Positions 1 to 64,000 of a stretch of DNA of 64,000 bases are shown in pieces. A program made the translations under genes and the position numbers. The notes beneath the pieces were generated by a model. That model made no database searches and was not told the origin of the DNA. It saw nothing but the letters and a program-made list of their open reading frames with translations. Source of the stretch: Bacteroidales bacterium (GTDB lineage: Bacteria; Bacteroidota; Bacteroidia; Bacteroidales; ML635J-15); contig JAFGVU010000025.1 in the NCBI GenBank assembly GCA_016937855.1, forward strand, positions 464-64,463, read 5' to 3'. The number at the start of each line of letters is the position of its first letter. Positions within the stretch are counted from its first letter, which is position 1.

Positions 1-174
1 GGACACCTTCCAAATGTACCTAGTGAAACTATTGTTTTACAAAACGAAGGATTTGAGCTTGGTGCTTTTTGCTTGATTTTACTCGAAAAAATTGAGGAAC
101 TATCACTCCATGCAATACAGCAGGAAAAACGAATAAGAGAGTTAGAAAACAATACTAGTATTAACTCTAAATAA
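1..174 (+). CDS. 3' end of a CDS that begins upstream of the window (last 57 aa, ...QQEKRIRELENNTSINSK*); function not assignable
   Basis: Frame 1 is open from nt 1 to TAA at 172-174. Absent from the ORF track because it has no in-window start. Coiled-coil-like tail. Confidence 0.45.
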   Translation, partial: GHLPNVPSETIVLQNEGFELGAFCLILLEKIEELSLHAIQQEKRIRELENNTSINSK

Positions 175-181
175 GCCAGTT

Positions 182-1657
182 ATGAAAAAGATATTTCCAA
201 TTATAATAGTGCTTATTAGCCTTTTTGCTCTTACAACCAATGCGCAAAGTGTTGTATCGCAGGAGTTAAGCGTTGATACAAGTAAACTTGATAATTTTTC
301 ATATTATTTTAACGAGCAACAAAAAATCCGAAAAGAACAGTCTGGTTATTTTGCTAGTGATGAAGAGGTTAAATCATGGTATTATGATAGTGATCACATG
401 ACCAGAGAAAATGGAAGTATAAAGCTTTATAGGGATTTTAATAAATATAAACAAGTTTCATATCCGGTAAAAAACAAAGAAATATTTAATACAGTGTTAC
501 CTGACGCAGAAATGTTATTTGAATATGTTTATGGTGAAATGGAATTGTACAGTCAGCGACTACTGGCAAAGTATAATGGAAAATATTATGGTCTTGGACA
601 GTTCAATCATTTGCTAGAAACCTTTGGAATAAACGAACAAATAACAGTCGAAGAAAAAATTGAATGTGTAATAAATTGGGCTTACTGGTTGTATGACCAG
701 AATATTGAAATCCTCAAAATAGAACAAACTAGTGAAAGAATGCCTTATGATACAATAATTAATCATAGAGTTTCTCTTGATTCGGAAGAAAAAATTGCAG
801 TAAATGTTCATTTTGACTACCAAGCAGAATACTATGGCAGAATAATACTTGAAGGTAACGAAATGGAGTTTTATGCTACAATTGTAGGAGACAAAAAGTT
901 TATCAAATCTATTAATTTATTTAACCCAGGAACTAAGGATTCTATTTTTCCTCATAACCAAGAATTAAAATACAACATTAGTCTGAAAACCAACAATCCA
1001 AATTATCAGAATGATAAGAGTATGTATCGATACGACTATTTAAACATAGAAATTAATGGTTCAAGTAATTTAGTTGAAACAAAGGTTCAGGATAAGGCTG
1101 ATGCGATTAATGTTAATGATTATTGCCGTGTAGTTTATTATCCAGCCAGTTCATCAAATATTGTTTTAAACATACCAATAAATTATGTGCAAAGCCTTTA
1201 TAATGTTGATATTCTTATAAAAAGTATAGGATCAACAGAATCGCATTCAATTTATTTTGAAAACTTACCCGTATTATATCAGACTGGAGTCCATGCAAAC
1301 ATTACCAATCTTCCTTCTGGATTTTATGAGGTACTTTATCGTGCACATTCCGACAATAACGGAAATCCATTTAATTATTTGGAAGACTCATACATTATCC
1401 CCGAATCCTATTCCTATCAAACTCTAACAGCCACCGGTCAAACAGTTAAATACTACTATATTAATCAAATGTTCAATTATGATTACTCCGCTGCAAATTC
1501 ATATATAAATCATCTTCACTCTAGAATGAATGAGGTATGTACAAAATACATCAATGATGGTCTAATTACTCAAGATCAATTTTTTGATGATAATGATGTT
1601 ATTGATATAAGTATCACAAATCGTGCTTTTTATTTATCTCAATTTTGCAATAAATAA
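182..1657 (+). CDS. Secreted hypothetical protein (491 aa)
   Basis: Long ORF with a signal-peptide-like N-terminus MKKIFPIIIVLISLFALTTNAQ. No catalytic motif recognised. Confidence 0.7.
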   Translation: MKKIFPIIIVLISLFALTTNAQSVVSQELSVDTSKLDNFSYYFNEQQKIRKEQSGYFASDEEVKSWYYDSDHMTRENGSIKLYRDFNKYKQVSYPVKNKEIFNTVLPDAEMLFEYVYGEMELYSQRLLAKYNGKYYGLGQFNHLLETFGINEQITVEEKIECVINWAYWLYDQNIEILKIEQTSERMPYDTIINHRVSLDSEEKIAVNVHFDYQAEYYGRIILEGNEMEFYATIVGDKKFIKSINLFNPGTKDSIFPHNQELKYNISLKTNNPNYQNDKSMYRYDYLNIEINGSSNLVETKVQDKADAINVNDYCRVVYYPASSSNIVLNIPINYVQSLYNVDILIKSIGSTESHSIYFENLPVLYQTGVHANITNLPSGFYEVLYRAHSDNNGNPFNYLEDSYIIPESYSYQTLTATGQTVKYYYINQMFNYDYSAANSYINHLHSRMNEVCTKYINDGLITQDQFFDDNDVIDISITNRAFYLSQFCNK

Positions 1658-1700
1658 TCAAACTATTTATATATTTACATTCTCACTAAAACTAAAAATT

Positions 1701-2369
1701 ATGAAAGCAAAACTGTTGATTATTGGCCTAATGTATCTCTCAATTACCAGCTCAATTTTTGGACAAAGTTCCGATTTAAATGTTTGCACACCAAAAACGG
1801 TTATATTATACCGTGGCATTGAAAATCCCATTAATATTAATTTTGCCGATGCTTCCGAAAGCGAGCTGCTTATCGAACTAAGCAAAGGCGCAATTCTCAC
1901 GAAAAAAGATGAACAGACTTCGATTTTTGTGCCAGGAAACTTTAGCGAAAGTGCAATAAAAATGTCAGTACAACTAGCATCTGACAAAAATAAAAAGGAA
2001 GAATATGTATTTAAAGTTGTTGACATCCCAACTCCAAATGTTTATTTAGGGGAGTTAGACAGATCTGTTGGTAGTTATTCAAAAGAAGAAGTCCTCAATA
2101 ATTTAAGTTTTACAATTACTAATCAGGAGAACTTTCTTTATGATGTAGAATATGAAATTGTTTCATACGACTTTTTTTATTACGTTGGAGAGGTTACAAA
2201 TATGGTGAAAATTAAATCGGGCGATATTAGCAATATTGTTATTGATTACGTTAAAACAGCAGATGCTCCCTCTCAAAAGATAGATTTTGGTCTAAATTTA
2301 AAAGGTCCTGATGGCGTTGAAATGGATGCCTATTTTGGGGTTAACATTTTTAATGGTTGGGACAAGTAG
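1701..2369 (+). CDS. Secreted stand-alone GldM C-terminal-domain-like protein
   Basis: ORF 1623..2369 trimmed to ATG 1701 (MKAKLLIIGLMYLSITSSIFGQ signal peptide). VILYRGIENPININ, FKVVDIPTPNVYLG, NFLYDVEYEIVSYDF and LKGPDGVEMD resemble the C-terminal Ig-like domains of the gliding/T9SS protein GldM. Confidence 0.55.
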   Translation: MKAKLLIIGLMYLSITSSIFGQSSDLNVCTPKTVILYRGIENPININFADASESELLIELSKGAILTKKDEQTSIFVPGNFSESAIKMSVQLASDKNKKEEYVFKVVDIPTPNVYLGELDRSVGSYSKEEVLNNLSFTITNQENFLYDVEYEIVSYDFFYYVGEVTNMVKIKSGDISNIVIDYVKTADAPSQKIDFGLNLKGPDGVEMDAYFGVNIFNGWDK

Positions 2370-2400
2370 TGTCCTCCAGAGCGTATCTAAAAAATCTTAT

Positions 2401-3357
2401 TTAATTCTTCTTAAACAACGAATCAACAAATTCTCTACGATTAAAAACCTGGAGGTCGTCAATACCTTCGCCAATACCGATATATCTGACAGGGATTTTA
2501 AACTGATCTGATACACCTATTACCACACCTCCTTTAGCTGTGCCATCGAGTTTGGTTACAGATAGGGATGTAACATCTGTTGCTTTGGTAAATTGTTTTG
2601 CTTGTTCGTAGGCATTTTGTCCTGTCGAGCCGTCGATAATCAGCATAACTTCGTGAGGTGCAGTTTCGACAACTTTTTGCATCACTCGTTTGATTTTTGA
2701 CAGCTCATTCATTAAGTTTACTTTGTTATGCAATCTACCTGCAGTATCTATAATAACAACATCGGCATCAGCTTTTACAGCTGCCTGTATTGTATCAAAA
2801 GCAACAGAAGCAGGATCAGACCCCATATTTTGGCGAATCATCTGCACGCCTACTCTATCAGCCCAAATCTGAAGTTGATCGATTGCAGCTGCTCTAAAAG
2901 TATCTGCAGCCCCAATAATTACTTTTTTACCTGCATTTTTATACTTGTTTGCGAGTTTACCAATGGTTGTTGTTTTTCCGACACCATTAACTCCGACAAC
3001 CATAATTACATAGGGTTTAAACTCTGCTAAAACCTCGCTCTCGTCACGTTTATCAGCATTATTTTCCTCTAATAACGATGCAATAGTATCGCGTAACAAT
3101 TCGTTTAACTCTTCGGTTCCGACATACTTTTCAGACTTTACTCTTTGCTCGATTCTCTCAATAATGCGCACCGTTGTTTCAACACCGACATCAGAGGCAA
3201 TTAACACTTCTTCGAGTTCATCAAGAACATCAGAATCAACTTTTGATTTTGAAAAAACTATTCTGTTTAACTTATCGAAAACGCTGGTGCGGGTTTTTTC
3301 GAGACCTTTATCCAGTTTTTCCTTTTTATCTTTTCCAAAGAGACCAAAGAGAGCCAT
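2401..3357 (-). CDS. ftsY: Signal recognition particle receptor FtsY
   Basis: 318 aa with the SRP-GTPase motifs GVNGVGKTTTIGKLA, DTAGRL and TKLDGTAKGG. Sits in the typical position downstream of rpmB-rpmG. Confidence 0.95.
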   Translation of the reverse strand: MALFGLFGKDKKEKLDKGLEKTRTSVFDKLNRIVFSKSKVDSDVLDELEEVLIASDVGVETTVRIIERIEQRVKSEKYVGTEELNELLRDTIASLLEENNADKRDESEVLAEFKPYVIMVVGVNGVGKTTTIGKLANKYKNAGKKVIIGAADTFRAAAIDQLQIWADRVGVQMIRQNMGSDPASVAFDTIQAAVKADADVVIIDTAGRLHNKVNLMNELSKIKRVMQKVVETAPHEVMLIIDGSTGQNAYEQAKQFTKATDVTSLSVTKLDGTAKGGVVIGVSDQFKIPVRYIGIGEGIDDLQVFNRREFVDSLFKKN

Positions 3358-3372
3358 AATCTGTTTTTTTTA

Positions 3373-3380
3373 CAAAGATA
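3373..3380 (-). promoter_or_regulatory. Candidate Bacteroidota -7 promoter box (TATCTTTG, consensus TAnnTTTG) for ftsY
   Basis: The minus strand reads gaaTATCTTTGtaaaaaaaaacagattATG, placing the box about 17 nt upstream of the ftsY ATG. Confidence 0.35.
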
Positions 3381-3390
3381 TTCTAAAATA

Positions 3391-3431
3391 TAAATAAAAC
3401 AAAAGCACCCCGCAACAAATGCAAGGTGCTT
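3391..3431 (-). terminator. Possible intrinsic terminator after the rpmB-rpmG-DUF4295 unit
   Basis: On the minus strand, stem aagcacc/ggtgctt (3403-3409 / 3425-3431) has a 15-nt loop and is followed by ttttgttttattt. Confidence 0.4.
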
Positions 3432-3454
3432 TAATATATTTAAACAACTAAGTT

Positions 3455-3610
3455 TTATTTTTTCGCAAAAAACTCTTTTGATAATTCTTTATCAATGATA
3501 GTTTCTTTAAATTGATAAGCACCTGTTTCAGGTGATTTTACCATTTTAATACATTTGACAACGCTACGGCCGCCTTCTCTTTTAAGTGTTGCAACTACTT
3601 TCTTTGCCAT
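3455..3610 (-). CDS. Small conserved DUF4295-family protein (51 aa)
   Basis: Hand translation gives MAKKVVATLKREGGRSVVKCIKMVKSPETGAYQFKETIIDKELSKEFFAKK*. It is below the ORF-track size cut-off. It sits immediately downstream of rpmG, as in other Bacteroidota. Confidence 0.7.
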   Translation of the reverse strand: MAKKVVATLKREGGRSVVKCIKMVKSPETGAYQFKETIIDKELSKEFFAKK

Positions 3611-3618
3611 GATTCAAA

Positions 3619-3807
3619 TTATTTAATTTCTTTATGAACTGTAACTTTTTTCAAAATAGGGTTATATTTTTTCAACTCCATTCTATCAGGAGTATTTTTT
3701 CTGTTTTTAACAGTAATATACCTAGATGTTCCGGGCATTCCGGACTCTTTATGTTCAGTGCATTCTAAAATTACCTGAACTCGGTTTCCTTTACTTTTCT
3801 TAGCCAT
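3619..3807 (-). CDS. rpmG: 50S ribosomal protein L33
   Basis: 62 aa, [20 protein letters not shown]...[21 protein letters not shown]..., a typical L33. Confidence 0.95.
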
Positions 3808-3824
3808 TTTTTTACCTCCTGATC

Positions 3825-4061
3825 TTAATTAATGTAACCTTTTTCTTTTGCTTCTTTTAAAGCAACAGTCAAACCTTTTTTCGAAATGGTTTTAATTCCT
3901 GCAGCAGACACTTTTAATGTAACCCATTCCTTAGTATCTTCGTTAAAAAAACGCTTTGTATGCAAGTTTACATCAAATGTTCTTTTTGTTCTACGTTTTG
4001 AGTGAGATACGTTATTTCCACCCATTGCTGTCTTTCCTGTAATTTGACAAATTTTTGCCAT
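3825..4061 (-). CDS. rpmB: 50S ribosomal protein L28
   Basis: 78 aa, [10 protein letters not shown]...[19 protein letters not shown]..., a typical L28. Confidence 0.95.
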
Positions 4062-4199
4062 AACTCTAGTATCTTTAAATTTTAGGACTGCAAAAATCGT
4101 TATTTTTATTTTAATACCAAAACTTTTTGGCGTTTTTTTTCACTATTTTAATTAAAAACATGTTAACAACTCTCTTAACGCTTGATATTGTGAGGTTTA

Positions 4200-4545
4200 G
4201 ATTGTTGAAAACTGTTTATCGGGTTATCAGTCCCGAAGAATAAAAAATCTATGATTTTTGTTATTCTTCGAGCCCCGTAAACGAGGGTCTAAGGAGATGC
4301 TCGTTAAATCCCGAACCTCTGGTTCGAGGATCTCGAGAATTAGAAATTGCTTTGCATTCTTTTTTTAAGGATACTGTTAAAACTATAAATTGGATTTTTA
4401 GTAAAACTAAATGCAATTTCTGTCCTGTTAAAATTCGAGGCCCCTCGACTAGTCAAAGGCTTAGTCGGGATTTTAACGGGATTGATCAGTTTATCGGATA
4501 CAACCTCAGCGATTACTGACGCTGTCATGGAAACGTTAAAAAAAC
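4200..4545. repeat. Cluster of nested inverted repeats / hairpins in an ORF-free spacer (possible structured RNA or hairpin repeat elements)
   Basis: Hairpin cgaagaataaaaaatc / gatttt(tg)ttattcttcg at 4234-4270. Hairpin cgaacc-tct-ggttcg at 4312-4326. Long-range pairs agaaattgc (4342-4350) / gcaatttct (4413-4421) and ctcgagaatt (4331-4340) / aattcgag (4432-4439). Confidence 0.5.
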
Positions 4546-4569
4546 ATAAAAAAATCTGCAAACTACATA

Positions 4570-5736
4570 TTGCTCTTCACAAATAAATTTATACTTTTAC
4601 AAACTGATAATCTTAAAATTATAATTATCGTGGAAGAGAATACATTTGACCCAAAACTATCTGACACCAATCAGGATGAAATAGTTTGCAGTAACTGCGC
4701 TGCCAAATTAGAATTTGAACCGGGCACGACATCATTAACCTGTCCGTATTGCGGAACAAAAAATGAAATTGCGATACGTGAGGAGTCAATCGATGAGCTT
4801 GATTTTGAACACTATTTAAAAGAAGCTGAAGTTGGCGACGAACTCGAGGAAGTTGCAACAATTGCTTGTAATGCATGTGGTGCTGTAACAACACTCGACC
4901 CAAATATTGTTTCAAGCGATTGCCCGTTTTGCGGAAACAAACTAATTGTTAAAAACGAAAGTACGTCAAAACAAATTAAGCCAAAATCATTATTGCCGTT
5001 TAAAATCACAAGTAAAGAGGCTTTACAGTCATTTAAAACTTGGCTTAAGAAACTATGGTTTGCACCTCCGGGATTAAAAAAATATGCAACTCAAGCTGAG
5101 AAAATTGCAGGCATGTATATCCCGTATTGGACGTATGACTCTGATACTTACTCAAATTACAAAGGTCAACGTGGCGATGACTATACCACAACAGAGACCT
5201 ATACAGACAATGGTGAGACAAAGACCCGAACAGTCACCAAAACACGTTGGACAAATGTATCAGGCAGCATAAGCTTGTTTTTTGATGATGTTCTTGTAAT
5301 TGCCAGCAAATCTCTACCACAAAACAAAATCGATAAACTCGAACCATGGGATTTAGAGAATCTCACTCCATTTGACGAAAAATTCTTATCCGGTTTTCGT
5401 ACCGAAACATACAGAATCGGTTTAAAAGAAGGGTTCGATGTTGCCAAAATAAAGATGGATCCAAAAATCAGAGAAGCCATTAAAAGACAAATTGGTGGCG
5501 ATCATCAAAAAGTAACCTGGTTATCAACAGCTTACTCGAATATCACATTTAAACACACACTCTTACCTATTTGGATTAGTGCTTACAGATTTAAAGATAA
5601 AGTCTATCGATTTATTGTTAATGGCAGAACAGGCAAAGTTCAAGGCGAACGTCCTTGGTGCTGGTGGAAAATCGCACTGCTTGTCATTGCAATACTAGGA
5701 GCTTTCGCAGCAATATATTATTTCTTTGGTGAATAA
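4570..5736 (+). CDS. Double zinc-ribbon protein with a C-terminal transmembrane anchor (hypothetical)
   Basis: Two CxxC...CxxC ribbons (CSNCAAK..CPYCGT and CNACGAV..CPFCGN) and a C-terminal helix WWKIALLVIAILGAFAAIYYFF. There is no ATG near the 5' end: the track start is TTG 4570, and GTG 4630 is an alternative. Confidence 0.7.
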   Translation: MLFTNKFILLQTDNLKIIIIVEENTFDPKLSDTNQDEIVCSNCAAKLEFEPGTTSLTCPYCGTKNEIAIREESIDELDFEHYLKEAEVGDELEEVATIACNACGAVTTLDPNIVSSDCPFCGNKLIVKNESTSKQIKPKSLLPFKITSKEALQSFKTWLKKLWFAPPGLKKYATQAEKIAGMYIPYWTYDSDTYSNYKGQRGDDYTTTETYTDNGETKTRTVTKTRWTNVSGSISLFFDDVLVIASKSLPQNKIDKLEPWDLENLTPFDEKFLSGFRTETYRIGLKEGFDVAKIKMDPKIREAIKRQIGGDHQKVTWLSTAYSNITFKHTLLPIWISAYRFKDKVYRFIVNGRTGKVQGERPWCWWKIALLVIAILGAFAAIYYFFGE

Positions 5737-5756
5737 CAATTAAAAATTCAAATTAT

Positions 5757-7415
5757 ATGAAAACAAAAATCTCTTACATCATGATTTTAATGGCAATCAC
5801 AGTGCTTTTTGCAGCATGTGATAACGCCGCAAACAAAAATGAAGAAGAACAACAAGAACTTACAGAAATGCAAAAACTTGTTAATAACTATGCTGAAGTT
5901 GAGCTTAGTGCAGACCTAAGTCATTTAAATGCAAATCAAAAAGAATTGCTAAAAAAACTTATCGAAGTTGCCGATATTATGGAAGAACTTTTCTGGAAAG
6001 ATGCAATTGGCGACAAAGAAACATTTTTAGCCGGAATAGAAGATGAGTCTGCAAAACAATATGCAATGATTAACTACGGACCATGGGACAGACTTAATGG
6101 TAACGAGCCATTTATTGAAGAATTCGGACCAAAGCCTGCCGGAGCAAACTATTATCCGCAAGATATAACTGCCGAAGAATTTGATGCTTTTAACGATCCG
6201 AATAAAAATAGCTGGTACACTTTACTTCGCAGAAACGAAGAAGGAAATCTAGTTTGCGTTTGGTATCACGAAGAATATGCCGAAGAAATCGAAAGAGCAG
6301 CGATTTTACTCGAAGAAGCTGCAGAACTTGCCGAAGACCCCGGCTTTAAAAACTACTTACAGCTTAGAGCTACAGCTCTACGTACCGACGAGTATCTTGC
6401 CAGCGATTTAGCTTGGATGGATATGAAAGATAATATGATTGACTTCGTTGTTGGTCCTATCGAAAGTTACGAAGATGGTTTTAAAGGAATAAAAGCTGCT
6501 CATTCGGGACAAATACTTGTTAAAGATCTTGTTTGGAGTAAAAATATTGAACATTTTAACCAAGTTTTACCTGATTTACAATCCGGACTACCAGTAGCAG
6601 ATGAATACAAAAAAGAAGATGCTTCTACATCAGGCGACATGAATGTTTACTATGTAATTTATTATGGTGGTGATTGTAATGCAGGCAGCAAAAATATTGC
6701 AATTAACCTTCCAAACGACCCAAGAGTTCACTCCGAAAAAGGATCAAGAAAATTGCAACTTAAAAATGCTATGCAAGCTAAATTTGACAAAATTCTTGTG
6801 CCAATTGCCGACCTACTTATTGAAGAATCTCAGCTAAAACACATAAAATTCGAAGATGGATTTTTCCAAAATGTGATGTTCCACGAAGTTGCTCATGGTT
6901 TAGGAGTAAAATATACTATTGACGGTTCAATGTCGGTGCGCGAAGCTCTGGAAGAATATTACAGTCCAATTGAGGAAGCAAAAGCTGATATTGCAGGCTT
7001 ATATATGGTTACTCAACTCTACGAAATGGGAGAATTCCCTCAAAAAGACCTAATGGATAATTATGTAACTTTCCTAGCAGGGATTTTCCGCTCGGTTCGT
7101 TTTGGGGTTGCTAGTTCGCACGGTAAAGCCAACATGTTAGAGTTTTACTATCTACAAGAAAAAGGTGCTTTTACTCGTAACGAAGAAACCGGCAAATACT
7201 CGGTTAACTTTGAGGTTATGAAACAAGCTGTTGCCGATTTAGTAAACGAAATCATTGTTATTCAGGGTGATGGAAACAAAGAGGCTGCAAAACAATGGAT
7301 AGACACCAAAAGCTCAGTTGGCGAAGAATTGCAAAAAGATTTGGATAGAATTGCCGAAGCAGGAATTCCAAAAGACATAGTGTTTAAACAAGGTGCAGAT
7401 GTTTTAGGATTGTAA
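5757..7415 (+). CDS. Lipoprotein, M49 (dipeptidyl-peptidase III)-like zinc metallopeptidase with a pentapeptide HExxH site
   Basis: Lipobox LFAAC. FHEVAHGLG plus a downstream EEAKAD, which matches the HExxH / EExxAD arrangement of the short bacterial DPP III-like group. Confidence 0.65.
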   Translation: MKTKISYIMILMAITVLFAACDNAANKNEEEQQELTEMQKLVNNYAEVELSADLSHLNANQKELLKKLIEVADIMEELFWKDAIGDKETFLAGIEDESAKQYAMINYGPWDRLNGNEPFIEEFGPKPAGANYYPQDITAEEFDAFNDPNKNSWYTLLRRNEEGNLVCVWYHEEYAEEIERAAILLEEAAELAEDPGFKNYLQLRATALRTDEYLASDLAWMDMKDNMIDFVVGPIESYEDGFKGIKAAHSGQILVKDLVWSKNIEHFNQVLPDLQSGLPVADEYKKEDASTSGDMNVYYVIYYGGDCNAGSKNIAINLPNDPRVHSEKGSRKLQLKNAMQAKFDKILVPIADLLIEESQLKHIKFEDGFFQNVMFHEVAHGLGVKYTIDGSMSVREALEEYYSPIEEAKADIAGLYMVTQLYEMGEFPQKDLMDNYVTFLAGIFRSVRFGVASSHGKANMLEFYYLQEKGAFTRNEETGKYSVNFEVMKQAVADLVNEIIVIQGDGNKEAAKQWIDTKSSVGEELQKDLDRIAEAGIPKDIVFKQGADVLGL

Positions 7416-7440
7416 AAACAAACTGACACTATATATTTTA

Positions 7441-7472
7441 AATGACCGGAGTTTTGCTTCGGTCATTTTTTA
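7441..7472 (+). terminator. Rho-independent terminator
   Basis: A 10-bp stem aatgaccgga / ttcggtcatt with a 7-nt loop, followed by a T-run. Confidence 0.8.
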
Positions 7473-7617
7473 TACTCAACTTGGATAGAATTTTTATTTA
7501 GTGGCTACTCAAAAGCACTCAACACATTGAATATCAACTAGATAAATGAATCTAATCGATGAAGAATTTCTTTAAAAAGTAGTAGCAATGGAAAGGAATT
7601 AGTATATACTCCAAAAA

Positions 7618-8310
7618 CTAAACAAAATAACGACATTCGGAATACTTGCATTCTTTATTTGCAAAACTAAAATTACATGCAATTTGTGATAGTGGAAGCT
7701 CTATGTTAAACTTTTCAATTAGAAACTCTATTGCACATTCAATAGCAATAAATGTATTTCTCTTACAACATCTTGGTCCTCCAGCTTCGGCAATTCTTAA
7801 TAATGTTTTACCGGTAATCATATTAACAAGACTGTATTCTTCACCAGAAAGAGGGCTACTATTTAAAACTATGCTCAGAAATATCCCATTTCCCATTCCT
7901 GCACCACAAGTACCATAGAAGCCGCAAAACCCGCCTAATACATTTGCAGATCTTTTCTTTGCTTTTGCTAAAGATGGTTTAATTTTCTCCGATTCTCCAA
8001 TAAAATTGTAATATGTGGTGAGCAAAACTGCCGGAACTAAAAAATGATGTTCAGGACCGTGTGGTTTTATCGACTTATGTTTCATTATTAGGTTTGCAAG
8101 CATGTAAGGATCTTTCTCAGCAGAGTTTAAACATACATTTTCAATAAACTCTACTCCTTGTGCCTGATGACAAACATCGCAAACAAAATGGGAATTAATA
8201 CATTCTGCATTAGATTCCAACTCTTTTCCACATATTGCACATTTCATCGGCTTACTTTCTGAAGAATAAGCCAATTCGGCACCACAAATAAAACAGGATT
8301 CGTGTAGCAT
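7618..8310 (-). CDS. Cysteine-rich putative metal-binding protein (DUF5714-like), function unknown
   Basis: Track start TTG 8322 trimmed to ATG 8310 (MLHESCFICGAEL...). Cys motifs: CxxC x13 CxxC, then CDVCH, GFCGFYGTCGAG, PRCCKR and CKYSEC. Confidence 0.6.
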   Translation of the reverse strand: MLHESCFICGAELAYSSESKPMKCAICGKELESNAECINSHFVCDVCHQAQGVEFIENVCLNSAEKDPYMLANLIMKHKSIKPHGPEHHFLVPAVLLTTYYNFIGESEKIKPSLAKAKKRSANVLGGFCGFYGTCGAGMGNGIFLSIVLNSSPLSGEEYSLVNMITGKTLLRIAEAGGPRCCKRNTFIAIECAIEFLIEKFNIELPLSQIACNFSFANKECKYSECRYFV

Positions 8311-8405
8311 TTTTTTTTGCAAAGTAATATATTTTTATGTGAGATAAAAAAGAGTTTTGTCTTTAAACTCTCAAATTCAAATTGAATTCAATACAATTTC
8401 CGTTA

Positions 8406-9101
8406 TCACTCACTAACCAATCTCACCTCTGTCCTACGATTTTTTGCTCTTCCTTCGTCGCTATTGTTAGGTGCAATTGGAGAACTTTCGCCATATCCTT
8501 TTGCTCGAATTCGGTTAGCAGAAATCCCTTTTCCAATAAGATAATTCCTCACTGATTCTGCACGTTCCTGAGAGAGTTTCAGATTTGATTCATCCGCCCC
8601 AATATCATCTGTATGTCCTGCAATTTCGACAACGGTTGTTTTCTTTAGAGTAAGATATTCGTAAAGCTCGTTTAGTTCCTTGTAAGATGCCTGCTTCAAA
8701 GTTGCCTTACCAGTATCAAAATAGACATTATCAAGTGTAAAAAGTTTAGGTAATTCAATTTGAATATCGATATTAAAATATAGTCCTGTTTGATTTGGTT
8801 CAAGAGCCGGAATGCTAAAATCTGTGTAATATTGCTCCTGATTAAACCCTTTTATTTTAATTGTATAATCCCTGTTGTATGGTAAGACAACACTAAATTT
8901 ACCTTTGTCATCGCTAATAGCTGTAAAGATTTTGTCATCATCTTTGTTCTCAAATATAATTGCTTCTCCAATTTTCACATTGTTGCTAAAATCGGTAATT
9001 ACACCTTCTATTTCGGCTCCTGGCTCCACTGTTTGTGCTTGTGTTTTAATGCTATATGCAAATAAAAAAGCAATTAATGACACGATTATTATTTTCATCA
9101 T
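8406..9101 (-). CDS. OmpA-family peptidoglycan-binding protein with an N-terminal carboxypeptidase-regulatory-like domain
   Basis: Signal peptide. OmpA_C motifs: VEIAGHTDDIGADESNLKLSQERAESV and NRRTEVRLV. Confidence 0.85.
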   Translation of the reverse strand: MMKIIIVSLIAFLFAYSIKTQAQTVEPGAEIEGVITDFSNNVKIGEAIIFENKDDDKIFTAISDDKGKFSVVLPYNRDYTIKIKGFNQEQYYTDFSIPALEPNQTGLYFNIDIQIELPKLFTLDNVYFDTGKATLKQASYKELNELYEYLTLKKTTVVEIAGHTDDIGADESNLKLSQERAESVRNYLIGKGISANRIRAKGYGESSPIAPNNSDEGRAKNRRTEVRLVSE

Positions 9102-9206
9102 TTTCCAAAAATTTGATTCTAAATATTACAATATATGTGCCGTTAAATATTTGTCAACAGCAACGACATTATTATAAACGGATTAGATATAAATAAGTTG
9201 TAATTA

Positions 9207-9989
9207 TTAATCGGAGAAAATTATTGAGAAGTCATCGGCATCTTGCCAAGCAGGAAAGTCTTTTCTGAATGTATTTTGCCATGAGAGGTCAAAATTATGA
9301 AAAATCACTTCTTCAGAATTTTGATTGCAAGCATTTACAACAACTCCTTTTGCATCGACAAAGCATGATCCACCTTCATAATTGATATTATTTCCGTCGG
9401 TTCCAATTCTGTTTGCTGCAATTACAAGAGCTTGATTTTCGATTGCTCGAGCTTTTAGCAGAGTCTTAAAAATTTCCTGACGACTTGCAGGCCAATTTGC
9501 AATATAAATAATTGCGTCATAATCATTCCTATTTCTACTCCACACCGGGAATCTAAGATCATAACAAACTTGCAACAAAAACCGAACGTCTTTGTAATTG
9601 CAAATAACACGTTCGTTTCCTTTTGTGAACATATCAGCCTCACCACCCATTTTAAACAAATGACGTTTATCGTACCTTACAATTTCTCCATCAGGTTTAA
9701 TAAATAAAAAGGAGTTAAAATAATTGTCATTTTCATTTAAAATAATACTTCCACAGATTGCAGCATTTTGTTCCTTCGCCAGATTTTTAATAGTCGATAT
9801 TGTATCCCCATCCAAATTCTCAGCCATACTAGCAACATCATTTGTAAATCCAGTGTTAAACATTTCAGGTAATACGTATATGTCTGCTCGTTCCGAGTTC
9901 TTTACAATTTCTATAATTCTCTGTATGTTTTCAGAGAGATTTTCCCAAACAATATCATACTGTATAACAGCTATTTTAAGCTTACTCAT
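9207..9989 (-). CDS. Carbon-nitrogen hydrolase family amidohydrolase (YafV/omega-amidase-like)
   Basis: Trimmed to MSKLKIAVIQ. E-K-C triad context: LPEMFNTGF, KRHLF and QVCYDLRFP. Confidence 0.8.
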   Translation of the reverse strand: MSKLKIAVIQYDIVWENLSENIQRIIEIVKNSERADIYVLPEMFNTGFTNDVASMAENLDGDTISTIKNLAKEQNAAICGSIILNENDNYFNSFLFIKPDGEIVRYDKRHLFKMGGEADMFTKGNERVICNYKDVRFLLQVCYDLRFPVWSRNRNDYDAIIYIANWPASRQEIFKTLLKARAIENQALVIAANRIGTDGNNINYEGGSCFVDAKGVVVNACNQNSEEVIFHNFDLSWQNTFRKDFPAWQDADDFSIIFSD

Positions 9990-10533
9990 AACCGGTTTCA
10001 AATTTATCTTTATGCAGTCCGACACATCCAACATAATGTTTTTTTAAACGCTCCATAATTTCTTCATCCGTACCACTCATATCGAGCACACCCAAAACAC
10101 CCATATTTCGTGTGCGACAATCTAAAAAACCCATAACAACAGGGACATTTGCTCCTTTAGAAATCCGTATTAGACCCTTTTTCCAGTTCTTTGTTTTTTT
10201 TCGTGTTCCCTCAGGGGTAATAACAAGATAAAAACGATCCTTTGCATTATAAAAAGAGTCGATTGCTTTTTCAGTTAAGCCTGTTCTTCTACCACGATCA
10301 ACAGGAATTCCACCCATTCTTTTTAAAATAGGTCCTACCGGCCAAAAAAATGCTTCCTTCTTTACTAAAACCATAGGTCTGTATCCTTGCGAAGCAAAAT
10401 ATATTTTACCTAGAAAAAAATCCCACATACTAGTATGAGGAGCCATTAATACAACAGCTTTCTTTATATCAGGAAAGTCGTTATACTTCCACCGAAAAAG
10501 TTTTAAATACAATTTTGCCAGTGCTTTACTCAT
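9982..10533 (-). CDS. Lysophospholipid (1-acyl-sn-glycerol-3-phosphate-type) acyltransferase family protein
   Basis: HxxxxD box HTSMWD and PEGTR motif. Overlaps the downstream gene by 8 nt. Confidence 0.75.
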   Translation of the reverse strand: MSKALAKLYLKLFRWKYNDFPDIKKAVVLMAPHTSMWDFFLGKIYFASQGYRPMVLVKKEAFFWPVGPILKRMGGIPVDRGRRTGLTEKAIDSFYNAKDRFYLVITPEGTRKKTKNWKKGLIRISKGANVPVVMGFLDCRTRNMGVLGVLDMSGTDEEIMERLKKHYVGCVGLHKDKFETGYE

Positions 10534-11135
10534 ATTTTGTTTTTAATTTCTATTTTGTGATTCTGTTTTAACGAATTTAGCAAATTATCATAAAAAGACA
10601 ATCTAATTTGGAATAAAATTTTGCAATTTTCTAAAAATACTTGCTCAATAATTTCTGCATCATAATCGCTAAGAGTTTTCATCACAAAACTCATTTCGTC
10701 ATAATTAAAAATAACACTTGCCTGCTGCATAACGAATTGTTCGATAATTTTGGCATTTTGCAAAGCCTCTTTTGCTGCTGTTTTGTATGCATTTATCAAG
10801 CCCGGAACGCCTAATTTTGTTCCGCCAAAATATCTTACAACTACAATTAAGACATTTGTAAGCTCGAACGAACGTATTTGCCCTAACACGGGCATACCGG
10901 AGCTATTTGAGGGTTCTCCATCGTCGCTTGCTCTGTAAGTCGATTTATCGGCACCAATTACAAAAGCATAAACATGATGGCGTGCGTCATAATATTTTTT
11001 CTTTAGCTCCTGATGAATTTCCTTAACTTGCTCTTCCGACACAACAGGAAATGCAAAGGCATGAAACTTGCTGCCTTTTTCGGCGTAAAACCCGGAAGAT
11101 TCCCCCTCTATTGTATTAAATACATCGTTTTCCAT
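10530..11135 (-). CDS. IMPACT/YigZ (UPF0029) family protein
   Basis: YRASDDGEPSNSSGMPVL and RYFGGTKLGVPGLINAY are hallmark motifs of YigZ. Confidence 0.8.
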   Translation of the reverse strand: MENDVFNTIEGESSGFYAEKGSKFHAFAFPVVSEEQVKEIHQELKKKYYDARHHVYAFVIGADKSTYRASDDGEPSNSSGMPVLGQIRSFELTNVLIVVVRYFGGTKLGVPGLINAYKTAAKEALQNAKIIEQFVMQQASVIFNYDEMSFVMKTLSDYDAEIIEQVFLENCKILFQIRLSFYDNLLNSLKQNHKIEIKNKI

Positions 11136-12007
11136 TACAAATCGGCAATTGTAAGCAAAATTATTGTTATAACTGATAAAAACACTCCTAAAATGTTTAC
11201 TCTGGATAACTTTTCCTTGAAAAACAAAGTGCCTATTAATACAGTTACAAGAACAATCCCAACATCAACGACTCCATAGGTAACCGAATTTGCAAGTAAC
11301 CCACTGTTCATAGCAAGAAAAATAAAATAAACAGCTCCAAAATTCACTGCTCCTAAACTAAGACCAAAAAACCAGGTACGCCCTTTAGTAAATCCTTTTA
11401 ATGAAGAAGGTCTTAAAAACACTATAAGTGTTCCAAAAATAAGTGATACAGCAAAACATGTCGAGGTAAATATTGATGACATTTGAGAGTTAACATACTT
11501 CTCTTTTGAGAAAATCAATAATGAATTATTAACCCCCATCCCAATAAATAAAGCAAGTGGTAAAAGCATTGCAATAAAACCGGATTTTCTACCTTTGTTA
11601 GGTTTTACATATACACTCATCACAACAGCGAAAACAGCTAAAACAATAGCAACTATTTTTAGACTATTAATATTTTCATTATAAGCAATGATAGCAAATA
11701 ACATAGGTATTACAACGGACATTTTACTAGCGACAGTTGTAATTGATATCCCAGCCTTTTGCGATGATACTCCAACAACAAAAAACAATACAATAAAAAA
11801 GAATCCAATAACAAGTGCTGGATACAGCCACTGAGAATTGACAATTTCTTTAACCGGAAAACTACCATTAATAACAAAACCTAAAACTGCTGCAACAATA
11901 TAATTTATTACAATTACATTAATTAATGGTATCTTATATTGATCAACAAATTTGAAGATTACATATATTGCAGTTGCAGAGAGTACACTTAGAATTAGCC
12001 AGAGCAT
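11135..12007 (-). CDS. EamA/DMT-superfamily membrane transporter
   Basis: 290 aa with about 10 hydrophobic helices in two EamA-like halves. Confidence 0.7.
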   Translation of the reverse strand: MLWLILSVLSATAIYVIFKFVDQYKIPLINVIVINYIVAAVLGFVINGSFPVKEIVNSQWLYPALVIGFFFIVLFFVVGVSSQKAGISITTVASKMSVVIPMLFAIIAYNENINSLKIVAIVLAVFAVVMSVYVKPNKGRKSGFIAMLLPLALFIGMGVNNSLLIFSKEKYVNSQMSSIFTSTCFAVSLIFGTLIVFLRPSSLKGFTKGRTWFFGLSLGAVNFGAVYFIFLAMNSGLLANSVTYGVVDVGIVLVTVLIGTLFFKEKLSRVNILGVFLSVITIILLTIADL

Positions 12008-12010
12008 AAC

Positions 12011-12031
12011 AAAAAAGGGGCATAAAGCCCC
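12011..12031 (-). terminator. Probable intrinsic terminator after dnaA
   Basis: Minus strand: ggggc-tttat-gcccc followed by tttttt. Confidence 0.55.
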
Positions 12032-12035
12032 AATA

Positions 12036-13463
12036 TTACATTTTAAGTCTTTTTTCTATTTCGTCAAGGTCACCTTTAAACCTTTTATCTGTTTCTATAA
12101 GATTGTTGACAGTTTTACATGCGTGCAGCACTGTTGCATGATCTTTCCCACCAATTGATGCTCCAATCGACGCTAGTGATGCTTTAGTCATACTTTTAGC
12201 AAAGAACATTGCAATTTGACGTGCCTGAACAATTTCGCGTTTACGTGTTTTGCTACTTAATAAATCGACAGACATAGAAAAATAATTACAAACGACTTTT
12301 TGGATATAGTCGATTGAGATTTCTCTACGTGTACTTTTAACAAGTTTATCGATCATATCTTTGGCTAACTCCATTGTAATCTCTTTTTTATTAAGAGTTG
12401 ACTGAGCCAACAGCGATACAAGCGCACCTTCAAGTTCACGGATATTGCTGGTAATATGCGAAGCGATATACTCAAGTATTTCTTCCTCTATAATAATACC
12501 GTCCTTGTATGTTTTCTTTTTAAGTATTTTAATTCTTGTTTCAAAGTCAGGTTCCTGCAAATCGGCAGAAAGTCCCCATTTAAATCTGGAAAGCAATCTT
12601 TGCTCCATTCCGTTAAGCTCAACGGGTGGTTTATCAGAAGTAAGGACAAGCTGTTTTCCATGTTGATGTAAATGATTAAATATATGGAAGAAAACTTCTT
12701 GTGTTCCTTCTTTTTTAGCAAAGTATTGTACATCATCAACAATAAGAACGTCTATCATTTGATAAAAATGGATAAAGTCGTTACGATTATTGTTGCGGGT
12801 TGCCTCCATGTACTGGGTTAAGAATTTGTTTGCATCTACATAAAGAACAACTTTCTCGGGCATTAACTTTTTAACTTCTATACCAATTGCTTGTGCGAGA
12901 TGAGTTTTTCCAAGTCCTGATCCACCATAAACAAAAAGTGGGTTAAATGCAGTTCCGCCCGGATTTTGAGCGACAGCATAACCAGCAGAGCGAGCTAATC
13001 TGTTACATTCGCCTTCTACAAAATTGTCAAAGGTATATTCAGGATTTAAATGTGGATCAACATGTACTTTCTTAATTCCAGGAATTACAAAAGGATTAAC
13101 AATAGCGTTTGCTTCGAGATCAAGAGGCATTTGCACAGGTCTATTTACCAATTGAGTTTTTTCTCTAGCAGGAATCTTAACAGTATAAGGTTTTTCGGAA
13201 TTTGAGTTATTTTCCATAACCACATGATACTCAAGTTTGGCATCAGGGCCAATAACCTTGTGAAGTGTTTTTTTCAATAAATCCAAAAACTGCTCCTCAA
13301 TAAATTCATAGAAAAATGTACTAGGCACCTGTATTGTCAGCACATTATCCTGAATATCCAATGGTACTATCGGCTCAAACCATGTACGGAAACTGTTTTT
13401 TGGAACATTATCCCTAATGATTTGCAAGCATTTAGCCCATATCTCTTCACTCCTTTTCACCAT
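12036..13463 (-). CDS. dnaA: Chromosomal replication initiator protein DnaA
   Basis: Walker A GGSGLGKTHL, box VII and sensor motifs, and the C-terminal DNA-binding helix (GGKDHATVLHACK). The TTG-extended track ORF was trimmed to ATG 13463. Confidence 0.95.
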   Translation of the reverse strand: MVKRSEEIWAKCLQIIRDNVPKNSFRTWFEPIVPLDIQDNVLTIQVPSTFFYEFIEEQFLDLLKKTLHKVIGPDAKLEYHVVMENNSNSEKPYTVKIPAREKTQLVNRPVQMPLDLEANAIVNPFVIPGIKKVHVDPHLNPEYTFDNFVEGECNRLARSAGYAVAQNPGGTAFNPLFVYGGSGLGKTHLAQAIGIEVKKLMPEKVVLYVDANKFLTQYMEATRNNNRNDFIHFYQMIDVLIVDDVQYFAKKEGTQEVFFHIFNHLHQHGKQLVLTSDKPPVELNGMEQRLLSRFKWGLSADLQEPDFETRIKILKKKTYKDGIIIEEEILEYIASHITSNIRELEGALVSLLAQSTLNKKEITMELAKDMIDKLVKSTRREISIDYIQKVVCNYFSMSVDLLSSKTRKREIVQARQIAMFFAKSMTKASLASIGASIGGKDHATVLHACKTVNNLIETDKRFKGDLDEIEKRLKM

Positions 13464-13888
13464 TAACACAATATTTTTAAATTCTACATTATCGTCAAAA
13501 AAGCGTTGCAAGATCTCATTTTTTTTCTTAAGAAAAAAATCAATTTGCTCTTGTTTTTTATTTTTTTTTAGTTAAGCGTGTTACTTTTGTTACATGCGAC
13601 AGAGAGTTTGCAAATGTCACAAAACATTTATAATCAAACTATTAGAAAATTCCGCATGCCTTTTCCACATCCTGCTTAGCGCTCAACTTTACAAAGCATA
13701 AAAATACTAATAAATATCAGAGTGCAAAACATTTTTTTTATTTTTTTTTATTTTTTTTCTGTTTGTTGGAATAAAGACGTAATAATCAGACAATAAAAGG
13801 CATTATTTAGATAATTGGTTGCAGTGTATGCTCATATTTTTTTGATTGTCAATCGTTTATCCCGAAACATCGATTCTGGAGAGATTAA

Positions 13889-14704
13889 TCAATTTTTATT
13901 CCCCGTCTCAACCTGTCCTGACTCATAATTAAACTCCGACCCTCCCATAGAGTGCGGAATTGAAAAAACGACAAGCATTGATATCGCAGCAACAACAACT
14001 ATCCATTTTCTGTCTTTCTTAAAATTAAGAACTAATGCAACCAACCAAAACATAAGTCCTATTAGTGTTTTATTATCGGTAAAATCTTTACCTACAGGCC
14101 AACCAGTCCAGTAATCTCCAAATGCATAGTTTTGCATAATTGGTCCAAAAATAAAGCCTCCAACAATCAACAATCCTATTGTCAAGTACATAAACAAGCG
14201 GTAATTGCCAGTTTTAAAAACTATGGAAAACAAAGCCACCATGCTAAAAAGCATCGCAGCAAACATTGCTATAACATGAGGAATAAGAACATAGCTTGGC
14301 ACCGCTCCTTTAAATCTGATAATTGCAGCATTATGCTTATTATCCCAAATCTGTTCACCATCTTTAAATAAAACAATATAATACTTTAATTTGCCGGCAG
14401 GTGGTTGATCTGGCAAATATGCTTCCCAAACTCCTCCGGTATTCTTCACATGAATTGTTGTGCTTTCAAAATTACCGGGATACTTAGAATAAATCAGCAA
14501 AACTTCGTCAAATGCATCCGACTCCTCAAGGGTAATCATTGCAGATTTTCCTGTTTCGGCTGTTCTTAATAGTTTAGCGGTATAGTTTTCATCGCCGGGA
14601 ATTCCAGAAATTTTTAATGGATAGGTTGGACCACTCATTCTCTGATAAACAGATGCTCCCAGTGTTATAATCACAGCAATAAACCAAACCAAAAATTTTT
14701 TCAT
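13889..14704 (-). CDS. Integral membrane protein, unknown function (N-terminal extracytoplasmic domain plus about 4 TM helices)
   Basis: A 271-aa ORF with a signal/anchor and hydrophobic C-terminal half. Confidence 0.6.
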   Translation of the reverse strand: MKKFLVWFIAVIITLGASVYQRMSGPTYPLKISGIPGDENYTAKLLRTAETGKSAMITLEESDAFDEVLLIYSKYPGNFESTTIHVKNTGGVWEAYLPDQPPAGKLKYYIVLFKDGEQIWDNKHNAAIIRFKGAVPSYVLIPHVIAMFAAMLFSMVALFSIVFKTGNYRLFMYLTIGLLIVGGFIFGPIMQNYAFGDYWTGWPVGKDFTDNKTLIGLMFWLVALVLNFKKDRKWIVVVAAISMLVVFSIPHSMGGSEFNYESGQVETGNKN

Positions 14705-14732
14705 TCTATCTAATTCTTATAAATAGTTCTTA

Positions 14733-16424
14733 CTAAAAATTTAATTCCACTTCTAATTTTTCGCCATTTCGCTCTACAACCCCCTTAACTGTCTGCCCCT
14801 GCTCAAACCCCGACATTGCATTCATATATTCATAAATACCACCGATTTTCATCCCGTCAAGTTCTACAATTTTATCACCCTTAACAATTCCCGCTTTCTC
14901 GGCTACACCACCTGCTGTAACTCCATCCACGCCCAAACCATCAGAGTTTCTCGAAGTCATATCCGGCATAATGCCAAGTTTCACCTTCATTTCTCCGCCA
15001 TGACGCACTTGTTGGGACTGCTGATCCTGCAAAAAACTAAGTTTTACATTTTCATCGCCCAATTTCTCTATCAATAAAACAGATAATTTGGCAATATTAT
15101 GCAAGCCGACAAAATTAATTTTCTCGATATCGTCCTCAGGGGTGTGATAATCGCTATGCATTCCGGTACTAAAAAATAAAACCGGGATTTTCTCTGTATA
15201 AAATGAGGCCTGATCAGAACCCGAAAAACCACCTCCTCCAGCAATAAGCTTAAGATTATCTGATTGGAATAAATTTAAAATTGAGTCAAACTCAACAGCA
15301 CTTGTAGCCCCCATAACTGACAACCCGTTATCACTCAATCTTCCAACCATATCAAAATTTAGCATCGTCTTTATGCTTTTCATTGTATCAGGCAAATGCT
15401 CAACAAAGTATTTACTTCCAATTAAACCTTGTTCTTCAGCTCCAAATAGGACAAATGCCAAATTTATTTCTGTCGGATTTTTCGCAAAATACTCCGCTAA
15501 CATAAGCACAACAGCTACACCGGAGGCATTATCATCTGCCCCGTTATGTATTTCCTTGGCATCGGGTCTTCTTGATCCAGAACCAAGCCCACCATAACCT
15601 AAGTGATCGTAATGAGCTCCAACTACTATCCAATCATTTGAACTAGAATTACCAACAAAGCCAGCAATATTGTATGATTCAGTATTTTCTACAACTGTTC
15701 GATAATTTAGCTTTACATCCAATTTAATCTCTCCAGACATTACAAAATCAAAAATCTCACTCGAATAATCATCTGATTCAAAGCCACTTTGACGCATAAC
15801 CTGAACTAATGATTCTCTAGAAATCTGCAAAACCGGTATTGATATTTTGGAAACCGACCTATTAAAAACTAGAGGATAAAATTCATTATCATTATCTAAG
15901 TCATAATCTGATACTATTATCAATGCTCCTGCTCCACGATGTAAAGCAAAAATTCCTAACTCCACTAATTCACGATATTTTAATCCCTCAGAGCTGGTTT
16001 CTTTTAATCTGTATAAAATGGTTTTGCCATTAACATTCACTGAAGAGTCCTGTAAATCGTAAACAAACTCTACCGCTCCTTCGACATTTGCATCACCCGA
16101 AAAACTAAATGGCAAAAAATCTGAATTTGCTTTAAGTTCATTATCATTAATAAGGACTGCATAATCAGAATCTAACTTTATACCTGATGCAATATCATAC
16201 ACCTGCAAATTTTCCGGCCAAAAACTGCTTAGCCCATAATCCCTAAGTTTAGTACTTAAAAAAGCTGCTGCAATTTTATCCTGAGTACTGCCCGCAAGTC
16301 TGCCTTCCAACTTTTCCGATGATAGAAACTCCACTACCTGAATTCCTGTTGTGGGATTTTGAGAATATACATGATTAATTAATGTATAAAATAAAACTAA
16401 TAATAATGTTAAAACTTTTCGCAT
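14733..16424 (-). CDS. Secreted M28-family aminopeptidase with PA and C-terminal PDZ domains
   Basis: Metal ligand motifs HYDHLG, GADDNASG, FGAEEQGLIGS and NFDMVG. PDZ-like GGVAEKAGIVKGDKIVELDG. Confidence 0.85.
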   Translation of the reverse strand: MRKVLTLLLVLFYTLINHVYSQNPTTGIQVVEFLSSEKLEGRLAGSTQDKIAAAFLSTKLRDYGLSSFWPENLQVYDIASGIKLDSDYAVLINDNELKANSDFLPFSFSGDANVEGAVEFVYDLQDSSVNVNGKTILYRLKETSSEGLKYRELVELGIFALHRGAGALIIVSDYDLDNDNEFYPLVFNRSVSKISIPVLQISRESLVQVMRQSGFESDDYSSEIFDFVMSGEIKLDVKLNYRTVVENTESYNIAGFVGNSSSNDWIVVGAHYDHLGYGGLGSGSRRPDAKEIHNGADDNASGVAVVLMLAEYFAKNPTEINLAFVLFGAEEQGLIGSKYFVEHLPDTMKSIKTMLNFDMVGRLSDNGLSVMGATSAVEFDSILNLFQSDNLKLIAGGGGFSGSDQASFYTEKIPVLFFSTGMHSDYHTPEDDIEKINFVGLHNIAKLSVLLIEKLGDENVKLSFLQDQQSQQVRHGGEMKVKLGIMPDMTSRNSDGLGVDGVTAGGVAEKAGIVKGDKIVELDGMKIGGIYEYMNAMSGFEQGQTVKGVVERNGEKLEVELNF

Positions 16425-16531
16425 TTTTTTTATTTATATAAATCTAACTTTTCTGTTTTAGCACAATTTAACCATTCGCAATTTACAACACTTATAAAAA
16501 ACATTTTTATTTACTTAATGTTTTAGCAATA

Positions 16532-16891
16532 TCACTCAACAATATAGTTAAAAACATTTTTTCGTTTCTCGCCTTCATTTTTCCATTCAGGGCTTTCGAT
16601 CCACAGAGTATCTCCTTTTTGAACAATTGCGATACTAGTAACCCTATTTACGAAATCGTTTGGTATATTTTTAAACTTAAGCTCTTTAACCTGAAAGACA
16701 AGAACTTTTTCTTTTGGCTCTACAACATGCTCAAACCCTCTCCCATCATCGGTTTTGCATAGAATAAGCATATTTTCCGAAGTATTATTAGTCACATAAA
16801 ATGTAGTATCCACTACCAATGATCCTGTTCCTATAAAAATTGCAGAAATAGTAAAAAGAACCGCAATTATTATTTTAAGTTTTTTTTTCAT
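16532..16891 (-). CDS. Small secreted/anchored hypothetical protein (119 aa)
   Basis: ORF with an N-terminal hydrophobic segment. Confidence 0.5.
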   Translation of the reverse strand: MKKKLKIIIAVLFTISAIFIGTGSLVVDTTFYVTNNTSENMLILCKTDDGRGFEHVVEPKEKVLVFQVKELKFKNIPNDFVNRVTSIAIVQKGDTLWIESPEWKNEGEKRKNVFNYIVE

Positions 16892-16976
16892 TTTGCTTTA
16901 AATATTTAGCCACTAAGATAATAATAATTATCTTAGCATCTATAAATAAAAGGTAATCCTTAAACCTACAAAAAAA

Positions 16977-17558
16977 ATGGATAAAAAAACGATATGTGTC
17001 TTTTGTAGTTCCAGCGACGATTTGTCAAAAAAATACTATTTATTAGCAAACGAGCTAGGATCACTTTTGGGCAAAAACAATTATAACTTGATACACGGTG
17101 CCGGCTCAATTGGACTAATGGGAGTATTGATGAAATCGGCATCCGATTCAGGCTGCATTGTAACCGGGGTTGTCCCGGAGCGGTTAAACCGCCCAAATAT
17201 CGTTTCCGACAAGCATCAAAAATTGGTTATAACCGCCGACATGAAAGACAGAAAAGAATATATGCGAAAAAACTCTGATGCATTTATTGCATTACCTGGT
17301 GGTTATGGTACCCTTGAAGAGCTACTGGAGATTATTACACTTAAGCAATTAAAATATCATACAAAACCTATAGTTATAATAAATTTTGATGGATTTTACG
17401 ATATGTTGCTAAACCAATTTGAAGTATTTTATTCAGAAAAATTCACAAACGAATCTTACAAAGGACTCTATCATGTGTGTACAACACCCAATGAGGCACT
17501 TAGATATATTGAAGGCTACGAGCCAAAGAACATTTATGACAAATACTTAAAAGAATAA
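16977..17558 (+). CDS. LOG-family (TIGR00730) nucleotide 5'-monophosphate nucleosidase / 'lysine decarboxylase-like' protein
   Basis: GAGSIGLMG and PGGYGTLEE motifs. Confidence 0.85.
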   Translation: MDKKTICVFCSSSDDLSKKYYLLANELGSLLGKNNYNLIHGAGSIGLMGVLMKSASDSGCIVTGVVPERLNRPNIVSDKHQKLVITADMKDRKEYMRKNSDAFIALPGGYGTLEELLEIITLKQLKYHTKPIVIINFDGFYDMLLNQFEVFYSEKFTNESYKGLYHVCTTPNEALRYIEGYEPKNIYDKYLKE

Positions 17559-17570
17559 TTTAAACTTTAT

Positions 17571-18683
17571 ATGAAAAACCCATTTAGTTACGAAACCTAC
17601 TCTAAAAGAGTCCGGTCAAGAGACGCCGATGTGCGAGGAGACTTTTTCAGGGACCAAACAGCCATCATACACTCCACGGCATTTAGAAGATTAAAGAATA
17701 AAACTCAAGTTTTTTTTGCACCTGAAAACGATCATATTTGCACAAGAATCGAGCATGTACTACACGTTGCAACAATTGCCGCATCTATTTGTAAAGGACT
17801 AAATTCTCATGGTTGGGATCTTGATATAGATATGGCTTATGCAATTGGTCTGGGTCACGACTTGGGTCACACACCATTTGGACATGCAGGAGAAATGGCA
17901 TTAAATAAGATTTTAGGAGGAAATAATGCATTTGTGCACGAAGTAAACTCTTATCGTCAGGTTGAGTACCTTGCAAATAAAGGAAAAGGGTTAAATCTTT
18001 GTTATGGAGTTAAAGATGGCATTATTTGTCATAATGGTGAAAAAGACGAACAAAAACTAAAACCATCAACAACTCTAAACAATCTCGACGAGATAAAAAA
18101 TCGCAAAGTTGTTTCTACATCGTACGAAGGCTGCATTATGAGGTTTTCTGATAAAATTGCATATCTGGGACGCGATATCGAAGACGCTTTTGTTGCCGGG
18201 TTTATTACTGATAAGGACATCCCGACCGATGTTAAAAACATGTTAGGTGATCGAAACGGACAGATAATTCATAAGCTAATTATAGACATTATTAAAAACT
18301 CTGCCGACAAGGATTACATTGGTTTTTCTGACGAAACATACGCAATGGTAACCAAACTTAAACACTTTAATTACAAAAACATTTATGAGCACCCAGATTT
18401 GCGAAAATATGATATTTTTTGTGGTAAAATTATAAATAACTTGTTTGAATATACAAGCGAACTTTTTGATAGATATGGTTATAATTACGAAAAATACACT
18501 AAAAGCGGAATTGAGCTAGACAAAAACTTTGGCGATTATTTAAAAGGCATGTCTGAGTTTTACCAAAACAAACAAGAGTCAAGCAATCAGATAGTTACTG
18601 ATTATATTTCAGGGATGACAGACAGTTACGCTCTCGAATCAATTAAGCAAATTACAATACCTAAGCCAATACATTTTAATTAA
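17571..18683 (+). CDS. dGTPase-like HD-domain dNTP triphosphohydrolase family protein
   Basis: FFRDQTAIIHSTAFRRLKNKTQVF, TRIEHVLHV and GLGHDLGHTPFGHAGE. Starts 12 nt after the LOG gene. Confidence 0.85.
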   Translation: MKNPFSYETYSKRVRSRDADVRGDFFRDQTAIIHSTAFRRLKNKTQVFFAPENDHICTRIEHVLHVATIAASICKGLNSHGWDLDIDMAYAIGLGHDLGHTPFGHAGEMALNKILGGNNAFVHEVNSYRQVEYLANKGKGLNLCYGVKDGIICHNGEKDEQKLKPSTTLNNLDEIKNRKVVSTSYEGCIMRFSDKIAYLGRDIEDAFVAGFITDKDIPTDVKNMLGDRNGQIIHKLIIDIIKNSADKDYIGFSDETYAMVTKLKHFNYKNIYEHPDLRKYDIFCGKIINNLFEYTSELFDRYGYNYEKYTKSGIELDKNFGDYLKGMSEFYQNKQESSNQIVTDYISGMTDSYALESIKQITIPKPIHFN

Positions 18684-19147
18684 TGAGCGAACAAAAGGAG
18701 CAAATATTATTAATTACAGGTATTAATACAGATACCAATATTGACGTTCTTATCGAGACAATTGAGAAAACACTTCATAAATTTAATAACAAAACAATTA
18801 CTAAAAGAATTCTAGCATGCAGCATTGAGCTTATACAAAACAATATAATTCACAATAAAAACAAACCTTCAGAAATAATAATCAGCGAAACCGAAGATAC
18901 TATTGATTTAAAAATATCACAGAGCATATTGTTTTATGACGCCCAAAATATACTTAAAATCATTAATTCTATTAATCAAAATAATATTGAGGCACTAAAA
19001 ATAATTTACCGACAAAACCTAAGCGGAGAAGAGAAAACAACCGGGAATGGTTTAATAATTTGTAGAATAAAGTCCGAAAATAAAATAAAGTTTAACTGTA
19101 CAAACTCAGATTTATACGAAATAATACTAAAATTTAATAAACTATGA
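18683..19147 (+). CDS. SiaB-like GHKL-fold protein kinase (partner-switch kinase)
   Basis: 154 aa. ELIQNNIIH (N-box-like) and TGNGLIICRIKS (G-box-like). Its ATG overlaps the stop of the HD gene (TAATG). Confidence 0.55.
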   Translation: MSEQKEQILLITGINTDTNIDVLIETIEKTLHKFNNKTITKRILACSIELIQNNIIHNKNKPSEIIISETEDTIDLKISQSILFYDAQNILKIINSINQNNIEALKIIYRQNLSGEEKTTGNGLIICRIKSENKIKFNCTNSDLYEIILKFNKL

Positions 19148-19500
19148 AAACGATTTTAGAACCCACACAAAAAACGCCGGGCATTTATATTGATGAGAGT
19201 TCCTGTCAACTATCCATAGCAGGACGTTTGATTCCCGAAAATCCCGAAGTTTTTTTTAAAGAGCTACATACTCAATATGCTTCATTTTTTGACAAGTTTA
19301 CCGAAATAAGCATAAAATTTGATTTAGAGTATTTTAATACGGGTGCAGCAAGATATCTATATAAATTTTTTACTTCCATAAAGGATGCATCAAATTTATC
19401 AATTACATGGGTTTACGAAACGGATGACGAGGACATATTTGAGAGCGGCAAAGAGTTTGAAAATTTGACAGGGCTAAAATTTGATTTTGAGACTAAATAG
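19144..19500 (+). CDS. SiaC-like DUF1987 regulatory phosphoprotein
   Basis: TQKTPGIYID...LSIAGRLIPENPEVFF...LEYFNTGAARYLYKFF...ITWVYETDDEDIFESGKEF aligns with the SiaC/DUF1987 pattern. ATGA overlap with the upstream kinase. Confidence 0.7.
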   Translation: MKTILEPTQKTPGIYIDESSCQLSIAGRLIPENPEVFFKELHTQYASFFDKFTEISIKFDLEYFNTGAARYLYKFFTSIKDASNLSITWVYETDDEDIFESGKEFENLTGLKFDFETK

Positions 19501-19504
19501 TATT

Positions 19505-20842
19505 TTAGAAAAAATACGCAATTTTATGAATTGCAGAAGGCAATGCAAATAGCACAACTTTATCGTTAGGTTTTATTTGAGTATCTCCCATTGCGATAAA
19601 GCTTTTAGAGCCACGAACAACTCCGGCAATTATCACCCCTTCGGGGAACTCGACATCTCGAAGTTTATTTTTAGTTATAATGGCATCTCTGGATGTTATA
19701 AACTCTAGCACTTCTGCGTCAGTACCTGTCAGACATTTAATAGAAGCAACTTCTGCTTTCATAGTAAGTGTGTAAATAGTACTAGCGGCACTCAATTTTT
19801 TATTTATGATTGTATCAATCCCCATTTTGGAGGCAATTTCGATATAATCCAGATTTTCGATTTCGGCAATTGTTTTTTTAACCCCATATCGTTTTGCGAG
19901 TAAACAAGTTAGAATATTTGTTTCAGCATCACCTGTTACCGCAACAAAAGCATCAGTTTTTTCAAGTCCTTCCTCCATCAACACATCAATATTTCGGCCG
20001 TCACCGTTTATAATCATAGTATTTGGCAAAAGATCAACAAGTTTAAAGCTTTTTTCGTTATCGAATTCAATCATTTTCACATTTAAATGATTCTCTAAAA
20101 ACTTTGCCGATTTGATACCAATTCGGCTTCCACCAAGAAACATAACATTATTAAGCTCTAGTTTGTCCTTACCGGCGGTTTTCAGAAGACTTGGTATTCC
20201 TTCGGGATTTGTTATAATATATATAACATCTCCCTCAAGAAGCATATCTTGTCCACGAGGAATTATTGTTTCTCCATTTCTAGTAATTGCAACAGCTCTA
20301 TAGTTTTTATTTCTAGCAACAGTAGAGGCTTCACGCAAAGTCATGTTAACTATTGATGATTTTTCGTCGAGTTTAATTACAAATAATGTTAGTTTTCCTC
20401 CTGAGAACTCAAATATCTCCGTAGAACCGGTTTGCTTAATTACGCCCACTACCTCTTTTGCAGCAATATATTCTGGATAAATAAGTCTATCCACACCCAA
20501 ATTAATAAAAGTTAACTTATTTAAAGGGTTAAGATACTCCATATTGTCAACTCGGGCAACAGTTTTTTTTGCCCCAAGCTTTTTTGCAAAAACGCATGAC
20601 AAAATATTTGTATCTTCCGAATTTGTAACAGCAATAAACAAATCGCATCCTGCAGTTTTAGCTTCCTTTAAAACGTCAAAAGAAGTGCAAGACCCCTCAA
20701 CACACATTACATCATAAGCACTATCAACTTCTTTTAAAATATCAGAGCGAATATCAACCATTACAATATCATGGTTTTCTTTGGTAAGCATTTTTGCTAA
20801 ATAAGCCCCAACATCACCTGCTCCTGAAATAACAATCTTCAT
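19505..20842 (-). CDS. trkA: Trk potassium-uptake system NAD-binding subunit TrkA
   Basis: Two tandem RCK N/C modules: MKIVISGAGDVGAYLA and the second FLGGSRIGIKSA. Confidence 0.9.
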   Translation of the reverse strand: MKIVISGAGDVGAYLAKMLTKENHDIVMVDIRSDILKEVDSAYDVMCVEGSCTSFDVLKEAKTAGCDLFIAVTNSEDTNILSCVFAKKLGAKKTVARVDNMEYLNPLNKLTFINLGVDRLIYPEYIAAKEVVGVIKQTGSTEIFEFSGGKLTLFVIKLDEKSSIVNMTLREASTVARNKNYRAVAITRNGETIIPRGQDMLLEGDVIYIITNPEGIPSLLKTAGKDKLELNNVMFLGGSRIGIKSAKFLENHLNVKMIEFDNEKSFKLVDLLPNTMIINGDGRNIDVLMEEGLEKTDAFVAVTGDAETNILTCLLAKRYGVKKTIAEIENLDYIEIASKMGIDTIINKKLSAASTIYTLTMKAEVASIKCLTGTDAEVLEFITSRDAIITKNKLRDVEFPEGVIIAGVVRGSKSFIAMGDTQIKPNDKVVLFALPSAIHKIAYFF

Positions 20843-20939
20843 TTTTTCATATTATTAAAGTGCAAAAATAATTATTTTGCTTGTATAAATGACCTTCCTA
20901 ATCTTTTTTAACAAAACCTTAATCTAATCTCAAAACAAA

Positions 20940-21818
20940 CTAATTCGAGTTTTTTAATATTTTAAGCACTCTGTCTGCATATCTTAACTCAAAACCTTCT
21001 AGCTTTCTATGTTTCAAGGCAAGAATTCGCATCTCAAAGAAATATGTAAGATACTCTAAATAAGACATATTTTTTATTTGCTCTAATTTTGTTTCAATTT
21101 TGTGCTCCTTTAGGTACTTATCAATTAACTGATGATTAATAAACTCGCCTTGATCGTATGGGTGAATATAAAAAACCGCTCCATTATGCTCTTCATCAAA
21201 AACAGCATCGGCAAGCTCTTCGTCAACATAACTCAACAAAAATAGACCCGGTAATGCCAAAGGATACAAAGGCAAACTAACTCTTTCAGCAATAACACAA
21301 TACAATAGTGAAATACTTGGGGCTACGAATTTTCGATAATTTACACAGTTTGCAAAGCTCAAATACTCGGGTTTAAACTCCCCAACCGGATATTTTTTAA
21401 AGTTTTGATTTTCAAATAATATCTTACCAATTAGTTTAACCTTTTCTATACCCGTTAACTGTTCGTTAAACTCGAGCCAAACTGACTGTACAATATTTTC
21501 TGTTTCGTTTAATAATACCTCTGTATCCAAATCACGATTAAAATATTGTTCTAAGACAACAGCGCCGTCCATCAGTCCTGAATCCCTTCCGTTTATAGCA
21601 GTTTCTAATTGCTTCTCAAATCCGATAAGAAAAATCTCATCTAATAGATCCTCTGACCTTTCAATTGCAAGTTCATTTACCGATAAGGCATGATAATTTT
21701 CAAGATAAATTTTAAATAATTCAGAATTATCCAAGATTTGTTTTCTAAGAATATGATAAACATTATTATCCGGATCTTCGAGCAGTTTTAAAAGAGATAT
21801 TATTTCGGTTTTATTCAT
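20940..21818 (-). CDS. Hypothetical protein, possibly SirB1/transglutaminase-like superfamily
   Basis: A 292-aa ORF overlapping the RelA/SpoT stop by 8 nt. The family assignment is only an impression. Confidence 0.5.
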   Translation of the reverse strand: MNKTEIISLLKLLEDPDNNVYHILRKQILDNSELFKIYLENYHALSVNELAIERSEDLLDEIFLIGFEKQLETAINGRDSGLMDGAVVLEQYFNRDLDTEVLLNETENIVQSVWLEFNEQLTGIEKVKLIGKILFENQNFKKYPVGEFKPEYLSFANCVNYRKFVAPSISLLYCVIAERVSLPLYPLALPGLFLLSYVDEELADAVFDEEHNGAVFYIHPYDQGEFINHQLIDKYLKEHKIETKLEQIKNMSYLEYLTYFFEMRILALKHRKLEGFELRYADRVLKILKNSN

Positions 21819-24021
21819 TTTCAGATTCTTCTATTCTAGTTACTTTATTAACGCCTTTAATTCTAATAATTCTAGCAATTAAGTCTTCGAGATCTTGCGC
21901 ATGATGAACGTATAACTTAATTTCACCATAAAACACTCCATCATTTGTTTCTATACTTATAGCCTTAATATTAACATCTGCTTCCTGACTTATAGCTTTA
22001 GTTATATTGTAAACTATCCCAATTTGATCGACCCCTTCGACTTTTATAGTTACTAAAAACGACAACAACTTATAGCTTGTCCATTTAACAGAAATTATCT
22101 TTTCACCTTGTTTTGCAGCGAGATTATGCAATATTGAACAAGACTTTTTATGTATTATTACTGAGTTATTTGGATTAACATATCCTGCTACCTCATCTCC
22201 GGGGATTGGGTTACAACATGTTGCTAGTGTAAATCTCTGATTATCAACATCATCGATTACAAATGTATTTTTATCTTTCTTTTGTTTTTTGCCTTTTTGT
22301 TTACCAAGAGTTAACCTCCAATATTTTGCAAAGATATTTGTTGAACCTTTTAACAAGTGCTTTTCTAGATCATCTATTTGAATTGCTCCTGTACCAATTT
22401 TTCGATAGAATTCTTCCTTATTTGGGGCATTGTAACTTTGTCTTAATTCTTTAAACGTTTTATGATTTAGATTTAAACTTAAGTCATGTACTTTTTGAAT
22501 AAACATCTCCTGCCCTTTTTCGATATTATGAAGGCGTTCTTCTTTAAGTGAGCTTTTAATCTTTGATTTTGCTTTAGTTGTAATTGCAAAGCTAAGCCAT
22601 TCACGTTTTGGGGCTTGTTTTGATGATGTAAGTATTTCGACTTGATCGCCACTATGCAAAACATGAGAAAGCGGCTGAAGTTTATGATTAACTTTTGCAG
22701 CAATAGCAGTATTCCCGATTTCGGTATGAATCTCGTATGCAAGATCAATTACTGTGGATCCTTTCGGAATTTTTTTGATTTCACCTTTAGGAGTAAATAC
22801 GTAAACTTCGGTTGTAAAAATATTAAGTTTAAAATCATCCAAGAAAGCTAACGAATCGACCTGATTATTTGAAAGTGAATTTTGGAGTGTGTTAATTAAA
22901 ACATCCAGACTTCCAGATGAACCTCCATCATTGGTTTTATATTTCCAATGTGATGCCAAACCTTTTTCAGCGATATCGTCCATTTTGCGACTACGGATTT
23001 GCACTTCGACCCATTGACCTCGAGGCCCCATTACAGTAATATGCAGTGCTTCGTATCCATTTGCTTTAGGGTTTTTAACCCAATCTCTTATTCTCTGCTC
23101 ATGATGCGGATAAATGTCGGTAATAAGTGCCATTATTTGGTAACACTGCGAACGAGCTTGCTTATCTTCATAATTATCGGGATGATCAAAGACTATACGA
23201 ATTGCAAAAAGATCATAAATCTCTTCGAATGGAACTCCTTTATTCTGCATTTTATTCCATATAGAATAAATCGACTTTAGGCGTCCCTTAATGGTAAATT
23301 TTATTCCTTCGTTTTCGAGGACTTTTTTTAAAGGATCGATAATTTCGTCAATATATTTTGCTCTTTCCTGCTCAGTTTCCTTAAACTTTCGTTCAATTTC
23401 TCGATAAATTAGAGGATGTTCATATTTAAGAGCAAGATCTTCTAGTTCCGTTTTTATTGAATAAAGTCCCAACCTGTGAGCCAATGGTGCGTAGAGATAT
23501 ACAGTTTCGCTGCAAATTTTCACTTGCTTATATTCGGGCATAGAATCCAATGTGCGCATATTGTGTAACCTATCGGCAAGCTTAATAAAAATAACTCTCA
23601 CATCTTGCGACATTGTCATTAGCATTTTGCGGAAGTTCTCAACCTGCAGCGATGCATCCTTATCAAGCACATTAGAGATTTTTGTTAAGCCGTCAATCAT
23701 TCCGGCGATAGTCGTTCCAAACAGTCTTTCGATATCAACTAGAGTATAATCTGTATCCTCAACAACATCATGAAGCAAAGCGCTGGCAATTGATTTAGGA
23801 CCCAAACCGATTTCTTCGGCAACTATGCGAGCAACAGCAATAGGATGAGAAAAATATGGTTCCCCTGATTTTCTCCTCATCTTAGAGTGTGCTTCGTTGG
23901 CTAAATCAAATGCCCTCCGGACTAGATCTTTATCTTCATCGGATTTTACACGTTTACTAACTTTAACCAACTCATCGAATTGCTCTTCAATCCATATTAT
24001 CTCCTCTTTTGTCAGACTCAT
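21811..24021 (-). CDS. Bifunctional RelA/SpoT-homologue (p)ppGpp synthetase/hydrolase
   Basis: HD hydrolase (HPIAVA...LHDVVEDT), synthetase core (RLKSIYSIWNKM, DLFAIRIV) and TGS and ACT domains. Confidence 0.95.
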   Translation of the reverse strand: MSLTKEEIIWIEEQFDELVKVSKRVKSDEDKDLVRRAFDLANEAHSKMRRKSGEPYFSHPIAVARIVAEEIGLGPKSIASALLHDVVEDTDYTLVDIERLFGTTIAGMIDGLTKISNVLDKDASLQVENFRKMLMTMSQDVRVIFIKLADRLHNMRTLDSMPEYKQVKICSETVYLYAPLAHRLGLYSIKTELEDLALKYEHPLIYREIERKFKETEQERAKYIDEIIDPLKKVLENEGIKFTIKGRLKSIYSIWNKMQNKGVPFEEIYDLFAIRIVFDHPDNYEDKQARSQCYQIMALITDIYPHHEQRIRDWVKNPKANGYEALHITVMGPRGQWVEVQIRSRKMDDIAEKGLASHWKYKTNDGGSSGSLDVLINTLQNSLSNNQVDSLAFLDDFKLNIFTTEVYVFTPKGEIKKIPKGSTVIDLAYEIHTEIGNTAIAAKVNHKLQPLSHVLHSGDQVEILTSSKQAPKREWLSFAITTKAKSKIKSSLKEERLHNIEKGQEMFIQKVHDLSLNLNHKTFKELRQSYNAPNKEEFYRKIGTGAIQIDDLEKHLLKGSTNIFAKYWRLTLGKQKGKKQKKDKNTFVIDDVDNQRFTLATCCNPIPGDEVAGYVNPNNSVIIHKKSCSILHNLAAKQGEKIISVKWTSYKLLSFLVTIKVEGVDQIGIVYNITKAISQEADVNIKAISIETNDGVFYGEIKLYVHHAQDLEDLIARIIRIKGVNKVTRIEESENE

Positions 24022-24210
24022 AGAAAATGTTGCAGTTAGAAAATTTATAATTCACAAATATAGTAAATATTTAGTTGATAATAATAGTGTATTAAAGATG
24101 ATATTGCACAAAACGAAAAACATTTTGCTAATAAAATGTTCTTCCATGTTGCGGGATTAGAGTCAGCAAAATCCAGTAGTATACGATAAAAAATGTTATT
24201 TAGGAAAACA

Positions 24211-25734
24211 CTAATCAATAAACAAAAAGAATGTTCCGGTTTTAATATATTCCTTTCCTTGATGATTAAAATACCTGACGAAATAAGTATAATATTGCGA
24301 AGGAGCCAATTGGGAGTAATTAATTTGCCCATTCCAACCTTCATAGGTTTCTTCAGTTTTAAATACTTCTTGTCCAAATCTATCATAAACAATAAATTCG
24401 TATGGTTCGCTCTCAACAAACGACAAAACCGGTTTAAATTCTCTATTTTCAGGTTCCACCGAAGTCGCATTAAAAGCATTCGGTATCCATACTACAGGAT
24501 CGTGATATACGCAATCAATGTTTGAACGGCTTACGCCCTGTGACGAAGCAAATTCAGGCGACTCACTTTCATAAGCCTCAACATAATAGCAAAACTCATT
24601 AGTCATGTGAATCTTTCTATCATGGCAATAATTAACATACCAATCGATATTATAAGTGTAGTCTAAATCGCCAGGAGTATTCACTCCAATTTCACTTCTA
24701 TTACCATCAAAATACCGAAATACTTTGTAGTTACTTACTCCATTTGACCAAGCATAGTAACCTGTCCAAAAAATATCATGCGAAAGATTATCATCTGTTA
24801 AAACATTCAAAATTATGTTTGAGGCAATATTTGAGTAAGCCATTTCAACACCACACGGATTAACAGCTGTTAGACGATAATAATATCTGTATTCGTTAAC
24901 ATTCACATCATAATCAACATGCATTACCTCGTTTTGTCCGGAGTTTGGATAAGATTTAATAGTTGTAAATGTACCATCCGATGATGCTGATCGTTGTACT
25001 CTATATTCCAAAACTTCAGCAGAATTATCAACGATAAAGCTAACGACAATATTTTCGCCATCAACACTTGCATATTGAGCGTGCATATACTCAGGTGCAA
25101 TGTAGGAGTTCGTTGTCAGCTCTACTGAATTCGATGTGGCCCTAAGCCCCGAATTACTAATCGCCTCAACGTAATAATAATAAGTTTGATTGTCGGAAAC
25201 GTCATCATCAGTAAAGGCAAGTTTATCGGCCGACAGACTCTGAATAACCGAATATGGTCCTCCTTCGGCGCGACGATAAACTTTGAATGAATTAATCCCA
25301 TTTGACCAACCTTCATAAGCAGTCCAATCGAGTTTCACCTCTGTGTTACATTTATCGAACTCCAGATTTAAAAACATAGTAGTATGAGGGTCAGTAATAC
25401 TGCTTTTAAAATCCAGAGCATCAAAAGCAGCAAGTCGAAACTTTTCAGGTTTAACAATCAGATTAGGCATTGTGTACTCAAAAGATGTTGTTAAACGACC
25501 AAAAACGGTATCGATTGTTTCAGTTATTCCACCAATTACCTGATAAACAATATATCCTTCCACATCTATAGAATCGCTTGGGCTCCACCTCAACTCAACA
25601 GTTGTTGGGTCAGACTCCGGGATAATACTTGCAGATGTAAACACAGGAGGATCAGGAATATCTGTTTGTGATACCATTGCCTGTGAAATAACACAAGTAA
25701 AAAAAACAATAATTATAACTTTTAGCCTATTCAT
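24211..25734 (-). CDS. Secreted FN3/Ig-repeat protein with a T9SS type-B (gliding-associated) C-terminal domain
   Basis: Trimmed to MNRLKVIIIVFF. C-terminus VWIPNAFNA...FKP...YEFIVYDRFGQEVF...GWNG...YYTYFVRY. Confidence 0.75.
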   Translation of the reverse strand: MNRLKVIIIVFFTCVISQAMVSQTDIPDPPVFTSASIIPESDPTTVELRWSPSDSIDVEGYIVYQVIGGITETIDTVFGRLTTSFEYTMPNLIVKPEKFRLAAFDALDFKSSITDPHTTMFLNLEFDKCNTEVKLDWTAYEGWSNGINSFKVYRRAEGGPYSVIQSLSADKLAFTDDDVSDNQTYYYYVEAISNSGLRATSNSVELTTNSYIAPEYMHAQYASVDGENIVVSFIVDNSAEVLEYRVQRSASSDGTFTTIKSYPNSGQNEVMHVDYDVNVNEYRYYYRLTAVNPCGVEMAYSNIASNIILNVLTDDNLSHDIFWTGYYAWSNGVSNYKVFRYFDGNRSEIGVNTPGDLDYTYNIDWYVNYCHDRKIHMTNEFCYYVEAYESESPEFASSQGVSRSNIDCVYHDPVVWIPNAFNATSVEPENREFKPVLSFVESEPYEFIVYDRFGQEVFKTEETYEGWNGQINYSQLAPSQYYTYFVRYFNHQGKEYIKTGTFFLFID

Positions 25735-25785
25735 AATAAATTTATCTTCAATACATAAACGCAAAAAAACATAAAAAAGCAGCCT

Positions 25786-26403
25786 CTAATCAAGATTTTT
25801 TACAAAAAACAACTGATTATCGATAAATGTTTGCTCAAAACCCATTTTTCTGAGGAATTTACTGTGCCCCTTATGAAATGATTTTGCAACTATTTTTTGT
25901 ATTCCCATCTTTTTAAAGTAGCCGGGATTTTGCTTAAAAATATAACTTCCGATTTCTTTATCACGATAGATTGGTTTGGTGTAGTCAACTTCGATAGTTA
26001 AGATATTCTCGGTGATACTACCGATAAGAATCCCCGCAAGGTTCATATCGCGCATAACCAAAAAGCACTTATGTGATTTATGTGGTTCGTAAAAAGGGAA
26101 ATAATTATAAATATCTCTCTTATAGTTTTTTACGAACTCGACAACATAATTATTATCATGTTCAACTTCTAAAAGTTTTATAGATGCTTTGCTTTTCTGC
26201 AATTTTACAATTTGAACAATATAAAAAATCAAAACAAAAACCATTAAAGCAGTAATAGGATATATTGGTCTTATAAGGCTATAAGCCAGTAATAAACCAA
26301 TTGCCAGAAATACAATGATGCGACGTTGAGTCTTGCCATAAGCAAAAAACCCAAGCAATCCAGTTGCAACTCCTGCAAATCCTATTATGTCGATATTTTC
26401 CAT
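25786..26403 (-). CDS. Membrane-anchored GNAT-family N-acetyltransferase-like protein
   Basis: Three N-terminal hydrophobic helices followed by a GNAT-like C-terminal region (RDKEIGSYIF...KMGF). Confidence 0.5.
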   Translation of the reverse strand: MENIDIIGFAGVATGLLGFFAYGKTQRRIIVFLAIGLLLAYSLIRPIYPITALMVFVLIFYIVQIVKLQKSKASIKLLEVEHDNNYVVEFVKNYKRDIYNYFPFYEPHKSHKCFLVMRDMNLAGILIGSITENILTIEVDYTKPIYRDKEIGSYIFKQNPGYFKKMGIQKIVAKSFHKGHSKFLRKMGFEQTFIDNQLFFVKNLD

Positions 26404-26508
26404 AAAAAAAGCATCCCAAAAGTATTACTTTTTTTTGCATTATCAAAGATATAAATCAATTTAACGCAATAATAATACTTATGGGATGCAAATTTCTATA
26501 TTAGTCAA

Positions 26509-29500
26509 TTAAAGCTTTACTATTTTAACAGTATATACTTTTTGACTATTAACAATTCTCACAAAAACATTTCCGTTACTAAGTTCAGATATATCAACTC
26601 TTTCGACACTATTATTAAGTGTTCCTTGAGTAATAATTCTTCCTGTAACATCAATAATTTCGTAGTTAGCCCCTTGACAATTTAGGATATTTATAATACC
26701 ATTACTTGGATTAGGATAAACCTCAACACTTCCGAAACCAAAGTCCACAATATTATTTGCATTAACCTGAATTCTAAAGTCTTGCTCAGCGGAAAACATC
26801 CCGTCCGAGACTTCCAATACGACTTGGAAACCTAAGAAACTTGTTGTAGTAGGAGTACCGGTAATCGTAGCAGTACCATCTCCATTATCAACAAAACTCG
26901 CCCAATCCGGTAAAGTAGTTGCATCAATTGTTAAATCATCGTCCTGATCGTCTTCAGCAACAGCAGTGTAAGAATAAGCTGTATTCTGAACTTGAACAGT
27001 AATTGGAGTTGATGTAAAATATGGAGCTGTGTTAGATGTGTTTACAGTAACAACAAAACTTTGCTCAGCATCATACTCACCATTTGAAGCATTTAAAGTT
27101 ACGTTAAATGTTTCGGTTTCTGAGGCTATCTCAGGAGCTGTACCTGAAAGAGTTGCAGTACCGTCGCCATTATCGACAATTGTTAACCAAGCTGGAACAG
27201 TTGGAGCTGTAATTGTAAGAGTAAGAGAATTAGGATCAACAGCAACAACATTATATGTGTATGTTTCGAACTCAGTTACTTCCAATTCAGGAGAAGAAGT
27301 AAAGTAAGGATCATCTGTTGGAGCTAAACCAACCCATTTATAAATACCGCCTGAGTTTTCGTCCCAGTTAAATCCACCAGCCCATCCTGTTGATGCGCTA
27401 AACATTTCGACATTTGTGTATTGAATAGAATCATCAAGAACATTCCATGTTGTTCCGTAGTCTTGTGTGTAAGCAGAAAAATTCAAATCAACAGTTGCAG
27501 AAATTTTGGTTCCTACATACATACCTGCTGTTCCGGGAACAGCAGAAACGTCAGAAAGATATTGATCTTCAACCGGAATTGATGACCAAGTTTCTCCACC
27601 ATCACTGGTTTTAATCATTGTCCAACTTTCGATAGTACCTGTAGTTTGATCTGTAACTTGACAAATAGCCACTCCATTGTCGGCATCTGAAAAAGAAATT
27701 GTACTAATGTTTGCCTCACCCGAATCGTAAACAGACCATGTTTGACCTTTATCGGTTGTTTTAAAGATTCTACCTGTATTTGTACCAAACCAAGCAACAT
27801 CTCCAACAGCATCAGCTACGCCAGTCCAGCCCATTTCTCCTGATTCCGGATCCGGAATATTAGCACCATCAAGCAAAGTCCATGTATCACCACCGTCTGT
27901 TGTTGTATAAATCTCGAACTCCCCACCAATTGGATCACCCTGACAGTATCCTTCGTTTTCGTTAAACATGTGAATAACATTTGTAAAACTAGCTGCATCA
28001 GCAAATGCCGCTGAGCTTTGATGAGTCCAAGTTGCTCCGGCATCAGCAGTTTTGTATATACCACCACCTCCGTTAACATCATAAACTGCAAGCCAAGCCG
28101 TTGTAGCACTAACTGCCGAAATATCTCCGGGAGCGTAATTTGTAGCAACATCAATTTCACCTGGTGTCCAGGTTGTACCAGCATCAGAAGTAACGGCGAA
28201 GTCACGAGTTATACTGCCGCCTGTACCGTCATAAGTTAAAATCCAAGCAGTGTTATCATCCACAATATCGGTAAGCCAAACACCACGGAAATCAGCAGCA
28301 AAGTGAGTGTTTTGCTCAATCCAAGCGCTTTCGGCAATGCTTCCACTTTGACCTACAATAATAAAATAAGTTTTAATTTCGGTATCTGAGTTAACACCAT
28401 CTCCGGCAGTTAAAGTAACCTGATAAACACCCTCAGTATCATATTGAATACCTGTTGGGTTTTGAACATCGCTAGTTGCAGGAGTTCCTCCTTCAAATTC
28501 CCAGGCCCATGTTGTTGGGGTTCCGGTTGTTAAGTCTGTAAAGTCAACTGTCTCGCCTGTAGCGATTACAACCTCACTTGCCATAAAATCGGCAACAAGC
28601 GGTGCATTTGCAGCAACTGCAGCATTTACAGCAGCAAGAGCATTGATACGTCCTGCTCCAATACTGTCAATAAAATCAGCATTTTGAGCATCAACATTAT
28701 CACAAGTTGATTGTAGAACATATTTAAGTTCTTCAGGTGTTAAATCAGGATTTGCTGATAAAATTAGTCCACACAAACCTGAGGTCACAGGACATGCCAT
28801 TGAGGTTCCTTGCATAAGGTCGTAGTTACCATCAACTCCATAAGTATTGGCACCACCAGTTGTTCCATTAATCATATCCCAAGCCGAACCAGCTTCGTTA
28901 GCAGTTGTACTAAGCATTGTAAAAGCTCCAATTCCAGCTAAACCGCCTGTTGCATATCCACCGGGAGCAAGAACATCAATCCAAGTACCATAATTCGAAA
29001 AATCAGATTTATTATCGCCAACATCACAAGAGCCAACAGCAATAACATGCTCTAATGCAGCAGGATACCCAACGTAGTTTACAGGAATATCAGGGTTCAT
29101 TTGAGTTTCCAATCCATTACCATTATTACCGGCAGCACCCACAAGAACACAACCTTGATTATATGCATAGTTTACAGTATTTTGCATAGTTTGGAAAAAC
29201 TGTGGACTTCCCCAAGACATGCTAATTACATCGGCACCATTATCAGCAGCATAAACGATTCCCTCGAAACCTGCTGCCATAGCTTGTCCATCACTTGCAT
29301 CATCACCAAGTTTAATTGCCATAATGCTTATTCCATTACCTATCGAAGCAACACCAATACCGTTGTTAGTTTCTGCACCGACTAAACCTGCAGAATGAGT
29401 ACCGTGCGACCAAATATAAGTTGCCTCAGGTGGATTTGGATCATCGTCTCCATTACCCAAATCGACGGCATGTGAGATTACATTTGTCAAATCAGGATGA

Positions 29501-30045
29501 TCAACCCAAATAGCATTATCCAAAACAGCTACAACAATATCAGAATTCCCTGTTGTTACGTCCCATGCATCAGCAGCATTAATAAGATTTAAATGCCATG
29601 AGCTATTTGCACTGCCAAACAAGAAACCACCGTCTAAATCAGCATTAAACAATGGGTCGTTTGGAACCATGTTGATAAAGAACAATGGAGCGGGCTCAGC
29701 ATACTCAATATCAGGATGTTGATTAAGATCTCTTAATAGACCCGAAATATCATCAATGTTTTCAAAATCTAATCTAAAAGTACGTTGTAAAACGTCACTT
29801 TTTGCAGATTTAAAAGGCATACGCATTTCACTAATCTGATATTTTCCAATCAGTCCATCCAGAAAATAAACATCTTTTGGATTTATCAACCCATCGTTGT
29901 CTGCTACATTTAAAGCAGCCTGATCGGTGATCTTAAAAAAAACTCGCCCGTCAACCCATAGCGAATTAACTGTTTGTGCAAATGTAAAAGATGCCAAAGA
30001 AGCAAATACTACAAGTGCAAAAACAAACTTTGTAAAATTTCTCAT
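26509..30045 (-). CDS. Multidomain T9SS-secreted S8 subtilisin-family protease (S8 + PKD + 6x Asp-box beta-propeller + Ig-like repeats + type-A CTD)
   Basis: Trimmed to MRNFTKF. Catalytic D (VAVLDNAI), H (HGTHSAG) and S (GTSMACP). Asp-boxes SDAGTTW, ADAGATW, TDGGDTW, TDKGQTW, SDGGETW and QDYGTTW. C-terminus VYPNPSNGIINIL...VKIVKL. Confidence 0.9.
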   Translation of the reverse strand: MRNFTKFVFALVVFASLASFTFAQTVNSLWVDGRVFFKITDQAALNVADNDGLINPKDVYFLDGLIGKYQISEMRMPFKSAKSDVLQRTFRLDFENIDDISGLLRDLNQHPDIEYAEPAPLFFINMVPNDPLFNADLDGGFLFGSANSSWHLNLINAADAWDVTTGNSDIVVAVLDNAIWVDHPDLTNVISHAVDLGNGDDDPNPPEATYIWSHGTHSAGLVGAETNNGIGVASIGNGISIMAIKLGDDASDGQAMAAGFEGIVYAADNGADVISMSWGSPQFFQTMQNTVNYAYNQGCVLVGAAGNNGNGLETQMNPDIPVNYVGYPAALEHVIAVGSCDVGDNKSDFSNYGTWIDVLAPGGYATGGLAGIGAFTMLSTTANEAGSAWDMINGTTGGANTYGVDGNYDLMQGTSMACPVTSGLCGLILSANPDLTPEELKYVLQSTCDNVDAQNADFIDSIGAGRINALAAVNAAVAANAPLVADFMASEVVIATGETVDFTDLTTGTPTTWAWEFEGGTPATSDVQNPTGIQYDTEGVYQVTLTAGDGVNSDTEIKTYFIIVGQSGSIAESAWIEQNTHFAADFRGVWLTDIVDDNTAWILTYDGTGGSITRDFAVTSDAGTTWTPGEIDVATNYAPGDISAVSATTAWLAVYDVNGGGGIYKTADAGATWTHQSSAAFADAASFTNVIHMFNENEGYCQGDPIGGEFEIYTTTDGGDTWTLLDGANIPDPESGEMGWTGVADAVGDVAWFGTNTGRIFKTTDKGQTWSVYDSGEANISTISFSDADNGVAICQVTDQTTGTIESWTMIKTSDGGETWSSIPVEDQYLSDVSAVPGTAGMYVGTKISATVDLNFSAYTQDYGTTWNVLDDSIQYTNVEMFSASTGWAGGFNWDENSGGIYKWVGLAPTDDPYFTSSPELEVTEFETYTYNVVAVDPNSLTLTITAPTVPAWLTIVDNGDGTATLSGTAPEIASETETFNVTLNASNGEYDAEQSFVVTVNTSNTAPYFTSTPITVQVQNTAYSYTAVAEDDQDDDLTIDATTLPDWASFVDNGDGTATITGTPTTTSFLGFQVVLEVSDGMFSAEQDFRIQVNANNIVDFGFGSVEVYPNPSNGIINILNCQGANYEIIDVTGRIITQGTLNNSVERVDISELSNGNVFVRIVNSQKVYTVKIVKL

Positions 30046-30129
30046 AATTTGAATTTGTTTAATGGTTATTAAATTGTTTTCCTCAATTGCCAAAATTAAA
30101 AAAATTAATTGAATATAAAATGCAATAAT

Positions 30130-30783
30130 TCAAATTTTGGTTGCACGAAGAACATGTCTTTTTCCGGGAGGTCCCGAAAAACGCTTAACATTCATGCCCA
30201 AATAACGCAAATTTCTTTTCAAATCACCTCTGCTACAGTAAGTTACAAAAACACCCCCTGTTGATAAACATGTTAATATTTTTTCTAAATTTTCTACCTT
30301 CCACATATCTGGTTGGGTCTCTGGAGAAAAAGCGTCGAAATATATAATATCATAAGTTTTATTTGGGATAAACTCATTAAAGTCAACACATTGCTTAAAC
30401 AATTCAAAATTATTATCAATTCGAATAGCAGAATCCCAATTATCTGCAAATAAACTCATTTTTTGCTGTGAAATTTTTAAATAATTCTGATATTTAAGCT
30501 CCAATAAAGTGTTGCCATCAACCGGAAATTTTTCTATACCATGATAGTACACAGATGATTGTCGATCAGCGTTGGCTAAAAATGTTAAAATAGCATTTAA
30601 ACCTGTACCATAGCCAATTTCCAAAATACTTATTTGGGGCTTCTCTATTGATAAAAATCCAAGATTAATAAAAATGTGTTTAGATTCGGTTAGAGCCCCG
30701 TTTATACTATGATAGTGCTCCCCAAAATCCTCAGAAAAAAGCGTACTCGAATTATCTGCCGTTACAAATATCCTGGACTTCAT
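30130..30783 (-). CDS. mnmD: tRNA (mnm5s2U34)-methyltransferase, MnmC methyltransferase-domain-only type (MnmD)
   Basis: Trimmed to MKSRIFVT. LEIGYGTGLN SAM motif and DIIYFDAFSPETQPDMW (DUF752 signature). Confidence 0.7.
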   Translation of the reverse strand: MKSRIFVTADNSSTLFSEDFGEHYHSINGALTESKHIFINLGFLSIEKPQISILEIGYGTGLNAILTFLANADRQSSVYYHGIEKFPVDGNTLLELKYQNYLKISQQKMSLFADNWDSAIRIDNNFELFKQCVDFNEFIPNKTYDIIYFDAFSPETQPDMWKVENLEKILTCLSTGGVFVTYCSRGDLKRNLRYLGMNVKRFSGPPGKRHVLRATKI

Positions 30784-30849
30784 AAAAAACAAATTAAGAT
30801 ATTTACAAATATAGACTTTTAACGCCATACCCCAAAAACAAGTTAAAGT

Positions 30850-30875
30850 GCGAATCCGATGGCTATCGGATTCGC
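30850..30875 (-). terminator. Strong hairpin, probable terminator of the 528-aa gene
   Basis: Perfect 11-bp stem gcgaatccgat / atcggattcgc with loop ggct. The minus strand continues actttaacttgttttt. Confidence 0.45.
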
Positions 30876-31006
30876 TTGAATATTTTAAGGTATTAGTTTT
30901 AAAAAATAAGTAAGCTAAAGCACTTGAACATTTAAAGGAATTAGATTACGGAAAACATAGATATAGTTCCACTGAACAATTTATGCTCTAAATTCAAAAG
31001 AAAATT

Positions 31007-32593
31007 TTATTTTTCGTCTTTTTCAAGATTTCCTTTTGCGACCCATGTTTCGCCGTAACGAGGATCGACAAATTTAACTAAATACTTATGGCTTGCATAC
31101 TTAATAATTTTACCTTTCTTTTTGCCCTGAGTAGTATTTACGATAACCTTATCTCCAACATTAAAAGTCACATTCTCAGTTGTTGTTTGTTCAGTTTGAT
31201 TCTCTTCAGTTTTACTATCATTTGAATTTGACTGTTGAGTATTAGTATTTGGTTTTAAGTTTACTTCGTCCATCCAGTAACCTTTTCCACTATTGTCACC
31301 ATCAAGTTTCATGAAATAGCGATTTGCATTGTAAGGGTCTGTTTTTTCAATATATCCAGGGAATTCACCATTAGAGAATTTTCCGATTACTTTATCTCCA
31401 ACTTTATAAGAAAGGACTTTGCGTACTGTTAAATCAGGCTTTTCGCCACAGTTTGCGTCATTACCTTTCATACGCTCAATATCCGATGCCGGTGCAGGAT
31501 AAAAATCGATTTCTCTGAGTTTATACGTTCCTTCATTTTCGACACCAACCATTCTTAGCATTCTTCGATTTTCTCTATCATAAAAAGTAATCATACCGCT
31601 TTGATAAGCTTTTACAGTTGGATACATACAATGAGCATCAATATATGCCTGATGATTTGCACCAACATTATCATACCATTTTTGCGCCCATGATTTAAGA
31701 AGTACAGTACTATTTTCTTCGTAACAACTTGGCTCCAACACTTTGTACAAATATGCTTTTACTTCTTCTGTAGGTTTTGTCATTACTATTTCGTGAATAT
31801 AGTAAAACAGCTGTTTATCTGATTCAAAAACCGGCACATCTTCAACTTCCGGAAGACTACTAAGAAAAGCTTTTGCAGCATTTTCCTCATCAAGCTCGGC
31901 GAGGGTTTTCATTTGTGCCATTTCTTCGGCAGTATATTTAATGATTTCGCCCGAGGTTTTTGATGAGCCATCATCCTTTTTTGTTGACATAAAGCTTTTC
32001 CAAGGTCCTTTAAACTCATCAGCATAAAGACGTACTTCGATTGTATGCTCAGCTTTACGCACCTCTGTACTAGAAATCTTCTCTGAATAAGTAACCTTGG
32101 TTAAAAAAGAAACAGACGTTAGCTCATGCCAGTGAAACTTAATGTCGCTCGGAAATGTAATTTCAGACAAATCACCAACAATATCATTATAGGTATTTCG
32201 TCCAAGATACTTAATTAGATCTGCATTTAACAAGGCTAAAATTTCATCCTTATTTGGGTCGGGCACACCTTCGTAATTCCAATCTCCAACCAGCTTAGTG
32301 TCATATTGATATGAACCGCCAATCAACTCATACTGAATTGAACCGTAATATATTAGATAAATTCCGGCATAATCAGTTTTTGATTTTGTTTTATAACTAC
32401 GACGATAGTAACTATGCCAAGCGCCATCCTCATAAACTTTTTCGGAAATACCTGAACCCAACAATTCAACATTTAGAATTTTCCCGTTCGTGTCGCCACT
32501 TTTAATTTTGCTTATCATTGCTGACTCCGAAGGTTGCGCATAACATACCGTAATAAAAAGGCACGAAATTGCCAATAGAAAAAACTTTCTCAT
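31007..32593 (-). CDS. Secreted hypothetical protein with two C-terminal SH3/Tudor-like repeats
   Basis: Signal peptide. Repeats VGDKVIGKFSNGEFPGYIEK... and VGDKVIVNTTQGKKKGKIIK... are separated by an N/Q/T/S-rich low-complexity linker. Confidence 0.65.
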   Translation of the reverse strand: MRKFFLLAISCLFITVCYAQPSESAMISKIKSGDTNGKILNVELLGSGISEKVYEDGAWHSYYRRSYKTKSKTDYAGIYLIYYGSIQYELIGGSYQYDTKLVGDWNYEGVPDPNKDEILALLNADLIKYLGRNTYNDIVGDLSEITFPSDIKFHWHELTSVSFLTKVTYSEKISSTEVRKAEHTIEVRLYADEFKGPWKSFMSTKKDDGSSKTSGEIIKYTAEEMAQMKTLAELDEENAAKAFLSSLPEVEDVPVFESDKQLFYYIHEIVMTKPTEEVKAYLYKVLEPSCYEENSTVLLKSWAQKWYDNVGANHQAYIDAHCMYPTVKAYQSGMITFYDRENRRMLRMVGVENEGTYKLREIDFYPAPASDIERMKGNDANCGEKPDLTVRKVLSYKVGDKVIGKFSNGEFPGYIEKTDPYNANRYFMKLDGDNSGKGYWMDEVNLKPNTNTQQSNSNDSKTEENQTEQTTTENVTFNVGDKVIVNTTQGKKKGKIIKYASHKYLVKFVDPRYGETWVAKGNLEKDEK

Positions 32594-32888
32594 GATTTTA
32601 AATTTTAATTAATACTCTTTTTCATTTATATGGTCATTGCAAATATAGAAAAAAAATAAAAATTTACCTCTTTTTAAGATTAATTATTTTCAAATTAACT
32701 TGAAAAGAACATTTTAAGAGATTTGCTGCAAAGCCTAAAAACGATTAGAACGCAATCTTAAAACAACAAACTTTAGGCACAAATTTTGACTATGTTAATA
32801 TAAACTTGAAAAACAAATTGAACATGTTTGCTCTCTGCAAGCAAAAAATTGATATTTTTGTCCATATATAAAATTTAAAAGAGAACTC

Positions 32889-35390
32889 ATGAAAAGATTT
32901 TACAAATTGTTATTGCTCTCATTTGTTGCATTAACGTTATCTTTGGGATTAAATGCACAATCTCAAAATGGGAAAACCCCCGAAAGTTTTAAACATAACT
33001 TAAATCAAGAAGACTTAGATCATGTACAAATAAATCCACCTTCAATGGAATTAATAAGGTCGGAGGATTTGATTGATGAAAAAAACGGTCAAATGATGAA
33101 AATTGCAAGATTATTGCCTGTAGATTTGACTGTAGAAAACAGCGGTTCGTGGACTGATTTAGAAAATGGAAAATCTATTTGGCGCTTAAGATTATCGAGC
33201 GAAGGCGCCACTGCATGTGCTATCCATTTTGAAAGTTTTGCATTACCTCAAGGATCGGAGTTATTTGTTTATAGCACCGACAAGAGTGAAGTTTTAGGAC
33301 CATACACTTCAAAAGACAACGACGATGGTGCACAATATGCTATCGGATTACTCTCAGGAAATGATGTTATTTTAGAGTATATTGCTCCTATGCAAAAGTC
33401 AATTACTGGAGAAATATCTATTGTTTATCCCGACATACATATTTTTGCATATTCTTATGTGTATCGCGGCTCTGAATTATTTGGGCTAAAAGAAAAAGAT
33501 ACAGGTTTTGGTGCATCTGATGATTGTCAGGTAAATGCAAACTGCCCCGAAGGCGACAATTGGAGAACTCAACAAAAAGGTATTGCTCGAATTTATGCAG
33601 TTGATGGTATGTCGGCAGGATACTGCTCCGGTACATTGATAAACACTACCCGAGGTGATCAAACAACATACTTTTTGACCGCAGATCATTGTGGTGGAGA
33701 AGCTTCTACAATAAGCCTAAACCAATGGATTTTCAGATTTAACTACGAAAGTGCAGGGTGTACTACTGGAAGCGAGCCAACATATAATAGCGTAACTGGC
33801 TGTTCACGCAAAGCTCGTGGTGCTTTAAACGGAGGCTCTGACTTCCTTCTACTACAACTTAATACAACAGCCACAAACATTAAAAACATTGGCGGTGTTT
33901 ATAATGGTTGGAGTCGTTCAACAAGTGCAAGCACTAGTGGTGTTAGCATACATCACCCTAGTGGCGACATTAAAAAGATTTCAACTTATACCAGTACATT
34001 GGCAAGCTCTACATATAACGGTGGAACAGGAAACGTTGGTGCAACAAATGCTCATTGGCGGGTTTATTGGGCACAAACAGATACGAACCACGGAGTAACC
34101 GAAGGTGGATCTTCAGGTTCCCCAATTTTTAATAATAATGGATTAGTGGTTGGAACTTTATCGGGAGGACTTTCTTATTGCGATGCAACAAATCAACCCG
34201 ACTTATACGGAAAAATGTCTTATCACTGGACATCAAACGGTTCTGATCCTAGTGAGCAACTTGCTTATTGGCTTGATCCTGATGATACAGGTGCAACAAC
34301 ATGTGATTATTTAGACCCTAATGCAATTGGTCTAATTGCAGAGTTTAGTGGATCACCAACGACTGTTGCTGCCGGAAGTCAGGTTAGTTTTACAGATATG
34401 TCAACAGGTGGAACGATAACCAGCCGTAGTTGGTCTTTCCCTGGAGGATCTCCATCAAGTTCTACAGCAACAAATCCTACAATAACTTACAATACACCAG
34501 GCACCTACAATGTTAGTTTAACAGTAAACACAGGAACAGAGACCGACACAGAAACAAAAACCGGCTACATAACCGTAACAAGTGGTGGTGGATTCTCCTA
34601 CGATTTTGAATCATGTACCGATTTCGCTGTCGATCAATTTGCCCCTTGTACTACTCATGATGGAGATGCCTCGACTACTTATGGAGTAGATGGTGTCGAT
34701 TTTAACAACGAAGGTTATACCGGAGCGTTTATGGCTTTCAACTCGACGACAACAACTCCTGCAAGTAGTGCCGACTGGCAAGCACATGGAGGGGTAAAAC
34801 AGGGAGCATGTTTTGCCGCAATTTCTGCAGCGAATAACGATTGGTTTATTACTCCACAGGTTATTCTTCAAAACAACTCAAGCTTAAGCTTTTGGGCAAA
34901 ATCTATAACAGATGAATATGGACTAGAAAGGTTTAAAGTTTTAATCTCAACAACTAACAACAGTACCGGAAGTTTCTCGGCAATCTCCTCCGGTAGTTTT
35001 ATTGAAGCTCCACTTTCATGGACAAAATACGAATATAACCTATCGGCTTATGATGGACAAAATGTTTATATTGCAATTCAATGTATTTCTGACGATGCAT
35101 TTGCTTTTATGATTGATGATATCATTATTGAAACTCAGGCCTCGGTTAAAGATAATGTTGCAAATGCAATACATATTTATCCTAATCCTAGTGATGGTAT
35201 TTTTACTGTAAATTTACCCGAGACTGGCGCAAAAATAACAATTAGAAATTTACTGGGACAAGAAGTTAAAACAATAGTATCCAGCTCGACAAATACTAAA
35301 ATTGACTTAAGCAATCAAAATACAGGTGTTTACTTTGTTGAAGTACAGCTTAAAGATGGCAGGTTTACTAAAAAGATAACTATTGAATAA
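32889..35390 (+). CDS. T9SS-secreted trypsin-fold (S1, lysyl-endopeptidase-like) serine protease with PKD, MAM/anchor-J-like and type-A CTD domains
   Basis: TADHCGG (His), GGSSGSPIF (Ser), PKD repeat (FTDMSTGG...YNVSLTV) and C-terminus IYPNPSDGIFTV...KKITIE. Confidence 0.85.
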   Translation: MKRFYKLLLLSFVALTLSLGLNAQSQNGKTPESFKHNLNQEDLDHVQINPPSMELIRSEDLIDEKNGQMMKIARLLPVDLTVENSGSWTDLENGKSIWRLRLSSEGATACAIHFESFALPQGSELFVYSTDKSEVLGPYTSKDNDDGAQYAIGLLSGNDVILEYIAPMQKSITGEISIVYPDIHIFAYSYVYRGSELFGLKEKDTGFGASDDCQVNANCPEGDNWRTQQKGIARIYAVDGMSAGYCSGTLINTTRGDQTTYFLTADHCGGEASTISLNQWIFRFNYESAGCTTGSEPTYNSVTGCSRKARGALNGGSDFLLLQLNTTATNIKNIGGVYNGWSRSTSASTSGVSIHHPSGDIKKISTYTSTLASSTYNGGTGNVGATNAHWRVYWAQTDTNHGVTEGGSSGSPIFNNNGLVVGTLSGGLSYCDATNQPDLYGKMSYHWTSNGSDPSEQLAYWLDPDDTGATTCDYLDPNAIGLIAEFSGSPTTVAAGSQVSFTDMSTGGTITSRSWSFPGGSPSSSTATNPTITYNTPGTYNVSLTVNTGTETDTETKTGYITVTSGGGFSYDFESCTDFAVDQFAPCTTHDGDASTTYGVDGVDFNNEGYTGAFMAFNSTTTTPASSADWQAHGGVKQGACFAAISAANNDWFITPQVILQNNSSLSFWAKSITDEYGLERFKVLISTTNNSTGSFSAISSGSFIEAPLSWTKYEYNLSAYDGQNVYIAIQCISDDAFAFMIDDIIIETQASVKDNVANAIHIYPNPSDGIFTVNLPETGAKITIRNLLGQEVKTIVSSSTNTKIDLSNQNTGVYFVEVQLKDGRFTKKITIE

Positions 35391-35422
35391 TATTTGAATT
35401 ATTATAGACAGATTTATTATTT

Positions 35423-35450
35423 AAGGCGGATTTTATTCGCCTTTTTTTTA
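35423..35450 (+). terminator. Rho-independent terminator
   Basis: Stem aaggcg / cgcctt followed by a T7 run. Confidence 0.6.
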
Positions 35451-35460
35451 TTTTTGCAGT

Positions 35461-35931
35461 ATGAGAAAAGTAAAAAATGCTTTTATAAAAGCCTTACCCG
35501 ATTATAATTGTTTTGCATGTTCACCAAACAATGAGCAAGGATTACACATGGAATTTTTTACCGACGATGAAACCGTATGGAGTGAATGGACACCAAAACC
35601 TCAATTTGATGGATGGACTGGTGTTGTTCATGGTGGGATTCAGGCAACACTTATGGATGAAACAAGTGAATGGTTTGTTTTTGTCAAACACGGACGCTCA
35701 GCGGTAACAATGGAGCTAAACTGCAAATATAAAAAACCACTCAGTTCTGTTATTGGAAAAATAAAAATTATTGCAAAAGAGATCTCATTTAACAGAAATA
35801 TTTGTGAAATAGAAACTCATATTTTTGATTCAGAAAATCAGCTTTGTAGTCAATCCATTGGCAAATTCTATGTCTTTTCAGAAGAAGAATCCAAAAATAA
35901 ATATTTTTTCCCTGGGAAGGAACAGTTTTAA
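35461..35931 (+). CDS. PaaI-family hotdog-fold thioesterase
   Basis: 156 aa with VHGGIQATLMDET, typical of the PaaI/YbgC-like hotdog fold. Confidence 0.7.
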   Translation: MRKVKNAFIKALPDYNCFACSPNNEQGLHMEFFTDDETVWSEWTPKPQFDGWTGVVHGGIQATLMDETSEWFVFVKHGRSAVTMELNCKYKKPLSSVIGKIKIIAKEISFNRNICEIETHIFDSENQLCSQSIGKFYVFSEEESKNKYFFPGKEQF

Positions 35932-35949
35932 CCTGATTACAGAAAACGT

Positions 35950-38406
35950 TTAAAATCTCATTATAAGTTTTAGGTTTAGTCGCCTACCGGTAAGATAATT
36001 AGGCACTCCGTATTGCCAACCTCTGATGTCTTTGACATAAGTGTATGAGATCTCATTATTTATATCAAGCAAATTAAAAACTTCGAGACTTAACCAAATA
36101 TTTTTAAAATGTCTGAAAGGGTTACCTTCGGGCAGTTGCTTATCATCGCCTTTAAGCTGTTTTGAAATTCCAATATCTACACGACGATAAGGACTAAAGC
36201 GTGGATACGGCTTATCTGTCTTCTCAACCGGTAAGCCTGTTCCAAAAAGTAAGTTAATAAATGCCTGCCATGTTTCGTGTTTAGGAATATAATCCTGAAA
36301 AAATATACCAAAATTTAATCTCTGATCGGTAGGTCTAGGAATCATTCCAAGAAAAACAGTATCAATAATACCAAGACTATCTCGTGACAAATAATAATCT
36401 CCGTCTATATCTTCCATAGTTTGTGATAAAGCAATACTGATCCACGATTCGGTTCCGGGAACAAACTCTCCATTAACTTTTGCTTCGATTCCGGTTGAGT
36501 ATCCATGAGAGATGTTTTCTCCATAATACCTAATTCTCACATTATCAACATCGTAAGGGATTAAGTTGTACATGTACTTGTAGTAAACTTCTGTAACAAG
36601 TTTAAATGGTCGATTCCATGCTTTAAACTCATAATCACTGCCTAAAACCACCTGATATGAAGATTGTGCTTTAATATCACGATTTAGAGTACCATCCAAA
36701 CGACGCACCTCTTTAAAGAATGGTGGTTGATGATACAATCCTGTCGAAAATCTAAAAACAATATCTTTCTTCCAATTTGGCTTAAATCCGGCACTTAATC
36801 GAGGACTAATAAGAAACTCATTATTAAAATCCCAGTAATTAAGCCTAATTCCACCACCCAATGATAATTCACTACTATCAAATTTTATATGATAATAATC
36901 TTGAACAAATGCATTAAATCTATTACTAAAAATATCTATTTCACTTATATCTGTAAAGAAAAGCGGTACCAAATCTCTGTTTGCAGGCGAATCTCCCATA
37001 GGATATGGCATTGAATAGCCTGCCGAGTCGATCATATTCCACTCATGCACACTGTAATCAAATGTTTCGTAATTATATTGCGCTCCCCAAGTAAGGTTGT
37101 GATCGTTTATCTCGTAATCGGAAATATACTTTGCCGAAATAATATACCCCTCTAAGTAATTTCGTGCATGATTCAAAAATGACCCAACGCCAATATTTGC
37201 AACACTATCTCCAAGGTTATCGGAACCAAGTTGTTTATCTAGTTCATTAAGAAAATACTGACCCAAAATATCGAAAGTTTCTTGTTCCTGAGTATAATAC
37301 CCCGACAAGATAAATTTCATAGTATGGTCTTTTGTTGGCTTATAAGTTCCTGTAAAAGCAGCTGTTGAATTTGCAAATTTATCCAATTCCTGACCTTCAA
37401 AATACATCATTATCTTAAGAGCCTCGTTTAGTGTTCCCCATGATGTTTCGCGGTCTTCGGGAATAAAGTTATAAGAATTATTGCTAACATTTCCTAAAAA
37501 AGAGAGCTCAAAATCGTCGGAAAAGTCGTAGGTTAAATAAGCCTGAAAATCGAGATATGTAGGATCGTAACGGCCCATCATATCCATTGAGCTTAAAAGA
37601 TACTTGGTAGTTTTATATCTTAATCCTGTATTGTATTTAAAAAGATGATTTTTACTCGTTCCTTCGAGATGTAAATTTGTGCCCAATAAACTTGCAGTTG
37701 CGCTACCACCAAACTCCTTAGGCTTGCGGTACTTAATATCAAGCACCGACGACATTTTATCTCCATATTTTGCATCAAAACCCCCGGCCGAAAAAATGAT
37801 TGCTGATACCATATCAGAGTTAATAAAACTTAAACCTTCTTGCTGCCCCGATCGAACAAGCAAAGGTCTGTATATTTCGACATCGTTAACAAAAATTAAG
37901 TTCTCATCAAAATTTCCTCCCCTCACATTATACTGACTGCTAAGTTCGTTATTTGAGGAGACAGCCGGAAGCGACTTTAGAATATCCTCAAAACCGCCAA
38001 CTGTGGGTATATTCATTGAAATTTCCGGATTTAGCCGTGTAGCGGGTACAAATCTATCTGATTGGGCTCCAATATTAGCCTCGGGTAGCACAGTATAATC
38101 TTCTTTAAGAAAAACCTCAATCTTGCTATGTTGACTAGGTTTCAAAATAAAATACTGCGAATATGTCTGATAACTCAAGTAAGAAATTTCGAGTATAATT
38201 TCGGTATCCGAAGGTATTTCAATCTCAAAATAACCTTTTTTGTCTGTTGCCGTGCCAATAGCTTTATCCTTAACGCTAACATTTGCAAAATGAATAGGCT
38301 TTTGTTTAGCATCATAAACATAACCTGAAATACGAGCATTTTGAGCATACATAACTGCACTCAAAAGGGTAAAAATCAATATTAAACGACTACACTTTAC
38401 TATCAT
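35950..38406 (-). CDS. TonB-dependent outer-membrane receptor (CarboxypepD_reg + plug + barrel)
   Basis: N-terminal ISGYVYDAKQKPIHFANVSV. Plug NVRGGNFDENLIFVNDVEIY. C-terminal aromatic residue (F). Confidence 0.85.
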   Translation of the reverse strand: MIVKCSRLILIFTLLSAVMYAQNARISGYVYDAKQKPIHFANVSVKDKAIGTATDKKGYFEIEIPSDTEIILEISYLSYQTYSQYFILKPSQHSKIEVFLKEDYTVLPEANIGAQSDRFVPATRLNPEISMNIPTVGGFEDILKSLPAVSSNNELSSQYNVRGGNFDENLIFVNDVEIYRPLLVRSGQQEGLSFINSDMVSAIIFSAGGFDAKYGDKMSSVLDIKYRKPKEFGGSATASLLGTNLHLEGTSKNHLFKYNTGLRYKTTKYLLSSMDMMGRYDPTYLDFQAYLTYDFSDDFELSFLGNVSNNSYNFIPEDRETSWGTLNEALKIMMYFEGQELDKFANSTAAFTGTYKPTKDHTMKFILSGYYTQEQETFDILGQYFLNELDKQLGSDNLGDSVANIGVGSFLNHARNYLEGYIISAKYISDYEINDHNLTWGAQYNYETFDYSVHEWNMIDSAGYSMPYPMGDSPANRDLVPLFFTDISEIDIFSNRFNAFVQDYYHIKFDSSELSLGGGIRLNYWDFNNEFLISPRLSAGFKPNWKKDIVFRFSTGLYHQPPFFKEVRRLDGTLNRDIKAQSSYQVVLGSDYEFKAWNRPFKLVTEVYYKYMYNLIPYDVDNVRIRYYGENISHGYSTGIEAKVNGEFVPGTESWISIALSQTMEDIDGDYYLSRDSLGIIDTVFLGMIPRPTDQRLNFGIFFQDYIPKHETWQAFINLLFGTGLPVEKTDKPYPRFSPYRRVDIGISKQLKGDDKQLPEGNPFRHFKNIWLSLEVFNLLDINNEISYTYVKDIRGWQYGVPNYLTGRRLNLKLIMRF

Positions 38407-38461
38407 AAGTTACTTAAAACAAGATTATAACTTAAAGCCGGCAAATATATTGTTTTTATCA

Positions 38462-40576
38462 TTAATTTTTCTTATTTATTTCAGGATAAACAATGCGTGA
38501 GTGATAGATTGTACTAATTTTATCTGCAAATATCTTTTTAGCAGATGTTATTTGCTTCATAGTAATATCTACATTGTCATATTGTCCGTCGGCTAATTGG
38601 GAATCGATTATTGAAGCGACAATTTTTTCGATAGATTCCGGTGTATAGGACTTGAGTGTACGTGACGCTGCTTCAATCGCATCTGCCATCATCATTACAA
38701 CAGTTTCTATGCTATTGGGTTTTGGTCCCGGATATTTAAAATTCGTGATATTTGGAGTTCGATCGGGGTTTTGATTAACCCATGTATTATAGAAGTATTT
38801 TGTAAGGCTTGTGCCATGATGAGTTGTAATAAAATCAATTACCTGGGCGGGCAGGTTAAATTTCTTCGCAAGACTCGCACCCGAGTTAACATGCGAAATA
38901 ATCCTCTGTGCGCTTTCCTCAAGGTCGAGATTATCGTGAATATTAGCTCCACTTTGATTTTCGATAAAATAATCGGGATGCTCCGACTTGCCTATATCAT
39001 GATACAAAGCTCCTGTACGAGCAAGCAGATAGTTTCCGCCAAGCTCACGAGTTACAGACTCTACAAGATTAGCAACCTGAATAGAATGCTGAAATGTCCC
39101 GGGCGATTTCTCGGCAAGCTGTCGCAATGCAGGATTGTTAGTATCGCTAAGCTCCATTAGCGTAAAATCAGATAAAAATCCAAAAATTTTCTCATACAAA
39201 TATACAATTGGAAGATAAATTATTATTAAAACAGAGCTTATTCCGAAAATATATACTTCGTTAGACATCAAGTCGGCAAAATCGCCTTGCTTCATAAATA
39301 TAAAACCAAAATGCAAAACCAAATATGTAGCAAAAACATACAATGCCGAGATAAATATCTGACTTCTCTTACGAGTGTTGCGAAGACTAAACATAGCGAC
39401 TAAACCAGTTAGCGTTTGAATAAAAACAAACTCAAAACTGTTAGGAGCAAAAAATCCGGCAATCAAAACAGAAAATAAATACACAATAAACGACACATTA
39501 AACTTATAAAATGTGTAAAGCAAAAGCGGAAACAGAGTATATGGTATTACATTTATTGAAACATTGGTATATTTAAAAACTACTAACACACTACCTATCA
39601 TTAACAGCATCTGCAGTGTAAAAAAAGTATTCGCTTTAAAACTGTTTAGCACCTTTCTGTCATGGTTATAAAGATATAAAAACAAAACAAAATAAAGGGA
39701 CAAGAATAATAATGCGACACCAAAACTTATTATGTAATGGTTGACCTCCGAATCGTCAGCCTCTACTTCTCTTTTTAATGATAGTAATACCTTATTCTCA
39801 TACTCGCCTACAATGCTCCCTTTGAGGATAATCAATTCGCCTTTTTGCACCATTCCTCGCGATGTGGACACTTCATCTAATTGATTCTGCAAAATATTAT
39901 CACTCATATTCTTATCGTAGATAATATTGGCCGTCGGCAGATTCTCCTGTAAATAATCTCTGAATATAAATCCAAGGAGCGAGTCAACAGAGTTTAATCC
40001 CGATTTTTCATAAACAGACAAAAAGCCTTCCTGAACATCATTTAATATCGAAAATGAAGAAGAGAACTGAAGTTTACTAATCTTTCCGTTATAAAGGTAA
40101 AATCTGAATTTCGCAGGATCAGAAACGGTATCAGGTAGTTCGACAACCCCTTTTACATACTTATCATGCAAAAAATTATCAGCAAAAATTAAAAACAATT
40201 CAACTTTCTTGTCGAGCAGATTTTTCTCAAAACCTGTAATCTCGAGACTATCATAGTGTATTGCAATATTTGACTCCCAGAACACACTCAAATCTGACAC
40301 ATAATTATCGGTATAAAGTTTTTTTACAACAGTATCGTCAATAAAATAAGGAATGAAATTTTGTACAATGCTATCACGCTCTGCTTTTATCTCTGATTCT
40401 GATTTATATACAGGAAAATCGAAAGGAGCCATTAAGTCGTTATGCAACCATGGACTACCCTGAGAAAATGAATATTGAAACTTTTTATCCTTCGGAAAAA
40501 TATATACAACAAATGCAACACTGATTAAAAACAACAGAATTGCATACATTATCACCGAATACTTTTTGAAATTCAT
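38462..40576 (-). CDS. 7TM-receptor HD/HDIG phosphohydrolase (PgpH/YqfF-like, c-di-AMP phosphodiesterase family)
   Basis: Extracellular N-domain, 7 TM helices, and an HD domain with HSIQVANL, YHDIGK and HHGT. Confidence 0.85.
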   Translation of the reverse strand: MNFKKYSVIMYAILLFLISVAFVVYIFPKDKKFQYSFSQGSPWLHNDLMAPFDFPVYKSESEIKAERDSIVQNFIPYFIDDTVVKKLYTDNYVSDLSVFWESNIAIHYDSLEITGFEKNLLDKKVELFLIFADNFLHDKYVKGVVELPDTVSDPAKFRFYLYNGKISKLQFSSSFSILNDVQEGFLSVYEKSGLNSVDSLLGFIFRDYLQENLPTANIIYDKNMSDNILQNQLDEVSTSRGMVQKGELIILKGSIVGEYENKVLLSLKREVEADDSEVNHYIISFGVALLFLSLYFVLFLYLYNHDRKVLNSFKANTFFTLQMLLMIGSVLVVFKYTNVSINVIPYTLFPLLLYTFYKFNVSFIVYLFSVLIAGFFAPNSFEFVFIQTLTGLVAMFSLRNTRKRSQIFISALYVFATYLVLHFGFIFMKQGDFADLMSNEVYIFGISSVLIIIYLPIVYLYEKIFGFLSDFTLMELSDTNNPALRQLAEKSPGTFQHSIQVANLVESVTRELGGNYLLARTGALYHDIGKSEHPDYFIENQSGANIHDNLDLEESAQRIISHVNSGASLAKKFNLPAQVIDFITTHHGTSLTKYFYNTWVNQNPDRTPNITNFKYPGPKPNSIETVVMMMADAIEAASRTLKSYTPESIEKIVASIIDSQLADGQYDNVDITMKQITSAKKIFADKISTIYHSRIVYPEINKKN

Positions 40577-40709
40577 TACAAAATTTTTTGTAAAGATAAA
40601 AAAGTTGGTACATAGTTTATCCCAAAATCTTAAAAAAATAGAAATTTCACGACTTACATCCTTATAGAAACAATGAATTATTTAGTTTTTATAATGTGCA
40701 AAGACTTTA

Positions 40710-40880
40710 AACCCTGATTATGTATTAAAAAATATATTACGGCTGTATACCCCTTTGAAATCAGGCATTACATTGTATTTCTCTCAATAACCGTACTGAT
40801 TAGTACGCTTATTTCGTGAAACACCTGATTTCTGTGGGATTAACAGCCTCATGACGAAGTCTTAATACATAATCAGGGTT
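40710..40880. repeat. 171-nt nested inverted-repeat element (candidate rod-shaped ncRNA or MITE)
   Basis: Perfect 19-bp terminal arms aaccctgattatgtattaa (40710-40728) / ttaatacataatcagggtt (40862-40880). Three nested helices inside: ggctgt/acagcc (40741-46/40843-48), gaaatcagg/cctgatttc (40757-65/40824-32) and cgtac/gtacg (40792-96/40803-07). Confidence 0.6.
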
Positions 40881-40947
40881 AAAAACAATTTACATTGTAT
40901 TGTTAAAAAAAATATAAAGTAATCGAACTTAAACCAATTAAAGTACT

Positions 40948-40955
40948 TAATTTTG
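40948..40955 (+). promoter_or_regulatory. Candidate -7 promoter box TAATTTTG for the NlpC/P60 gene
   Basis: Matches TAnnTTTG and ends 20 nt upstream of ATG 40976. Confidence 0.3.
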
Positions 40956-40975
40956 AGTTTGTAAAAAGTGCATCA

Positions 40976-41767
40976 ATGAAAATTGGAATTTGTGAAATAG
41001 CCTATATCCCATTAAGAGGTGGAATGTCGCATAAATCGGAAATGGTGAGTCAAATACTATTTGGCGAGATATATGAAATAACTATACACCGTAGCGATTG
41101 GTCAAAAGTGAGACTAATCCACGACAATTACGAAGGTTGGATAGACAGCTCAATGATTAAAAATATAGAAGAGGTTGAGGATCTTGATAAAGATTATATT
41201 TTTAAACATCAGGTTTGTAAAGAGAATACAACACTTTCTTGTGTTTCTGAAAAAGGAAACATGTCAATACCCACAGGATCAATTATTCCATTAAAACTTA
41301 AAGATGCCCTGGAGTTTAGTATTGGAGACAACAAATATAAACTGGAAACTCCTTGCACTAAAAACAAAACTAAAGACAAGCGAAAAATAATATCTCAAAA
41401 AGCTATTGAAATGTTAAACACTCCATATTTATGGGGTGGTCGTACAGAGTTTGGTATCGATTGTTCGGGATTTAGTCAGCTTCTATACAGATTGGCAGAA
41501 ATAAATATTCCCAGAGATGCGTCAAAACAAATTAGTATAGGACACACTTTAAATTTCCTTTCCGAAGCACAGGCTGGCGATTTAGCATTTTTTGATAATG
41601 ACGAAGGAGAAATTGTACATGTAGGAATAATTCTCGATGGTTCCCAAATAATTCATGCATCCGGTAAAGTACGCATTGACACAATTGATCATCAGGGAAT
41701 ATACAACAAAACCATAAAACGATACACACATAATCTTAGAGTAATTAAATCTCTCATCCACAATTAG
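40976..41767 (+). CDS. NlpC/P60 (C40) cell-wall peptidase with an N-terminal SH3-like domain
   Basis: Catalytic Cys context YLWGGRTEFGIDCSGFSQLLY, and His in IVHVGII. Confidence 0.85.
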   Translation: MKIGICEIAYIPLRGGMSHKSEMVSQILFGEIYEITIHRSDWSKVRLIHDNYEGWIDSSMIKNIEEVEDLDKDYIFKHQVCKENTTLSCVSEKGNMSIPTGSIIPLKLKDALEFSIGDNKYKLETPCTKNKTKDKRKIISQKAIEMLNTPYLWGGRTEFGIDCSGFSQLLYRLAEINIPRDASKQISIGHTLNFLSEAQAGDLAFFDNDEGEIVHVGIILDGSQIIHASGKVRIDTIDHQGIYNKTIKRYTHNLRVIKSLIHN

Positions 41768-41950
41768 CAGTACAATATCTCTGCTCTAACTTGTATATTC
41801 ATGAACTATAAAGTTCAATATCACGATCTGAAATCGTAGATTTAGGCATGTTTTTACCAATTAGAAGTCCGTTCGTATCATTTAGTGTATAATTCTTTGC
41901 AGGAAATGAGGTTTTTTTAATATTTGTGGCAAAATGAGCCAAATAAAATT

Positions 41951-43480
41951 ATGATAAAAAAACGTAAGGTTTCAATTCTGGGAGGTTTTTTAAATGGAAT
42001 CGAGAAAGTTGGAAATGCACTCCCTCACCCTGCCCTTCTTTTTGCAATTTTTGCTGTTACGGTTTTGATTCTTTCAGCCATATTCAGCTCCATGGGAGTT
42101 AGTGTTTCGCACCCCGGAACCGGTGAGGAAATAAGAGTTGTAAATCTTTTTGACAAGGAGCATTTACACGACATCATCACAAAAATGGTAAGTAATTTTA
42201 CCGATTTTGCTCCACTTGGCATTGTGATTGTGGCTATGCTTGGGATTGGCTTAGCAGAACGTTCGGGGTTAATAAATGCTCTAATCCGCAAACTGGTTTT
42301 AGCAGCACCTGCAAAACTCTTAACCTTTGTATTGGTATTTGCGGGTATTATGTCAAACATGGCCTCGAGTGTAGGTTACGTATTGCTTGTACCTTTGGGT
42401 GCAATTATTTTTATTGCTGCAGGTCGTCATCCTATTGTTGGAATGGCAGCAGCATTTGCCGGAGTTTCGGGTGGTTATAGTGCAAATCTAATTCTTGGAA
42501 CAATTGACCCACTTTTGGCAGGATTATCAGAAGAAGCTGCACATATTATTGACCCCAGTTATCATGTTAACCCAACAGCAAATTATTATTTTATGATTGT
42601 CAGCACATTCTTGATTGCATTTGCAGGAACATGGGTTACAGAAAAAATTGTAGCACCTCGTTTTGGGAAATATAAAGGAGAAGTTTCCGAGGAAGATAGA
42701 AAAATAGAAAAACTAACTAAAGAAGAGCGCAAAGGTATGCGTTGGTCATTATATGTTACAATAGTTTTTGGAGGGATTATTTTGGCAGGCTTATTACCTG
42801 CAGATGGGATTTTACGTGGAAACGATGGTAGCTTGTTAAAATCACCAGTTCTCGATGGAATTGTTGCACTACTTTTTATTTGGGCAGCACTTTGTGGTCT
42901 TGCATATGGTATTGCAACAAAAAAGTTTAAAAATGACAATGATGTAATGAATGGAATGGCAGACTCAGCCAAATCGCTGGGAGCATACATTGTACTCGTG
43001 TTTTTTGCAGCTCAATTTGTTGCTTACTTTAATTGGAGTAATTTGGGTTTAGTTATAGCTGTAGAAGGAGCAAACGGTATTATGTCGCTGAACCTCGGGC
43101 TAATTCCACTAATGATACTATTTGTTCTATTATCAGGAACCATTAACCTTGTAATGGGTTCGGCATCGGCAAAATGGGCACTACTTGCCCCAATCTTTAT
43201 TCCAATGTTTATGTTACTTGGATACTCTCCCGAATTAACTCAGGTTTGTTATCGAATAGGCGACAGTGTGACAAATATTATTTCACCTATGATGAGCTTT
43301 TTCGCCTTAATTATTGCATTTATTCAAAAATATGATAAAAAAGCAGGTATCGGAACTGTTGTTGCTACGATGATGCCATACTCTATCGTTTTCTTTTTTG
43401 TTTGGACTTTAATGTTAGTAATCTGGCTTTGGATTGGTTTGCCATTAGGTCCGGCAGGCCCTTTAACGTATCCGGCATAG
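41951..43480 (+). CDS. AbgT-family (p-aminobenzoyl-glutamate) transporter
   Basis: Start trimmed from TTG 41924 to ATG 41951. Polytopic membrane protein whose N-terminus FLNGIEKVGNALPHPALLF is typical of AbgT. Confidence 0.8.
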   Translation: MIKKRKVSILGGFLNGIEKVGNALPHPALLFAIFAVTVLILSAIFSSMGVSVSHPGTGEEIRVVNLFDKEHLHDIITKMVSNFTDFAPLGIVIVAMLGIGLAERSGLINALIRKLVLAAPAKLLTFVLVFAGIMSNMASSVGYVLLVPLGAIIFIAAGRHPIVGMAAAFAGVSGGYSANLILGTIDPLLAGLSEEAAHIIDPSYHVNPTANYYFMIVSTFLIAFAGTWVTEKIVAPRFGKYKGEVSEEDRKIEKLTKEERKGMRWSLYVTIVFGGIILAGLLPADGILRGNDGSLLKSPVLDGIVALLFIWAALCGLAYGIATKKFKNDNDVMNGMADSAKSLGAYIVLVFFAAQFVAYFNWSNLGLVIAVEGANGIMSLNLGLIPLMILFVLLSGTINLVMGSASAKWALLAPIFIPMFMLLGYSPELTQVCYRIGDSVTNIISPMMSFFALIIAFIQKYDKKAGIGTVVATMMPYSIVFFFVWTLMLVIWLWIGLPLGPAGPLTYPA

Positions 43481-43630
43481 CTTTCGACTAAATCTATTAT
43501 TAAAAAATATTCACTTTGCAATTTAGCATAATTCTAAATTAGCTCGAAAAATAGCTAAAACAAAAACATTTTGATATATTAGATGTTTCTTAATCAAACA
43601 CGATTGTTAAACCAAAAAAACGTTAAAGAC

Positions 43631-44203
43631 ATGATTGAATTGCCAAAATTACCTTATGAAATGAATGCATTGGAACCTAATATCAGTGCAAAAACGGTAG
43701 AATTTCATTACACAAAACACCATCAAGGTTATGTTAATAAGCTTAACGGACTGATTGAGGGAACAGAGTATGCAAACAAATCGCTGGAAGAAATAATTAA
43801 AACTTCTGAAGGTGGAATTTTCAACAATGCTGCTCAAGTATGGAACCACACATTTTATTGGGAAGGTTTCTCTGCAAATCCGCAAAAAGAACCGACAGGA
43901 AAACTTGCAGAAATGATAAATGCCAAATGGGGTTCTTTTGAAAAACTTAAGGAAGAGTTTTCTAATGCTGCTGCAGGATTATTTGGTTCTGCTTGGGCAT
44001 GGTTGGTTATTGATGAGTCAGGAGAATTAAAAATAGTTGGAACATCTAATGCAGGTACTCCATTAACAACAGCCGAGAAACCTCTTTTAACTGCCGACGT
44101 TTGGGAACATGCATATTATTTAGATTATCAAAATCTTAGACCAAGTTATTTGGCAAATTTTTGGAATTTGGTTGATTGGAAAAAAATTGAAGAAAGACTA
44201 TAA
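43631..44203 (+). CDS. sodB: Fe/Mn superoxide dismutase (Fe-type-like)
   Basis: Trimmed to MIELPKLPYEMNALEP. Motifs FHYTKHH, AAQVWNHTFYW and DVWEHAYYLDYQN. Confidence 0.9.
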   Translation: MIELPKLPYEMNALEPNISAKTVEFHYTKHHQGYVNKLNGLIEGTEYANKSLEEIIKTSEGGIFNNAAQVWNHTFYWEGFSANPQKEPTGKLAEMINAKWGSFEKLKEEFSNAAAGLFGSAWAWLVIDESGELKIVGTSNAGTPLTTAEKPLLTADVWEHAYYLDYQNLRPSYLANFWNLVDWKKIEERL

Positions 44204-44209
44204 AAATCG

Positions 44210-44232
44210 AGCCTGCTTTTGCAGGCTTTTTT
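44210..44232 (+). terminator. Rho-independent terminator between convergent genes
   Basis: agcctgc-tttt-gcaggct followed by ttttt. Confidence 0.8.
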
Positions 44233-44256
44233 ATGCAAAAAATATTTCCAATTATA

Positions 44257-44994
44257 TTAATTAGGTGCTACTGAACCTTTACGCACAACTTTACGCTTCG
44301 ATTTCTGTAAATCCAACAACTTTCTCATATTACGATGAAAATCATTGACAATTTTTTTATGGAAATATGGATAAATCCATTTATCGCGAAAATCTGAGTC
44401 GCTTTTAAAATAGCTTGTGTGTATAATCTTTGTATTAAAATCTCCTGCTTTAAGAAATTTTATTTGCTGTACACCACTTGATTTATTTCCTTCGATATAA
44501 CTAAACTCTATAACTCTATCAACCGAATCTACAGTAATAATTTCGAATGCAACAGGTAAGTTATAAATACCTTTCATGACTTTTAGATTCAGAAAATAAA
44601 CCTGTCCTGTAAAAACGCCATCAATATCATCGTTATTGTATGAAATTTTATTAGGGAATTTTTGCAACAACACGCCAAACGTCACCTTTCTCGCATTCCA
44701 TGAGCAAGAAGGATTTTCAGATATATAGCCTTGCCAGATATCATCGAAATTCCCTTTTAAATAAAAAATCATTTCGTTTTTGGAGAAAGATGTAAGATTT
44801 TTACCTGAGTTACAAGAGGGTTTTATGTCAGTAAATAATATTTTATCTTCAGAAATTTGAGTCTCAATATATTTCCTTATCTTTTTTTGTCTTATTTGGT
44901 CCAGATTGATATCATTGAGCCTAAGCTGGGCGAATGATTGCATTTGAACGCAAAAAACCGAAATCAAAAAAACACACTTCAAAACAATCTTCAT
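44257..44994 (-). CDS. Secreted hypothetical protein
   Basis: Trimmed to MKIVLKCVFLISVFCVQMQSFAQ (signal peptide). Confidence 0.55.
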   Translation of the reverse strand: MKIVLKCVFLISVFCVQMQSFAQLRLNDINLDQIRQKKIRKYIETQISEDKILFTDIKPSCNSGKNLTSFSKNEMIFYLKGNFDDIWQGYISENPSCSWNARKVTFGVLLQKFPNKISYNNDDIDGVFTGQVYFLNLKVMKGIYNLPVAFEIITVDSVDRVIEFSYIEGNKSSGVQQIKFLKAGDFNTKIIHTSYFKSDSDFRDKWIYPYFHKKIVNDFHRNMRKLLDLQKSKRKVVRKGSVAPN

Positions 44995-45129
44995 AAAGAT
45001 AAAATTTGTTCGCCCAAAAATACGAAATTTATCCAAAGCAACAGCAAATTAAACTTTTTTCTATTATCCGGCAAAACAGATGGAAACAATTCATCTAAAC
45101 ATAAGGGAATAAAAATATATTATATCTTG

Positions 45130-46563
45130 CTATTCCACAAACGCTTCTACTTCGGTTTTACGACTTTGAACATGAGTTTTTAGTTGAATAAAAGCATTAC
45201 TAAAATCCGCATCTGAATTAAGAAAAGAATATGATTCTATTTCTCCTTCTGCTCCTACAACATAAGGTTCTATTAGATTAAAGTATTTATCATATTCCGA
45301 TTGCATTAACGATGGTTCAAATACTGAGTTTACAAATTGTTGAAGATAGTCTTTATATTTTTGTTGATACTCGGGCACATCGATAAGATATGTTATTAAT
45401 GGCCATTGACTATCGACCTCTGACAACTGCAAAGACAATGCACTATTAACGCCACCATCTTCCTGCAAAGCTTCATTATTGTCCCAGGGAATCCACTTTA
45501 GCAAATTATCAGTTGGATCATTATAAAGATAATAATTATGAGTCATGCGCCCATAGGTGTCCCAATTTTGCATTACAGTATTTGCTGCCAACCATTTTAA
45601 AAAATAATCTACATCTAATATAGATTCCAGATTAGCCATCCACTCGTTTAAATTATTTGTTCTTGAGTTATCATGCAAAATTTCATACAATGATTCCACA
45701 TCACTCCAATCAGCAATAGACTCATTAGTTTTTTTATCAAAGTCACTAATATTAAAAGATCCATAAGAAAAGGATGCTCCTTGATTTTCAGGTTTGTAAC
45801 AATTCCCTGTATCAGACCCAAACTGATTCTTTAACATGGTATCAAAAACAATTTCGACCATTGTATAAAGTCCAAAATACACCGGTCCTTCTCCATAATC
45901 GATATATAACCTGCAAAATGAAGTATGTGCAGCATTGATTCCAAACTTTCGAAACAAATCTGAGGCAACTTTTTCGCGAACAAAAGACATATCTCTAAAA
46001 TTATTCCCAAGAGATAACTGCTGAAAGCCATAAAATGTTTGTCCGGTAATTTGAGGATAATCGTCTGAGAAATGATCAAACTCCAAACGAAAAGGAAGTT
46101 TCAGTATTCCTTGCTGATAAGCACTCCTAAGACTTGAATTACCTTTAAATCTGATTCCGACATAATACCACTCGATTCCATTATGAAACACAGAGCATGG
46201 AACATATATAGGATTCTCATCAGATGTTTCCATAACAGGTTCTTGTAAACCCGACTGTGGCGGCAAACCTCCCGGAGGTGGACCTGGAGGCATTCCCGAA
46301 GGCATTGGATCGCCTGTTGCTCCTACTAATGTTTCAAGATCGTCGAGCATCATATCCCAATAAGCGGGATTAATTACAATATCTAAACGCTGAACCTTAT
46401 CATCGTTAAATATTTCATCATAGTTTGGCAAAGCAGAACTACCATGTGTAGCAGCATTCCAATCGGAAAGTCCTTCTCCGCCGATAAAAACCTGCTCCTT
46501 ATAGCATGATCCGTTAAGCATAAGAAGCGCGATCAAAGAGATAAATATACTTTTAGTTTTCAT
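45130..46563 (-). CDS. CotH-family (atypical kinase fold) lipoprotein
   Basis: Lipobox LNGSC. VPCSVFHNGIEWYYVGIRFKGNSSL...LPFRLEFDHF and the later YNYYLYNDP...WIPWDNN are typical of CotH. Confidence 0.75.
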   Translation of the reverse strand: MKTKSIFISLIALLMLNGSCYKEQVFIGGEGLSDWNAATHGSSALPNYDEIFNDDKVQRLDIVINPAYWDMMLDDLETLVGATGDPMPSGMPPGPPPGGLPPQSGLQEPVMETSDENPIYVPCSVFHNGIEWYYVGIRFKGNSSLRSAYQQGILKLPFRLEFDHFSDDYPQITGQTFYGFQQLSLGNNFRDMSFVREKVASDLFRKFGINAAHTSFCRLYIDYGEGPVYFGLYTMVEIVFDTMLKNQFGSDTGNCYKPENQGASFSYGSFNISDFDKKTNESIADWSDVESLYEILHDNSRTNNLNEWMANLESILDVDYFLKWLAANTVMQNWDTYGRMTHNYYLYNDPTDNLLKWIPWDNNEALQEDGGVNSALSLQLSEVDSQWPLITYLIDVPEYQQKYKDYLQQFVNSVFEPSLMQSEYDKYFNLIEPYVVGAEGEIESYSFLNSDADFSNAFIQLKTHVQSRKTEVEAFVE

Positions 46564-46573
46564 GAGTAATAAT

Positions 46574-47299
46574 TTATTTTAACAAATCGCCAAAATCATA
46601 CTTATAAGATATTCCGAAGACATAAAATGTCTGCGGGTAACTTAATGAAAGTGATTTATCTATCTGGTAGAAAAACTCAAGTTCTCCATATTTTTTTAAA
46701 TTATAGTCTGTGCCTAATCGAAATCTAATATTATCATAATTAGGCAAAGTAAATTTTTCGTATTGCTTAAAAAGTTCTACGCTAAAAACCGGGTCTAACT
46801 TCCAATTTTTGATTTTATATTCACTTTGTAATTTTATTCTGTATGTGTGACGAGGATAGTCCCCCATTTCAAAAGTCTCACCAATATCATTATGATTTTG
46901 GTATCGAAATCGTGCCGTAAGACGAAAACTCTCAAGTGATTGTTTGTAGATTAAATCAAAATTGTAACGATGCTCTTTATCACTTAATAATTCTTTATTT
47001 CTATCATCAATATAGCGATAACCAGCACCTAGGAATAATTGCTTTGGTATGATCGCAAATTTTAAAGAGGCTTCCGAAAAATAGCTATCAAGAACAGAAG
47101 AATTCTTTTTTAAACGCAATTGTTCTTCGATACCAAAACTAAATCTTTCGCCTAATTTTGCATCAAGTCCAACTGATGACCATGTTTGAAAATCCCTGAC
47201 AACAACACTTGATTGCCCAAAACAAAAACCAAAATACACAAAAACAAATACCATAAAAATGGTAAATCTCCTACTATTTTTTTTAAACAAAAGACTCAT
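46574..47299 (-). CDS. DUF2490-like outer-membrane beta-barrel protein
   Basis: Signal peptide, alternating beta-strand pattern, C-terminal aromatic-rich strand. Starts 10 nt after CotH. Confidence 0.5.
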   Translation of the reverse strand: MSLLFKKNSRRFTIFMVFVFVYFGFCFGQSSVVVRDFQTWSSVGLDAKLGERFSFGIEEQLRLKKNSSVLDSYFSEASLKFAIIPKQLFLGAGYRYIDDRNKELLSDKEHRYNFDLIYKQSLESFRLTARFRYQNHNDIGETFEMGDYPRHTYRIKLQSEYKIKNWKLDPVFSVELFKQYEKFTLPNYDNIRFRLGTDYNLKKYGELEFFYQIDKSLSLSYPQTFYVFGISYKYDFGDLLK

Positions 47300-47453
47300 A
47301 AATGCGAATGTTTATTGCTAAAATACAAAAACTATTAATAATAACCTAAAAGAATGTAAGTTTCAACATATTCTCACGACGATTGACTAAATTACGCCGT
47401 TTTTTTAAGATATTCAAACTTTTTGATATCTTTACATTTGAAAAGTAACCATT

Positions 47454-48638
47454 ATGGCACCAAATCAAACATTAACAGACACTCTGATAACTTTTACGCC
47501 TTTGGCTATGTCTGTTTTATTTGCCTTACTTTTACTTTTCATAAAATCTAAAAAAAGCTTATCGGATATTTTACTAAATATTTTTATTATTTTACTTGCA
47601 ATAATTCAGCTTGAATTTTTTCTTGTAAACTCCGGAGAAAAAGAAGTTGCATTGCGAATGCTGATTTTATTCACACCGGCTTTTCAATCACTTCCAATTA
47701 TTAAATACCTTTACATCAAGTCATTAAGTAGTTTAGAACCCATTTCAAAAAGAAGTTGGTTGCATTTTACTCCTTCCATTTTAAGTTTAATATTGTTATT
47801 GATAATAAATCTGTTTCTCAATGATTTTATTAAACAAGATGCATATTGGAATTTACTAATCGTTTTGATAATAGGATTCACATTGGTTTTAAACCTTATT
47901 TACATTCCAAAATCAATAATTGTTTACCGTAAACATAAAATTAGTTCAGGCAATCTGTTTTCGTATCAAGAAGGTGTCGATTTAAAATGGATGAGATTGA
48001 GTATTGTTGGTTATATTTTCTTCTTTGCATCGATTGCAATAATTGAAATCTTTGATTTTCCGGGCGACTCTTTCTTTTTACCAATTGTTTATTCTCTTTA
48101 TCTTTTTTACCTTATTATTAATGGACTAAAGCAAAAGCCTATTTATAATGTTTTAACCAGGACACTAACCTTTAAACACGTAAAATCTGACATTGAATTC
48201 GAAAAAGTAAAAGAGTTCATAACCAAGGAGTCAACTCAAGACATTGACAAATACAAAACCTCATCATTACAAGACAATGAGAAAATAGCTGAGATTGCAA
48301 ATTCATTAACCCATTATCTTGTCACGACAAAAGCCTTTTTAAATCCGGGACTTAATCTCATGGATGTTTCACGACAATTGGGAATAAATTACAAATATAT
48401 TTCTCAAGCTATCAACATCCATTTTCGAAAGAACTTTATAAGGCTAATTTCAGAATACAGAGTTGAAGAGGCGAAACAAATGATATCTGATCCATCAAAA
48501 GCTGATATAACTTTAGAAGCAATTGGAGAACTTTGTGGCTTTCAGTCTAAATCAACATTTTATTCTGCATTTAAAAAAATAACGGGAAAAACTCCCTTAC
48601 TGTTTAAAACTGAGACAGCTAGTAAAAATTCAATTTAA
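47454..48638 (+). CDS. Membrane-anchored AraC-family transcriptional regulator
   Basis: About 7 N-terminal TM helices and a C-terminal AraC HTH (LMDVSRQLGINYKYISQAI...GFQSKSTFYSAFKKITGKTP). Confidence 0.8.
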   Translation: MAPNQTLTDTLITFTPLAMSVLFALLLLFIKSKKSLSDILLNIFIILLAIIQLEFFLVNSGEKEVALRMLILFTPAFQSLPIIKYLYIKSLSSLEPISKRSWLHFTPSILSLILLLIINLFLNDFIKQDAYWNLLIVLIIGFTLVLNLIYIPKSIIVYRKHKISSGNLFSYQEGVDLKWMRLSIVGYIFFFASIAIIEIFDFPGDSFFLPIVYSLYLFYLIINGLKQKPIYNVLTRTLTFKHVKSDIEFEKVKEFITKESTQDIDKYKTSSLQDNEKIAEIANSLTHYLVTTKAFLNPGLNLMDVSRQLGINYKYISQAINIHFRKNFIRLISEYRVEEAKQMISDPSKADITLEAIGELCGFQSKSTFYSAFKKITGKTPLLFKTETASKNSI

Positions 48639-48650
48639 AATAAATCGAAG

Positions 48651-48682
48651 TAAAAAAAGAGCCCGTAATGGGGTTTACGGGC
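48651..48682. terminator. Hairpin terminator between convergent genes (better T-run on the minus strand)
   Basis: gcccgtaa-tggggt-ttacgggc, flanked by an A-run on the plus strand (a T-run for the minus-strand transcript). Confidence 0.65.
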
Positions 48683-48719
48683 ATCTTTCGAGGAATTTGA
48701 GAGGAGAGAAAATGTTTGT

Positions 48720-50600
48720 TTATGCCTTTTTCACGATTTTCTGATTATAGACTTGTGTACTATTTACTATTCTTAGATTATATATTCCATCTGACAAATG
48801 CTGCAAATCTAGATTTAAAGAGTTTATTCCCTTATCCAATTCAATATTTTTTAAATACACCACACGTCCTAATTCATCAAAAATCTGAACTTCAACAACT
48901 TTAATGGACACATCAGCATCAAAACTTACGGCTAAGCTATTACTAAACGGATTTGGAAAAGCAGTAATAGCAAGTTTTGAGTTTTCTCGCTCAACTGCCA
49001 CGATATTAGAATAAGTGTACAAGCCATCAAAATCTACTTGCTTAAGTCGATAATATGTGATTCCGCTCAAAACATTTTCGTTAATATACTTATAATTTGT
49101 GGGTTGGCTAGTAGTTCCTTGACCATCAATCTTTGCAATCTCATAATAATTCTTCAGATTTTCAGATTTTTCAACAACAAAGTAATCATTGTTTACTTCC
49201 GAAGCAGTTTCCCAGATTAAAACATCGTTTTCATTTTCGGTATAAACCTCAAACAATGTTAACTCAACCGGCAATACGTCTTCATTGCTGTTTGGACCTG
49301 TACCGACAGCATAAGTTCCGCCTGAAAACCCGGAAATATCAGCTAACTCAACGTAATTAATTCCATTTGCGGTTGTTAAATCATCACCAATTACAGTTAA
49401 TGAATATGCATCAGTAATTAATTCCGCCGTTGTCATACTAGACAAATTAAGCACATCACCATCATTTGACTTAAACCAACGAGCTTCGCGGATGTAGTTA
49501 TGGTCATAAGAATTTGTATTTATCCCACTTGAATTAGTTCCATTTAGGAAATCATCTGTTATATCGTCCAATAGAGCCTTTTCTGCCACAGGATAATAAA
49601 AACGAATGCGAACCGGATTTGTAAGTCTGCCTGTAACATCATTATAATCTGCACCTATTGCATCGACACTCCAGCTGCGACGTAGAGTATGAGTAGAATA
49701 TTCCGAATTGCTTGCTGTACTCAAATAATCGTCATCGGAGGCTGCAACACTAATTTCTACTGTTGCATCAAAATCGTTACTGTTTTTATATATTGAAAAG
49801 ATAAAATCGTGAGGATTTGCTGCAGTAGAATAATGAGTCCAACCGTCAACTTCGCAAAATGCAGTTGCTTCGGCAGTAGTACCATCTGACACATAGGTAA
49901 AATTATTGTCTAAAACAGTAACAATCCGAGGACCGAGTATTCCGGCGCAAGTTGCATTAGCTAAATCCGAAAAATCTGTATATGTCATGCCCTGAGTCAG
50001 ATTAGAGATTAAAACAGGATCGTTTGTACTTAATGCATAAGCTTCATAGGTTCCTGCACTGCTATAATCAGCAAGACCAAAACTACCGTCGGAATTAAAA
50101 TCTGTAATTGTACCTGTTGCTTGATCAACAAGAATATAACGAAGTTCGTATCCTGCGCTAGTTGTATAATCCTGAACAGCAATTTCTATTGGATTGCCCA
50201 AACAAATGTCGTCGGGAGAACAAACACTTATTGCCCTGTCAAAATATGCTCCACTCATTTCAAAACAATTTCCATTATCCAAATTATAAGTATTCAGATT
50301 TGTCCACGATTGCCCAACTGCAAGTTCGCTAGGCTGAGTACCTTCATAATTGACGGCATAAATAAAATATGATCCAACATCCACAACACCAAAATTACCA
50401 TCAGCATTTATCGATAAGATATTGCCTTGCGTACCGGAATTATCTTCGACCAAAATATATTGCTGTGTATATCCCATGTCGCTGGTATATCCGGCAGATT
50501 CAACGGCCACCGTTCCAAAAAAATCGCACTGACTGTATAACCCATTAGCAAAAGCTATAAGTACCAAAATCAGAATAATATGTAAATTAATTTTTTTCAT
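48720..50600 (-). CDS. T9SS-secreted protein with an internally duplicated N-terminal domain and a type-A CTD
   Basis: Signal peptide. Repeats ...YILVEDNSGTQGNILSINADGNFG... / ...YILVDQATGTITDFNSDGSFG.... C-terminus FPNPFSNSL...YNQKIVKKA. Confidence 0.75.
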   Translation of the reverse strand: MKKINLHIILILVLIAFANGLYSQCDFFGTVAVESAGYTSDMGYTQQYILVEDNSGTQGNILSINADGNFGVVDVGSYFIYAVNYEGTQPSELAVGQSWTNLNTYNLDNGNCFEMSGAYFDRAISVCSPDDICLGNPIEIAVQDYTTSAGYELRYILVDQATGTITDFNSDGSFGLADYSSAGTYEAYALSTNDPVLISNLTQGMTYTDFSDLANATCAGILGPRIVTVLDNNFTYVSDGTTAEATAFCEVDGWTHYSTAANPHDFIFSIYKNSNDFDATVEISVAASDDDYLSTASNSEYSTHTLRRSWSVDAIGADYNDVTGRLTNPVRIRFYYPVAEKALLDDITDDFLNGTNSSGINTNSYDHNYIREARWFKSNDGDVLNLSSMTTAELITDAYSLTVIGDDLTTANGINYVELADISGFSGGTYAVGTGPNSNEDVLPVELTLFEVYTENENDVLIWETASEVNNDYFVVEKSENLKNYYEIAKIDGQGTTSQPTNYKYINENVLSGITYYRLKQVDFDGLYTYSNIVAVERENSKLAITAFPNPFSNSLAVSFDADVSIKVVEVQIFDELGRVVYLKNIELDKGINSLNLDLQHLSDGIYNLRIVNSTQVYNQKIVKKA

Positions 50601-50618
50601 AATTTCAGATTTTGAATA

Positions 50619-52265
50619 TTAATACTGCCATGTTCCGGGATTTGCAATGCAGACATCGGCACAGCTTAAAGAAATCTCGAACTGCCCCTCGGCAGCACCA
50701 TCTCCGTCAACATAAATATAATAGTCGGTACCATTTGCTGCTGTAAATGTGTAAGTTGAAGTGGTTCCTGTTCCGCTGTCATCATCTCCACCAACACAAA
50801 CCAGAGAGCCACAAGTACCTGAAAAAATGTTGATTTGCGTATCAAAGTTAGTACCTGCATTATCGGTTGAAATAGTCACCTCCTGGCCTGTTCCTGTAAA
50901 TTGATACCAAATTCCTTTTTCTGCTGTTCCTCCTCCACTACAAGCAGTTGGAGCATCAGTATCTGTTGCTAAAATATTGCTAGCAATGTCACTATCTCCG
51001 CATGTTAAGACCAATGCATCGGCACATTCATCATTATCAGGAGTAATTACAACACCCGACACAGGCTCAAAATAATAATCACATAAATCACCAGCCCAAC
51101 CGTCTATTCTGATGTAATAAGTGTCTCCAATTGTAAGTCCTGTAAAATTCCAGGTTCCGGTTATATTTTCTCCGGTTGGATTTACGCAACTTCCGGGCAA
51201 TTCAGTTAAACTACCACAAACCCCACTAAATACTACTAATTGTATTCCAGAGCTTATTGGCTCACAATCTCCAACAGTAAAACTCATTTCAACATCTTCG
51301 TCCCCTGCAATAAAACGCATCCATGAGTCATTTTCAATTGTACCGCAACCCGCTGGACTTCCAGCACTAGCAGTATATGCACAATTAGTACTTCCTGTAA
51401 AAGGCTGGGATAAATCAATTAGAGGAGCATCAGCACATTCGTCTGTTGGTAAAGAGAGAGATTCATTACAAATATCACATTCTTCAAAAGTCTCAGAGAA
51501 ACCTCTGCAAGGATCGGCAACATCCTCAACAACAACAACAGACTGTCCCGACAAACCGCTAATTGTATAAGTTCCCAAACCAACATTTGAGTGATATGTT
51601 GTTGCCCCAATGCTAATATCAACACCTGTACTCCCATCTAAATCAGAAACAATAACCTCGACATCATAAGTAGAAAAATCTCCAGAGCAAGTTCTGCTCA
51701 TTGATCCTGTAGGTCCATCAGGACTTTGGACAATGCTTATATCGTCAATAATAACATAAAAATCACCGGCTACCCACTCTGCTTCAATTCTCACATAAAC
51801 ATCATCACCGCAATCGGGAGTGAAAGTATTAAAAGTATATGTATTACAAACTGCAGAGGACAAACTATTTAAGGTATTCAAAGTGTTCCATGTAGAGCCA
51901 TCGGTTGACCAATAACCGGTAAATGTACAATCGCCGGCATTAATAGCGCCATAAGGGCTATTAAAATCGATAGCTTTTCCATCAAAACTAAATGTTACAG
52001 CTGTACCATTCGACTGACCAATAATGGAGCTGGTTAAATATTCGTATATATCACTACTATATAAATTATCACGCATTGATGCTGTATTACAAGCATGAGT
52101 TGTAGTAAATGATGCTTCATTTAATGTCCATGTAACATCACTTTGCGTACATGGTGAGCTAGTGCATCCGGTAAAACTTGTTGAATAATTAAACTGTGCC
52201 TTAATTACTTGTGATGACCAACTTATAAGCACAAAAACTAATATAATTTTAACTATTGCTTTCAT
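50619..52265 (-). CDS. Cysteine-rich secreted protein with two pre-peptidase-C-terminal-like (PPC) modules; no T9SS CTD seen
   Basis: Signal peptide. Two DECADA...-initiated modules ending GDTYYIRIDGWAG and GTDYYIYVDGDGA. Confidence 0.65.
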   Translation of the reverse strand: MKAIVKIILVFVLISWSSQVIKAQFNYSTSFTGCTSSPCTQSDVTWTLNEASFTTTHACNTASMRDNLYSSDIYEYLTSSIIGQSNGTAVTFSFDGKAIDFNSPYGAINAGDCTFTGYWSTDGSTWNTLNTLNSLSSAVCNTYTFNTFTPDCGDDVYVRIEAEWVAGDFYVIIDDISIVQSPDGPTGSMSRTCSGDFSTYDVEVIVSDLDGSTGVDISIGATTYHSNVGLGTYTISGLSGQSVVVVEDVADPCRGFSETFEECDICNESLSLPTDECADAPLIDLSQPFTGSTNCAYTASAGSPAGCGTIENDSWMRFIAGDEDVEMSFTVGDCEPISSGIQLVVFSGVCGSLTELPGSCVNPTGENITGTWNFTGLTIGDTYYIRIDGWAGDLCDYYFEPVSGVVITPDNDECADALVLTCGDSDIASNILATDTDAPTACSGGGTAEKGIWYQFTGTGQEVTISTDNAGTNFDTQINIFSGTCGSLVCVGGDDDSGTGTTSTYTFTAANGTDYYIYVDGDGAAEGQFEISLSCADVCIANPGTWQY

Positions 52266-52268
52266 AGT

Positions 52269-52643
52269 CTATTGTTTTAAGCGATTTATAATTTGGATAA
52301 CTTCAGACTCGCTAATACAGATTGCCTGCTCCCCAACAGACATTTTGCTAAAATCTTCGTCTGAAATAACATCCTTTATGCTGATGTTTTTCTGCTTATA
52401 AATCTCAGCAACAACCTTCTCAGTTAAAACATCGTCACCATTAGTTAATTCATTTACTTTTAGAATCATCGGACTGATAGTTCTCGGAGTTCGATAGCTC
52501 ACAACAGCAGATGGCTCCATTACTGTTGATTTTTGATTTTCGACATTTTGTTTGTCAGACAAGGTATTTTGCGACTGTGCAAAAACACAGTTTACCAATA
52601 ATAATTGCGCAGTAATAACTGCAATTGTGATAATAATTTTCAT
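52269..52643 (-). CDS. Small secreted hypothetical protein (124 aa)
   Basis: Signal peptide MKIIITIAVITAQLLLVNCVFAQ. Its stop is 3 nt upstream of the next gene's start codon. Confidence 0.55.
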   Translation of the reverse strand: MKIIITIAVITAQLLLVNCVFAQSQNTLSDKQNVENQKSTVMEPSAVVSYRTPRTISPMILKVNELTNGDDVLTEKVVAEIYKQKNISIKDVISDEDFSKMSVGEQAICISESEVIQIINRLKQ

Positions 52644-52919
52644 CTCTCAAAAGTTTTAAATTCCTGAGGCAAAAATACGGTATCGTATCCACAGGGTCGG
52701 TCTTAATTCGTGAATATGGAGTACGGATTTATGAATTTATTGTAATGAGAAGATTAAAAAATTATAAAATCTTGATTATAAAAAAACATAAAATGCTTTT
52801 TAAGGCATTTGTTTTCCTAAAAACCAAAACAATACTGAAAAGCTTAACATGTAATTGATAGTATAAATTTTCATTTGTATAGTTTTTTCGAGCAGTTTTA
52901 CCCATTTCCTTCTTTTGCT

Positions 52920-53261
52920 CTATTTTCCAGGTCTTTCAAGCTTTCCAGATAGTTTTTTTTCTGCATCTGCACGATTGTAAATTACTTCGACTGCCGTTTG
53001 GACATGTAACGCATAATGTATTTTATTCTGTACTTTCTTAAAAAACTCAACAGACACATCAGATTTTGGGTCGTAATCAATACTTGTTGCGTAAATATCA
53101 AGTACCTGACGATAAAAGACTTTCTCCGAAGCCCTGATATCGCGGATTCGTTGCAGCAATTCTTTCCAATAACCGCCACCGCCCAGGTTTTTTAGTCTTT
53201 CATCGTCCATTGCAAAAACTTTTCGGATATACTCATTTAGTCGTTTGGTTGCCCAAATCTG
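52920..53261 (-). pseudogene. Truncated RhuM-family (virulence/Fic-associated) gene remnant
   Basis: The reading frame QIWATKRLNEYIRKVFAMDDERLKNLGGGGYWKELLQRIRDIRASEKVFYRQVLDIYATSIDYD...VQNKIHYA matches the central conserved RhuM block. TAA-TGA stops lie immediately upstream (53262-53267). The roughly 90-aa N-terminus and the C-terminal half are missing. Confidence 0.7.
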
Positions 53262-53333
53262 TCATTATACCAGGCAAAAAAACTTCCCATTTTTTTTCAA
53301 TCAAAATGCCTCAAAAACAAAAACATTTCGGTA

Positions 53334-54467
53334 TTATAATTTCCAAAATCCTGATTTATCGCTACCAATTCTCTCGATGATTCGCATTTTTTTAAGTTCC
53401 TGAATGTGCCTCTTTATGGTTGTAGTAGAACATCCTATTTTATCTGCAAGCTCGCTATAATTTGCCTTTGGATTTTTCTTTAACCATTGCAAGATACTAA
53501 TTTTTACAGGGTCATTTACAGGGTCATTTACAGGGTCATTTACAGGGTCATTTACAGGGTCATTTACAGGGTCGTTTACAGGGTCGTTTACAAGGTCATT
53601 TACAAGGTCATTTACAAGGTCATTTACAGGTTCAACAAACCGAACATGCATTTCTCTATTTCTCAAAGCATGGTTTTCGATGTGCAACAAGTTTTCGAAG
53701 AATCGCATTAAAAACACATTAGTAGTGTGAATATTCTTCGTATAATTCTTGTAATTAGCTCTTACCAAAGCATTTCTGAAATACATTGAATGCTCTGCAA
53801 ATAAATTATTGTTTACTTCAAAGCCAAATGTACGCAAATATTTTATTAAAAAAACTGCAGTTGTTCGGGTATTGCCTTCTCCAAAAATGTGAATTTGCCA
53901 AAGAGAAGAAATGAAATTTGCTATGTGCTGTAAAACTTCTTGCTGACTTAATCCTTTATAGCTAAACTTTTTTTCTTGTTCAAAATCATATTCCAAAGTA
54001 GCTTTTAAGCTATCAGCACTTCCATATAGAACAGTTTCTCCATCCAATACCCACTCTTGTTTGGTAATGTTGTAATCGCGAATTTTACCCGCAAACTTGT
54101 ATATTCCCAAAAATAACCTACGATGAATAGCAATGTATTCTGCCGGCGAAAACGTAAATGATTGTTCGCTCAGAATTTCTGCAATTCGCATAGAAACTTT
54201 ATCTGCTTCTTCAGTTCTGTCCTCACTAATTTGAGTCGGTTGCTGTTTATAATATGTTTCAATGCGCTCTTTAACTTCAGCAATACTAATATCGCCCTCT
54301 ATATTTTGTCTAGCAGTTGCTATGAGATAGTTAGAAGGTTTTAGACCATCAACCTCTTGTAAGCCAATAGCTATTTTCCAAAGCTTTGCCTTTTCTGATT
54401 TTCCAGGTTCTCCCTGCCGCAAATATTCTTCAAAATTATCCATTAGCCATTTTATATCATTTTTCAA
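53334..54467 (-). CDS. Fic/Fido-domain protein with an N-terminal VbhA-like segment, an internal (VNDL)3(VNDP)7 repeat and a C-terminal winged-HTH
   Basis: Fic loop HIFGEGNTRTTAVF. N-terminal LQEVDGLKPS...GDISIAEVKERIETYY. C-terminal YSELADKIGCSTTTIKRHIQELKK. Confidence 0.85.
   Translation of the reverse strand: MKNDIKWLMDNFEEYLRQGEPGKSEKAKLWKIAIGLQEVDGLKPSNYLIATARQNIEGDISIAEVKERIETYYKQQPTQISEDRTEEADKVSMRIAEILSEQSFTFSPAEYIAIHRRLFLGIYKFAGKIRDYNITKQEWVLDGETVLYGSADSLKATLEYDFEQEKKFSYKGLSQQEVLQHIANFISSLWQIHIFGEGNTRTTAVFLIKYLRTFGFEVNNNLFAEHSMYFRNALVRANYKNYTKNIHTTNVFLMRFFENLLHIENHALRNREMHVRFVEPVNDLVNDLVNDLVNDPVNDPVNDPVNDPVNDPVNDPVNDPVKISILQWLKKNPKANYSELADKIGCSTTTIKRHIQELKKMRIIERIGSDKSGFWKL
53505..53630 (-). 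repeat. In-frame 12-nt tandem repeat, 10 full copies plus a partial one, inside the Fic gene
   Basis: Plus-strand units: tacagggtcatt x5, tacagggtcgtt x2, tacaaggtcatt x3, then tacagg. Confidence 0.95.
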
Positions 54468-54519
54468 AATTAACCAATATTTTTAAACATCAACTAAAAT
54501 CAATCTTAAAATATCGTGC

Positions 54520-54550
54520 AAAAAAAAAGGACAAACCCAAAGGCCTGCCC
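54520..54550 (-). terminator. Orientation-specific intrinsic terminator closing the channel-nuclease unit
   Basis: Minus-strand RNA: GGGCAGGCC-UUUG-GGUUUGUCC (a 9-bp stem including 3 G-U pairs) followed by U9. The plus-strand complement would carry A-C mismatches. Confidence 0.6.
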
Positions 54551-54680
54551 GTTTTATTAAAATATTGCGATTTAGCTTACGCTTTTCTTTGTAGCTGTTT
54601 ATCAACTTTGAGAGGATATTGGTCTTTACTACAAATTCGTTCACACTGATTTTGAAACTATTCAATTATGATTTAGTTCT

Positions 54681-54704
54681 AATTGTGGCGAATTCGCCAC
54701 AATT
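54681..54704. promoter_or_regulatory. Perfect 24-bp palindrome aattgtggcgAATTcgccacaatt
   Basis: Self-complementary over all 24 nt, centred on GAATTC. Lies in the 3' UTR of the 616-aa gene, upstream of the terminator. Confidence 0.6.
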
Positions 54705-54777
54705 AAAATCCGGATAATTCACTTGTGCCCAAATGCAAATGTAATCCAAGTTATATTTGCATGACTTTAATGACACC

Positions 54778-56628
54778 CTACTTCAATATTGCTTTAATTA
54801 TACGATCTTCCTTAATTAAAACATCTTTCATAAGAAGTTGATACGGGAATTGCTTGTGTTTTGACTCTTTAAATGCCTCCAAAATACTAACTAGAGATGA
54901 TGCAGTAATAAGAGATAAATTCAACTCAAAATCTAAATCACATTCATTTATAAAATCATCACTAAAACTTGGTGCAACTAACAAAGATTTCAAAACTGTA
55001 TAACCATTTTGATTAACTAAGTCTATATAAGATTTCATTTGTCTTGTAACTGCACTAAATTTATTATATCCTGCATCTTTAACAGTTTTACACTCTATGA
55101 TTATAACTCCATCATCGTCAAGATTTAACAGGATATCAATCTTGTTCTTTGCTGTACTTAATTGTTTCTTAAGTTTTTCATCAACATTAAATCCAAGTTT
55201 TAAAAATATTGATTTTGTTATATCCTCAAATTTAATCCCTAACTCGCTTTCCTTAATGAGAATACCGTTGTTCTTTAATTCATTCAAGTTTCGATATCCA
55301 ATATTTTCATAATTCTCAATAAACAGATTTTCTGCATCTTTGTATGCATCTAAAATATTAATTGCAAAATTCCCTCTCTTTTTTATTTCGTATTTATCAA
55401 CAAAAACATTCATTTCCTCTTTTGATAGTTGATCTAAGATATCCCGAGGTTTTATATTAAAGTCTAATAAATAATCACCTTTAAGCACAAACTCTTCTTG
55501 AAGTTCAAACTCATGCCGAACCTTTTGATTTAGCTCCTTAAAAGTATCATTTAAATCTTTTAAAAGTTTATCATAACCCTCATTGGAAATTCCAACTTTC
55601 TCGTCCTTCTCTATGTTATTAAAATAAAGAATCAAATTGTCGATTTTTTCATCAAGAGTTATACCTTTTAATGTACCAGTGTTATCAAGTCCTTTTTCCC
55701 AAATTTCATTAATAAACTTCTTCTTATCGGTTAAATTGGTCCCTTCCTTATGTAATTCATCTGTCAATAAGTTATAAAAAGAAATCCCTTCATTAATAAT
55801 AGCCTTAATCTTTTCTTCTAAAGGAAGTTTTATATCAACATTATGCTTTCTGCAAACATAGTTTATTTGTGGTTCTCTTAGTAGATTAAGAAATCTACGA
55901 TAAAACTTGTCTGCAATACGTTTGTTTCTCAACCCCCTTAAAACTCTTACCATTTCATCAGCAACATATATCTCTCGGTTTTTCTTCGAGTAGAAAATCA
56001 CTCCAATGGTCTTTAATTCATTTATTAAATCCTCTAACTTTAATTTTTTAGGAGGTATAACAAGATAGTTAATAGTTTTAATTTCTTCCTGAGACAACTG
56101 AAGCTCATTTGCTAATGTGAGCAAAATTGATAATTCTTCCGCAGTAATTTTCGGATCTCTATTATTTTCTAAATCATTGAAATAAGCAGTAAAAACACAT
56201 TTCTTATAAATAATATAATCTCTTTTTCTTAAACTGTCTATTTCTGTGTTATTATCTAACAATAGTGTTTCCAATTGTGCAGTTTTTTGAGATATTTTCT
56301 TTATCTCTTTCTCATACAATTTATAAAACCAATCATCCTTCATAATACAATTACCATCACGAATAATAATATCAACAAGAATATCAATTTGAGAGGTGGT
56401 TTCAACAAACTCTTCTTTAATAATTTCTGTGTACTCCTTCCTAACTAAATCAAAAACAAGACTTATTATTATATTGTCAACCTCTTTAAGATTATTAATA
56501 TTTTCTGAGAGAATCTTATTTATTTCTTTCTTGTTTTCTGGCTCATTGCTTATTATGTTATCAATAATCTTCAAGAACGAATTTTTCTCAAGTGAATTTA
56601 CTCTACTCAGGATTTTTTCAAGTTTCAT
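54778..56628 (-). CDS. 616-aa protein: helical N-terminal region plus a C-terminal Mrr-like PD-(D/E)xK restriction-endonuclease-fold domain
   Basis: C-terminal FEDITKSIFLKLGF...KIDILLNLDDDGVIIIECKT...SLLVAPSFSDDF (D498 at 55135-55137; E512-C-K514 at 55087-55095). The ATG lies 2 nt after the stop of the upstream channel gene. Confidence 0.7.
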   Translation of the reverse strand: MKLEKILSRVNSLEKNSFLKIIDNIISNEPENKKEINKILSENINNLKEVDNIIISLVFDLVRKEYTEIIKEEFVETTSQIDILVDIIIRDGNCIMKDDWFYKLYEKEIKKISQKTAQLETLLLDNNTEIDSLRKRDYIIYKKCVFTAYFNDLENNRDPKITAEELSILLTLANELQLSQEEIKTINYLVIPPKKLKLEDLINELKTIGVIFYSKKNREIYVADEMVRVLRGLRNKRIADKFYRRFLNLLREPQINYVCRKHNVDIKLPLEEKIKAIINEGISFYNLLTDELHKEGTNLTDKKKFINEIWEKGLDNTGTLKGITLDEKIDNLILYFNNIEKDEKVGISNEGYDKLLKDLNDTFKELNQKVRHEFELQEEFVLKGDYLLDFNIKPRDILDQLSKEEMNVFVDKYEIKKRGNFAINILDAYKDAENLFIENYENIGYRNLNELKNNGILIKESELGIKFEDITKSIFLKLGFNVDEKLKKQLSTAKNKIDILLNLDDDGVIIIECKTVKDAGYNKFSAVTRQMKSYIDLVNQNGYTVLKSLLVAPSFSDDFINECDLDFELNLSLITASSLVSILEAFKESKHKQFPYQLLMKDVLIKEDRIIKAILK

Positions 56629-56630
56629 TT

Positions 56631-57410
56631 CTATTTGGTATTTAGTTTAGTAATTAAAATTTCTAATTTATTATTAATGTCATCCACTTTCTTCTCTAAT
56701 TCATCATTATTATCACTTAACATCGCCTCTACAAATATCGAATTAACTAAAGAAAGGCCAAATATCCCTCCAGTAATGACAATAAAAATAAAATACAAAT
56801 ATATAAAAAATGTATAAGTTTGCGATAATCCTTCAGAAAGTATCTCTGGAATCTCAAACCATCCCTCAATTGTAAATATTTTAAATACAGAATAAAGTGA
56901 AATTAATGGATTCCCAAAACATGCAGGATACAAATCTTTAAATAAATAATGAGAAAAAACCCCAACAATAAAAATATAAACAGCAAACCCGATCATAATT
57001 AAAATCGTCGTCTTCAATGCCCTAGTTATCCCTAAAATAAGTTCACTAAGTCCAGGTACAAATTTTATAAACCTCAAAAACTTAAAAACTCTAAGTATTC
57101 TCAAGACTAACAAAACACTTAAATCGATAAAATCCAAACTAAAAGCGTATGTAACCAACGATGGTACAGCCAAAAATACTAATACAAAATCAAAAACATT
57201 CCATTTTACACGAAAATAACTTTTAAACCCAAATTCTTTTACTTTAAATAATACTTCCAGCAAAAACAAAACTGTAATTATACTGTCAAACATTAAGATT
57301 CGAGATTTAATAACAGTTGAATATTCAAACCCACTAATAAAAATTAAAATTGCATTAATAATTATTAATACTAGAATAAATCTATCATTTAAAAAAAGTC
57401 TTCTAATCAT
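56631..57410 (-). CDS. Bacterial voltage-gated cation channel, NaChBac/BacNav family (6TM, single domain)
   Basis: Collinear with NaChBac: WNVFDFVLV (S3); S4 LRILRVFKFLRFIK (57060-57110) with 5 R/K at i+3 spacing; pore FGNPLISLYSVFKIFTIEGW (filter 56859-56873); C-terminal coiled coil. Confidence 0.85.
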   Translation of the reverse strand: MIRRLFLNDRFILVLIIINAILIFISGFEYSTVIKSRILMFDSIITVLFLLEVLFKVKEFGFKSYFRVKWNVFDFVLVFLAVPSLVTYAFSLDFIDLSVLLVLRILRVFKFLRFIKFVPGLSELILGITRALKTTILIMIGFAVYIFIVGVFSHYLFKDLYPACFGNPLISLYSVFKIFTIEGWFEIPEILSEGLSQTYTFFIYLYFIFIVITGGIFGLSLVNSIFVEAMLSDNNDELEKKVDDINNKLEILITKLNTK

Positions 57411-57459
57411 CGTTTAAATATAATTAAATTAGTCACTAAATACAACTCGAACCATATCC

Positions 57460-57467
57460 CAAATGTA
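57460..57467 (-). promoter_or_regulatory. Candidate -7 promoter box TACATTTG upstream of the channel gene
   Basis: The minus strand reads agTACATTTGgg and matches TAnnTTTG, about 50 nt upstream of ATG 57410. Confidence 0.3.
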
Positions 57468-57479
57468 CTATGTCCCCTC

Positions 57480-57671
57480 CTAATCAGTTGAGTCGATTTT
57501 TCTTTTTAATCTAAAATTTTCATAAACTAATGTAATTATTCCAATCATGGTTCCAACTATCATTAGAACAATGCCATCGTGAAATTTTAGAATTTTCAAC
57601 AGGCCACCAGATAGAATTAAAATCGTTGATACTAATAGAATTATGTTTACAGTTCTTCTTATCCTATTCAT
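57480..57671 (-). CDS. 63-aa two-TM small membrane protein
   Basis: MNRIRRTVNIILLVSTILILSGGLLKILKFHDGIVLMIVGTMIGIITLVYENFRLKRKIDSTD. The track ORF (57480..57785) runs through the tnaA terminator and into tnaA, so it was trimmed to the first ATG after the terminator. Confidence 0.5.
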   Translation of the reverse strand: MNRIRRTVNIILLVSTILILSGGLLKILKFHDGIVLMIVGTMIGIITLVYENFRLKRKIDSTD

Positions 57672-57687
57672 TTCAATATCTTTAACT

Positions 57688-57720
57688 AAAAAAAGGCGGA
57701 CATTTCTAAATTTGTCCGCC
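57688..57720 (-). terminator. Rho-independent terminator of tnaA
   Basis: Minus strand: ggcggaca-aatttagaaa-tgtccgcc followed by T7. Confidence 0.8.
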
Positions 57721-57733
57721 ATTATCATTTTTA

Positions 57734-59110
57734 TTACGCCTTTTTCAACTCCACAGTAAAGTGTCTCATTATTGGAGCTTCCCAAGTGATTTCTAGGCCT
57801 GCTTTTATTTGGTCTCTGCGATCGTAAACATTTTTAAGGGCAGCAGCGATATAATCCATGTGATTGTTGGTGTAAACACGACGAGGAATTGCAAGTCTTA
57901 AAAGTTCGAGTTTAGGATAACGGTTTTCGCGCGTTACAGGGTCGCGGTCGGCAAGTATTGCCCCAATCTCCACGCCACGAATTCCACCTTCGAGATACAA
58001 TTCAACACCTAAAGTTTGAGCTCTAAATTGTTCCTTTGGCACATTTGGCAATATTTTATTAGCGTCAACAAAAATTGCATGTCCGCCAATTGGGTATTGA
58101 ATGGGCACACCATATTCGCGTAGTTTTTCGCCAAGATACTCAACCTGTTTTATTCGTGTTTCGAGATAATCGAACTCTGTCGCCTCATCAAGTCCAACAG
58201 CTAGTGCTGCCATATCGCGACCTGCCATACCTCCATAAGTTACAAATCCCTCGAACATAATGTTAAAAGTACATGCTTTGCGATAGGTTTCCTCGTCTTT
58301 AAAACCGATAAATCCACCCATATTTACCAAACCGTCTTTCTTGGAGCTCATTGTTGCATAATCTGCATATTTATACATCTCAGCAACAATCTCTTTTATT
58401 GTCCAATCCTTGTAAGCTTCTTCGCGCAATTTAATAAAATAGGCATTTTCGGCAAAACGAGCAGAGTCGTACATTACCGGAATGCCATATTTTTTACTCA
58501 AAGCATACACATCTTTCATGTTTTGAATAGAAACCGGCTGTCCTCCTGATGAATTACATGTAACGGTAACTATACAGCAAGATATTTTTTCCTTGGGATA
58601 TCCTTTATAAACTTTTTCGAGCTTTTCAAGATCAAGATTCCCCTTAAAAGGATGATTAAGTGTAGTATCAAAAGCCTCATCAATAGTACAATCTACTGCG
58701 GTAGCCTTACGAAATTCTATGTGCCCTTTAGTGGTATCAAAATGTGAGTTTCCGGGCACAATATCTCCCTCTTTAACCATAACAGAGAATAATACATTTT
58801 CTGCCGCTCTACCCTGATGTGTTGGAAGAAAATAGTCAAAGCCCATAATTCTTTTTACTGTATCTTTAAGCTCATGAAAGCTACGTGCTCCGGCATAAGA
58901 TTCATCTCCCGTCATAATTGCTGCCCACTGACGGTCACTCATTGCACCTGTTCCGCTGTCGGTTAAAAGGTCAATAAATACCTTATCACTTTTTAACTTA
59001 AATAAATTGTACTTTGCCTCTTTCATCCAGGCTTCGCGTTGTTCTCTTGTGCTCCTTTTGAGCGGTTCTATCATTTTGATTTTATACGATTCTGAAAATG
59101 GTAATTCCAT
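57734..59110 (-). CDS. tnaA: Tryptophanase (beta-eliminating lyase family; tyrosine phenol-lyase not excluded)
   Basis: FIDLLTDSGTGAMS, PTHQGRAAE, DSARFAENAYFIK and the PLP-Lys region SSKKDGLVNMGG. Collinear with E. coli TnaA. Confidence 0.85.
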   Translation of the reverse strand: MELPFSESYKIKMIEPLKRSTREQREAWMKEAKYNLFKLKSDKVFIDLLTDSGTGAMSDRQWAAIMTGDESYAGARSFHELKDTVKRIMGFDYFLPTHQGRAAENVLFSVMVKEGDIVPGNSHFDTTKGHIEFRKATAVDCTIDEAFDTTLNHPFKGNLDLEKLEKVYKGYPKEKISCCIVTVTCNSSGGQPVSIQNMKDVYALSKKYGIPVMYDSARFAENAYFIKLREEAYKDWTIKEIVAEMYKYADYATMSSKKDGLVNMGGFIGFKDEETYRKACTFNIMFEGFVTYGGMAGRDMAALAVGLDEATEFDYLETRIKQVEYLGEKLREYGVPIQYPIGGHAIFVDANKILPNVPKEQFRAQTLGVELYLEGGIRGVEIGAILADRDPVTRENRYPKLELLRLAIPRRVYTNNHMDYIAAALKNVYDRRDQIKAGLEITWEAPIMRHFTVELKKA

Positions 59111-59205
59111 AATATTTCTTTTAAAAAATTAAACTTTTGTTGATTTTAGAGTTTAGAAAACTCTTGAAAAATTAGACTGGAAATTACGCACAAAATGAAT
59201 CGCGC

Positions 59206-59221
59206 TCCTTAATATTAAGGA
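59206..59221. promoter_or_regulatory. Perfect 16-bp palindrome tccttaatattaagga in the tnaA upstream region
   Basis: Self-complementary, about 95-110 nt upstream of the tnaA ATG (59110). Confidence 0.45.
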
Positions 59222-59439
59222 AGACAAAATTGGCTAAAACGTTGATAATTCGTAAGTTAGTCATAAATCCTCAAATTGTCACCTACAAATTTACAATTAT
59301 TTCTCCTTACTAAATAAAAATTTGTGCACTTTTTTTCAATAATGCTATTAAACACTATTTTTTTATCATTTAAGTAATTTCACTGATAGTTTGATAATTA
59401 AAATAGTATTACTTTTGCCTTGATTTTAGAGAGCTAAAA

Positions 59440-60045
59440 ATGACCATGAAAAGAAACATAATCATTGTAATATCACTGTTTTTGATATTTGCTTGTAACA
59501 GCAAACCACGCGAGTTGCATAACGAAGATGTTTTTTCTGATACAATTACAAACGAAAAAGTCATAACTGTTGATGACACCAATACAAATGAGTCATATTT
59601 TGAAAATGATGACGAACTGTTTAATGACACCACGCCTATTGACGAATATTATAGCGATCCTTTAGTTGTATCATATTCTCAACACAGCGATACAATGGTA
59701 ATTAGCGAAGACTGCGTAATATTTCTTTGGCCTGATAGTTTAGAACTTGTCGAGATTCAAAAAAAATACCCCGATGGATATCTCGAAATTCTTGACGATA
59801 TGATTTATTATGCTTCTGATGCCGCCATTGCATTAGACGATGCCGGGATTAGAAACTTCTTTTGCGACAAATCTGTTCTTCAGTTTAAAGGTACAAAAAA
59901 AGATACTTTTCTAAAACGCAAAAAAGTTGAAGGAAACATGATTTTTTATAAATCTACCCAAAAGCCGCAAATATCGTATGCAATCGAGTTTAAAATTGAC
60001 GAAGCAATAAACTTTTTCTCGGAGAGTAGCGATTCAATTGAATAA
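59440..60045 (+). CDS. Hypothetical lipoprotein (201 aa)
   Basis: Lipobox LIFAC, followed by an acidic low-complexity N-terminal region. Confidence 0.6.
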   Translation: MTMKRNIIIVISLFLIFACNSKPRELHNEDVFSDTITNEKVITVDDTNTNESYFENDDELFNDTTPIDEYYSDPLVVSYSQHSDTMVISEDCVIFLWPDSLELVEIQKKYPDGYLEILDDMIYYASDAAIALDDAGIRNFFCDKSVLQFKGTKKDTFLKRKKVEGNMIFYKSTQKPQISYAIEFKIDEAINFFSESSDSIE

Positions 60046-60143
60046 ATCAGATAAAAATATTATCTCATTTATTGTATTTCTCACATCAAAAAAACGCACC
60101 ATATTACATTTTTAGTTTATTTTTGCATTACAAACCATGAAAA

Positions 60144-63122
60144 ATGAATTTTAGAAAAGTCATAACTAAAAAGTATGTTTGGATACCACTAATTGTACTT
60201 AGCATTGGTGGATTAATATTGCTAGGGATTACACTTTTTAGCTCGAAAACCCCAAAAGCCCCTGATGGTTTCGCAGCATTCTACAACTATCCTTCTCAAG
60301 AAATTGACTCTATAGTTAGCTTGATGAAAGAGCCTCAAAAAGCCGAATATTTAATAATGCTTACAAACTATGATAAAAAAGAATTCGAGGAAAATAAATC
60401 AAACTTTTATGGAACCTTTTTACTTAATCTTGTCAATGATTCTGCCGATATAGTTTTAAGCGATTTTTTATCCTTAAAACACTCTATAAATGCTGTAAGC
60501 GAAAATGTTCTTACCTCCTATTCTTCCGACAGCATTCTTTTTGCAAATCCGAATCTGATTGAAACCATAAGCGATATCGAATTTAAATCAAAATACAATG
60601 CATATATTATTCATAACCTAAAAAAGTTTAATGTAAATGCTCTTGTAATAGACTATAAAATTCCTAAAAAAACTGATACTACAAGTCAAAAATGGATTCA
60701 GCAACATTTCTTAATTAAGCTAAAATCTCTGCATCAAAACAATATTCTTAGTTTTATAAGCATTGACACCATACCCGAATTCGCCGATGAGAATACTAAA
60801 AAAATAATTAAGCAATCGCTACAAGAACTTGCCGACTCAGGACTGTGCGGAATTATATTTAAAAAATCGGAAAATATAAATTTTATTCAAGACATAAATT
60901 TTGATGGTTTAAAAGTGTTAAACTCAGGCAACACCACTCCGACAAAAAACGATTTGCAAAAATATGATGTGTTTCTGATAAATTCTTCCCAAGTAAATAA
61001 AGTCGAAATAATAAATAAAATTGTCGATTTAAAAGAAAAAGAAAGTTTATACATTAAAACATCGAAAGTTCTGAGAGCCGGATATTGGGCAAACGACAAT
61101 AAGCAGACTGTTGACACAACAATATTTTTCCCAAAAATTTCTCTTTTAGAAAGCAATCTAATCGAAAATTCTATTACAGTTTTACGTAACGAAAATGATT
61201 TATTGCCGCTTAAAGATATACGCACAAAACTTCATATCATAATTGCCTCATCAGAACCACATCCCGAGTTTTTGGAGATGCTTTCTAACTATGCCGAAAA
61301 CTACACTTTTGCATATTATGACTTTAATTCGACGAAACACCCTTATATTCCATCAACAGCAGGAAGTGTTGTTTTTATTATGGAAAGCGACTCATATCAA
61401 GACTCTGCATCAAACAAAATCAATTCAATATTCGAACAATTCAATGGCAATTTAATAGTTCTAAACATGGGAGAAATGCCCATCGATATAGCCGAAATAA
61501 AATCAACCTCGCTCGTACAGATATACTCTACAAACCAGATTGCATATAAGTTTGCTGCCCAGCTAATTTGGGGAGGTATTGGATCCGGTGGAAAACTAAG
61601 CTCTTACATCAACGATACTTTAAAAACCGGTTCTGGAATTGTTACAAGTAAAGTAAGATTAAAGTATTCTATTCCCGAGGATGTTAGTTTAAACTCCGAC
61701 ACTTTAAAAAAGATAGATAGTATTATAAACTATGCACTATCGACAGGAGTTATGCCGGGCTGTCAGGTTTTTATAGCGAAAAACGGCGTTGTAGTTTACG
61801 ATAAAGCTTTCGGACATCACGACTACTCAAGACAGAACCCTGTAAAAACTCATGATTTGTACGACATTGCATCATTAACAAAGATTTGCGGCACAACTTT
61901 AGCAATGATGAAAATGGTTGAACAAGGCAAAATCAGATTAGATGACCCTCTTGAAAAATATTTTGAAGACACCGACATAGATTACAGTAATATTAAGCCG
62001 GATACCGTGATTTTTATAGACACTATTTCAATTTTTAACAAAACCGAAAAAGAGATAGAAAAACTTGTAGAAAACAAGGACACAATTCACATAAATGACA
62101 CCTTAGTAGAACTAACAGAGATAGTAATTACACGATTGACACCAAGTTTAAACATTTTTAAAGTAACACCTCGCGACCTATTGGTTCACCAAAGTGGAGT
62201 AAGCCCGTCATTACCAATATTGCCCTATATGTTTTATATGGATTCATATGGCGAGCTCCTTCGAAAACAAAGAGACGAAAATGACTCAATTCAGGCAATC
62301 TTAAAAATCGACACAATAAAAGTTGACACAAATATTGTATTCACAAAAGAAGAGGCATTTAATTGCTATTATAGTAAAACTTGGCAAAAAGATTCGGCCG
62401 AAGTAAAAATAGCAGAAAATATGTATTTACGTAAAAGGTGGGCCGACAGTCTATATAAAGATGTCAAACGACTTACTGTTTATCCTCGAAAAATCTATCA
62501 ATATACTGACATGAATATGATTTTGGCAGCCATGCTGATCGACACTGTAAACGATAAGCCAATAAACGAATATTTATATAAGGAGTTTTATGAAACTTTA
62601 GGATTAAGAAGTACTTCTTATAATCCTCTAAAATATTATCCAAAGCACAAAATTGCCCCAACAGAAACTGAAAGATATTGGCGTAACCAGACAATTTGGG
62701 GAACAGTGCACGACCCATCAGCAGCTATGCTAGGTGGTATTTCTGGCAATGCGGGACTTTTTTCCAGTGCATCTGACTTAGGCATTATTGGGCAGATGTG
62801 GCTTAATGGCGGCTCTTATGGTGGTATTAGATATTTGAACCCGGGTACGATAAAAATGTTTTCGGCTACACAACCCGAAAATCACAGAGGTTTGGGGTTC
62901 GACAAAGCTGCCATTAAAAACCTAAATGCCCCGTCAGCACCACCATCAACTTATGGCCACACCGGTTTCACAGGATGCGTAATGTGGATAGATCCAGAAA
63001 ACGAAATTGTGTATATTTTTCTATCCAATCGTTTACATCCGGATGTTAAAAACTGGAAAATATTAGGACAACGAGTACTACAAAATGTCCATCAGGTTAT
63101 TTATGATGCAATGGAAAATTGA
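60144..63122 (+). CDS. Large membrane-anchored serine hydrolase: beta-lactamase/PBP-like C-terminal domain with a large (GH3-like?) N-terminal region
   Basis: N-terminal TM helix. C-terminal SxxK (IASLTK), YTD and HTG (GHTGFTG) motifs of the class-C-like beta-lactamase family. Confidence 0.75.
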   Translation: MNFRKVITKKYVWIPLIVLSIGGLILLGITLFSSKTPKAPDGFAAFYNYPSQEIDSIVSLMKEPQKAEYLIMLTNYDKKEFEENKSNFYGTFLLNLVNDSADIVLSDFLSLKHSINAVSENVLTSYSSDSILFANPNLIETISDIEFKSKYNAYIIHNLKKFNVNALVIDYKIPKKTDTTSQKWIQQHFLIKLKSLHQNNILSFISIDTIPEFADENTKKIIKQSLQELADSGLCGIIFKKSENINFIQDINFDGLKVLNSGNTTPTKNDLQKYDVFLINSSQVNKVEIINKIVDLKEKESLYIKTSKVLRAGYWANDNKQTVDTTIFFPKISLLESNLIENSITVLRNENDLLPLKDIRTKLHIIIASSEPHPEFLEMLSNYAENYTFAYYDFNSTKHPYIPSTAGSVVFIMESDSYQDSASNKINSIFEQFNGNLIVLNMGEMPIDIAEIKSTSLVQIYSTNQIAYKFAAQLIWGGIGSGGKLSSYINDTLKTGSGIVTSKVRLKYSIPEDVSLNSDTLKKIDSIINYALSTGVMPGCQVFIAKNGVVVYDKAFGHHDYSRQNPVKTHDLYDIASLTKICGTTLAMMKMVEQGKIRLDDPLEKYFEDTDIDYSNIKPDTVIFIDTISIFNKTEKEIEKLVENKDTIHINDTLVELTEIVITRLTPSLNIFKVTPRDLLVHQSGVSPSLPILPYMFYMDSYGELLRKQRDENDSIQAILKIDTIKVDTNIVFTKEEAFNCYYSKTWQKDSAEVKIAENMYLRKRWADSLYKDVKRLTVYPRKIYQYTDMNMILAAMLIDTVNDKPINEYLYKEFYETLGLRSTSYNPLKYYPKHKIAPTETERYWRNQTIWGTVHDPSAAMLGGISGNAGLFSSASDLGIIGQMWLNGGSYGGIRYLNPGTIKMFSATQPENHRGLGFDKAAIKNLNAPSAPPSTYGHTGFTGCVMWIDPENEIVYIFLSNRLHPDVKNWKILGQRVLQNVHQVIYDAMEN

Positions 63123-63126
63123 TATT

Positions 63127-64000
63127 TTACCTTTTCTTCCTGTTTCTTGCAGCAAAAAACTCTTGCTTCTTTCTCATTTTTTCCTTCTCAAATGCCGATT
63201 TTTCCTTTGCTGTCATAGGTCTTTCAGTTTGAGGATATGGATTAACATTAACAATTTCAATTTTTTGTCTGATTAGTTTTTCTATATCCTTTATAAAACC
63301 ATTCTCTTCAGGATCACAAATAGAAATAGATATACCCTCATCTCCAGCCCTTCCGGCTCTTCCAATTCTGTGAACATAAGTTTCGGCAATGTTTGGAATA
63401 TCATAATTTATTACATATTTCAACTTGTCGATATCAATACCTCTTGCAGCAATGTCGGTAGCAACGAGAACCCTTAGCTCTCTATCTTTAAATTGTTTTA
63501 ACACCTTCTGCCTGTGATTCTGAGCTTTATTACCATGTATTGCTGCTGTCCTAATTTCTTGTTGTAATAAAAACTTTGATATCTTGTCAGCACCATGCTT
63601 TGTTCTGGAAAACAATAAAACCTGATCGATGTCTTTTTCTTTTAGAATATAAAGTAGTAAGTCCTTCTTGGTAGATTTATTTGTGTAATATAAATATTGC
63701 TTCAGAGTATCGGCTGTTGATGAAACAGGACTTACTTCAACTTTCATTGGATTATTTAAAATCTTACGTGAAAGTTCAACGATTGAGCTTGGCATAGTTG
63801 CAGAAAAAAACAAAGATTGCCGTTTAGTTGGCAATTTAGCAATTATTTTTCTAATATCATGAATAAATCCCATATCGAGCATGCGGTCAGCCTCATCTAG
63901 TACAAAATATTTGACATCATTTAACCTTACATACCCCTGATCCATCAAATCTAATAGTCTTCCCGGAGTTGCGACTAAAACATCTATTCCCCTCTTTAGT
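63127..64000 (-). CDS. DEAD-box ATP-dependent RNA helicase (RhlE-like), 5' end beyond the window
   Basis: VLDEADRMLDMGF, FSATMP and HRIGRAGRAG motifs, with a basic C-terminal tail. The frame stays open past nt 63948 to the window edge. Confidence 0.9.
   Translation of the reverse strand, partial: LKRGIDVLVATPGRLLDLMDQGYVRLNDVKYFVLDEADRMLDMGFIHDIRKIIAKLPTKRQSLFFSATMPSSIVELSRKILNNPMKVEVSPVSSTADTLKQYLYYTNKSTKKDLLLYILKEKDIDQVLLFSRTKHGADKISKFLLQQEIRTAAIHGNKAQNHRQKVLKQFKDRELRVLVATDIAARGIDIDKLKYVINYDIPNIAETYVHRIGRAGRAGDEGISISICDPEENGFIKDIEKLIRQKIEIVNVNPYPQTERPMTAKEKSAFEKEKMRKKQEFFAARNRKKR

Follow-up and report, generated by a model that had tools for sequence, protein, structure and literature searches.

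The locus lies in a 64,000-nucleotide stretch of contig JAFGVU010000025.1 from a Bacteroidales bacterium, hereafter the window. Three open reading frames follow one another on its minus strand, at the coordinates that the initial annotation had claimed for them: a small ORF with two predicted transmembrane helices, a voltage-gated cation channel gene and the gene of a 616-aa nuclease-fold protein. These genes and the features around them are as follows.

52920-53210: RhuM gene fragment, near the Fic gene and the unit
53334-54467: Fic gene adjoining the unit; matches PADLOC PDC-S72
54520-54550, minus strand: intrinsic-terminator-like hairpin (9-pair stem, 5 GC pairs) followed by the T-run TTTTTTTTTG
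54778-56628, minus strand: gene of the 616-aa soluble protein of an uncharacterised family, with a C-terminal PD-(D/E)xK nuclease domain
54829-55266, minus strand: PD-(D/E)xK core, residues ~455-600, including E468, D498, E512 and K514
55135-55137, 55093-55095 and 55087-55089, minus strand: putative catalytic codons of D498, E512 and K514, respectively
56626-56633, minus strand: gene junction (channel TAG 56631-56633, AA, nuclease ATG 56626-56628)
56631-57410, minus strand: voltage-gated cation channel gene, 259 aa, single 6-TM Ion_trans domain
56853-56873, minus strand: selectivity filter T180-I-E-G-W-F-E186 (subfamily consensus FT[VI]EGW[FY]EIPE)
57060-57110, minus strand: S4 voltage-sensor helix, residues 101-117, with R104, R107, K110, R113 and K116 at every third position
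57460-57467, minus strand: TAnnTTTG, matching the -7 promoter consensus of Bacteroidota, in the gap that separates small ORF and channel gene
57480-57722, minus strand: small 2-TM ORF (63 aa if it starts with the ATG at 57671, 80 aa with that at 57722)

The start codon of the 616-aa gene lies 2 nt past the channel stop codon, as can be read directly from the letters. A scan of positions 54300-57900 returned two terminator-like sites on the minus strand; as the second (56771-56752) falls inside the channel gene, the hairpin at 54520-54550, which the scan places with its T-run at 54550-54529, 228 nt past the nuclease stop and ending the unit, is the only one downstream of it, in agreement with the single terminator proposed earlier. 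The unit had also been judged by eye to be more AT-rich than tnaA, and the GC contents bear this out (25.8% for the channel gene and 27.6% for the nuclease gene versus 39.7% for tnaA; 34.3% for the whole window). The Fic gene and the decayed RhuM gene at its side were both confirmed. The TAnnTTTG motif is a weak candidate for a promoter belonging to the channel and nuclease pair itself; upstream of other cassettes it is not conserved, being found in 9 of 37 windows versus 4 of 37 control windows.

The small ORF does not keep the place in the module that it had initially been given. Its start is ambiguous, since gene callers on related contigs begin it at 57722, with an ATG that falls within the terminator hairpin of tnaA. 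It is present only in loci L086-L088, whose channels are 88-98% identical, no homologue of it was found in the best 80 nuclease genome loci, and its ratio of nonsynonymous to synonymous codon differences is about 1, compared with 0.2-0.6 in neighbouring genes. It is a lineage-specific, weakly constrained neighbour outside the conserved cassette.

The 259-aa channel protein matches the Pfam Ion_trans domain (PF00520) above the gathering score (E=2.2e-24, 86.4 bits versus a cutoff of 25), over residues 9-228 that span S1-S6, and its best sequence matches in the PDB are Cav3, Nav, NavMs and NaChBac. A sequence search returned 1082 homologues, with the subfamily standing at 54-60% identity. The landmarks first noticed in it, namely the S3 segment WNVFDFVLV, an S4 with five R/K at each third position and the pore motif FTIEGW, are all present. 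The five charges of S4 (LRILRVFKFLRFIKF) are invariant in 24 homologues (alignment A3), as are F49 and E52 in S2 and D74 in S3, which form the charge-transfer centre; on sequence grounds, both the voltage sensor and this centre look functional. The cytoplasmic stretch after S6, SLVNSIFVDAMVSDNNDELEKKI, is strongly conserved among the homologues too. The initial annotation had described a Na+ channel of the NaChBac type. The collinear voltage-gated fold stands, given the Ion_trans and PDB matches, but Na+ selectivity becomes the less likely reading, as the filter shows Gly at position 4 and an acidic residue at position 7 instead of the TLESW of NaChBac. In CavMr, with the filter TLEGWVD, it is Gly4 that sets the selectivity for Ca2+, and the residue at position 7 is a polar or acidic one (PMC7041947). 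The subfamily described here shares this arrangement of seven residues, Gly4 and the acidic position 7 included (T[VI]EGW[FY]E), and because of this resemblance the channel is probably selective for Ca2+ rather than for Na+.

The family of the 616-aa protein comprises 2802 homologues of fixed length (616-617 aa), all labelled hypothetical and none with a Pfam domain. A restriction-endonuclease core had been proposed for its C-terminus, and it is supported by the motifs FEDITKSIFLKLGF, IDILL, IIIECK and LLVAPSFS and by D498, E512 and K514, which are invariant across the family down to 27% identity; E468, in alpha helix 1 of the core, is invariant in the close family. The acidic and ExK residues are placed on strands beta-2 and beta-3 after an alpha helix with an acidic residue, which is the PD-(D/E)xK pattern. 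In the AF2 model (pLDDT 75 overall), the core is predicted with an alpha-beta-beta-beta-alpha-beta layout at pLDDT 88-92, and the catalytic domain looks intact and functional. The N-terminal ~450 residues are predicted to be helical and to include a winged-helix-like unit (residues 160-222, approximately); a separate model of this region had a pLDDT of 54, too poor for use. The match to Mrr_cat (PF04471), over residues 465-518, is weak (E=0.018, 15.6 bits versus a cutoff of 21), and since this score is below the Pfam cutoff we file the protein under the PD-(D/E)xK superfamily and not under Mrr_cat. A Foldseek search with the model, a check of the fold that had been suggested at the outset, gave a list dominated by PD-(D/E)xK enzymes at weak scores: the top five matches are Nt.BspD6I and FokI, over 540-680 columns, with E values from 1e-3 to 5e-2 and TM-scores of about 0.2, and the lower-ranked ones are all PD-(D/E)xK nucleases, the list including an arenavirus endonuclease, McrC, EcoO109I, Cap4 and Cdn1, likewise at low TM-scores.

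Identity within the 616-aa family is 56-73% across classes and into other phyla, and judged by these values its conservation is unusually high compared with that of defence genes. Its distribution is patchy, with members in at least 344 of 185,579 species genomes. The protein matches phrog_34709 over its full length, although among viruses only one viral contig carries a member and none of the GenBank phages searched does.

The pair was followed across genomes by two ascertainments, a channel-based scan (34 assessable channels at 50% identity or more) and a nuclease-based set of the best 80 genome loci. In the channel-based scan, 22 of the 34 adjoin a PD-(D/E)xK gene: 14 have the 617-aa family downstream, 4 have it upstream, and 4 have a ~350-aa HSDR_N family that is unrelated to the 617-aa one, occurs in at least three separate channel clades and likewise matches a PHROG family. 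The other 12 have no nuclease partner; solitary channels occur in the subfamily (L091, for example), and at one locus a ResIII/DEAD helicase holds the partner position. When the nuclease-ascertained loci are pooled in, 45 of 55 channels have a nuclease neighbour. Co-localisation beyond chance, on which the initial annotation had staked its proposal, is found from the channel side. The nuclease, by contrast, is not tied to the channel: 21 of the best 80 loci are paired and 59 have no channel within about 10 kb, so the nuclease, solitary in about 70% of the sampled genomes, does not need the channel. These solo loci have an upstream region of their own, of 100-400 nt, and unrelated neighbours.

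The channel-nuclease junction in other loci varies between a 32-nt overlap and a 5-nt gap, and in the pairs of reversed order, with the nuclease upstream, the gaps are 3-24 nt. The nucleases of these reversed pairs are closest to those of the solo clade. The comparisons indicate that the unit of channel and PD-(D/E)xK nuclease is truly conserved and translationally coupled, that their linkage is clearly under selection, that the association arose several times independently and that the channel is the constant and the nuclease the variable part of the cassette. Moreover, the 2.65 kb cassette is the unit of horizontal transfer and moves between bacteria of different classes: the copies in Maribacter (Flavobacteriia) and Sunxiuqinia (Bacteroidia) are 87% identical in nucleotide sequence, the similarity covers precisely the two genes while the flanks are unrelated, and the Sunxiuqinia copy lies amid at least four copies of an IS-like repeat. 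Pairwise distances of the channel and nuclease genes correlate (r=0.84); as linked genes share their history, this correlation does not prove interaction.

Proximity to defence genes, a further expectation of the initial proposal, gave a modest signal. Around paired loci about 8-10 of 114 neighbours have strong PADLOC matches, and around solo loci about 8-10 of 145 (raw counts); such matches make up only ~6-9% of the nearest neighbours, and many of them are unvalidated PDC candidates. Most neighbours of both kinds of loci are housekeeping genes. Defence and mobile genes are scattered among the rest (ThsB_TIR, AriA, a reverse transcriptase, integrases, IS91); locus L090 adjoins RVT_1+HTH and DUF4276+AAA_15 genes, and the Pseudoalteromonas homologues adjoin an HNH endonuclease at a variable site. 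Any enrichment in defence islands would be modest. From its low GC, the Fic and RhuM genes, the defence and mobile neighbours and the PHROG matches, the context of the pair reads as accessory. In PADLOC-DB v2, which includes Zorya, RexAB, Kiwa and the PDC candidates, no family matched the 616-aa protein and no component matched the channel beyond a CorA-like hit at E=0.053; our literature search found no paper on the pairing, in line with the earlier remark that no named defence system is known to use such a channel. No DNA methyltransferase was detected among the recurrent neighbours of the 21 paired and 59 solo loci or in the unit of the window, which implies that the nuclease needs another form of control. 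A defence function of the cassette is plausible but unproven.

The directly observed gene identities, intact sensor and catalytic residues, tight linkage, swapping of partner and order, and cassette transfer can be brought together in the reading that we prefer, to which we give a probability of roughly 40%: the cassette would be an anti-phage or anti-plasmid conflict module of Zorya-like logic, with the channel sensing depolarisation and a swappable nuclease as effector. A homotetrameric, voltage-gated and probably Ca2+-selective channel would be the constant membrane part, closed at the normal resting potential. Depolarisation, caused for instance by phage genome injection or pore formation, would open it, and either the cation influx or a conformational change passed on through the conserved cytoplasmic tail would license the cytoplasmic nuclease to cut DNA. 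This nuclease would combine a helical/winged-helix DNA-binding region with a catalytically intact PD-(D/E)xK domain, and as an exchangeable effector it would also exist alone, as a solitary restriction-like gene. In this model the Ca2+ selectivity, any coupling of the two proteins, be it physical or functional, the way in which the signal runs and the role in defence are inferred. The narrower version, in which a Ca2+-selective channel is an innate immune sensor that licenses interchangeable nucleases upon depolarisation at phage entry, is rather doubtful. Counting against the module are the 59 solo nuclease loci, the 12 unpaired channels, the housekeeping neighbours, the high conservation of the nuclease and its rarity in viruses. 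Moreover, two unrelated nuclease families would have to answer the same channel signal, PD-(D/E)xK enzymes normally use Mg2+ and not Ca2+, and the FokI-like reading of the 616-aa model comes from Foldseek matches with a best E value of 1e-3 and TM-scores of about 0.2.

Several other readings have to be weighed. The signalling could run in the opposite direction, as in a RexAB-like system, with the nuclease-fold protein sensing foreign DNA or replication intermediates and opening the channel as an abortive-infection effector, so that depolarisation or Ca2+ overload would lead to dormancy or death. The comparative data fit a DNA-acting cytoplasmic protein with an ion channel equally well, the conserved segment after S6 could serve as a docking site, and membrane-depolarising effectors are common in defence, RexAB and Chp1 being examples. 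Nevertheless, we hold this reversal to be unlikely, as the swapped part of modular defence systems is usually the effector and here the nuclease is swapped while the channel is constant; a pure sensor would have no need of the invariant catalytic D/E/K residues, the invariant S4 charges argue that voltage and not a ligand alone gates the channel, and the PADLOC search gave no homology to RexA or RexB. It is quite improbable that there is no coupling at all, the 616-aa protein being a solitary nuclease that acts by itself, restriction-like or selfish (type IV-like or homing-like), and the channel an ordinary physiological ion channel that accompanies it as neighbour or cargo. This would suit the majority of solo nuclease loci with their own upstream regions, the channels that stand alone, and a distance correlation explicable by shared history, but 22 of 34 channels lying beside one of two rare nuclease families exceeds chance adjacency, chance does not account for the two gene orders, whose nucleases differ in ancestry, the short gaps and overlaps are kept across deep divergence, and the transferred segment is precisely the two genes.

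The pair could also have a physiological role apart from defence, with voltage-gated Ca2+ entry coupled to a DNA transaction (stress-induced processing, repair, competence or nucleoid remodelling), or with the nuclease-fold protein as a cytoplasmic auxiliary subunit of the channel. The predominance of housekeeping neighbours, the full-length conservation and fixed length of the nuclease across classes and other phyla, unlike fast-evolving defence genes, its near absence from phage collections and the lack of PADLOC matches for either protein all speak for such a role. We give it little likelihood in view of the patchy distribution, the class-crossing transfer and association with IS elements, the low GC, the exchange of partners among restriction-type domains (HSDR_N and ResIII) and the defence or mobile-element genes beside some loci, a combination typical of accessory conflict genes and not of core physiology.

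Bacterial voltage-gated Na+ and Ca2+ channels are the main structural models for the eukaryotic Nav and Cav channels; we know of no operon partner for BacNavs, and their physiological role is, to our knowledge, largely unknown. The subfamily, linked tightly and repeatedly to nucleases, offers a concrete and testable function, which would be to couple membrane voltage or Ca2+ entry to DNA cleavage. The pair has the look of a conflict or defence module that has not been described, and bacterial voltage-gated channels could gain a physiological role from it; if true, no earlier one would have been assigned to a prokaryotic channel of the Cav/BacNav type. An excitable step with voltage and Ca2+ as second messenger would likewise be a first for prokaryotic immunity, here on two genes that cross classes together, and as a defence system the pair would add a new sensing principle, voltage gating, as an electrical counterpart of Zorya and Kiwa. 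The cassette is a compact two-gene system in which to study signalling from a channel to a cytoplasmic enzyme. Should the cassette have no part in defence, it still defines a large uncharacterised and unannotated nuclease family (more than 2800 proteins in the database searched) with a predicted FokI-like organisation.

Compared with known systems, the 616-aa protein is similar in size (about 580-620 aa) to the type IIS restriction and nicking enzymes FokI and Nt.BspD6I and, in its model, may share with them an N-terminal helical/winged-helix recognition region and a C-terminal PD-(D/E)xK domain, yet sequence similarity was not detectable and the TM-score is ~0.2. Type IIS systems have a cognate methyltransferase in the locus, whereas none recurs near this family, which, unlike FokI-type enzymes, is conserved throughout, including the putative recognition region, and not diversified. 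The gene resembles Mrr-type (type IV) nucleases in being solitary, without a methyltransferase, and in its C-terminal Mrr_cat-like D...ExK core (weak in Pfam) with a predicted winged-helix-like unit upstream; Mrr, however, has a single winged-helix domain, and the N-terminal region here, of ~450 aa, is far larger. In Zorya, an ion-driven ZorAB membrane complex with ZorC/D or other nuclease effectors, ZorAB is constant and the soluble components differ between subtypes, which resembles a constant ion-conducting membrane part with a variable soluble one; the sensor and nuclease-effector logic would be our own reading of that likeness. ZorAB is a MotAB-like 5:2 stator unrelated to a tetrameric voltage-gated channel, and the cassette described here has two genes, no helicase or ATPase, and no Zorya match in PADLOC. 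Lambda RexAB, in which membrane potential is central to the outcome, likewise pairs a cytoplasmic DNA-associated protein with a membrane ion channel, but RexB has four TM segments and lacks a voltage-sensor domain, RexA is no PD-(D/E)xK enzyme with an intact catalytic site, and no homology was found by PADLOC. The closest likeness of the channel itself is to CavMr and the ancestor-like BacNavs, AnclNav (Shimomura et al. 2020, PMC7041947), and more broadly to NaChBac, NavAb and NavMs; it shares with CavMr a single 6-TM Ion_trans domain of ~260 aa, the five R/K of S4 at every third position, a C-terminal helical tail and the T-x-E-G-W-x-acidic filter with Gly4 (TLEGWVD versus TIEGWFE). For CavMr and NavPp the available text of that paper mentions no operon partner, whereas the subfamily described here is linked systematically to nuclease genes and moves with them as a cassette.

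The three minus-strand ORFs proposed by the initial annotation were present as described, and the junction between channel and nuclease was coupled as claimed, with the channel TAG (56631-56633) followed by two bases and then by the ATG (56626-56628) of the 616-aa ORF. The channel motifs (S3 WNVFDFVLV, S4 LRILRVFKFLRFIKF and pore FTIEGW) and those of the nuclease (FEDITKSIFLKLGF, IDILL, IIIECK and LLVAPSFS) were likewise located in the corresponding ORFs. The predicted downstream terminator was found as a hairpin with a T-run, the Fic/HTH and truncated RhuM neighbours were confirmed, and the AT-richness noted relative to tnaA was borne out by GC contents of 25.8-27.6% for the pair, 39.7% for tnaA and 34.3% for the window. 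The features of the locus are the following:

57720-57688, terminator hairpin of tnaA (GGCGGAC, 12 nt, GTCCGCC, then T7)
57467-57460, TAnnTTTG box between the small ORF and the channel
56631-57410, minus strand, channel (259-aa Ion_trans protein)
54778-56628, minus strand, nuclease (616 aa)
54550-54529, terminator-like hairpin and T-run
53334-54467, Fic/DOC protein with C-terminal winged HTH (PADLOC candidate PDC-S72, 6.5e-145)
52920-53210, RhuM-family ORF (profile positions 62-150 of 252)

As the RhuM-family ORF spans only this part of the profile, it is a decayed fragment. The Fic/DOC protein carries ten tandem VND[LP] tetrapeptides (aa 281-320; repeat DNA 53508-53627) between its Fic and HTH domains. 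A perfect 24-bp palindrome, AATTGTGGCGAATTCGCCACAATT (54681-54704), follows the nuclease stop codon ahead of the terminator and may serve as an operator, as a hairpin or as a site of recombination. Downstream of the island, 48720-52265 encodes two large proteins of 626 and 548 aa that are secreted, the C-terminus of the 626-aa protein resembling by eye a T9SS sorting domain; both are ordinary Bacteroidota surface proteins, unrelated to the cassette.

The third gene, a 2-TM small ORF between tnaA and the channel (63 aa from ATG 57671 or 80 aa from ATG 57722), had been counted as part of the module, a proposal that had to be abandoned. It had no homologue among 80 genome loci and recurred only in three contigs, the channels of which are 88-98% identical. 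Its nonsynonymous and synonymous codon differences were roughly equal (12/11 and 4/5), compared with 18/76 and 23/112 for the nuclease and 9/85 and 6/75 for tnaA. On related contigs the small ORF is called with an N-terminal extension (MADKFRNVR), the coding sequence of which contains the tnaA terminator hairpin; unless the hairpin has two roles, this extension is not translated. Confined to near relatives, weakly constrained and, in its long form, overlapping the tnaA terminator, the small ORF was rejected as a member of the unit and is a lineage-specific neighbour, outside the module.

The channel matched Pfam Ion_trans (2.2e-24, residues 9-228), and its best matches among solved structures were Cav3 T-type and Nav repeats and the single-domain NavMs, NaChBac and NavAb. 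In an alignment of 24 homologues, picked out of 1082 matches and most of them at 54-60% identity, the S4 charges R104, R107, K110, R113 and K116 were invariant, as were F49 and E52 (S2) and D74 (S3), which form the gating-charge transfer centre; the voltage sensor thus looks intact. The filter consensus of the aligned channels was T[VI]EGW[FY]E. In the report of CavMr, the first native prokaryotic Ca2+ channel, the filter is TLEGWVD, its Ca2+ selectivity is shown to be determined by Gly at filter position 4, and a polar or acidic residue occupies position 7, both features being absent from canonical BacNavs (PMC7041947). As the consensus shares these features, the channel is probably CavMr-like and Ca2+-selective. 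The original assignment to NaChBac-type Na+ channels therefore stands as to a voltage-gated Ion_trans channel, but probably not as to the Na+ type. An EF-hand-like Ca2+ site considered in the NDxxNNRDxKIT loop (residues 151-162) was dismissed, since by eye the canonical spacing was not matched.

The family of the nuclease is an orphan one, large but compact. A total of 2802 database proteins matched it, the top ones being 63-73% identical and invariably 616-617 aa long; every one is labelled hypothetical, and Pfam domains are absent from all of them. At 50% identity they fall into no more than about 25 clusters of full-length proteins, the most distant at about 30% identity. The Pfam match to Mrr_cat was sub-threshold (E=0.018, residues 465-518), no meaningful match was obtained in NCBIfam or PADLOC, and a profile search started from distant members of the family led back only to this unannotated family. 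Single-sequence and profile searches of PDB sequences gave nothing useful, the sole match, to a bacteriocin-immunity protein (E=0.12), being judged spurious. D498, E512 and K514 were invariant through the whole family, to 27% identity, and E468 was invariant in close members. An AlphaFold2 model (pLDDT 75) showed about 450 helical N-terminal residues, including a winged-helix-like unit made up of three helices (163-175, 180-190, 198-208) and a hairpin (212-221), and a C-terminal alpha-beta-beta-beta-alpha-beta core with a pLDDT of 88-92; a separate model of the N-terminal 452 residues (pLDDT 54) was discarded. The top five Foldseek matches in the PDB were the type IIS enzymes Nt.BspD6I and FokI (E 1e-3 to 5e-2), over 540-680 aligned columns at TM-scores of only about 0.2. 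Lower-ranked matches were other PD-(D/E)xK nucleases, and among viral structures the only matches were weak ones to Mrr or PD-(D/E)xK proteins. The nuclease core recognized by the initial annotation was thus upheld by the invariant D/E/K residues, the weak Mrr_cat match and the lower Foldseek ranks, and the protein can be placed firmly in the PD-(D/E)xK superfamily. More tentatively, it may be a FokI-like, restriction-like enzyme in which a DNA-binding region precedes the cleavage domain. No DNA methyltransferase gene recurred among the neighbours of paired or solo nuclease loci, and a classical type II restriction-modification system was rejected on this ground.

A scan of one genome per species detected relatives of the nuclease in at least 344 species, mostly Bacteroidota, and also in MAGs labelled Ignavibacteriaceae, Melioribacteraceae, Calditrichia, Cloacimonetes, Latescibacter, Aminicenantes and Desulfaltia; three Pseudoalteromonas chromids (Gammaproteobacteria) carry full-length homologues 35% identical to it. 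Among the 80 best loci, the channel gene lay directly upstream in 21, with junctions ranging from a 32-nt overlap to a 5-nt gap. The remaining 59 had no channel within about 10 kb, 8 of them being too short upstream to judge. Solo nuclease genes have their own upstream region of 100-400 nt and unrelated neighbours. In a neighbour-joining tree the channel-linked nucleases formed one clade with a few scattered losses. The nuclease family is therefore independent of the channel, and the arrangement downstream of it arose once within that family and was then kept.

A less biased test of linkage was provided by a metagenome scan with the channel profile, which yielded 80 loci, 34 of them with a channel at least 50% identical to that of the window and enough flanking DNA. 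The homologue of the nuclease (617-aa family) lay directly downstream of the channel in 14 of the 34 and directly upstream in 4, with gaps of 3-14 nt. In another 4 the downstream position was occupied by an unrelated protein of about 350 aa, the N-terminus of which matched Pfam HSDR_N above cutoff (1e-15 to 1e-17). HSDR_N is another PD-(D/E)xK nuclease domain. The C-terminal half of the protein of about 350 aa is uncharacterised, and this protein matched phrog_4225 ("endonuclease") over its full length (2.5e-136). Channels at 40-48% identity contributed four more HSDR_N pairs and one more pair with the nuclease upstream, and a further channel and HSDR_N pair (locus L090) was found separately. 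The members of this second partner family, by locus, are:

HSDR_N family of about 350 aa: L095:5779-6831, L099, L104, L128, L144, L150, L171, L173 and L090:6785-7826

The L090 copy is in two ORFs, of 96 and 258 aa. The other 12 of the 34 channels had none of these partner genes; one had a ResIII/DEAD helicase in the partner position, and two shared an ORF family immediately 3' of the channel that by its sequence looks like an IS transposase. The upstream-placed nucleases resembled those of the solo clade more closely than those of the channel-linked one, and the HSDR_N partner was present in at least three separate channel clades. The channel has therefore been joined to a PD-(D/E)xK gene on several independent occasions and in either order, the partners coming from two unrelated families of nucleases. 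As each nuclease family is rare in a genome, chance adjacency is not credible, and the co-localisation observed in other genomes (22/34) goes beyond it.

The pair also moves together. Pairwise channel and nuclease divergences were correlated across 20 paired loci (r=0.84). Between Maribacter aquimaris (Flavobacteriia) and a Sunxiuqinia MAG (Bacteroidia) the channels share 92% and the nucleases 95% amino-acid identity, and the DNA is 87% identical over 9205-11854, a stretch that starts 21 nt ahead of the channel ATG and ends with the nuclease stop codon, with no such identity in the rest of the 21.8 kb; comparisons with Draconibacterium orientale gave identical limits. This restriction of DNA identity to the two genes, between classes, identifies the cassette as the unit of horizontal transfer. 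The Sunxiuqinia cassette (L014:1-21851) lies amid at least four near-identical, IS-like repeat copies of about 2 kb with two ORFs each, an arrangement that resembles a composite transposon; the IS91 transposase (Y2_Tnp) and phage-integrase Pfam matches belong to the neighbour set of the paired loci taken together. A conserved element, CGTTAnCnnCAATATT, is found at a fixed distance, 44-51 nt upstream of the channel ATG, in six loci (L011, L014, L022, L035, L126 and L129) of one cassette sub-clade, 6/97 loci carrying it where 0.6 would be expected. A candidate role is that of a promoter or operator travelling with the cassette; the window had no clear copy upstream of its channel. The idea that all cassettes share a Bacteroidota -7 promoter box in their upstream region was unsupported (9/37 versus 4/37 controls).

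The 114 nearest-neighbour proteins of 21 paired loci were mostly housekeeping, and included IS91 transposases (3), integrases (2), ThsB_TIR (2), AriA (1e-72), a reverse transcriptase (1e-51) and several PADLOC PDC candidates; L090 adjoins RVT_1+HTH and DUF4276+AAA_15 genes. The 145 neighbours of solo loci were similar, with single matches to PDC families, AbiEi and RhuM, a RhuM gene thus being found beside one solo nuclease as well as in the window. The Pseudoalteromonas homologues (L174/L175; NZ_CP032091, NZ_CP091443), annotated as hypothetical, directly follow an HNH endonuclease gene, and their downstream genes vary by strain (metallophosphoesterase, EutP-like and DEAD helicase versus histone deacetylase). 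The nuclease has a full-length PHROG counterpart of unknown function (phrog_34709), and in viral collections its family was found in one IMG/VR contig and in no GenBank phage. That contig (L093, IMGVR_UViG_2839188362_000002) encodes a nuclease of 57% identity, no channel, and neighbours including a Peptidase_S49/ClpP-like protein and DUF5662. This context fits an accessory, mobile conflict gene; the defence-island signal, in raw counts, is not strong.

The reading we favour, at a probability of roughly 0.4, is that the pair is a conflict module of two components, the channel acting as sensor or transducer and the nuclease as effector. The exchangeable part of modular defence systems is usually the effector, and by analogy the constant channel and exchangeable nuclease suggest these roles. 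The channel would be closed at resting potential and opened by depolarisation. Cells are known to depolarise transiently on phage genome entry, and inward Ca2+ and Na+ gradients would be steep in the marine and sediment settings from which many of the hosts seem to come. The nuclease would then be licensed to cleave DNA by cation entry or by a shift of the conserved tail that follows S6, SLVNSIFVDAMVSDNNDELEKKI.

The main weaknesses of this sensor-effector model are that the nuclease is frequently solo, that its conservation is unusually high for a defence gene, and that two unrelated nuclease families must read the same signal. In a Rex-like reversal the roles would be exchanged, the nuclease sensing and the channel killing, which seems unlikely; we consider a physiological link of Ca2+ to DNA transactions, unrelated to defence, to be just as improbable. 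That channel and nuclease are uncoupled altogether is a somewhat poorer explanation still.

The voltage-gated channel is the surprising element of the pairing. Neither protein matched any PADLOC system, and our literature search brought up no account of a channel of the Ion_trans type that is linked to a nuclease or takes part in phage defence, in agreement with the earlier statement that no named system is known to use one. The 616-aa protein falls below the Pfam cutoff for Mrr_cat, and it lacks the methyltransferase that defines type II and IIS restriction-modification. The channel falls within the superfamily of voltage-gated ion channels and has a CavMr-like filter. Zorya and RexAB also combine a membrane ion-conducting component with a nuclease, although the parts of the cassette are unrelated to theirs. 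In Zorya, ZorAB is constant and the soluble components differ between subtypes; likewise, here the channel is constant and the nuclease varied.
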